A stretch of DNA of 24,000 nucleotides from an uncultured Desulfobacterales bacterium. Its GTDB lineage: Bacteria; Desulfobacterota; Desulfobaccia; Desulfobaccales; 0-14-0-80-60-11. The translations under genes and the position numbers were made by a program. Positions within the stretch are counted from its first letter, which is position 1. Each line of letters opens with the position of its first letter. The DNA lies in contig CAZUBT010000010.1 of NCBI GenBank assembly GCA_964618815.1, forward strand, positions 32,799 through 56,798. The letters are read 5' to 3'. Shown piece by piece: positions 1 to 24,000 of this stretch. Under the pieces are notes generated by a model, which had not been told where the DNA came from, searched no databases, and saw only the letters and a program-made list of their open reading frames with translations.

Positions 1-2
1 CC

Positions 3-1346
3 ATGGCCCATCCCTTTGACGCCCTGGTGCTGGTGTGCAACTGCGATAAGATTATCCCGGGCATGCTCATGGCCGCGCTGCGCCTCAATATCCCCGCGAT
101 TCTCATTTCCGGCGGCCCCATGTTGGCCGGGCGCTACCAGGGGCGGGAGGTGGATCTCATCACCGTGTTTGAAGGAGTCGGCGCGGTCAAGGCCGGGCGC
201 ATGCCGGAAGCGGAACTGAAGGGCCTGGCGGAGTGCGCCTGTCCAGGGTGCGGCTCCTGCGCCGGCATGTTTACCGCCAACTCCATGAACTGTCTGAGCG
301 AGGCCTTGGGGCTGGCCCTGCCGGGAAACGGCACCATCCCCGCGGTGGCCGCGGCCCGCTTCCGGTTGGCCAAAGAAGCCGGGATGAAGATTATGGAATT
401 GGTGAACCGGCAGATTCTCCCCCGGCAGATCGCCACCTTAGAGGCCTTTAAAAACGCCACGGCCGTGGACATGGCCCTGGGCTGCTCCACCAACACGGTG
501 CTCCACGTGCCCGCCATCGCCCGGGAGGCAGGCATCGACCTGTCTTTGGATTTATTTAACGAAATCAGCGACCGCACGCCCCACCTCTGCCACCTGAGTC
601 CTGGCGGCCCCCACCACTTAGAGGACCTGGACCGGGCCGGGGGTGTGCCTGCGGTGATGAAGGAACTGATGGACGGGGGTCTGGTGTCAGGAGAGCCCCT
701 CACCGTTACCGGGGCCAAAGTGTCCGATAACCTGGCGGACGTCCGGGTGCTGGACCCCCAGGTAATCCGCTCCCTGAACAACCCCTATCACCGGCAAGGA
801 GGCATCGCCATCCTCCGGGGCAACCTGGCCCCGGAAGGCGGGGTGGTGAAGCAGTCCGCGGTGGACCCCCGGATGTTGGTGAACGAAGGCGCGGCCCGGG
901 TCTTTGAATCAGAGGAAGACGCCACCGCCGCCATCCTGGAAGGCCGGATCAAGCCGGGAGATATCATCGTGGTGCGCTACGAAGGCCCCAAAGGCGGACC
1001 CGGCATGAGGGAGATGCTCTCCCCCACTTCGGCCATCGCGGGGATGGGTCTGGATAAGGAAGTGGCGCTGTTGACCGACGGGCGCTTCAGCGGCGGCACC
1101 CGGGGCGCGGCCATCGGGCATATCTCCCCGGAGGCCGCGGAAGGCGGCCCCATCGCCCTGGTTAAGGAAGGAGACCGCATCAAGATCGATATCCCGGCGA
1201 AATCCATCACCCTGCTGGTGGACGACGCAGAACTTTTGCGCCGCCAAGCCGCGTGGCAGCCCCCGGAGCCCAAGATCAAGCACGGCTACGCAGCCCGTTA
1301 CAGCCGCATGGTCTCCTCCGGCAGCAAAGGCGCGGTGTGTGAATAA
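3..1346 (+). CDS. ilvD: Dihydroxy-acid dehydratase, C-terminal 447 aa (5' end outside window)
   Basis: ORF is open to the window edge. The translation has IlvD/Edd-family motifs: [13 protein letters not shown], the [18 protein letters not shown] cluster-binding region, and [11 protein letters not shown]. Confidence 0.95.
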
Positions 1347-1357
1347 GAGGGGAAAGG

Positions 1358-1437
1358 AAATGTGGAACAGCCGCCCCCGGCTGTTCTTTGGTGGCACAGG
1401 CTTTCCAGCCTGTGCATGAGCCGGCGAGGGCGCCTAC
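1358..1437 (+). repeat. Composite hairpin repeat / terminator-like module downstream of ilvD (copy 1 of 2 in window)
   Basis: The 27-nt core AAATGTGGAACAGCCGCCCCCGGCTGT (1358-1384) is identical to 13410-13436. It contains the stem GAACAGCCG/CGGCTGTTC (1365-1386) followed by TTT. A second hairpin GCACAGGCT/AGCCTGTGC follows. The shared GGCGAGGGCGCCT tail (1423-1435) ends in CCTAC. Confidence 0.6.
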
Positions 1438-1655
1438 TCCACTGCGGATATCCAAGGTTCTATGAGGTGCGAATCTTGGCCCCATAAGTTGTTAATTCGC
1501 CCAAAAAGAATCGTCAAATTCATGACCTAATCGACAACCCGGCCGGGCGAGGTCAGCCAGGCTATCAATAAATGCCCTTCGGGGTTCACGACGAAACGAA
1601 TCTTTGATGATAAATAAAACTGTAACATCATATAGTTAATTGAGTTATCAACAAA

Positions 1656-1686
1656 CTTGACAGACCGTTATTATCACTTTTAAATT
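1656..1686 (+). promoter_or_regulatory. Candidate sigma70-type promoter for dnaN
   Basis: Perfect -35 TTGACA (1656-1661), then about 18 nt, then TTAAAT/TAAATT. It lies in a visibly AT-rich stretch about 30 nt upstream of the dnaN RBS. Confidence 0.35.
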
Positions 1687-1714
1687 TACCTTTACTTTAA
1701 TGGGAGAATTGAAG

Positions 1715-2848
1715 ATGCGGGTGAATATGTCGCGGGAGACTCTGTTAAAGGGGGTGGGGCGGACCCTGGGAGTGGTGGATCGTCGGGGTAACATGCCCAT
1801 CTTGAGCAATTTTCTCTTCCAAGCCGAAGGGGATCGGGTAACCATTTCCGCCACGGACCTGGAGGTAAGCTTCCGGGGGTATTACCCCGCGGTGGTGGAA
1901 GAACCGGGGGCCTTAACCCTACCGGCCCACTATTGCTTCAATCTGATTAAAGAACTCCCTGGGGAATCCGTGGACCTCGTAGGCACGGAAAAATCCAACC
2001 TGAAGATGGAAGTGGGAGAATCTCACTACCATCTCCTGGGCCTGCCCGCGGATCAATTTCCTCCCATCCCCCAGGTCACCGACCAGAAGCTGGTGGAAGT
2101 GGAAAGCGCCTTGCTCCGGGAAATGATCGAGAAAACCATCTTCGCGGTGTCCGCGGACGACCTCCAGTACCATCTGTCCGGCATTTTCTGGGAACGGGTG
2201 CAAACCGAGGAAGGCGACTATATTCTGCGCCTGGTGTCCACCGACGGCCACCGCCTCACCCTGATTGAGCGCGCCCTGCCGGAAAGCGAGCATTTCGCCA
2301 TCGAAGAAGGCATCCTGATCCCCAGGAAAGGGGTAGCGGAAATCTCCCGCCTGCTGGCCGAAGAAGAAAAGGTGTCCATCGGCGTCACCCAGAAAAGCCT
2401 GGTGATCAAAGTAAATGAGAAATACCTATTCATCCGGTTGTTGGAAAAGAAATTTCCCGATTACCGCCGGATTATCCCGGAAAGCTTTGCCATCCGGTTT
2501 GCCCTGAACCGCCGGATGCTGCACGACACCCTGCGGCGCATCTCTTTGCTGTCCACCGAGCGTTTTAAAGGGGTGATTTTTAGACTGGGGGAGAATGCCG
2601 CGGAAGTTACCTTTACCAACCCGGAAATCGGGGATGGCCGGGAGACCTTTCCATTGACCCTGGAGATGGGCGATCCCGAGGGCCTGCCGATAGAGATCGG
2701 CTACAACGCCCGTTATCTATTGGAGCCGTTGAGCGTCATGACGGGAGAGACGGTGTTCCTGGAAGTGAACGAAAAAGACCGCCCCTGCCGCCTGATGGAT
2801 AAGGACGACCCCGGCTACTTCGCCATCATCATGCCCATGAGTTTGTAA
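1715..2848 (+). CDS. dnaN: DNA polymerase III beta sliding clamp
   Basis: The roughly 378-aa ORF has typical DnaN length and layout (three-domain clamp, C-terminal ...RLMDKDDPGYFAIIMPMSL). GGGAGA (1702-1707) sits 7 nt before the ATG at 1715. Alternative in-frame starts exist at 1700 and 1727. Confidence 0.93.
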   Translation: MRVNMSRETLLKGVGRTLGVVDRRGNMPILSNFLFQAEGDRVTISATDLEVSFRGYYPAVVEEPGALTLPAHYCFNLIKELPGESVDLVGTEKSNLKMEVGESHYHLLGLPADQFPPIPQVTDQKLVEVESALLREMIEKTIFAVSADDLQYHLSGIFWERVQTEEGDYILRLVSTDGHRLTLIERALPESEHFAIEEGILIPRKGVAEISRLLAEEEKVSIGVTQKSLVIKVNEKYLFIRLLEKKFPDYRRIIPESFAIRFALNRRMLHDTLRRISLLSTERFKGVIFRLGENAAEVTFTNPEIGDGRETFPLTLEMGDPEGLPIEIGYNARYLLEPLSVMTGETVFLEVNEKDRPCRLMDKDDPGYFAIIMPMSL

Positions 2849-2850
2849 AG

Positions 2851-2881
2851 ACGGTTTTCGGTTTCCGGTTTTCAGTTTTCG
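2851..2881 (-). repeat. Heptad array (GGTTTTC)x4, the reverse complement of the CCGAAAA family
   Basis: CGGTTTTC GGTTTCC GGTTTTC AGTTTTC GG lies directly after the dnaN stop. It is in inverted orientation relative to the array at 3018-3040. Confidence 0.75.
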
Positions 2882-2925
2882 GTAAAAATTATAAAATCGG
2901 ATTTGTTAGGCGCTCAGGGCACATT

Positions 2926-2956
2926 AATGTGGGGCGCGTAATACCCCCACATTTTG
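2926..2956 (+). terminator. Hairpin plus T-run, possible dnaN terminator
   Basis: Stem AATGTGGGG (2926-2934) / CCCCACATT (2945-2953), 10-nt loop, then TTTT. Confidence 0.4.
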
Positions 2957-3017
2957 AAAATTAAAAATAAACACCATACTTTACTTAAAGAAATACAATA
3001 TTCTCATTTGGCCTGAT

Positions 3018-3040
3018 ACCGAAAACCGAAAACCGAAAAC
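3018..3040 (+). repeat. Heptad array (CCGAAAA)x3
   Basis: ACCGAAAACCGAAAACCGAAAAC ends 7 nt before the ATG at 3048. It is the inverted partner of 2851-2881. Confidence 0.75.
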
Positions 3041-3047
3041 TTTTTTT

Positions 3048-3500
3048 ATGGCCCGCATCGGCATTATTACCTGTTCCAATTGCACTCAGGAAACGCACTG
3101 CGCTTCAGTAGTGTGTCTGGGGGATTTACGGAAGCGACGGGGTTTCTTCGAGCAGTATCCTAAAGATGAGCCGTTGGATTTGATCGGGATTATCAATTGC
3201 GCCGGTTGTCCAACCTTGGTAGCGCCGGAAAAAATCTTAAAAAGAGTGCGGGCCGTGGCAGAATTTAAAATTGACGCCTTGCATCTGTCATTTTGCATGG
3301 TGGCTCTTTGTCCTTTTATCCATAAATATATGGACTTGATTAAACAGGCGTTTCCTGATATAAGTATAATAATGGGGACGCATCAACCTGTTGATAAAGA
3401 AAGGTTTAAAAAAGGCGTCAAAGAACTGTTGTGTCAAACTTTGAATCCTTCCCAAACCATGAATGACATGATTAGAGGCACAATAAAAATTCCACAGTAA
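3048..3500 (+). CDS. CGGC-domain (putative metal-binding, Cys-rich) protein
   Basis: 150-aa ORF. The N-terminus IGIITCSNCTQETHCASVVCL...GFFEQY...LIGIINCAGCP matches my recollection of the CGGC domain family (here CAGC in place of CGGC). The gene is visibly AT-rich compared with dnaN and gyrB. Confidence 0.65.
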   Translation: MARIGIITCSNCTQETHCASVVCLGDLRKRRGFFEQYPKDEPLDLIGIINCAGCPTLVAPEKILKRVRAVAEFKIDALHLSFCMVALCPFIHKYMDLIKQAFPDISIIMGTHQPVDKERFKKGVKELLCQTLNPSQTMNDMIRGTIKIPQ

Positions 3501-3517
3501 TAGTTTCTTCTCATTGA

Positions 3518-5965
<2,448 letters not shown>

Positions 5966-6060
5966 CATGTGAAGGAAAGCTGAAGGGGAGAAAGTCTCAA
6001 GCGGCTGCCTTCGGGTGGCCTTCCCTTCAGGATGATACCTTATAAAAAGGAGAAACCTTT

Positions 6061-6465
6061 ATGCATCGCAAAGCCAGCTTCAAAATCTTCGTCACTCGCC
6101 GGGAAATGCTCCCCGTGGGCGATGTCCCTGACCATTCCCTGATGCTCACCGAGATGGAGGGAGAACCCATCAATTATACCCCTGGGGTGGCCGGAGAATT
6201 TATCACCCGCCGCAGCGTCGGCTTTCATGACCGTATCAAAGGCGACGGCCCCATGCAGGGTTATGCCACCACCATCTACCAGAACGGCGTGGTGTACTCC
6301 CGCTTCCATGGAGAAAAAATGGGAGACATGACCAAGGGTACATGGGAGGTTTTTAAAGGCATTGGCAAGTTGAGCGGCCTCAAGGGGACCGGCACCTTTA
6401 TTGTTAAACCCGGCAAAAAGCACGGCGAGTTCATCCTGGACATGGAAGGGGAATACACCCTGTAG
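6061..6465 (+). CDS. Hypothetical small soluble protein (predicted beta-rich; family not recognised)
   Basis: 134-aa ORF with AAGGAGA 7-8 nt upstream of the ATG and a terminator downstream. Contains a G-rich KLSGLKGTGTF motif. No confident family assignment. Confidence 0.55.
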   Translation: MHRKASFKIFVTRREMLPVGDVPDHSLMLTEMEGEPINYTPGVAGEFITRRSVGFHDRIKGDGPMQGYATTIYQNGVVYSRFHGEKMGDMTKGTWEVFKGIGKLSGLKGTGTFIVKPGKKHGEFILDMEGEYTL

Positions 6466-6523
6466 GACCAGCCTGCCATTCCACTGAAATGAAATGGAGA
6501 TTGGGGCATGCCTGAGGATCATT

Positions 6524-6552
6524 GGGGGAACAGGGTTCCCCCATTTCCTTTT
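6524..6552 (+). terminator. Rho-independent terminator
   Basis: GGGGGAAC (6524-6531) / GTTCCCCC (6535-6542) with a 3-nt loop, followed by ATTTCCTTTT. Confidence 0.55.
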
Positions 6553-6613
6553 AATAGGTTTTATCGGTGGGATGGTATAAAAATCCTGGTTTAATTATAC
6601 CGGGGAGAGTGTT

Positions 6614-6970
6614 ATGAACTGCGCCCGTTGTCATAATCCCCTGAATCCGGAGGAGGCCCGGGAACTTACCGGGCAGCGCCTGTGTGAAGACTGTTATCTG
6701 GATGCCGTGAGCACGGTGCGCACCTGCGACCCCTGGGCGGTGCATACGGCCCGGAGCCTCAAGGACCAGGACGGCAAACATTATCTGACCCCGGTGCAAC
6801 AACAGTTTTATGACCTGGTAAAGACCCGGGGGGAAGTGCCGGTTCCCGAAGCCGCCCGGGCCCTGGGACTCACCGAGGAGGAGCTGCGCCGGGAGTTTGC
6901 CCCCCTGCGCCACATGGAGCTCCTGCGGGCCGGCAAAAAGGATCAACTGATTTTTATCACCTTATTTTGA
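6614..6970 (+). CDS. Zinc-ribbon (CxxC...CxxC) plus C-terminal winged-helix-like small protein, translationally coupled to the ECF sigma
   Basis: 118-aa ORF with GGGGAGAG upstream. N-terminus is MNCARCH...CEDC. C-terminus is helix-rich (PEAARALGLTEEELRREFAPLRHMELL). Its TGA stop overlaps the TTG start of the next gene (TTGA, 6967-6970). Confidence 0.55.
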   Translation: MNCARCHNPLNPEEARELTGQRLCEDCYLDAVSTVRTCDPWAVHTARSLKDQDGKHYLTPVQQQFYDLVKTRGEVPVPEAARALGLTEEELRREFAPLRHMELLRAGKKDQLIFITLF

Positions 6971-7521
6971 GCGAAACTCCCACCGATCTGGATTATGCCC
7001 TGCTGCGCCGGGTGGCCCGGGGGGACCAAGAGGCCCTCACGGAACTCATTCGCCGCCATCAGGGGCGCCTCATGCAAATCGCCTACCGTTTGCTGAAAGA
7101 CCCCCTGGAGGCGGAAGACGCCCTCCAGGAGGTCTTTCTCAAGGCTTATGAACACGCCCACCGTTTTGAGCCCAGGTCCTCGGTTTCCGCCTGGCTCAAC
7201 CGCATTACCGCCAACCACTGCCTGAACCTCCTGCGGGCGCGGCATCCCGCCGAGTCCCTGGACGAAGAGGGCGCCTCGCCGGTGGCGGATTCCGGCCCCT
7301 CGCCCCTTGAGGCCCTGGAAGAGCAGGATCTGAGCCGCCGATTGGAGGAACTGCTGGGCGCCTTGCCGGAAAACCAGCGCCGGGCCTTGATCCTGAAGCG
7401 CTTCGGGGGCCTGTCTTATCAGGAAATCGGGGAACAGATGGGCCTCAGCCCCCAGGCAGTGGACGGCCTGCTGAAACGGGCCCGGCAGTTTTTGAAAAAG
7501 GCGTTGGCGGATTATTTATAG
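6967..7521 (+). CDS. ECF-type RNA polymerase sigma factor (sigma-70 family, group 4)
   Basis: 184 aa. Region 2 is EDALQEVFLKAYEHAHRFEPRSSVSAWLNRITANHCLNLLR. Region 4 HTH is LPENQRRALILKRFGGLSYQEIGEQMGLSPQAVDGLLKRARQFL. Confidence 0.9.
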   Translation: MSETPTDLDYALLRRVARGDQEALTELIRRHQGRLMQIAYRLLKDPLEAEDALQEVFLKAYEHAHRFEPRSSVSAWLNRITANHCLNLLRARHPAESLDEEGASPVADSGPSPLEALEEQDLSRRLEELLGALPENQRRALILKRFGGLSYQEIGEQMGLSPQAVDGLLKRARQFLKKALADYL

Positions 7522-7625
7522 AAAGCGCAGAAGCACGCGGATGCACACAGATAGAGATGGAAAAATCCGTGGGGACCTGCGTTCATCTGCGGATCAAATA
7601 TTGAGCCTCTTGCAAAGGTGGTTTC

Positions 7626-7701
7626 GAGGGGAGGGCCGGGGGACATTTTTCGTAAGGGTTCCCCCGCCCTCCCCTCTAACTCCCCTCCCAACCCCCTTTA
7701 A
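7626..7701. repeat. G-run/C-run palindromic repeat plus half-site
   Basis: GAGGGGAGGGCCGGGGGA (7626-7643) pairs with TCCCCCGCCCTCCCCTC (7660-7676). AACTCCCCTCCCAACCCCCTTTAA (7678-7701) matches 11109-11132 at 23 of 24 positions. Confidence 0.6.
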
Positions 7702-7731
7702 TACCAATTCGCCATCAAACGTAATTTTTTC

Positions 7732-7789
7732 GTAGGGGCGAACCTAGGGTTCGCCCACCATTCAGGGCGAACCCAAGGTTCGCCCCTAC
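7732..7789. repeat. REP doublet (REPIN-like): two inverted GTAG-headed GC-rich hairpins
   Basis: GTAGGGGCGAACCTAGGGTTCGCCC (7732-7756) and its inverted partner GGGCGAACCCAAGGTTCGCCCCTAC (7765-7789), separated by 8 nt. Confidence 0.7.
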
Positions 7790-7877
7790 TCAAGAGACTT
7801 CCCCATCGGTAAAATCCCTTTCCGTTGCGGCTCTTAACCTTTATTCCTGGAGGGGGAATGTTTATTATTAGGCCGAC

Positions 7878-10800
7878 ATGAAGATTCACGAACTCCTTTC
7901 CCCGGCGAACATCGTCCCCCGGTTTGACCCCGGGCCCGATGACCCTCTGAAGGCCCTCGTTGCCCTGGCCCGCGCCCGGGCGGGGTCGGCGGTGGACGCG
8001 GCGCGCTTTGAGGCGGAGGAGCTTAAACTCATCCACGGCTATCTGGGAGAGGGCCTGGGGATCTTCCATAACCTGACGGACGCGGTGGATGCGCCGCTTC
8101 TGGTCCTGGCCCTGGCCCCGTCCGGAGTGCAGGTAACCGGCCAGAACCTCCGGGCGCTGGCCGCGCTGCTCTCCCCCCTGAAAGACAGCGGCTACCATTT
8201 TCAGATCCTCTCCAAGCTCATCGCGCTGCTTCGCAATCCGCGCTTCCGGGAAGAATTGCTGGCCAAGGAGACCCCCGGCGAGCTCCTGCGGGCCGTGAAG
8301 CTGGAGGAAGAGTCGGGGCGGGAGCGTTATTGGGTATTGTCCCGGGACGAGGTCCTAACGGAGCTGGAGACCACCGCGCGGGGTCTGTCTCCGGAGGAAG
8401 CCGCGGCCCGCCTTAAGGAGATCGGCCCCAACCGCATCGCCCGGGTTCGGCGCCGGCCCCTGATCCTGCGCTTCGGGGCCAATCTGGTCAATCTCTTTGC
8501 CCTCCTGCTCTGGGCCGCGTCCGGGTTTGCCTACCTGGCGGGGATGCCGGAGCTGGCCTATGCCATCCCCTTAGTGATCTTGATTAACGCGGTTTTCAGC
8601 TTTTTTCAGGAGTACCGGGCCGAAAAGGCCGTTGAGGCCCTGGAACGGCTCATTCCCGCCATGACCAGGGTGGTTCGGGATGGTGAAGTGTGGCAGGTGG
8701 AGGCAGCCGGCTTGGCCCCGGGGGATATCATTCTCCTGGAGGCGGGGGATCAGGTTCCCGGGGACGCCCGCCTCATCGAGGCCGAGGATTTCCGGGTGGA
8801 CAACAGCGCCCTCACCGGAGAGTCCCGCCCGGCTTACAAGTTTGCGGAGCCGGTGGAGGACGGCCAGGAATTTCTCTGGATTGAGATGCCCAACTTGGTC
8901 TTTGCCGGCACCGCCGTGGTATCCGGCTCTGCCCGGGGCGTGGTCATGGCCACGGGCATGGACACCCAGCTGGGCAATATCGCGTCCCTGACTCAGGCGG
9001 TGGAGGAGAAACCCAGCCCCCTTCAGCAGGAGATGCGGGTGGTGGGCAAGGTGGTGGCCGGGGTGGCCTGCTCCGTGGGCCTGGTATTTTTCCTGGCGGG
9101 GATCGTCACCGGCAAGCTCACCTTCCTGGCCAGCCTGATCTTCGCCATCGGCATGATCGTGGCTTTCGTGCCCGAGGGCCTCTTGCCCACCCTGAGCCTA
9201 TCTCTGGCCATGGGGGTGCAGCGCATGGCCCGGAAAAACGCCCTGGTGAAAAAGCTGTCCTCCGTGGAAACCCTGGGCGCGGCCACGGTCATCTGCACCG
9301 ACAAGACCGGCACCCTAACCACCAACGAAATCGTGGTGGGGCGCGTCTGGTTGGGAGGGGAGCTCTTGGGGGTGACCGGGTCGGGCTTCCAACCCCAGGG
9401 CCGCCTGGAACTGCACGGAGAACCGTTGTCCCCGAAAAAGCTGGAAAGCCCCCTGATGGAGTTATTTACCCGAGGCGCGATCCTCTGCAATAACGCGTCT
9501 TTAAGCGCTGCCGGCAAGGTAACGGGAGACCCCACCGAGGCTGCGCTTTTAGCGCTGGCCGCCAAAGCCGGGAAAAATTGGCAGGAGGTCCGGGCCGCCG
9601 CGCCCCGGCGCAAGGCCTTTCCCTTTGAGTCGGTGCGCAAACGCATGAGCGTCATTCATACCTCTCCACAGGGCAGGTTGCACTGCTGGGTCAAAGGCGC
9701 GCCGGATACCCTGATCCCCCTGTGCCGCACTGTGACCGAATGGGATGGCCAGGAGCGGCCCCTCACGACCCAGGACCGGGCCGGGTTAATTCAAGTGATG
9801 AATGACCTGGCCCAGAAGGGACTCCGCCTCCTGGCCCTGGCCTGGAAAGAGGCGGACTCCCCGGAGATGAGCCAGGCCCAGGCGGAGAGCGGCCTCAGCT
9901 TCCTGGGGATTGCCGGCATGATGGACCCGCCCCGGCGGGAAGTGCCCGGCGCCATTGAGAAATGCCATAGGGCCGGGATTCGCGTCATCATGATCACCGG
10001 AGATTACGGCGGCACCGCCCGGGCCATCGCCGGGGAGGTCGGCCTGCGCCTTGATGCCCGGACCCCGGTGATGACCGGAGACCAGGTCTCCCGCCTGCCG
10101 GAGGCGCAACTGCGCAAAATCCTCAAGGGCAAGGAGGATCTGGTCTTTGCCCGCACGTCCCCGGAAGATAAGCTGCGCATCGTCATGGCCCTGCGCGACC
10201 TGGGCCAGGTGGTGGCGGTCACCGGCGACGGGGTGAACGACGGCCCGGCCCTCAAAGCCGCGGACATCGGGGTGGCCATGGGGAAACGGGGCGCTGAAGT
10301 GAGCAAAGAGGCTGCGTCCATGGTCCTGGCGGATGACAATTTCGCGTCCATCGTCACCGCCATTGAAGAGGGCCGGGCGGTTTACGCCAATATCAAGAAA
10401 TTCATCACCTATATCTTTGCCTCCAACGTGGCGGAAGCCATTCCCTTTATCCTGTTCGTGTTAATGGGCATCCCCCTGCCCCTGGGGATCATGCAGGTCC
10501 TGGCGGTGGACCTGGGCGCGGACCTGCTCCCGGCCCTGGCCCTGGGTTCCGAGCCGCCGGAGCCGGGGATCATGGACCGGCCGCCCCGCAACCGTAAGGC
10601 CCATCTCATCAATCCGGAGGTGGCCCGGCGTTTCGCGTTCCTGGGCCTCCTCACCGGGGCCGCGGGGATGCTGGCTTATTTCTATGCCTATCTTACCGGG
10701 GGCTGGCGCCCGGGCCTGGAAATGGCCGCGTCCGGGCCGCTTTATGCCCGGGCCACCACCATGTGCTACGGCGGCATCATCATGGCGGCGGCGGGCAACG

Positions 10801-11069
10801 CCCTGGCCCTGCGCACCGACCGGGAATCCATCTTCAGGGTGGGCCTGACCTCAAACCGCCTACTGCTGGCGGGCCTGGTCAGTGTGCCCCTGGTCCTGCT
10901 GGCCCTGAGCCAGGTGCCGGTCCTGCAACGCAGCTTCGGCACCGCGCCTTTGAGGGGGACGGACTGGCTGGTTCTCCTGATTTTCCCCGTGGTGCAGGTT
11001 TTGGCGGACGAGGCCCGCAAGGCCTGGGCGCGCCGGCGGGATCGGGGGGAGGGGAAGCATAAGGCTTGA
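7878..11069 (+). CDS. P-type (E1-E2) cation-transporting ATPase with N-terminal PTS EIIA type-2 (PtsN-like) domain
   Basis: 1063 aa. Motifs: Cation_ATPase_N-like LSPEEAAARLKEIGPNRI, TGES (DNSALTGESRP), PEGLLPT in TM4, phosphorylation site ICTDKTGTLT, and hinge TGDGVNDGPALKAADIGVAMG. The first ~150 aa are collinear with PtsN/EIIA-2 (GLGIFH versus GIAIPH; LLSPLKDSGYHFQILSKLIALL versus LLVPADQTKTHLHTLSLVAKRL). Confidence 0.9.
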   Translation: MKIHELLSPANIVPRFDPGPDDPLKALVALARARAGSAVDAARFEAEELKLIHGYLGEGLGIFHNLTDAVDAPLLVLALAPSGVQVTGQNLRALAALLSPLKDSGYHFQILSKLIALLRNPRFREELLAKETPGELLRAVKLEEESGRERYWVLSRDEVLTELETTARGLSPEEAAARLKEIGPNRIARVRRRPLILRFGANLVNLFALLLWAASGFAYLAGMPELAYAIPLVILINAVFSFFQEYRAEKAVEALERLIPAMTRVVRDGEVWQVEAAGLAPGDIILLEAGDQVPGDARLIEAEDFRVDNSALTGESRPAYKFAEPVEDGQEFLWIEMPNLVFAGTAVVSGSARGVVMATGMDTQLGNIASLTQAVEEKPSPLQQEMRVVGKVVAGVACSVGLVFFLAGIVTGKLTFLASLIFAIGMIVAFVPEGLLPTLSLSLAMGVQRMARKNALVKKLSSVETLGAATVICTDKTGTLTTNEIVVGRVWLGGELLGVTGSGFQPQGRLELHGEPLSPKKLESPLMELFTRGAILCNNASLSAAGKVTGDPTEAALLALAAKAGKNWQEVRAAAPRRKAFPFESVRKRMSVIHTSPQGRLHCWVKGAPDTLIPLCRTVTEWDGQERPLTTQDRAGLIQVMNDLAQKGLRLLALAWKEADSPEMSQAQAESGLSFLGIAGMMDPPRREVPGAIEKCHRAGIRVIMITGDYGGTARAIAGEVGLRLDARTPVMTGDQVSRLPEAQLRKILKGKEDLVFARTSPEDKLRIVMALRDLGQVVAVTGDGVNDGPALKAADIGVAMGKRGAEVSKEAASMVLADDNFASIVTAIEEGRAVYANIKKFITYIFASNVAEAIPFILFVLMGIPLPLGIMQVLAVDLGADLLPALALGSEPPEPGIMDRPPRNRKAHLINPEVARRFAFLGLLTGAAGMLAYFYAYLTGGWRPGLEMAASGPLYARATTMCYGGIIMAAAGNALALRTDRESIFRVGLTSNRLLLAGLVSVPLVLLALSQVPVLQRSFGTAPLRGTDWLVLLIFPVVQVLADEARKAWARRRDRGEGKHKA

Positions 11070-11108
11070 GGGGAAGGCCGGGGGAAAACCATTCCCCGCC
11101 ATTCCCTC

Positions 11109-11162
11109 AAACTCCCCTCCCATCCCCCTTTAAGGGGGTTGGGAGAGCGGGTTTGGGAGAGG
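11109..11162. repeat. G-run/C-run palindromic repeat (full copy), possible bidirectional terminator between convergent genes
   Basis: AACTCCCCTCCCATCCCCCTTTAAGGGGGTTGGGAGAGCGGGTTTGGGAGAGG. The core is CTCCCA-N-CCCCC-TTTAA-GGGGG-N-TGGGAG. The left arm repeats 7678-7701. Confidence 0.6.
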
Positions 11163-11176
11163 ATTGTCAGCGGGCC

Positions 11177-11461
11177 TTATTTCCCGGTCAGCTCTTGGAT
11201 TTCTTTCCGGGCGTGTTCCATCTCCTGGACCTGTTCCGGGTCCAGGCGCAGCAGCATGGTTTGGAATTCCCCCACGTGGGTCTTCTCCTCTTTGGCGATG
11301 TCCAGGAAGACCCGGCGGATGTCTTCGTCGTCTGTTAAGGCTGCCAGTTGCTCATAGAGATTGATGGCGTCCAATTCGGCGATGATGCCGATACGGAGAA
11401 GCTCTTGATTAAGCTGGCCTTTCTTGAGTTTGCTGAAATCCACGGGAATTTGCGATAACAT
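11177..11461 (-). CDS. EncFtn-like half-ferritin (ferritin-like domain) protein; no shell gene adjacent
   Basis: 94 aa with GGGAGG 8 nt upstream of the ATG. IAELDAINLYEQ ... AKEEKTHVGEF fits the E...Y / ExxH metal-ligand pattern I recall for encapsulated-ferritin family proteins. Confidence 0.55.
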   Translation of the reverse strand: MLSQIPVDFSKLKKGQLNQELLRIGIIAELDAINLYEQLAALTDDEDIRRVFLDIAKEEKTHVGEFQTMLLRLDPEQVQEMEHARKEIQELTGK

Positions 11462-11641
11462 ATAAAACCTCCCTTTTATTTCAGGTTTGGTTTATGCTCC
11501 TGTCAGGCAAATTAAGCATAAAACGCGGTAGCGTCAAGGAGAGCGGCCCTCCCCGTGAATCCCGTAATGGGTCAGCGCCCGGCCGCGGCAATGAGGGCCG
11601 GCCCTCTTAACATGGTGGACATATCCAAAAACATTTTGCTT

Positions 11642-11665
11642 AACCCGCGCCGAATTTCGGCGTTT
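11642..11665 (+). promoter_or_regulatory. Candidate ECF-type promoter (AAC-N16-CGT) upstream of the anti-sigma gene
   Basis: TTAAC (AAC at 11642-11644), 16 nt, then CGTTT (11661-11665), about 45 nt upstream of the ATG at 11711. The spacer itself is the palindrome CGCCGAA-T-TTCGGCG. Confidence 0.25.
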
Positions 11666-11710
11666 CCGGTGTTTTTTTAATCAGCAGCAATTTTTCCCGG
11701 AGAGGACCCC

Positions 11711-12145
11711 ATGCAGGCCAAGTGCCCAGAAGTGCAGAAAAGGTTGTCCGCCTGGCTGGACGGCGAGTTGGAGGAGACCTGGCTGGCCGCCCTGTCAGCG
11801 CATCTGGAGGGCTGTGCCCCATGCCGCCGGGAGCTGGCCCAGCTCCAGGCCCTGGACGCGGCCCTGGGGGACCTGCCCGCGCCCGCGCCCCTTTACCTGG
11901 CGGACCGGGTCCTGGCCCGCCTAGCCCGGCCACCGCGTCGTTGGTGGCAGTCCCTGGCCCTGGCCGCCACCCTGGTGATGGGCCTGACCCTGGGAGGCGC
12001 CCTGGCCCGCAATTTTTATCCCATGGCCCCGGCCAATGGCGACGGCGCGGAAATGGCGGCCCTGGAAGACTTTCAAGACTTTCCGGCGGGCTCTTTGGGC
12101 GCAGTCCTGGCCTCTTATCATCCTGAAGAAGGTAACGGCCTGTGA
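11711..12145 (+). CDS. Anti-sigma factor, zf-HC2 (ZAS) type, single-pass membrane
   Basis: 144 aa. HLEGCAPC provides the H-x3-C-x2-C motif after an N-terminal helix. One hydrophobic segment is present (WWQSLALAATLVMGLTLGGALA). Confidence 0.8.
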   Translation: MQAKCPEVQKRLSAWLDGELEETWLAALSAHLEGCAPCRRELAQLQALDAALGDLPAPAPLYLADRVLARLARPPRRWWQSLALAATLVMGLTLGGALARNFYPMAPANGDGAEMAALEDFQDFPAGSLGAVLASYHPEEGNGL

Positions 12146-12690
12146 AGCGGAACTGGCTTCTCTATCTGGTGATTTTTTCCCTGGCCCTGAATCTTGGGAC
12201 CATCAGCGCGTTCTTCTATCTGCGCTACCAGGATCAAAAAATGGTCGGTCTGCGGGAGTTCAAGCCCCCCTTGCCCATGAGGGAGTTGTGGCGGGCTTTG
12301 CATCTGGCGGATGAGCAGCGCCGGGCCTTGCGGGACCTGCTCCCGGACCATCGCCGCCGGGTGCTGGGGCTGAGAGAGGATTTGGCCCGGAAGCGCCTGG
12401 AGCTGTTTGAGTTGATCAAAGGTGAGGCCCCGCCCCAAAGTGCGGTTCAGGGAAAAGTGCAGGAGATCAGCAGCCTCCAGGGCGGGCTGGAAGAGGAAAT
12501 GGTGCGCTTTCTGCTGGAGTTCAAGAAGCACCTCCAACCTCAGCAGCAAGCCGCGATGGCGGAGCTGATGCAGCAGCGTTTATGCGGGCCCCCGGACTGC
12601 GGGCCCCGGGGACCGCACCCGCCGGACCGCGGCGGCCGCATGGGCCGGGGGCCTGTGGGACCAAAGGGGCCGCCTCCCGAGGGCCCCTGA
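12142..12690 (+). CDS. Periplasmic heavy-metal sensor / Spy-CpxP-ZraP-like (Metal_resist-type) protein
   Basis: 182 aa. The GTG start overlaps the upstream stop (GTGA). Has an N-terminal signal/anchor and coiled LxxxQ-type repeats (LHLADEQRRAL, HLQPQQQAAMAEL). The C-terminal tail is Gly/Pro-rich and contains CGPPDC. Confidence 0.72.
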   Translation: MKRNWLLYLVIFSLALNLGTISAFFYLRYQDQKMVGLREFKPPLPMRELWRALHLADEQRRALRDLLPDHRRRVLGLREDLARKRLELFELIKGEAPPQSAVQGKVQEISSLQGGLEEEMVRFLLEFKKHLQPQQQAAMAELMQQRLCGPPDCGPRGPHPPDRGGRMGRGPVGPKGPPPEGP

Positions 12691-12876
12691 TAGCGGTTAG
12701 CAGTCAGCTTTAAGCGGCCGGGAAAAAATCAGCCCCGTATCAGTAGCCCCAGGCTTTAGCCCCCCTCCATGAAACCCTTGATTTTTGGACACACCACGCG
12801 GCGCCCCTACCGAGGAAGGTGTGGTGGGCGGTTCCAACCCGCATTTGGGTTCCTCTCGCTAATTCCTGGTCTTTTT

Positions 12877-12895
12877 AACCGAAAACCGAAAACGG
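12877..12895 (+). repeat. Heptad array (CCGAAAA)x2
   Basis: AACCGAAAACCGAAAACGG, 35 nt upstream of the ATG at 12931. Confidence 0.7.
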
Positions 12896-12930
12896 TATAA
12901 GTGGTTGGGGAAGGAGGTTCAAATACCACC

Positions 12931-13329
12931 ATGAAAATATCTTCCCTGGATAAATTGACCGGCCTGGATTGGGGGATTAAGGTTATCGCGGTGGGCATTG
13001 AATTTGTGGGCATCGCCATCATTGTGGCGGGGGCCATCATCACCACCGGCATTTTTCTTAAGGCCATTATCAAGGAGAGATCCCTGGACAAATGTTACCA
13101 GAGGTATCGCAGCGATTTCGGCAAAGCGGTGCTCCTGGGATTGGAGTTTCTGGTGGCCTCGGATATCCTGTCCACCGTGGCGGTGGGCCTCACTTTTCAG
13201 GACCTGGGGATGTTGGGGCTGCTGGTCCTTATCCGCACCTTTTTGAGCTTTGCCCTGGAGGTGGAGATCAACGGCCACTGGCCCTGGAAAAACAGTGAAA
13301 TGGCCGCGAAATCCGGGGCCAAAGATTAA
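12931..13329 (+). CDS. DUF1622-family small membrane protein
   Basis: The family core LLGLEFLVASDILSTV ... LLVLIRTFLSFALEVE is flanked by TM segments. GGAGG lies at 12913-12917. The ORF track extends upstream to GTG 12901, but ATG 12931 is more plausible. Confidence 0.7.
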   Translation: MKISSLDKLTGLDWGIKVIAVGIEFVGIAIIVAGAIITTGIFLKAIIKERSLDKCYQRYRSDFGKAVLLGLEFLVASDILSTVAVGLTFQDLGMLGLLVLIRTFLSFALEVEINGHWPWKNSEMAAKSGAKD

Positions 13330-13356
13330 TCGGAGCCTAAAAGAAAGTTCATTCCC

Positions 13357-13373
13357 GTAGGCGCGGCTCGCGC
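13357..13373 (+). repeat. GTAG-headed REP-like hairpin
   Basis: GTAG GCGCG GCT CGCGC. Confidence 0.45.
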
Positions 13374-13409
13374 AACGTCTTTACATGGGCCATTGAAGAT
13401 AACGAGAGA

Positions 13410-13472
13410 AAATGTGGAACAGCCGCCCCCGGCTGTGCTTTTTCCCACCTGCGTCAGCAGGCGAGGGCGCCT
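13410..13472 (+). repeat. Composite hairpin repeat / terminator (copy 2)
   Basis: The 27-nt core is identical to 1358-1384. The stem ACAGCCG/CGGCTGT is followed by GCTTTTT. The GGCGAGGGCGCCT tail is shared with 1423-1435. Confidence 0.65.
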
Positions 13473-13724
13473 GCTCTATATCGCATTTATTTTATCGGCA
13501 TATCAATCGCATTATAAGAGGGTTATTCCCATTTAAGGGGTGCGAAACTTGAGTTATTAACAGCTCACGGCTCACTGCCAATACCCCCTTCCCCGGCCTC
13601 CGGCGCCCCAGGCCAACCGGAGTTCCCGCTTTTTCCTTGCCAACTGCCCACAAATTCAGATATTTTCCTATATTTAGGCAATTCTTTCGGCACGGGGTTG
13701 ATCCCCCCGTTATCCGGGAAAGAC

Positions 13725-14597
13725 ATGACCAACCTCCCCGATCTGCTCCAGTTCATCTTCGCCGGTTTGACCGGGGGGGCCATCTATGCCCTGGTGGCCC
13801 TGGGGTTTGGGGTGGTGCACAACACCATGGGCATCGTCAATTTCACCCAGGTGGATTTCGTGTCCCTGGGGGGCATGGTGCTCTACAGCGCCCTGTTTGC
13901 CGCGGGCCTGCCCATGCCCCTGGCCCTAACCGTGGGGGTGGCGGGCGTTACCCTGGCGGCAATTGCGGTGGAGTTCTTAGGCATCCGCCCCTCCCGCTCC
14001 CAGAGCCACCTGGTGCTGATCTTTTTGACCATCGGGCTGTCCATCATCCTCCGGGGGCTAATGAAGATAGTCTGGGGGAAAAACCGCATGGCCGTGCCGC
14101 CCCTGACCGGAGAAGAGCCGGTTAAGCTCCTGGGGGCCGCCATCCTGCCCCAGACCCTGTGGATCCTGGCCTTGACCGCCCTGGCCATCGTGGGGCTGGT
14201 GCTGTTTTTCCGGAAGACTTCCATGGGCCTGGCCATGCGGGGGGTGGCGGCCAACGAAACCGCGGCCGCGGTGGTGGGGCTCAAAGTCCGGCGGGTCAAG
14301 GCCATGAGCTTCGCCCTGGCCGGGGCCTTAGGCGGCCTGGCGGGCTGCCTGGTGACCCCCATCACCACGCTTTCCTACGACGTGGGGGTGCTCCTGGGCC
14401 TCAAGGGCTTCGCCGCGGCCATCTTAGGGGGGTTCGGCTCCTTCCCCGGGGCCATCTTAGGCGGCCTCATCCTGGGCCTCCTGGAATCCCTGGGCGCGGC
14501 CTACATCAGCAGCGCGTATAAGGACGTCTTCGCGTTCGTGGTGCTGCTCTTGGTGCTGTTTGTGCGGCCTAAAGGTCTGCTGGGCGGGGAAGGGTAA
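13725..14597 (+). CDS. livH: Branched-chain amino acid ABC transporter permease (LivH-type)
   Basis: About 290 aa, polytopic. Family motifs: LLQFIFAGLTGGAIYALVALGF, MGIVNF, and the C-terminal VLLLVLFVRPKGLLG. The ORF track start at 13698 is probably too long. Confidence 0.9.
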   Translation: MTNLPDLLQFIFAGLTGGAIYALVALGFGVVHNTMGIVNFTQVDFVSLGGMVLYSALFAAGLPMPLALTVGVAGVTLAAIAVEFLGIRPSRSQSHLVLIFLTIGLSIILRGLMKIVWGKNRMAVPPLTGEEPVKLLGAAILPQTLWILALTALAIVGLVLFFRKTSMGLAMRGVAANETAAAVVGLKVRRVKAMSFALAGALGGLAGCLVTPITTLSYDVGVLLGLKGFAAAILGGFGSFPGAILGGLILGLLESLGAAYISSAYKDVFAFVVLLLVLFVRPKGLLGGEG

Positions 14598-14600
14598 CAC

Positions 14601-14672
14601 ATGTGGGGTACGTCCTACGAGCCCGATCCGGTGCAGTGGTCCGCTGACTTCAAGACCAGGAGAATGCCATGA
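14601..14672 (+). pseudogene. Probable 3' remnant (about 20 codons) of a DUF4258-type toxin gene
   Basis: The short frame ...SYEPDPVQWSADFKTRRMP* resembles the conserved C-terminus (..YxPDPxxWxxDFxxRR) of the toxins I recall upstream of YgiT-type antitoxins. Its TGA overlaps the antitoxin ATG (ATGA at 14669-14672). Upstream sequence is replaced by the end of livH. Confidence 0.35.
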
Positions 14673-14893
14673 AATGTGTTATTTGTCGTCAAGGCGAGAC
14701 TTTTCCCGGAATGGTGACCGTCCCTATGCAGCGCGGGGAGACCACGGTAATTTTCAAGCAGGTTCCCGCAGAGGTTTGCGAGAACTGCGGAGAATATTTT
14801 CTGACCCAGGCGGTAACCGACCGGTTGCTGACCAGGGCGGAGGAAGCGGTCAAGAAGGGGGCGGAAGTGGAGATTCTGCGTTACGCGGCGTGA
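14669..14893 (+). CDS. YgiT-type zinc-finger protein (MqsA-family antitoxin-like)
   Basis: 74 aa. MKCVICRQGE...VPAEVCENCGEYFL gives the two CxxC pairs in the typical YgiT arrangement. CAGGAGA RBS upstream. Confidence 0.8.
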   Translation: MKCVICRQGETFPGMVTVPMQRGETTVIFKQVPAEVCENCGEYFLTQAVTDRLLTRAEEAVKKGAEVEILRYAA

Positions 14894-14910
14894 TGGGGCA
14901 ATTATTTCTT

Positions 14911-14940
14911 CTGGTTCCCAAGCAGGAACTTGGGAACCAG
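14911..14940. repeat. Perfect 12-bp stem hairpin
   Basis: CTGGTTCCCAAG (14911-14922), loop CAGGAA, CTTGGGAACCAG (14929-14940). There is no strong T-run, so it is more likely a repeat-family hairpin than a classical terminator. Confidence 0.6.
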
Positions 14941-14974
14941 ATAAATTCTAAGCGATTTCATGGTGAGTAAGAAC

Positions 14975-15082
14975 ATGCAACGCATCCTCATGGGCAATGA
15001 GGCCATGGGCCGGGGTATTGTGGAGTGCGGCTGCACCCTGGCCGCGTCCTATCCCGGGACCCCGGGCTTCGAGAAGATGTAG
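14975..15082 (+). pseudogene. Truncated duplicate of the iorA 5' end (35 codons then stop)
   Basis: 14978-15048 is identical to 15600-15670 (71 of 71). Similarity continues with scattered substitutions to about 15074. It encodes MQRILMGNEAMGRGIVECGCTLAASYPGTPGFEKM*. Confidence 0.8.
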
Positions 15083-15084
15083 TT

Positions 15085-15503
15085 CCCCCCTTTTCTAAAG
15101 GGGGGTTAGGGGGGATTATAAGGTGCTCCCTTACAACAAGAGACTTAAAAAATTTGCCAGAGACCTGCGGAAGAACATGACAGAGGCCGAATTTTTTCTT
15201 TGGATGAGGATCAGGAAAAGGCAAATAGAGAACCTCCAATTTTATCGGCAGCGAATTATATGCAACTACATTGTCGATTTCTATTGCCCGCAAGCAAAAT
15301 TAGTCATCGAAATTGACGGCAGTCAACATTATTCTGAGGAAGGGATGGCAAAAGACAGGGAGCGAGACAATCATCTGACCGATTTGGGGATGACCGTCCT
15401 GAGATTTTCTGCCAGGGAAGTCTTTACAAATACTGAAGGGGTTATGGAATGTATTTACAGTCACTTAGGTAATCCCCCCTGACCCCCCTTTAAAAAAGGG
15501 GGG
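15085..15503 (+). mobile_element. Compact TIR-bounded unit carrying only a DUF559 endonuclease ORF (candidate selfish element)
   Basis: Left end CCCCCCTTTTCTAAAGGGGGGTTAGGGGGGATTA (15085-15118). Reverse complement of the right end (15470-15503) is CCCCCCTTTTTTAAAGGGGGGTCAGGGGGGATTA. They match at 32 of 34. Each end is itself a C6-N9-G6 hairpin. The interior is AT-rich relative to the flanks. Confidence 0.55.
15123..15482 (+). CDS. DUF559 (Vsr-like / PD-(D/E)XK fold) endonuclease domain protein
   Basis: 119 aa. The pattern LRKNMTEAEFFLW...YIVDFYCPQAKLVIEIDGSQH...RDNHLTDLGMTVLRFSAREV is the classic DUF559 pattern. GTG start. The TGA stop lies inside the right TIR. Confidence 0.88.
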   Translation: MLPYNKRLKKFARDLRKNMTEAEFFLWMRIRKRQIENLQFYRQRIICNYIVDFYCPQAKLVIEIDGSQHYSEEGMAKDRERDNHLTDLGMTVLRFSAREVFTNTEGVMECIYSHLGNPP

Positions 15504-15566
15504 AAGAATATGTTTGTTCTGGGGTGAATATTTTTGCTCTTTGTGAGAGTCGGTAATTATTGAATT

Positions 15567-17417
15567 ATGGCAAACAAGACACTTACATCAAATAATACCC
15601 AACGCATCCTCATGGGCAATGAGGCCATGGGCCGGGGTATTGTGGAGTGCGGCTGCACCCTGGCCGCGTCGTATCCCGGCACCCCGGCCTCGGAGATCCT
15701 CGCGGCGGTCGCGGCCTTTGCCGAAGAGACTGGTGCGGCCATTCACGCGGAGTGGTCGGTGAACGAAAAGGTGGCTTATGAAACCGCGCTGGCCAACTCC
15801 ATGGCGGGCCGCCGGTCCGCGGTGTCCATGAAGCAGGTGGGCCTCAACGTGGCCTCGGACCCCTTTCTGCGCTCCGCCTACTTAGGGGTCAAGGGCGGCC
15901 TGGTGGTCATCTCCGCGGACGACCCCGGCCCCCACAGCTCCCAGACGGAGCAGGACAGCCGCTTTTTCGCCATGTTCGCCAAGATTCCCGTACTGGACCC
16001 CGCCGGCCCCCGGGAGGCCAAAGACCTGGTGCGCCGGGCCTTGGAGCTTTCCGAAAAATACGAGATTCCGGTGATGCTGCGCCCCACCACCCGGGTGTGC
16101 CACGCCCGGCAGAATGTGCCTTTATATCCGCCCGACCGGCTGGACCGGCCCGCCCGGTTCGAGAAAAACCCCGGCCGCTGGTGCGCCACGCCCCAGTACT
16201 TGCGGGAACTGCACCGGCAGCTCAATGAAAAAATCGTCCAAATCGCCGGGGAGCCGGACTTTGCGCCCCGGTTGACCCCCGGGGACGGCTCCTACCCGGA
16301 AACCTGCATCATCGCTTCAGGGGTGGCCTTCGCCCACACCTGGGACCTCCTGGAGGATATGGGCCTCCTGGGCCGGGTGGATTTCTATCAGGTGACCATG
16401 CCGTACCCCCTGAACCGGGATTTCATCCGGCAGATCTCCGGCCATTACCGCCAGATTTTAGTTATCGAAGAAACCTATCCGGTTATCGAATTACAATTGG
16501 CAGACTCAAAGATCAGCGGCCGAAACTCCCAGGATATCCCCAATCAAGGAGAACTGACCCCGGAGGTCATCCGCCCGGCCCTGGAGAAATTTTTAAAGCT
16601 TCCCGCCCGAACCGTCATCCCGGCCCCTGCCGCGGCCGGGGCGCGGCCCACCCTGTGCGCCGGGTGCGGCCACCGGGCCGCATTTTACGCCATCCGGGAG
16701 ACCTTCCCCGGCGGCATCTTCCCCAGTGACATCGGCTGCTACACCCTGGGAATGAACCTGGGCGCGGTGGACACCTGCCACTGCATGGGGGCCGGCATCA
16801 GCCAGGCCGCGGGCTTCTACCATGCCTACGCCGCGACCGGCGGGGAAATCCCCCCCATCGTGGCCACCATCGGAGACTCCACCTTCTTTCACGCGGGGAT
16901 TCCGGCCCTCATCAACGCGGTGTTTCACAACGCCCGCATCCTGGTGGTCATCCTGGACAACGCCACCACTGCCATGACCGGCCACCAGCCCACCCCCCAG
17001 GCCGGGCTCACCGCCGGGGGGGAACCGGGGCAGCCGGTGTTCATTCCTGAACTGGTGCGGGCCTGCGGGGTCAAGTTCTTGCAGGAGGCCGACCCCTACG
17101 ACTTGCCGGGGTTTATGAGCCTGCTAAGGGAAGCCCAGGAGTATTGCCGCAGCGCAGCCGGCGGGCCCGGGGTGATCATCGCCCGGCATCCCTGCCTCCT
17201 GGACAAGGAGGCCGGAAAATCCCAGGCGGCCTACATCATGCGGGTCACCGAGGACTGCACCGGCTGCCGCCACTGCCTGGACGACTTCGAATGTCCGGCC
17301 CTGTCCCTGGACGAACTTACCGACCTTGTGGACATTGACGTGCTCCGCTGTGTGGGCTGCGGGGTGTGCGTCCACGTGTGCCCCGGCGGGGCCATTGAGG
17401 CAAAGCCATTGACATAG
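15567..17417 (+). CDS. iorA: Indolepyruvate:ferredoxin oxidoreductase, alpha subunit
   Basis: 616 aa. N-terminal LMGNEAMGRGIVECG, a TPP-binding region (GDSTFFHAG), and C-terminal 2x[4Fe-4S] motifs (CTGCRHC..., CVGCGVCVHVCP). The start codon is uncertain because the 5' end lies next to the DUF559 insertion. Confidence 0.92.
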   Translation: MANKTLTSNNTQRILMGNEAMGRGIVECGCTLAASYPGTPASEILAAVAAFAEETGAAIHAEWSVNEKVAYETALANSMAGRRSAVSMKQVGLNVASDPFLRSAYLGVKGGLVVISADDPGPHSSQTEQDSRFFAMFAKIPVLDPAGPREAKDLVRRALELSEKYEIPVMLRPTTRVCHARQNVPLYPPDRLDRPARFEKNPGRWCATPQYLRELHRQLNEKIVQIAGEPDFAPRLTPGDGSYPETCIIASGVAFAHTWDLLEDMGLLGRVDFYQVTMPYPLNRDFIRQISGHYRQILVIEETYPVIELQLADSKISGRNSQDIPNQGELTPEVIRPALEKFLKLPARTVIPAPAAAGARPTLCAGCGHRAAFYAIRETFPGGIFPSDIGCYTLGMNLGAVDTCHCMGAGISQAAGFYHAYAATGGEIPPIVATIGDSTFFHAGIPALINAVFHNARILVVILDNATTAMTGHQPTPQAGLTAGGEPGQPVFIPELVRACGVKFLQEADPYDLPGFMSLLREAQEYCRSAAGGPGVIIARHPCLLDKEAGKSQAAYIMRVTEDCTGCRHCLDDFECPALSLDELTDLVDIDVLRCVGCGVCVHVCPGGAIEAKPLT

Positions 17418-17428
17418 TGAAAGGTTCA

Positions 17429-17468
17429 CCACAGAGATATTCCGTGTCTCTGTGGTAAATATTTTTTT
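17429..17468 (+). terminator. Terminator-like hairpin between iorA and iorB
   Basis: CCACAGAGA (17429-17437) / TCTCTGTGG (17447-17455), then TAAATATTTTTTT. Confidence 0.45.
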
Positions 17469-17498
17469 CGGAAACTGAAAACTATTTAAGGAGCGGTT

Positions 17499-18008
17499 TT
17501 GAAACAGCAAATCATCGTCAGCGGCCTGGGGGGCCAGGGGGCCCTTACGGTGACCCGCTTCTTGGCGGAAGCCGCCGCGGCCGCGGGCTTTGAGGTCATC
17601 ACCTCCGAAACCCACGGCATGGCCCAGCGGGGCGGCTCCGTGATCTCCATGATCAAAGCGGGGCCTTTCCGGGGACCCCTGATCCCCGCGGGCGCGGCGG
17701 ATGTGGGCCTGTTTCTCCACCCGGATAATCTCCCGGTGCACCGCTTCTATATGAAGCCCGGGGCCCCGGTGTTGGTCAATTCCGCCCTTCCCGGCGATTA
17801 TTGGAATATCGACGCCCAGGGGATGGCGGCCCGGATGGGCCTGGCCCCCGTGGCCGCCAATCTCATTCTCCTGGGCTTTGCGGTGAAAAAAGGGTTGCTC
17901 TTTTGCGACCCTGACCTCATGGAGAAAGTCATTACAGCCAACACTCCGGCCCGTTTCCTGGAGCCGAACCTTATGGCCTTTCGAGAAGGGGTGGCCGCGG
18001 CCGGATGA
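17499..18008 (+). CDS. iorB: Indolepyruvate:ferredoxin oxidoreductase, beta subunit
   Basis: 169 aa. The IIVSGLGGQGALT...ETHGMAQRGGSV motif is typical of the oxidoreductase gamma/IorB domain. TTG start with AAGGAG upstream. Confidence 0.88.
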   Translation: MKQQIIVSGLGGQGALTVTRFLAEAAAAAGFEVITSETHGMAQRGGSVISMIKAGPFRGPLIPAGAADVGLFLHPDNLPVHRFYMKPGAPVLVNSALPGDYWNIDAQGMAARMGLAPVAANLILLGFAVKKGLLFCDPDLMEKVITANTPARFLEPNLMAFREGVAAAG

Positions 18009-18165
18009 ACCTTGACTCGGTGGCAACCAAAAGATTTCTCGTCGGATTGATCCCGCCCCGACAAATTCAAGCAACCGAAAACGGGATAAAATGGGAAATA
18101 CATTTCCCCCCGGCGCCGGATGTTGTAAAATCATTATGGAAATTCACGGGTTCAGGACAGTCCTG

Positions 18166-18810
18166 ATGTTTACCGGATTGGTGGAAGGCCTGGGGGAAAT
18201 CGTGGAAGTGCGCCGCCTGGCGGAAGGGGTCAGACTCTCCGTCACCGCGCCGTTTCCCGTTAAGGAACTGGCCCTGGGAGAGTCGGTGGCGGTGAGCGGC
18301 GCTTGCCTCACGGTGGCGGCCCTGGGCGCCGATTTCTTCACGGCGGACGTCTCCCCCGAAACCCTCACCCGGACGACATTGTCCTTAAAAAAAGTCCGGG
18401 ACCGGGTAAATGTGGAAAGGGCCCTGCGGCTGGGAGACCGCCTGGGCGGCCACCTGGTCACCGGCCACGTGGACGGCCTGGGGGTGGTCCGGGAACGCCG
18501 GGAAGGACCGGCCTCCATCCAGTTCCGTTTTGAACTTCCGGAGCCTTTAAGCCGGTATGTCATTGAGAAAGGCTCCATCGCCATCGACGGGGTCAGCCTC
18601 ACCGTCAATACCGTCCAGGGCCGCGCCTTCACGGTGAACATCATTCCCTTTACTGCGCAGAAAACCACCCTGGCCCGGTTGCAGCCGGGAGATCAGGTCA
18701 ACCTGGAAACCGATATTATCGGCAAATACGTGGAGCGGCTCTTGGGACCCAAGGCCAGGGACGGATCGGCCCTGACTCCGGAATTCCTGGCACGCCACGG
18801 GTTTTTTTAG
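18166..18810 (+). CDS. ribE: Riboflavin synthase (alpha chain)
   Basis: The canonical N-terminus MFTGLVEGLG starts at ATG 18166. Internal duplication is present (GDSVAVSGACLTV / GSIAIDGVSLTV). The 25 upstream codons in the ORF track are unlikely to be translated. Confidence 0.92.
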   Translation: MFTGLVEGLGEIVEVRRLAEGVRLSVTAPFPVKELALGESVAVSGACLTVAALGADFFTADVSPETLTRTTLSLKKVRDRVNVERALRLGDRLGGHLVTGHVDGLGVVRERREGPASIQFRFELPEPLSRYVIEKGSIAIDGVSLTVNTVQGRAFTVNIIPFTAQKTTLARLQPGDQVNLETDIIGKYVERLLGPKARDGSALTPEFLARHGFF

Positions 18811-18858
18811 AATCAGCAGATTACGCAGATTGACGCAGACTACAATAATTCCACAGAA

Positions 18859-18982
18859 AAGGAGGTGGGGAGATGGTTACCGCGGTAACGTTCACGGTCA
18901 ATATCTGAGGTTGAATCGGTAACGGCAAGGGTAGTTACCCTTGCGCAAAAACCATCTCCCCCGGAAGTGGCGCTTCTCGGGG
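18859..18982 (+). promoter_or_regulatory. Structured 5' leader with SD plus 11-codon uORF upstream of yedE
   Basis: AAGGAGG (18859-18865), then ATG 18873 encoding MVTAVTFTVNI with stop at 18906-18908. A perfect 12-bp long-range helix GGGGAGATGGTT (18867-18878) / AACCATCTCCCC (18950-18961) covers the uORF start. Four GGTAAC/GTTACC units give competing internal hairpins. A local hairpin at 18959-18982 competes for the CCCC. Confidence 0.4.
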
Positions 18983-19000
18983 TGCATACGGAGGAATGCC

Positions 19001-20083
19001 ATGGCTTTTCTGCGGCAAAATCTGGTCCTCCTGGGAGGACTCCTTGTAGGCATCATGGGCGCGGTCCTGGTGAAATTCGGGAACCCCGCCAATATGGGTA
19101 TCTGTTTCGTCTGTTTCTACCGGGATATCGCCGGTTCCCTGGGACTGCACTTGAATCCCCTGGTTCAATACCTGCGGCCGGAAATCATCGGCATCTTTTT
19201 AGGCTCCTTCTTTTCAGCCCTGGCCTTTAAGGATTTTAACCCCCGGGGCGGCTCCAGTCCCCTGATCCGTTTTGTCCTGGGGATGCTCATCATGGTGGGG
19301 GGCCTGATCTTTCTGGGCTGTCCCATCCGGGCCATCTACCGCCTGGCCGGCGGGGACCTCTCAGCCCTGGGGGGCATCCTGGGGATCCCCTTCGGGGCTT
19401 ATCTGGGGCTCTATTTTCTCACCCGGGGCTACAATCTGGGCAAAGCCCGCCCCTTGCCCCGGTGGCTGGCGGCCCTGCCCGTGGCCTGCTTTGGGATCCT
19501 GGGGCTCTTGCTCCTGGTGAAGCTCCTGTGGCAGACCCCATACCCCTTTTTCAGCGTCAAGGGCCCCGGGGCCATGCACGCGCCGGTGCTCCTGTCCCTG
19601 GGCCTGGGGCTGGTGGCCGGGGTGCTGTTCCAGCGGTCCCGGCTATGCCTGTCCGGGGGCTTTAGGGATGTGTTTCTGTTTAACGATTTTTACCTGTTGA
19701 AGGGCTTCCTGGGGATTCTCTTAGGGGCCTATGTGGCCAATGTGGCCCTGGGGCTCTTTAAACCGGTCCTGGTGGGTCCCGTGGCCCACGGCAATTTTGT
19801 GGCCAACTTTCTGGGCATGGGCCTCTTGGGCTTCGCCGCCATCTTGTTGGGGGGTTGCCCCATGCGGCAGCTCATCATGACCTGGGAGGCCAACCTGGAC
19901 TCCTTTGTGACCATCCTGGGCATGTTCGCGGGGGCCGGCCTGATGCACAGCCTGGGGCTGGCCGCGTCTCCCGCCGGGGTCACCCCCGGCGGCTGGATGG
20001 CCCTGGCCCTGGGCTACGCTACGGCCTTGGCCATTGCCTGGGTGTTCACCGGAGTCAGAGCCCTGGCCGGGAAGGGGGCCTGA
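19001..20083 (+). CDS. YedE/YeeE-family sulfur or selenium compound transporter (membrane)
   Basis: About 360 aa, polytopic. It has the three Cys-containing family motifs: GNPANMGICFVCFYRDIAGSLGLH, LGCPIRAIYRLAGGD and GGCPMRQLI. GGAGG lies 7 nt upstream of ATG 19001. The ORF track start at 18941 is probably too long. Confidence 0.8.
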   Translation: MAFLRQNLVLLGGLLVGIMGAVLVKFGNPANMGICFVCFYRDIAGSLGLHLNPLVQYLRPEIIGIFLGSFFSALAFKDFNPRGGSSPLIRFVLGMLIMVGGLIFLGCPIRAIYRLAGGDLSALGGILGIPFGAYLGLYFLTRGYNLGKARPLPRWLAALPVACFGILGLLLLVKLLWQTPYPFFSVKGPGAMHAPVLLSLGLGLVAGVLFQRSRLCLSGGFRDVFLFNDFYLLKGFLGILLGAYVANVALGLFKPVLVGPVAHGNFVANFLGMGLLGFAAILLGGCPMRQLIMTWEANLDSFVTILGMFAGAGLMHSLGLAASPAGVTPGGWMALALGYATALAIAWVFTGVRALAGKGA

Positions 20084-20084
20084 G

Positions 20085-20291
20085 ATGGCGGCCCCGTTGG
20101 ATTGCCGCGGTTTAAGCTGCCCCCTGCCGGTGTTGCAGGTGAAGGAGGCATTGGCCAAGGGCAAACCCTTTGCCATCATGGTGGACGATGCCTGCGCGGT
20201 GGAAAATATCTCCCGGTTCCTGAGCCATAAAGGAGTGCCCTTCGCCATTGCCGCCCAGGGGGAGGAAAGCCTCATTGAGGTGAGGCCCTAG
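20085..20291 (+). CDS. TusA/SirA-like sulfurtransferase (YeeD/YedF-type partner)
   Basis: 68 aa. LDCRGLSCPLPVLQVKEAL contains the CPxP active-site motif. The ATG is 1 nt after the yedE stop. Confidence 0.8.
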   Translation: MAAPLDCRGLSCPLPVLQVKEALAKGKPFAIMVDDACAVENISRFLSHKGVPFAIAAQGEESLIEVRP

Positions 20292-20303
20292 GTTGTGTCC
20301 CAG

Positions 20304-20366
20304 CCATAGGGCGGCCCGCGGCCGCCGAGATTCGGCGGGCACGGCCCGCCCTATGGATTTTTCTTG
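20304..20366 (+). terminator. Strong rho-independent terminator after the tusA-like gene
   Basis: CCATAGGGCGG (20304-20314) pairs with CCGCCCTATGG (20346-20356). An inner GC-rich sub-stem (GCCGCCGA/TCGGCGG) is present. Followed by ATTTTTCTT. Confidence 0.7.
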
Positions 20367-20407
20367 GGTCTTTTCCAGAATTAAAGTCGGGCTTGATAAG
20401 AAATATT

Positions 20408-20436
20408 TCCCTAACCCCCTTTTAAAAAAAGGGGAA
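20408..20436. repeat. Solo degenerate copy of the DUF559-element end hairpin
   Basis: TTCCCTAACCCCCTTTTAAAAAAAGGGGAA resembles the right TIR CCCCCCTGACCCCCCTTTAAAAAAGGGGGG. Confidence 0.4.
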
Positions 20437-20559
20437 TCGGGTGAAAATAATCTAGTGTAGTCTGAAAGCCCTCCTTGTGGGGGATTGAAGGGAATTTTCA
20501 CCGGGAATTGTTCATTTCGGACCCCTGAACCCCAGACGAGGGGTGGAGCCGAAAAAGAT

Positions 20560-20580
20560 GGTGCGCGGTGCGCACCCTAC
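20560..20580 (-). repeat. GTAG-headed REP-like hairpin
   Basis: GGTGCGC-GGT-GCGCACC followed by CTAC, which reads GTAGGGTGCGCACCGCGCACC on the minus strand. A related copy lies at 23153-23173. Confidence 0.55.
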
Positions 20581-20641
20581 ATTTAATAGACCCCGGACGC
20601 AGGGTTGAACCGGAACATCTTATTCGGAGGCGCAGTAACTA

Positions 20642-21844
<1,203 letters not shown>

Positions 21845-22022
21845 GGACCGATCCTTGGAAAGGGTTAACTTAGGGAACCATGGCCCTTTTTCCCGGATAA
21901 TTGGCGGAAAAGGCAAAAAGGCAAAAGGGAACAATTATTTTCGGGGGCAGGGGTTAGCCTGCTCTGAAGGTGCTCCTGATACTACTTGGAGCATTAATTG
22001 CATTGCATCGGTTACGGGCAAC

Positions 22023-22051
22023 GTCGGGGCGGGTTTTAAACCCGCCCCGAC
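22023..22051. repeat. 29-nt perfect palindrome
   Basis: GTCGGGGCGGGTTT-T-AAACCCGCCCCGAC. Confidence 0.7.
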
Positions 22052-22099
22052 ATCGAGGCAATATTTCTTTCGCTCCGAGCAATAGTTGGAGATTGTTCC

Positions 22100-22123
22100 G
22101 GGCACGGCAAGCCGTGCTCCTAC
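22100..22123 (-). repeat. GTAG-headed REP-like hairpin
   Basis: GGGCACGGC-AA-GCCGTGCTC followed by CTAC, which reads GTAGGAGCACGGCTTGCCGTGCCC on the minus strand. Confidence 0.55.
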
Positions 22124-22241
22124 CAAGGGATTGGGGTGAAAAGGGGAAAAAACGAAAAGGGAAAAAGGTGGGAAGACTCTGAATTTTTTCTTTTTATCCT
22201 CTTCCCCTTTCCCCCTCTTTTCCCCAAATTAAGGGGGTCGG

Positions 22242-22709
22242 ATGCGGACCATAGAAGGGAAACTCATCGGTGAGGGCCTGAAGTTCGCCATAGTGGTGAG
22301 CCGGTTCAATTCGTTCATTACGGAGCGCCTTCTGGAGGGGGCGCTGGACTGCCTGCGGCGCAAAGGGGTGAAAGAGGAAGACCTGACGCTCCTCAGGGTG
22401 CCCGGCGCCTGGGAGATTCCCCTGGCGGCCAAACGCCTGGCCGATGCCAAGGCCTACGACGCAGTGGTCTGTCTGGGCGCAGTGATCCGGGGATCCACGC
22501 CTCACTTTGATTATGTGGCCGCGGAGGTGAGCAAAGGCATCGCCCAGGTGAGTCTGGACACCGGGGTGCCCATTGCCTTCGGGATTCTCACCACCGACAC
22601 CCTGGAGCAGGCCATCGAACGGGCCGGCAGCAAGGCGGGCAATAAAGGCTTTGCCGCGGCGGAAGCCGCCATTGAAATGGTCAACCTCCTGAAGGAACTG
22701 GGGGGCTGA
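22242..22709 (+). CDS. ribH: 6,7-dimethyl-8-ribityllumazine synthase
   Basis: 155 aa. Motifs: [31 protein letters not shown] and GILTT. Confidence 0.95.
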
Positions 22710-23156
22710 TTGGGTCATTATTCCCGCAGCCGTTGCCGGGAATGGGCTCTCCAGTTTCTGTATCAGGCCGAATTTGTCGGACAGCGCCGGGCCGAAGATT
22801 TAGCCGGCTTCTGGAGCCACTTCCATCCCGAGGATCAGATTCCCCGGTACCTTACGGAGTTGGTGGAAGGGGTGGCTTCCCATCTGACGGAGCTGGACGC
22901 CCTCATTGTCCGGTATTCGGAGCATTGGCGCCTGGAGCGCATGACCGCGGTGGACCGCAATCTCCTGCGCCTGGCGGCTTTTGAGCTTCTTTATCAGCCT
23001 CACATCCCGCCCAAGGTGGCCATCAATGAGGCGGTGGAGTTGGCCAAGCGCTTCGGCAGCGAAGCCTCAGGGGCCTTTGTCAACGGACTCCTGGACCAGA
23101 TCCGGGTGGCCGCCGGCAGGGAGATCGAAGCGGGGCCGGAGGATGGAGCTCAGTAG
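22710..23156 (+). CDS. nusB: Transcription antitermination factor NusB
   Basis: 148 aa. Typical R..AR..ALQ.LYQ N-terminus, LERMTAVDRNLLRLAAFEL, AINEAVELAKRFG and FVNGLLD. TTG start directly after the ribH stop. Confidence 0.92.
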   Translation: MGHYSRSRCREWALQFLYQAEFVGQRRAEDLAGFWSHFHPEDQIPRYLTELVEGVASHLTELDALIVRYSEHWRLERMTAVDRNLLRLAAFELLYQPHIPPKVAINEAVELAKRFGSEASGAFVNGLLDQIRVAAGREIEAGPEDGAQ

Positions 23157-23173
23157 GGTGCGTCCTGCGCACC
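23153..23173 (+). repeat. GTAG-headed REP-like hairpin overlapping the nusB stop codon
   Basis: GTAGGGTGCG-TCC-TGCGCACC. The TAG of the head is the nusB stop. Confidence 0.55.
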
Positions 23174-23210
23174 GGATAGCCTAACGCAAAACCGCAAAGG
23201 CGCAACGACC

Positions 23211-23233
23211 CCAACCGAAAACCGAAAACCAAC
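23211..23233 (+). repeat. Heptad array (CCGAAAA)x2
   Basis: CCAACCGAAAACCGAAAACCAAC, 135 nt upstream of the ATG at 23368. Confidence 0.7.
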
Positions 23234-23367
23234 TTGAGCTTGCATATCCTGGAGAAAGACTTTAATTTATGTGGTAGTATAAACCAGGAAATCCGGTAAG
23301 ACGCGGCTTCCCATCAGGTGGGCGATACCGCACCGATAATCGGCCTTATCAAGAGGAGGAAGATTAT

Positions 23368-24000
23368 ATGGCCCGAAAGATTCTATCAGTGGTCGTGGTA
23401 GTGATTCTGGGAGTAGCGCTGGCGGGTTGCGCCACTAACGGTTATTATGATCCGGGCCGCTCCACGGCGGCCGGAGCCTTGGGAGGCGCGGCCACCGGCG
23501 CCGCCTTGGGGGCCATTATCGGCGCGGCTACCGGCTCTCCCGCCACCGGCGCCTGGGTGGGCGCCGCGGCTGGCGCAGTGGCCGGCGGAGTGGGCGGCTA
23601 CCTCTACGCGGAGCACCGCAACAGCCAGGCCCGGGATGCCGCAGCCGCGGCCCGGGCCTATAATTACACTCCCCAGGAAACCGTGGTCAACATCGACAAG
23701 ACTGAGGTGGTTCCTGCCCGGGTCCGGGCCGGCCGGCAGGTGAACATGGTGATGAACTACACCATTCTCACCCCCGGGGGCGCGCCGGTTGCCGCCACCC
23801 TGGTGCGGGAAGTGCGCCTGGGCGGGGCCGCGGTTGGACAGCCTTATCAGACTCAGGTGACCAACAACAACGGCAGTTTTGCGGACCAGGTGGCTTATAC
23901 CCTCCCCAGCAACGCCACCCCCGGCACCTACATGGTGGTGAGCCGGCTGGTCACCAGCTTAGGCGCGCAGGAGAACACCGCTTATTTCATCGTGGAGTAA
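23368..24000 (+). CDS. Lipoprotein with N-terminal glycine-zipper segment and C-terminal beta-rich domain
   Basis: 210 aa. Signal peptide with lipobox LAGC. Gly/Ala-rich zipper (GALGGAATGAALGAIIGAATG...GAAAGAVAGGVGG). GAGGAGG RBS. The stop codon is at the window end. Confidence 0.75.
   Translation: MARKILSVVVVVILGVALAGCATNGYYDPGRSTAAGALGGAATGAALGAIIGAATGSPATGAWVGAAAGAVAGGVGGYLYAEHRNSQARDAAAAARAYNYTPQETVVNIDKTEVVPARVRAGRQVNMVMNYTILTPGGAPVAATLVREVRLGGAAVGQPYQTQVTNNNGSFADQVAYTLPSNATPGTYMVVSRLVTSLGAQENTAYFIVE

Follow-up and report, generated by a model that had tools for sequence, protein, structure and literature searches.

Introduction

In its free form, PtsN (EIIA-Ntr) regulates the K+ transport proteins TrkA and KdpD. 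The links between PtsN and K+ homeostasis all operate in trans, and their mechanism is unclear. In E. coli, the K+/H+ antiporter YcgO is inhibited by the binding of unphosphorylated PtsN (PMC11808508). A covalent arrangement is found in LacS of Streptococcus and Lactobacillus, which bears a fused EIIA-Glc-like domain and in which transport is modulated when HPr phosphorylates the His of that domain (PMC10710835). A 2023 review names LacS as the sole bacterial transporter regulated by its own phosphorylation (PMC10710835), and regulation of this kind is considered almost unknown in bacteria. For P-type ATPases, a 2023 review covers regulatory terminal domains in eukaryotic families and states for the P1B metal pumps that prokaryotic sequences have none; neither the PTS nor EIIA is ever mentioned.

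In this study, we analyzed a stretch of 24,000 nucleotides (hereafter, the window) from an uncultured Desulfobacterales bacterium, in which a PtsN-type EIIA domain is fused to the N-terminus of a P-type ATPase. We found no published description of such a fusion, although older superfamily and PTS surveys possibly mention some. This agrees with the initial annotation of the window, which knew of no experimental characterization.

Results

An EIIA domain and a type-II P-type ATPase share one reading frame

We confirmed that the 1063-aa protein consists of a genuine PtsN-derived domain and a complete type-II P-type ATPase in one uninterrupted frame. The initial annotation had described the canonical pump as following the EIIA domain in the same frame, and the single ORF bears this out; the TGES, PEGL, DKTGT, and TGDGVNDGPAL motifs that it listed were all found in the fusion frame. 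The gene and its N-terminal segments are as follows.

7878 to 11069, + strand: EIIA-P-type ATPase fusion gene, 1063 aa, stop codon included (single ORF, Pfam domain series in one frame)
7878 to 8312, + strand: PtsN-type PTS EIIA-2 domain, residues 1–145 (Pfam, family profile, AlphaFold2/Foldseek)
8313 to 8330, + strand: short conserved linker, residues 146–151, from the EIIA domain to the N-terminal A-domain segment of the pump (conservation)
8331 to 8525, + strand: Cation_ATPase_N segment, residues 152–216, part of the actuator (A) domain (PF00690, E = 1.6e-14)

In the ORF listing, the frame starts at its first possible start codon, and Met1 is kept in 108 of 115 homologues. Along the full protein, the Pfam domains are arranged in the order PTS_EIIA_2, Cation_ATPase_N (152–216), E1-E2_ATPase, Cation_ATPase, Hydrolase, and Cation_ATPase_C. 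In the linker region, E144, G147, E149, Y151, and L154 are conserved across homologues, and the pLDDT of the predicted model drops to 73.

The N-terminal domain is PtsN-like

Residues 1–160 matched PTS_EIIA_2 (PF00359) with an E-value of 8.2e-9 and 36.0 bits, a significant score against the gathering cut-off of 27, as the initial annotation had expected. On the full-length protein, the match was still above this cut-off (31.6 bits), and PF00359 is precomputed for approximately 110 of the 120 best homologues. A phmmer search against the PDB aligned residues 5–144 to N. meningitidis IIA-Ntr (2a0j). Furthermore, when a profile of 29 family N-termini was compared with the PDB, the first four matches were PtsN structures (E = 1.8e-22 to 5.5e-18), and IIA-Mtl appeared further down (E = 2.7e-10). 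The AlphaFold2 model of residues 1–150 had a pLDDT of 89.7, and Foldseek matched it to 2a0j, 3urr, 4gqx, and 1a6j at TM scores of 0.73–0.75 and a probability of 1.00; by model and matches, these residues are predicted to adopt the alpha/beta fold of EIIA-2.

Collectively, Pfam, the family profile, and the predicted fold agree that the N-terminal domain is an EIIA-2 domain. The more specific proposal that residues 1 to about 150 align along their length with EIIA-Ntr holds for the family profile and the fold, whereas the single-sequence Pfam match covers residues 52–140 only. Moreover, the domain is closer to PtsN than to the sugar EIIAs (Mtl/Fru), because the profile ranks the PtsN structures at 83–69 bits, above 3oxp (51) and IIA-Mtl (44), and because a standalone relative lies in a ptsN-hprK cluster. 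The score of the NCBIfam PtsN equivalog model (TIGR01419) is far under its cut-off (12.5 against 138.7 bits).

Both active-site His residues are retained, and the Arg is replaced

The active site of PtsN maps onto three codons of the fusion gene.

8067 to 8069, + strand: His64, equivalent of the phosphorylatable His73 of E. coli PtsN, in the loop GLGIFH (alignment to 2a0j, 3urr, and 4gqx)
8196 to 8198, + strand: His107, within the motif SPLKDSGYHFQ, matching the second His of the PtsN active site (H120 in E. coli; alignment to 2a0j)
8019 to 8021, + strand: Glu48, which takes the place of the active-site Arg of PtsN (E. coli R57) and precedes the His by 16 residues (alignment to 2a0j)

His64 falls on the GVAIPH His of 2a0j, 3urr, and 4gqx and is kept in 113 of 115 homologues, so the GLGIFH His had been correctly placed at the phosphorylatable position. 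The GxAIPH loop of PtsN has diverged to GLGIFH in the window protein with its His retained. His107, whose counterpart in 2a0j is the His of ENATGEHLEVLSKL, is kept in 114 of 115 homologues, is invariant in A1, and forms the lowest-entropy column of the EIIA domain, where the most constrained columns are H107, P100, Q109, and H64. The domain is otherwise just 20–30% identical between clades, and the two His-bearing loops are its most conserved part, which suggests a working active site rather than a scaffold. Additionally, Q109 is invariant in the fusion family, unlike in the solved PtsN sequences, and this restricted invariance suggests a family-specific contact.

The active-site Arg of PtsN is absent from the window protein, which has Glu48 instead. 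Position 48 is Glu in 45 of the 52 sequences of the window's clade and is Arg (31), His (17), or Lys (7) in distant clades. The window's clade also has neither the ST nor the Pro of the GST..IPH loop, and His53 is conserved in it as well. The negative charge of Glu48 beside His64 should disfavor phospho-His. Sister clades of the same pump, approximately 50% identical overall, show LLDREAxGSTGxGRGVAFPHAR, the PtsN signature in full. EIIA proteins that lack the fusion and are closest to the family were sought among cluster representatives at 50% identity, a level at which full-length pumps merge into few clusters. A standalone PtsN related to the fused domain sits in a ptsN-hprK-EIIA-Man cluster, and an Arg-type sister-clade EIIA is 36% identical to it end to end (E = 1e-34). 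Because clades that share the pump and its ion site have the full signature, the ancestral function of the domain was almost certainly phosphorylation-dependent.

The ion site of the pump resembles that of Na,K-ATPase

The following motifs and ion-site residues were located in the pump.

8814 to 8825, + strand: TGES dephosphorylation motif of the A domain, residues 313–316 (sequence; invariant in 76 of 76)
9171 to 9182, + strand: PEGL motif in TM4, residues 432–435, with Glu433 equivalent to Na,K-ATPase E327 (sequence; E433 in 75 of 76)
9300 to 9314, + strand: DKTGT motif with the catalytic Asp475 (sequence; invariant in 76 of 76)
10221 to 10241, + strand: TGDGVND hinge motif, residues 782–788 (sequence; invariant)
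10422 to 10523, + strand: TM5–TM6 ion-site residues S849, N850, E853, D878, A881, and D882 (HMMER alignment to 8zyj)
10797 to 10799, + strand: Asn974 in TM8, aligned with Asp926 (Na+ site III) of the Na,K-ATPase 8zyj (Asn in 71 of 76)

The DKTGT, TGES, PEGL, KGAP, and TGDGVND motifs, together with Cation_ATPase_N and Cation_ATPase_C, identify a type-II P-type ATPase, and TIGR01494 scored 297.6 bits against a cut-off of 62.3. KGAP, DKTGT, and TGDGVND are invariant in the fusion family. In the HMMER alignment to Na,K-ATPase alpha4 (8zyj), SNVAE is paired with SNIPE and VDLGADLLPA with IDLGTDMVPA. E433, S849, N850, E853, D878, and D882 correspond to E327, S775, N776, E779, D804, and D808 of Na,K-ATPase, which form sites I and II. 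S849, N850, E853, D878, and D882 are each kept in 75–76 of 76 pumps, while position 881 is Thr in 59 and Ala in 17. Ca2+ pumps have Asn at the first site position of TM6 (N796 in SERCA); in contrast, the fusion family has an invariant Asp878.

Because the membrane ion site matches sites I and II of Na,K-ATPase and not those of Ca2+ pumps, the transported ion is most likely monovalent, namely K+ and/or Na+, possibly with H+ counter-transport. This assignment, drawn from aligned residues, stays tentative, since the site-III Asp926 of P2C pumps is Asn974 in the window protein and all subfamily NCBIfam scores are under their cut-offs: 618.8 against 798.3 bits for the top match, the PMR1-type model TIGR01522; 601.2 against 946.1 for the P2C model TIGR01106; and 557.3 against 703.4 for TIGR01116. 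The link to K+ is indirect, drawing on the resemblance of the ion-site residues to those of Na,K-ATPase and on the related EIIA domains that are fused to Na+/H+ exchangers.

The fusion recurs across assemblies

More than 110 clusters of homologues with 48–100% identity and the same architecture and length were present in NCBI, JGI, ENA, and Logan assemblies. The fusion, whose spread the initial annotation had proposed to survey, thus occurs in more than 110 independent assemblies plus one complete genome, the 3.28-Mb chromosome of Desulfobacca acetoxidans DSM 11109 (AEB09198.1). Besides this cultured species, its holders include Nitrospinota and NC10 MAGs. A genome survey made with a 12-sequence alignment and one pattern, which covers the Glu and His clades only and undercounts the family, yielded 29 species-level loci with this EIIA type. 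At 19 of these, the gene is complete with the ATPase in frame; five end at a contig edge after the ATPase motifs begin, three end too early to tell, and two (L010 and L021) look frameshifted. The database entry P0050 was rejected as an EIIA-less homologue, being a 5'-truncated gene call that starts inside the last EIIA helix.

The neighborhood contains a sigma factor gene and no PTS genes

One neighboring gene is shared with close relatives.

6967 to 7521, + strand: ECF sigma factor gene directly upstream of the pump gene (Sigma70_r2, Sigma70_r4_2, and Sigma70_ECF domains)

The sigma–pump gene order is kept in L009, L010, and L012, and the two genes of L012 and L010 are just 84–109 nt apart. 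In the window's lineage, the pump gene lies between the ECF sigma factor and an anti-sigma/Metal_resist pair, and this synteny is restricted to close relatives with approximately 80% GyrB identity. The sigma factor is a possible lineage-specific transcriptional link to the pump. In the 357-nt upstream region, an Rfam scan for an ion riboswitch gave just sub-threshold hairpin matches (miRNA models), and a promoter and terminator scan upstream of the pump gene performed no better than shuffles.

Near the homologues of D. acetoxidans and three other clades, we found no conserved partner, beta-subunit-like gene, or PTS genes. Genes for the phosphoryl donors HPr/NPr, EI, and HprK were found neither in the window nor up to 10 kb away from any of 36 related loci, altogether 573 kb. 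This search combined tblastn, for which HPr, NPr, and PtsN of E. coli and HPr of B. subtilis served as queries, with regular expressions for the active-site motifs of EI, HPr, and HprK; the fused EIIA domains themselves were the sole matches.

Discussion

Proposed function

Our preferred explanation is that the PtsN-derived domain is a cis-acting R domain and that PTS phosphorylation of His64 switches a monovalent-cation pump; we give this explanation as a whole a probability of roughly one half. The EIIA domain likely regulates in cis, gating a pump for monovalent cations, and we infer that the control is exerted through phosphorylation of His64 by the PTS-Ntr. The domain would most likely be the built-in regulatory (R) domain of the pump. 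Its state may alter its packing against the A, N, or P domain, wherever among these it docks, and such a change would shift the E1/E2 equilibrium and turn pumping either on or off. Most likely, the input would come from an HPr/NPr-type carrier that belongs to a regulatory PTS and phosphorylates His64, and this would tie pump activity to PEP/pyruvate and nitrogen status. In this way, the fused domain might play in cis the part that free PtsN plays in trans toward TrkA, KdpD, and YcgO. The phosphorylation of the fused EIIA-Glc domain of LacS by HPr provides a precedent. The conserved His-bearing loops, the PtsN signature of the sister clades, the recurrent in-frame fusion, and the related EIIA domains on Na+/H+ exchangers also speak for this explanation. 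Glu48 and the diverged loop of the window's clade, the low score of the PtsN equivalog model, and the lack of PTS donor genes near the surveyed loci speak against it.

If this explanation is correct, the fusion could couple ion pumping directly to metabolic state. It would also supply a cis model for the action of PtsN on a transport machine and, on a bacterial pump with a Na,K-ATPase-like site, an R domain that is folded and accessible to structural study. Because the fusion is encoded by the cultured, fully sequenced D. acetoxidans DSM 11109, the hypothesis is directly testable, and the three natural active-site variants (Arg, Glu, and His) on one pump scaffold form a ready-made comparison.

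Alternative explanations

Possible, if rather unlikely, is that the domain of the window's clade accepts no phosphate and acts independently of the PTS, either as a structural autoinhibitor or by sensing a small ligand, a metal ion, or pH through the cluster Glu47/Glu48/His53/His64/His107. The replacement of Arg by Glu in 45 of 52 sequences of this clade, and by His in 17 sequences of a second clade, fits this reading, as it surrounds the former phosphoryl pocket with Glu/His-His or His-His-His sets, and so do the conserved His53 and the lack of PTS genes near related loci. The position of the gene between the ECF sigma factor and the anti-sigma/Metal_resist pair is also consistent with it; however, that synteny is limited to close relatives. 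EIIA-like folds that perform no phosphotransfer do exist, such as the cytoplasmic domains of SLC4/Band 3 that Foldseek returned. In contrast, the complete PtsN signature of the sister clades, which have the same pump and ion site, and the retention of both His residues even where the Arg is lost argue against this reading. A narrower version is doubtful: the pocket of the window's clade, with the Arg replaced beside the two invariant His residues and the clade-specific His53, would no longer accept phosphate but would sense a metal, a cation, or protons independently of the PTS and gate the Na,K-ATPase-like pump directly. If true, this would add a novel type of sensor to the prokaryotic P-type ATPases.

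Improbable, too, is a signal in the reverse direction, with the tethered PtsN domain acting as part of a transceptor that mainly reports pump conformation or ion load to the PTS phosphorelay or to other PtsN targets instead of receiving a signal. The conservation of the His pocket would also fit such a role, free PtsN works by protein–protein contacts with several partners, and the invariant Q109 suggests a contact specific to the family. However, neither evidence for any partner nor a conserved neighboring gene was found, and a membrane-tethered domain on a low-copy pump would be a poor source of a global signal.

We consider it very improbable that the domain is a catalytic phosphoryl donor, either in a sugar-type EIIA relay or by transfer from His64 to Asp475 such that PEP rather than ATP drives the pump. 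Both chemistries use acid-labile phospho-intermediates, and the EIIA domain is attached beside the A domain; however, EIIB and EIIC domains are absent, the profile favors PtsN (83 bits) over IIA-Mtl (44 bits), and the invariant ATP-binding N domain and KGAP, DKTGT, and TGDGVND motifs argue that the pump still uses ATP. Finally, an artefact in which a frameshift from sequencing or assembly, or a wrongly called start, joined a ptsN gene to a separate ATPase gene is refuted, in spite of the interrupted frames of L010 and L021 and the seemingly EIIA-less P0050, because the fusion recurs with the same architecture and length across independent assemblies and in a complete chromosome, and the linker is conserved. 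The initial annotation had named in advance three outcomes that would count against it, namely a missing profile match or a different fold, a frameshift junction, and an unconserved His; none of them occurred, as profile and fold are significant, the fusion is recurrent, and the His is kept in 113 of 115 homologues.

Comparison with known systems

Among P-type ATPases, the best solved matches to the fusion pump are the alpha subunits of Na,K- and H,K-ATPase (P2C), with 519 bits, TM scores of 0.70–0.77, and 33% identity, and the P2C residues E327, S775, N776, E779, D804, and D808 are identical in it. The fusion pump differs from P2C in being bacterial, in bearing an EIIA domain, in its short L7/8 loop, in having Asn for Asp926 and no nearby beta subunit gene, and in scoring below the IIC cut-off (601 against 946). 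At the positions of P2C T807 and Q923, the window protein has Ala at both, whereas most of the fusion family has Thr and Gln. The Ca2+ pumps LMCA1, SPCA/PMR1, and SERCA show comparable overall similarity (491, 490, and 436 bits, respectively); however, they have Asn at the TM6 position where the fusion pump has an invariant Asp, and the PMR1 score is under its cut-off of 798. The terminal autoinhibitory R domains of eukaryotic P2B and P3A pumps (PMC10654040) resemble the fused EIIA domain in concept only, being unrelated in sequence or mostly disordered. Similarly, SLC4/Band 3 has an EIIA-like fold at the transporter N-terminus by Foldseek but no His pocket, and this resemblance in fold only is not evidence of relatedness.

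On the PTS side, PtsN/EIIA-Ntr (1a6j from E. coli, 2a0j from N. meningitidis, and 3urr/4gqx from Burkholderia) shares the fold and both active-site His residues with the fused domain. PtsN is a free protein of 150–160 aa with the Arg and a GxAIPH loop, whereas the domain of the window protein is covalently attached to a pump, has the Glu and GLGIFH of its clade, and scores under the equivalog cut-off. Related EIIA-2 domains also occur as C-terminal tandem pairs on CPA Na+/H+ exchangers (P0128, P0133, P0135, P0145, and P0148), for which we found no characterization in the literature. These are likewise PtsN-like EIIA domains on a monovalent-cation transporter, of the same transporter class as YcgO, and by analogy they would be a cis version of the PtsN–YcgO interaction. 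They carry two C-terminal EIIA copies on a secondary antiporter; in contrast, the fusion pump carries a single N-terminal copy on a P-type ATPase. LacS is similar to the fusion pump in being a transporter with a fused PTS EIIA-type domain. However, its domain is a C-terminal EIIA-Glc on a secondary sugar transporter, whereas the fusion pump has an N-terminal EIIA-2/Ntr domain on a primary, ATP-driven cation pump. Next to LacS, the fusion family would be a second, independent class of PTS-domain-regulated transporter.

Identity and fold of the EIIA domain

The fusion gene is a single unbroken open reading frame that begins at the earliest possible start codon in its frame, and the motifs TGES, PEGL, DKTGT and TGDGVNDGPAL all lie in this frame downstream of the N-terminal domain, as the initial annotation had read them. 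The gene and its Pfam domains are as follows.

7878..11069 (+): EIIA-2–P-type ATPase fusion gene, 1063 aa
Residues 52–140: PTS_EIIA_2 (PF00359)
Residues 152–216: Cation_ATPase_N
Residues 258–453: E1-E2_ATPase
Residues 535–619: Cation_ATPase
Between Cation_ATPase and Cation_ATPase_C: Hydrolase
Residues 866–1049: Cation_ATPase_C

PF00359 scored 36.0 bits when the N-terminus was searched alone and 31.6 bits within the full-length sequence, above the gathering cut-off of 27 bits. In a single-sequence PDB search, residues 5–144 aligned with the Neisseria IIA-Ntr structure 2a0j (E 0.013), and the His of GLGIFH fell on the His of GVAIPH. The NCBIfam PtsN equivalog reached 12.5 of the 138.7 bits that its cut-off requires. 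The domain evidence from one sequence is modest, and that from the family is strong: when a profile of 29 homologous N-termini was compared with the PDB, four solved PtsN structures ranked first (E 1.8e-22 to 5.5e-18) and the mannitol-type EIIA ranked behind them (E 2.7e-10). Moreover, the AlphaFold2 model of residues 1–150 (pLDDT 89.7, pTM 0.86) matched 2a0j, 3urr, 4gqx and 1a6j with TM scores of 0.73–0.75. Collectively, the Pfam match, family profile and predicted fold confirm the EIIA-2 domain annotated at 7878–8330, and the 2a0j alignment confirms its His at the phosphorylatable position. In Foldseek, the model also matched eukaryotic SLC4 anion exchangers (Band 3, AE2, NDCBE and BTR1) at their N-terminal cytoplasmic domains; these, too, place an EIIA-like fold at a transporter N-terminus.

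Integrity and distribution of the fusion

A whole-protein search returned 7952 P-type ATPases, and about 110 of the best 120 (48–100% identity, 1044–1091 aa, from independent NCBI, JGI, ENA and Logan assemblies) contain PF00359 and ATPase domains together. The complete 3.28-Mb chromosome of the cultured Desulfobacca acetoxidans DSM 11109 encodes a homologue (AEB09198.1 / WP_013706310.1 / UniProt F2NHL1). For each species, one genome was scanned. The motif used, P[LI]K[ED]SGxH[FL]Q, covers only the Glu and His clades and undercounts the family; it gave 29 loci from Deltaproteobacteria, Desulfobaccales, Syntrophales and Thermodesulfobacteriota MAGs, with three from Nitrospinota and one from NC10. 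A complete gene runs in frame into DKTGT, TGES and GDGxND in 19 of these; a contig end interrupts the gene after the ATPase motifs start in five and comes too early to judge the fusion in three, and two are frameshift-like. Homologue alignments show conservation of Met1 and, in the linker, of E144, G147, E149, Y151 and L154. We exclude an artefact of frameshifting or of assembly, because the architecture recurs across independent assemblies and a complete chromosome and the linker is conserved; the fusion originally proposed is genuine.

In the two frameshift-like loci, L010 (9899–12457) and L021 (1626–2561), the fused-pump frame ends early, at 853 and 312 codons, respectively, without GDGxND; either pseudogene formation or sequencing frameshifts could explain this. 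Among close homologues, only the database protein P0050 seemed to have no EIIA domain; its gene call is 5′-truncated, with the start lying in the last EIIA helix. The groundwater Deltaproteobacteria MAG JACRNI01 holds two separate EIIA-pump loci (L015 and L017), which suggests paralogues. In a partial protein, P0139 (655 aa), an amino-acid-permease-like membrane domain is followed by an Arg-type EIIA domain lacking its first ~14 residues, Cation_ATPase_N and E1-E2_ATPase; the protein is a triple fusion or else an assembly chimera.

Active-site residues and clades

The EIIA domain is only 20–36% identical between clades, and its lowest-entropy columns are His64, His107, Pro100 and Gln109. His64 is retained in 113 of 115 full-length homologues, in agreement with its proposed role, and is Asn in the other two; His107, Pro100 and Gln109 each occur in 114 of 115. 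The family is split by position 48, the PtsN active-site Arg position (E. coli R57), 16 residues ahead of His64.

Residue at position 48 in EIIA-pump homologues
Clade of the window protein (52 sequences): Glu in 45; FEAEELxLLHGYLGEGLAILHNL; extra conserved His53
Distant clades: Arg in 31; LLDREAxGSTGxGRGVAFPHAR, the canonical PtsN signature
Distant clades: His in 17; LKDHESIDGVLAGTGSAIFH
Distant clades: Lys in 7

A standalone 153-aa PtsN from a ptsN-hprK-EIIA-Man cluster is 36% identical to an Arg-clade domain over 154 residues (E 1e-34) and 28% identical to the domain of the window protein over 96 residues (E 5e-13). The simplest history would start with the fusion of a true PtsN to the pump, followed by divergence of the phosphoryl pocket in some lineages, including that of the window. 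In two homologues, P0090 and P0097, Asn replaces the phosphorylatable His (GVAFPNARID) and Lys occupies the Arg position; by their residues, these are natural non-phosphorylatable variants.

Ion-binding site of the pump

The catalytic ATPase motifs are invariant in 76 aligned homologues. The window pump scores below every NCBIfam subfamily cut-off (PMR1-type Ca, 619 vs 798; IIC Na,K/H,K, 601 vs 946; SERCA, 557 vs 703), and we read it as belonging to an unassigned bacterial P2 subfamily. By sequence, the closest solved structures are Na,K- and H,K-ATPase alpha subunits (519–496 bits), followed by Listeria LMCA1 (491), SPCA1 (490) and SERCA (436). Similarly, the full-length AlphaFold model (pLDDT 83.3, pTM 0.77) is closest to H,K- and Na,K-ATPases in E2-type states (TM 0.70–0.77, 33% identity).

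HMMER aligned TM5 (YIFASNVAEAIPF) with YTLTSNIPEITPF of Na,K-ATPase alpha4 and TM6 (VLAVDLGADLLPALALG) with ILCIDLGTDMVPAISLA. E433, S849, N850, E853, D878 and D882, which we take to be E327, S775, N776, E779, D804 and D808 in pig alpha1 numbering, each occur in 75–76 of 76 homologues. The first TM6 site position is Asn in SERCA-type Ca2+ pumps; in contrast, it is an invariant Asp here. Unlike in Na,K-ATPase, the position of Asp926 (Na+ site III, TM8) is Asn974, in 71 of 76 homologues. The T807 and Q923 positions hold Thr and Gln in most of the pump family and Ala at both in the window protein. Judging from these residues, the ion pocket has two sites, similar to sites I and II of Na,K-ATPase, and the pump most likely moves monovalent cations.

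Genomic context

The pump lies in a region with dnaN and gyrB near by, in the order CGGC-domain gene, gyrB, two small ORFs, ECF sigma, pump, EncFtn-like gene (−), zf-HC2 anti-sigma and Metal_resist.

6614–7521: Cys-rich zinc-ribbon ORF (118 aa) and the ECF sigma gene that it precedes and overlaps
6967–7521: ECF sigma factor gene, directly ahead of the pump
7614–7699 and 7732–7789: two long GC-rich palindromes within the gap between the sigma gene and the pump
11177–12690: stretch that includes zf-HC2 anti-sigma and Metal_resist (CpxP/ZraP-like)

The ECF sigma gene is parted from the anti-sigma and Metal_resist genes by the pump and the oppositely oriented EncFtn-like gene. This order is kept in three close relatives (the L009, L010 and L012 MAGs; GyrB ~80% identical); in this lineage, the pump may be part of a regulon that responds to envelope or metal stress. 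D. acetoxidans and the other clades do not share the order, and their pump genes have only unrelated neighbours. The arms measure ~29 nt in one palindrome and 25 nt, with 96% complementarity, in the other, where each arm is itself a palindrome (GGGCGAACCnnnGGTTCGCCC). TTTTTCGTA(A/G)GGG precedes both long palindromes and occurs nowhere else in the window. They look like inserted REP- or MITE-like elements, because the sigma–pump gap of 357 nt in the window is only 84–109 nt in L012 and L010.

No riboswitch was found upstream of the pump, and neither the window nor any of 36 related loci (573 kb together) yielded an HPr/NPr, EI or HprK gene. An older comparative study reported that some delta-proteobacteria (Geobacter) have regulatory PTS components and that others, e.g., Desulfotalea and Bdellovibrio, have lost them (PMC2405797); thus, a phosphorelay in pump hosts cannot be assumed. 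In L004 (6665–8513, Arg clade), the pump lies ~1.5 kb downstream of P-II and glutamine synthetase genes, a link to nitrogen metabolism that was seen once only and is probably coincidental.

EIIA domains on other transporters

A profile search through all of 1.84 billion cluster representatives (E ≤ 1e-3) matched 17,233 proteins, the best 150 being mostly standalone PtsN-like proteins of 150–160 aa. Ten longer top-scoring matches were sampled; seven are CPA-type Na+/H+ exchangers (PF00999), of which six have two EIIA-2 domains and one has a single such domain. In these proteins (P0128, P0133, P0134, P0135, P0145, P0148 and P0248; 730–906 aa), the PtsN-like domains are C-terminal, and a literature search found no description of such fusions. 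By domain assignment, PtsN-type domains appear fused at least twice to monovalent-cation transporters, which supports a role of the pump EIIA domain as a transport regulator and fits the ion-site inference.

Discussion

Both domains are already visible to automated annotation: Pfam architectures are precomputed, and one JGI protein name (P0101) gives both functions. A full-text literature search found no paper describing or testing an EIIA-pump fusion, and recent reviews do not mention it (PMC10710835, PMC10654040). PTS-EIIA regulation of transport is known; here, it would act in cis on a P-type ATPase. The fusion is conserved, variants of its active site occur in nature, and a cultured organism that encodes it makes it open to experiment.

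A six-residue conserved linker ties the EIIA domain to the Cation_ATPase_N segment, part of the actuator (A) domain. In P-type ATPases, rotation of this domain drives the E1P–E2P transition and dephosphorylation. A folded EIIA domain at the linker would be well placed to hold back or free the A domain, with the state of the His64 pocket controlling the restraint. The input would be HPr/NPr phosphorylation, ancestral and probably still prevalent. The sequence and fold analyses show what the domain is, its fold, its fusion to the pump, the conservation of both His residues and the residues of the ion site; within this model, we infer phosphorylation, a direction of effect and a docking surface, as well as the ion transported. 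For the window protein, we give phospho-control roughly even odds (about 50%), with lower confidence in His64 phosphorylation because Glu48 replaces Arg. Its EIIA domain could instead be a PTS-independent sensor or autoinhibitor, a less probable reading. Three things suggest it: the clustering of Glu47, Glu48, His53, His64 and His107, a sister-clade variant with His-His-His, and the nearby sigma, anti-sigma and metal-resistance genes.

Under phospho-control, the fusion would be a cis version of the control of K+ transporters by free PtsN and a second PTS-domain-bearing transporter after LacS (PMC10710835). The proposed mode is that of the terminal R domains of eukaryotic pumps, which act by such restraint and release (PMC10654040). 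Furthermore, unphosphorylated PtsN binds and inhibits the E. coli K+/H+ antiporter YcgO (PMC11808508), which is of the same transporter class as the CPA-type exchangers; the exchanger–EIIA-2 fusions would be a covalent version of this interaction.

Follow-up and report, generated by a model that had tools for sequence, protein, structure and literature searches.

A 419-bp unit next to iorA in an uncultured member of the Thermodesulfobacteriota raises the question of whether a DUF559 nuclease gene framed by inverted ends is a minimal mobile element that interrupted iorA, as the original prediction proposed, or a long-standing resident of the locus. DUF559 is a very large family, and we know of no role for it. 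We analyzed the unit in the window, a 24,000-nt stretch of DNA whose positions are numbered from its first letter, together with homologous loci. The original interpretation is partly supported: the DUF559 gene does lie between inverted ends, and we judge it slightly better than an even bet that the unit is one resident example of a conserved cassette with a wide distribution, composed of a DUF559 nuclease and inverted class II triplex ends, in which the nuclease maintains the repeats in a RAYT/REP-like manner.

The gene fills the unit as originally described, with the GTG start 4 nt past the left end and the TGA stop within the right end (Table 1). A repeat search of the window delimited inverted arms of 45 nt (15074-15118 and 15470-15514) that are 87% complementary, and the 34-nt cores within them, 15085-15118 against the reverse complement of 15470-15503, are identical at 32 of 34 positions, the same match that had been predicted. 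The bare C6-N9-G6 pattern alone is not unusual, occurring twice against 2.5 expected at one mismatch; the inner 19-mer GGGGGGTTAGGGGGGATTA is present in two copies against 0.05 expected by chance. The interior is AT-rich, as had been noted, with a GC content of 42.5% versus 60-62% in the flanks. The final three DUF559 codons (NPP) are read from the complement of the right-end third strand, and the left-end G-run, positioned 8 nt ahead of the GTG start, probably doubles as a ribosome-binding site.

Table 1. Coordinates of the cassette, its neighbors and related motifs in the window
Feature	Position	Strand	Remarks
Half-site only	7691-7701		
Symmetric degenerate triplex-like palindrome CTCCCATCCCCCTTTAAGGGGGTTGGGAG	11113..11146	.	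intergenic; third-strand complement, hairpin, third strand
Dead 40-codon iorA 5' stub (MVSKNMQRILMGNEAMGRGIVECGCTLAASYPGTPGFEKM*)	14960..15082	+	ORF list; upstream copy of duplicated iorA start
Junction AGATGTAGTT between iorA stub and left end	15075..15084	+	10 nt; also in L001, L002 and L086 (sequence comparison)
Left end, class II triplex motif	15085..15118	+	9/9 mirror positions
Left-end pyrimidine arm CCCCCCTTT	15085-15093	+	
Left-end loop TCT	15094-15096	+	
Left-end purine arm AAAGGGGGG	15097-15105	+	
Left-end turn TTA	15106-15108	+	
Left-end third strand GGGGGGATT	15109-15117	+	then A at 15118
DUF559 nuclease gene	15123..15482	+	GTG start, 119 aa, TGA stop 15480-15482
Right end, same triplex motif	15470..15503	-	9/9 mirror positions; hairpin fold
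Right-end arms	pyrimidine 15503-15495, loop 15494-15492, purine 15491-15483	-	
Right-end turn and third strand	turn 15482-15480, third strand 15479-15471, A 15470	-	turn = TGA stop on plus strand
AT-rich spacer, right end to iorA start	15504..15566	+	31.7% GC
Intact iorA, indolepyruvate:ferredoxin oxidoreductase alpha subunit	15567..17417	+	616 aa; Pfam POR_N, TPP_enzyme_C, Fer4
Degenerate solo copy CCCCTTTT TTT AAAAGGGG GTT AGGGAAAT	20405..20447	-	intergenic; 7/8 mirror positions

Comparison of eight iorA-linked lineages revealed pairwise identities of 1.00 in the third strand, 0.90-0.98 in the hairpins and ~0.3 in the flanks, the left end having values of 0.90 (hairpin) and 1.00 (third strand) and the right end 0.98-1.00. 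Because identity falls to ~0.3 outside the hairpins, the borders are placed at 15085 and about 15503-15505; the flank of one relative (L002) diverges directly after GGGGGGAA, which marks the right boundary there. No target-site duplication was found at the unit borders, where the flanks are unalignable directly outside the hairpins, in agreement with the lack of a clean duplication reported at the outset. In relatives, the two loops are reverse complements of each other; the repeats are thus genuinely inverted and not direct, which rules out the flanking hairpins themselves as a direct target-site duplication. The spacer between the right end and iorA is retained in relatives even where the DUF559 gene is truncated (L087) and presumably serves as the iorA 5' leader or promoter region; a promoter scan gave no convincing plus-strand site. 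The right hairpin was also considered as a terminator and set aside for the window, in which a terminator scan called none; a T-run follows the hairpin in relatives only.

The ends had been described as a hairpin, a spacer and G6-ATTA, a form that is correct as far as it goes and that omits the complete intrastrand triplex motif, a known repeat class (PMC4666352). Class II motifs of this type (Hoyne and Maher 2000; Holder et al. 2015, PMC4666352) include the BoxC/PIT/TMECO repeats of E. coli. Under the ITxF criteria, namely blocks ordered pyrimidine, purine and reverse-Hoogsteen, stems of 6-15 nt, loops of 1-6 nt and at most one mismatched triad (PMC4666352), both ends classify as class II, with 9-nt stems, 3-nt loops and 9/9 allowed triads (six C-G*G, one T-A*A and two T-A*T per end). 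Watson-Crick folding of the left end yields a 9-bp hairpin of -9.8 kcal/mol as DNA, and no part of the element is better conserved than the third segment, although such folding leaves it unpaired. The trailing ATT is consistent with a triplex, since it is positioned over the AAA/TTT part of the stem. A search of the ends against Rfam yielded no family, even with a permissive threshold. The window ends do not follow the TMECO consensus, CCCTCNCCC N3-6 GGGNGAGGG N3 GGGNGAGGG, and belong to the same class as TMECO and BoxC, in a different sequence family.

The third segment could be examined for its own rule of variation in a set of 85 DUF559 loci, 80 from species-representative genomes of many phyla and five from close relatives. 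In ends with interrupted C/G runs, the third segment repeats the purine arm in mirror order, being neither a direct copy nor a complement: 59 informative interrupted arms are mirror-only and two direct-repeat-only, against ~2 of each in shuffled controls. Purine arm GAGGGG is paired with third strand GGGGAG or GGGGTG, GGAGGG with GGGAGG or GGGTGG, GGGAGG with GGAGGG or GGTGGG, and GGAGAAGG with GGATGAGG, among 18 distinct arm-to-third-strand types. These include A-to-T swaps, which support the purine motif because it alone permits them, and the three end segments change together in keeping with C-G*G, T-A*A and T-A*T triads. The mirror rule is that of an antiparallel purine-motif triple helix, and the pattern shows selection for purine-purine antiparallel pairing, a triplex in the cell being a further prediction. 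A G-quadruplex is a less likely source of the mirror pattern: with only two G-runs per strand at each end and a pyrimidine arm that co-varies as well, the triplex is the simpler fit.

The motif is tied to the gene across phyla. A strict motif is present at one or both gene ends in 76 of the 85 loci (both ends in 50, one end in 26, neither in 9), against a background of 0.137 motifs per kb beyond 300 nt from the gene, and the third strand is aimed into the gene in 62 loci versus 9 on the left and 64 versus 21 on the right. The ends thus occupy fixed positions over the DUF559 start and stop in many phyla, pointing inward, and the claim that they belong to DUF559, which the original prediction had made dependent on other DUF559 copies carrying like ends, holds. 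Motif type tracks the DUF559 protein clade: relatives above ~55% identity have C5-6 stems and a turn of 2-4 nt, and distant homologues from Clostridia, Bacteroidales and Megasphaera have stems of the CCCCTCC type, whose turn is a mini-hairpin. Often the variants at the two ends of a gene differ (L019, L045, L046, L052 and L056), each keeping the mirror rule, so selection acts on the fold of each end and not on end-to-end identity. The searchable literature, which omits most subscription journals, contains no description of a DUF559-triplex motif association, of the three-way co-variation or of a ycjD-TMECO junction, in keeping with the original prediction, whose author knew of no description of DUF559 in an element bounded by inverted repeats. 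The DUF559 family and the class II triplex motifs (BoxC/PIT/TMECO) were each already known; as far as that literature goes, their conserved association is the new part.

The encoded protein matches PF04480 (DUF559) with an E-value of 1e-35 and 122.3 bits (cut-off 20.6) and retains acidic and histidine residues at conserved columns of its homologues (D52, E63, D65, H69, D78 and D82). Its AlphaFold model (pLDDT 83.8) was matched by Foldseek first to 3HRL, a structural-genomics DUF559 protein that is the sole solved relative by sequence, then to the catalytic domain of the homing endonuclease I-Bth0305I, then to PvuRts1I/AbaSI and Vsr, the matched structures including 3HRL, 3R3P and 1CW0. The model thus has a Vsr / EDxHD-like PD-(D/E)xK fold. 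PHROG homing/HNH families matched the protein weakly, as did restriction-type domains in PADLOC. Identity at codon positions 1, 2 and 3 is 0.82, 0.90 and 0.57 in the eight iorA-linked lineages, and comparison with L003 gives 40 synonymous and 29 non-synonymous codon differences, which indicates purifying selection rather than a decaying pseudogene. The ends are much more constrained than synonymous sites.

The iorA locus records how the cassette has been inherited. The stub to its left is 88.6% identical to IorA residues 6-40 (tblastn), and a 106-nt direct repeat (14969-15074 and 15591-15696, 92% identical) places one copy on each side of the unit, the first ~130 nt of iorA being the downstream copy of the duplication. 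The gene had been thought interrupted; iorA is complete, with 616 aa, and what lies upstream is a duplicated stub of 40 codons. Full-length IorA homologues are 74-100% identical, and the closest DUF559 subfamily (at least 71% identity) always adjoins iorA, as in the window, L001-L008, L086, L087, L163 and L171. The percent identities of the paired DUF559 and IorA proteins are 76/76.8, 75/76.0, 74/73.0 and 75/73.8. Two proteins found identically in 5-6 samples (P0113 and P0032) occur in one context each, by which recent multi-locus copies were rejected, and near-identical copies at several unrelated sites were not found. Because DUF559 tracks IorA divergence and identical proteins keep one context, the cassette is an old resident and not a recent arrival; the proposed recent insertion into iorA is contradicted by this co-divergence (74-76% versus 73-77%) and by the single contexts.

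Presence/absence polymorphism is nonetheless seen at the homologous site. L163 carries livH, a plain cassette and iorA; in L162, livH and iorA flank a single bare hairpin (CCCCCCCTTTAGAAAAGGGGGG then AAGTTTTTC) with no gene and no third-strand segments; and in L087, whose IorA is 96% identical, a 5' truncation leaves only the last 45 DUF559 codons, the right end and the spacer. The search for empty sites in relatives, suggested at the outset, thus found one in L162, which lacks the gene and keeps one hairpin. The closest homologues (95-96% identical) have the iorA-stub left flank of the window, and L001 also has the iorA right flank; the right flank of L002 is unlike that of the window. A partial upstream unit is present in L003 and L005, and in L007 at least three units follow one another in tandem, one every ~613 nt.

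The stub-to-end junction is the same in the window, L001, L002 and L086, but each of them has a different stub N-terminus upstream, and the junction falls at varying iorA positions by lineage, at ~codon 38 in most and ~codon 20 in L005. Long direct duplications of the host flank also accompany unrelated cassettes (L017, L058, L021 and L074/L077), with the 3' end of an ABC ATPase gene duplicated beside the cassette in L017. We attribute the iorA stub to recombination at the left end rather than to target-site duplication or disruption of a gene; candidate pathways are tandem duplication followed by deletion, or recombination with a one-sided homology anchor. An ancestral uninterrupted iorA carrying the stub's own 5' codons was sought in two metagenome scans, both empty, and the stub N-termini were found in 0 of 120 IorA homologues.

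Copies of the motif outside the cassette had been predicted as well. The degenerate solo end at 20405-20447 is genuine, retaining 7/8 mirror positions, and of the two palindromes that had been listed, the one at 11113-11146 is a degenerate though symmetric copy (-12.4 kcal/mol when folded as DNA, z = -3.0), and the one at 7691-7701 is a half-site only. In viral contigs, the exact C6 motif has 88 matches in 74 stretches, 87 of them lacking a nearby DUF559 gene; these motifs are intergenic, sometimes paired, and flank unrelated genes. They may be general intergenic elements, since unrelated phage genes are also flanked. L018 contains inward pairs that lack an ORF, and L049 contains nested pairs, so the ORF-less and solo copies that had been anticipated exist, and the repeat is far more abundant than the gene in the pooled viral contigs.

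These observations bear on an alternative that we consider unlikely, namely that DUF559 is a free-standing homing endonuclease gene that cuts an empty repeat and is copied between its halves by repair, the repeats being landing sites and not products. In structure, the protein comes second closest to a true homing endonuclease, I-Bth0305I, in line with the weak PHROG homing/HNH matches, but the gene is stable and co-diverges with its host locus. The empty allele does retain one hairpin at the exact site, yet that site in L162 is without third-strand segments; the ORF-less inward pairs resemble unoccupied sites, yet most repeats are unoccupied (87/88 in viral contigs), which would be odd for an efficient homing enzyme. 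Duplication or co-conversion of the host flank at several loci speaks for this reading; against it, the repeats themselves contain the start signal and the last codons.

A second line of evidence on the resident cassette comes from E. coli, whose DUF559 gene is ycjD (NCBIfam match). Of 5426 complete genomes, 3378 carry the gene, which is single-copy; it is restricted to phylogroups A, B1 and C and two sequence types, with the eefRABCD operon at its site in other phylogroups (PMC12817139). A clean empty site was therefore discarded as a comparison in E. coli, the alternative allele being this operon and no simple gap. In NZ_LT883142.1, the ycjD 3' end reads TCA CCCTCACCC CAA CCCTCTCCC TGAAAG GGCGAGGGGG, corresponding to the complement of the TMECO third strand, the turn, the TMECO pyrimidine arm, the loop and the purine arm (one mismatch). 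This inverted TMECO is in the same register as the right end in the window, and such ends are found in some strains; K-12 ycjD has no left motif and a right motif lacking 12 nt. The K-12 BoxC pair at 164547-164631, inward-facing and 16 nt apart, has the layout of the window element without the ORF, and 23 TMECO copies accompany the one ycjD in E. coli.

Published TMECO counts per genome in the strains listed are 19-30, 11-15 or 1-2, depending on strain group (PMC4666352). Of 60 records sampled with a combined ycjD-plus-BoxC query, the 45 that are ycjD-positive have a median of six matching places, ~5 of them BoxC-like, and the 15 that are ycjD-negative have a median of one; a further 1000 genomes gave zero matches to the query. 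We assign the strains with 19-30 TMECO copies to phylogroups A/B1, those with 1-2 to B2 and those with 11-15 to D/E. The counts agree with a dependence of the repeats on ycjD and are confounded by phylogroup, so that E. coli offers few independent contrasts.

Somewhat less probable again is the explanation that involves neither mobility nor any enzyme-repeat link, in which the motifs are intergenic punctuation (a terminator-like hairpin, a ribosome-binding G-run or a stalling or insulating structure) and DUF559 is an ordinary repair or defence nuclease. Vertical inheritance under purifying selection and the weak PADLOC matches suit such a nuclease, and in phage contigs the motifs flank other genes, but enrichment at DUF559 ends is far above background, with orientation and register fixed across phyla, and the motif type changes with the DUF559 clade. 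The T-run after the right hairpin in relatives and the G-run at Shine-Dalgarno distance from the start would fit a terminator and a ribosome-binding site, neither of which requires a mirror-conserved third strand, and no terminator was called in the window. Since purine-motif triplexes do not form in RNA (PMC4666352), a DNA-level role is indicated, and BoxC counts differ between ycjD-positive and ycjD-negative E. coli. Because the G-run resembles a ribosome-binding site and a T-run follows the hairpin in relatives, part of the end conservation could nevertheless be regulatory.

The remaining alternative, an autonomous minimal transposon in which a DUF559 transposase inserted into iorA and left solo and paired ends as MITE-like derivatives by cut-and-paste or copy-and-paste, we regard as improbable. 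In its favor, the inverted ends lie exactly at the gene borders, the interior is AT-rich, ORF-less inward pairs occur (L018; E. coli BoxC), relatives differ at one site in whether they carry the gene, and a good many of the homologues come from very short contigs. Against it, a target-site duplication is absent, identical proteins stay in one context across samples, DUF559 co-diverged with neighboring iorA, the ends of one element are often different variants, iorA is intact with a stub junction whose position varies by lineage, and the fold is that of nicking and homing nucleases and of no known transposase.

Comparison with known systems places the resident cassette more closely. BoxC/PIT/TMECO repeats, known since the 1990s, mark unstable loci, and their function, origin and associated gene had not been found; an associated mobility gene was sought and none found (PMC4666352). 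TMECO forms a triplex in vitro by CD, NMR and DMS (PMC4666352). The ends described here share with these repeats the order of pyrimidine arm, loop, purine arm, 3-nt turn (often TTA) and reverse-Hoogsteen strand, the C-G*G, T-A*A and T-A*T triads, the intergenic position, the inward-facing inverted pairs and the local rearrangements. They differ in their stem, C6T3 rather than CCCTCNCCC as in TMECO, and in framing a DUF559 nuclease gene, whereas for the published repeats neither a gene nor a mobility function had been identified.

Like RAYT/REP (REPIN), the cassette appears to combine a single-copy, vertically inherited gene under purifying selection with flanking inverted short structured repeats that are far commoner elsewhere, as solo units and inverted pairs (here in pooled viral contigs and E. 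coli). Unlike RAYT, the nuclease is predicted to have a Vsr-like PD-(D/E)xK fold and not that of an HUH Y1 transposase, and the repeat is a hairpin plus third strand rather than a plain palindrome, so the cassette would be an analogue of RAYT/REP and not a member. EDxHD / Vsr-like homing endonucleases (I-Bth0305I, PMC3239194; the 'fractured genes' family, PMC2677866) have a related catalytic fold and are likewise small, selfish-looking nuclease genes with presence/absence polymorphism. Those enzymes reside within introns or between split inteins, and their target is a long asymmetric site in coding sequence, whereas the cassette is intergenic, framed by structured inverted repeats and long stable at its locus. 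In IS200/IS605 and other elements acting on single-stranded DNA, the ends are recognized as folded single strands with non-Watson-Crick base contacts, and here, too, target-site duplication is absent; unlike IS200/IS605, which has both hairpins on the same strand and an HUH transposase, the cassette has repeats that are genuinely inverted, and its G-rich strand switches from one end to the other.

For the resident cassette, the best-supported history is that the gene is inherited vertically and occasionally gained or lost at a hairpin, alongside a larger population of solo and paired motifs. We infer that the DUF559 nuclease acts on the repeats. In the proposed mechanism, the G-rich strand would become single-stranded during replication, repair or transcription, and each exposed end would fold into a hairpin plus a reverse-Hoogsteen third strand. 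The nuclease may recognize or nick this folded DNA, an action that would maintain or spread the repeat family, with the DUF559 gene persisting as a single-copy, vertically inherited partner and the iorA stub to the left of the cassette arising as a by-product of left-end recombination.

As evolutionary evidence for selection on an intramolecular DNA triplex in bacteria, the natural co-variation of three segments is unusually direct. More tentatively, and with the odds against it, DUF559 nucleases could be the long-missing partner enzymes of the BoxC/PIT/TMECO-class repeats, forming a phylum-spanning system in which a Vsr-like nuclease recognizes three-stranded DNA on the G-rich strand. If true, this would be the first natural system with an intramolecular DNA triplex as the specific substrate of a dedicated enzyme. 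The conserved physical link from an uncultured Thermodesulfobacteriota lineage to E. coli ycjD merges the DUF559 and repeat questions into one testable hypothesis in a tractable organism.

Directly outside the right end of the cassette, positions 15501-15540 of the window carry a 20-nt tandem direct repeat (GGGAAGAATATGTTTGTTCT / GGGGTGAATATTTTTGCTCT). If the right hairpin had a third strand pointing outward, the second copy of this repeat, GGGGTGAAT, would match it at eight of nine positions. On the other side, gene content between livH and the cassette differs among close relatives, with a 169-aa ORF in L086 and a weak DUF3800 match in L001 (both iorA-linked), so this slot is a variable spot. 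The window's own occupants are tabulated below; no toxin gene adjoins the zinc-finger protein.

Features of the window in the slot between livH and the cassette
Feature	Position in window	Remark
YgiT-type zinc-finger protein, 74 aa	14669-14941	Resembles the N-terminal part of MqsA
Perfect 13-bp palindrome	14910-14922 / 14929-14941	After the YgiT-type zinc-finger protein

Elsewhere in the window, the intergenic stretches at 11060-11175 and 7650-7700 contain many short C or G runs, such as GGGGGTTGGGAGAGCGGGTTTGGGAGAGG, with comparable stretches in the iorA-linked relatives L087 (2540-2600) and L006 (3137-3175); these are possibly degenerate copies of the triplex motif, or else repeats prone to form quadruplexes.

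Tandem units and duplicated flanks recur at other DUF559 loci. In the iorA-linked relative L007, at least three tandem units, each comprising an end, the DUF559 gene, a second end, a spacer and a 5' piece of iorA, span 2133-3571 with a period of ~613 nt, and iorA may be damaged there because the downstream IorA match is broken into several pieces. A further DUF559 locus, L017 (2655-2843, 3346-3575 and 3535-3727), has an ABC ATPase gene upstream of the cassette, and a second copy of this gene's 3' end and trailer lies on the downstream side, mirroring the duplication of the iorA 5' end in the window; the right end there is also part of a 115-nt tandem repeat. The DUF559 gene of L035, from a WOR-3 genome, is flanked on both sides by tandem arrays (2658-3000 and 3389-3484) of a 38-nt unit, itself a complete triplex motif: CCTCCTTT GGT AAAGGAGG G TTA GGGAGGATTT. 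The locus in L002 (528-966), on a metagenome contig of 966 bp, shares the left flank and cassette of the window, with a DUF559 protein 95% identical, but the sequence directly past the right hairpin is unrelated to iorA; the cassette either has another genomic context here or the contig is chimeric at this point.

In E. coli (L177, 570-640 and 790-825; L085, 2780-3400), an inverted TMECO triplex motif forms the 3' terminus of the DUF559 gene ycjD in some strains, whereas 12 nt of this motif have been lost in K-12. A partial duplicate of ycjD's own 3' end follows the gene, and a further TMECO lies ~170 nt downstream. Copies of BoxC are several times more numerous in ycjD-positive than in ycjD-negative genomes, a comparison confounded by phylogroup.

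Exact C6 triplex motifs are also common in phage or prophage contigs (L088-L161; for example L155, L149 and L118), where some stand alone, others form symmetric palindromes and others are arranged in outward pairs consisting of a C5-type unit, ~12 nt and a C6-type unit. They sit between unrelated genes, and in one case flank a 507-aa ORF, presumably a capsid gene.

The DUF559 gene is AT-rich, at ~42% GC in hosts of ~60% GC, both in the window (15119-15469) and in the iorA-linked relatives L003-L008, and has retained this composition in these loci despite an apparently long co-divergence with iorA.
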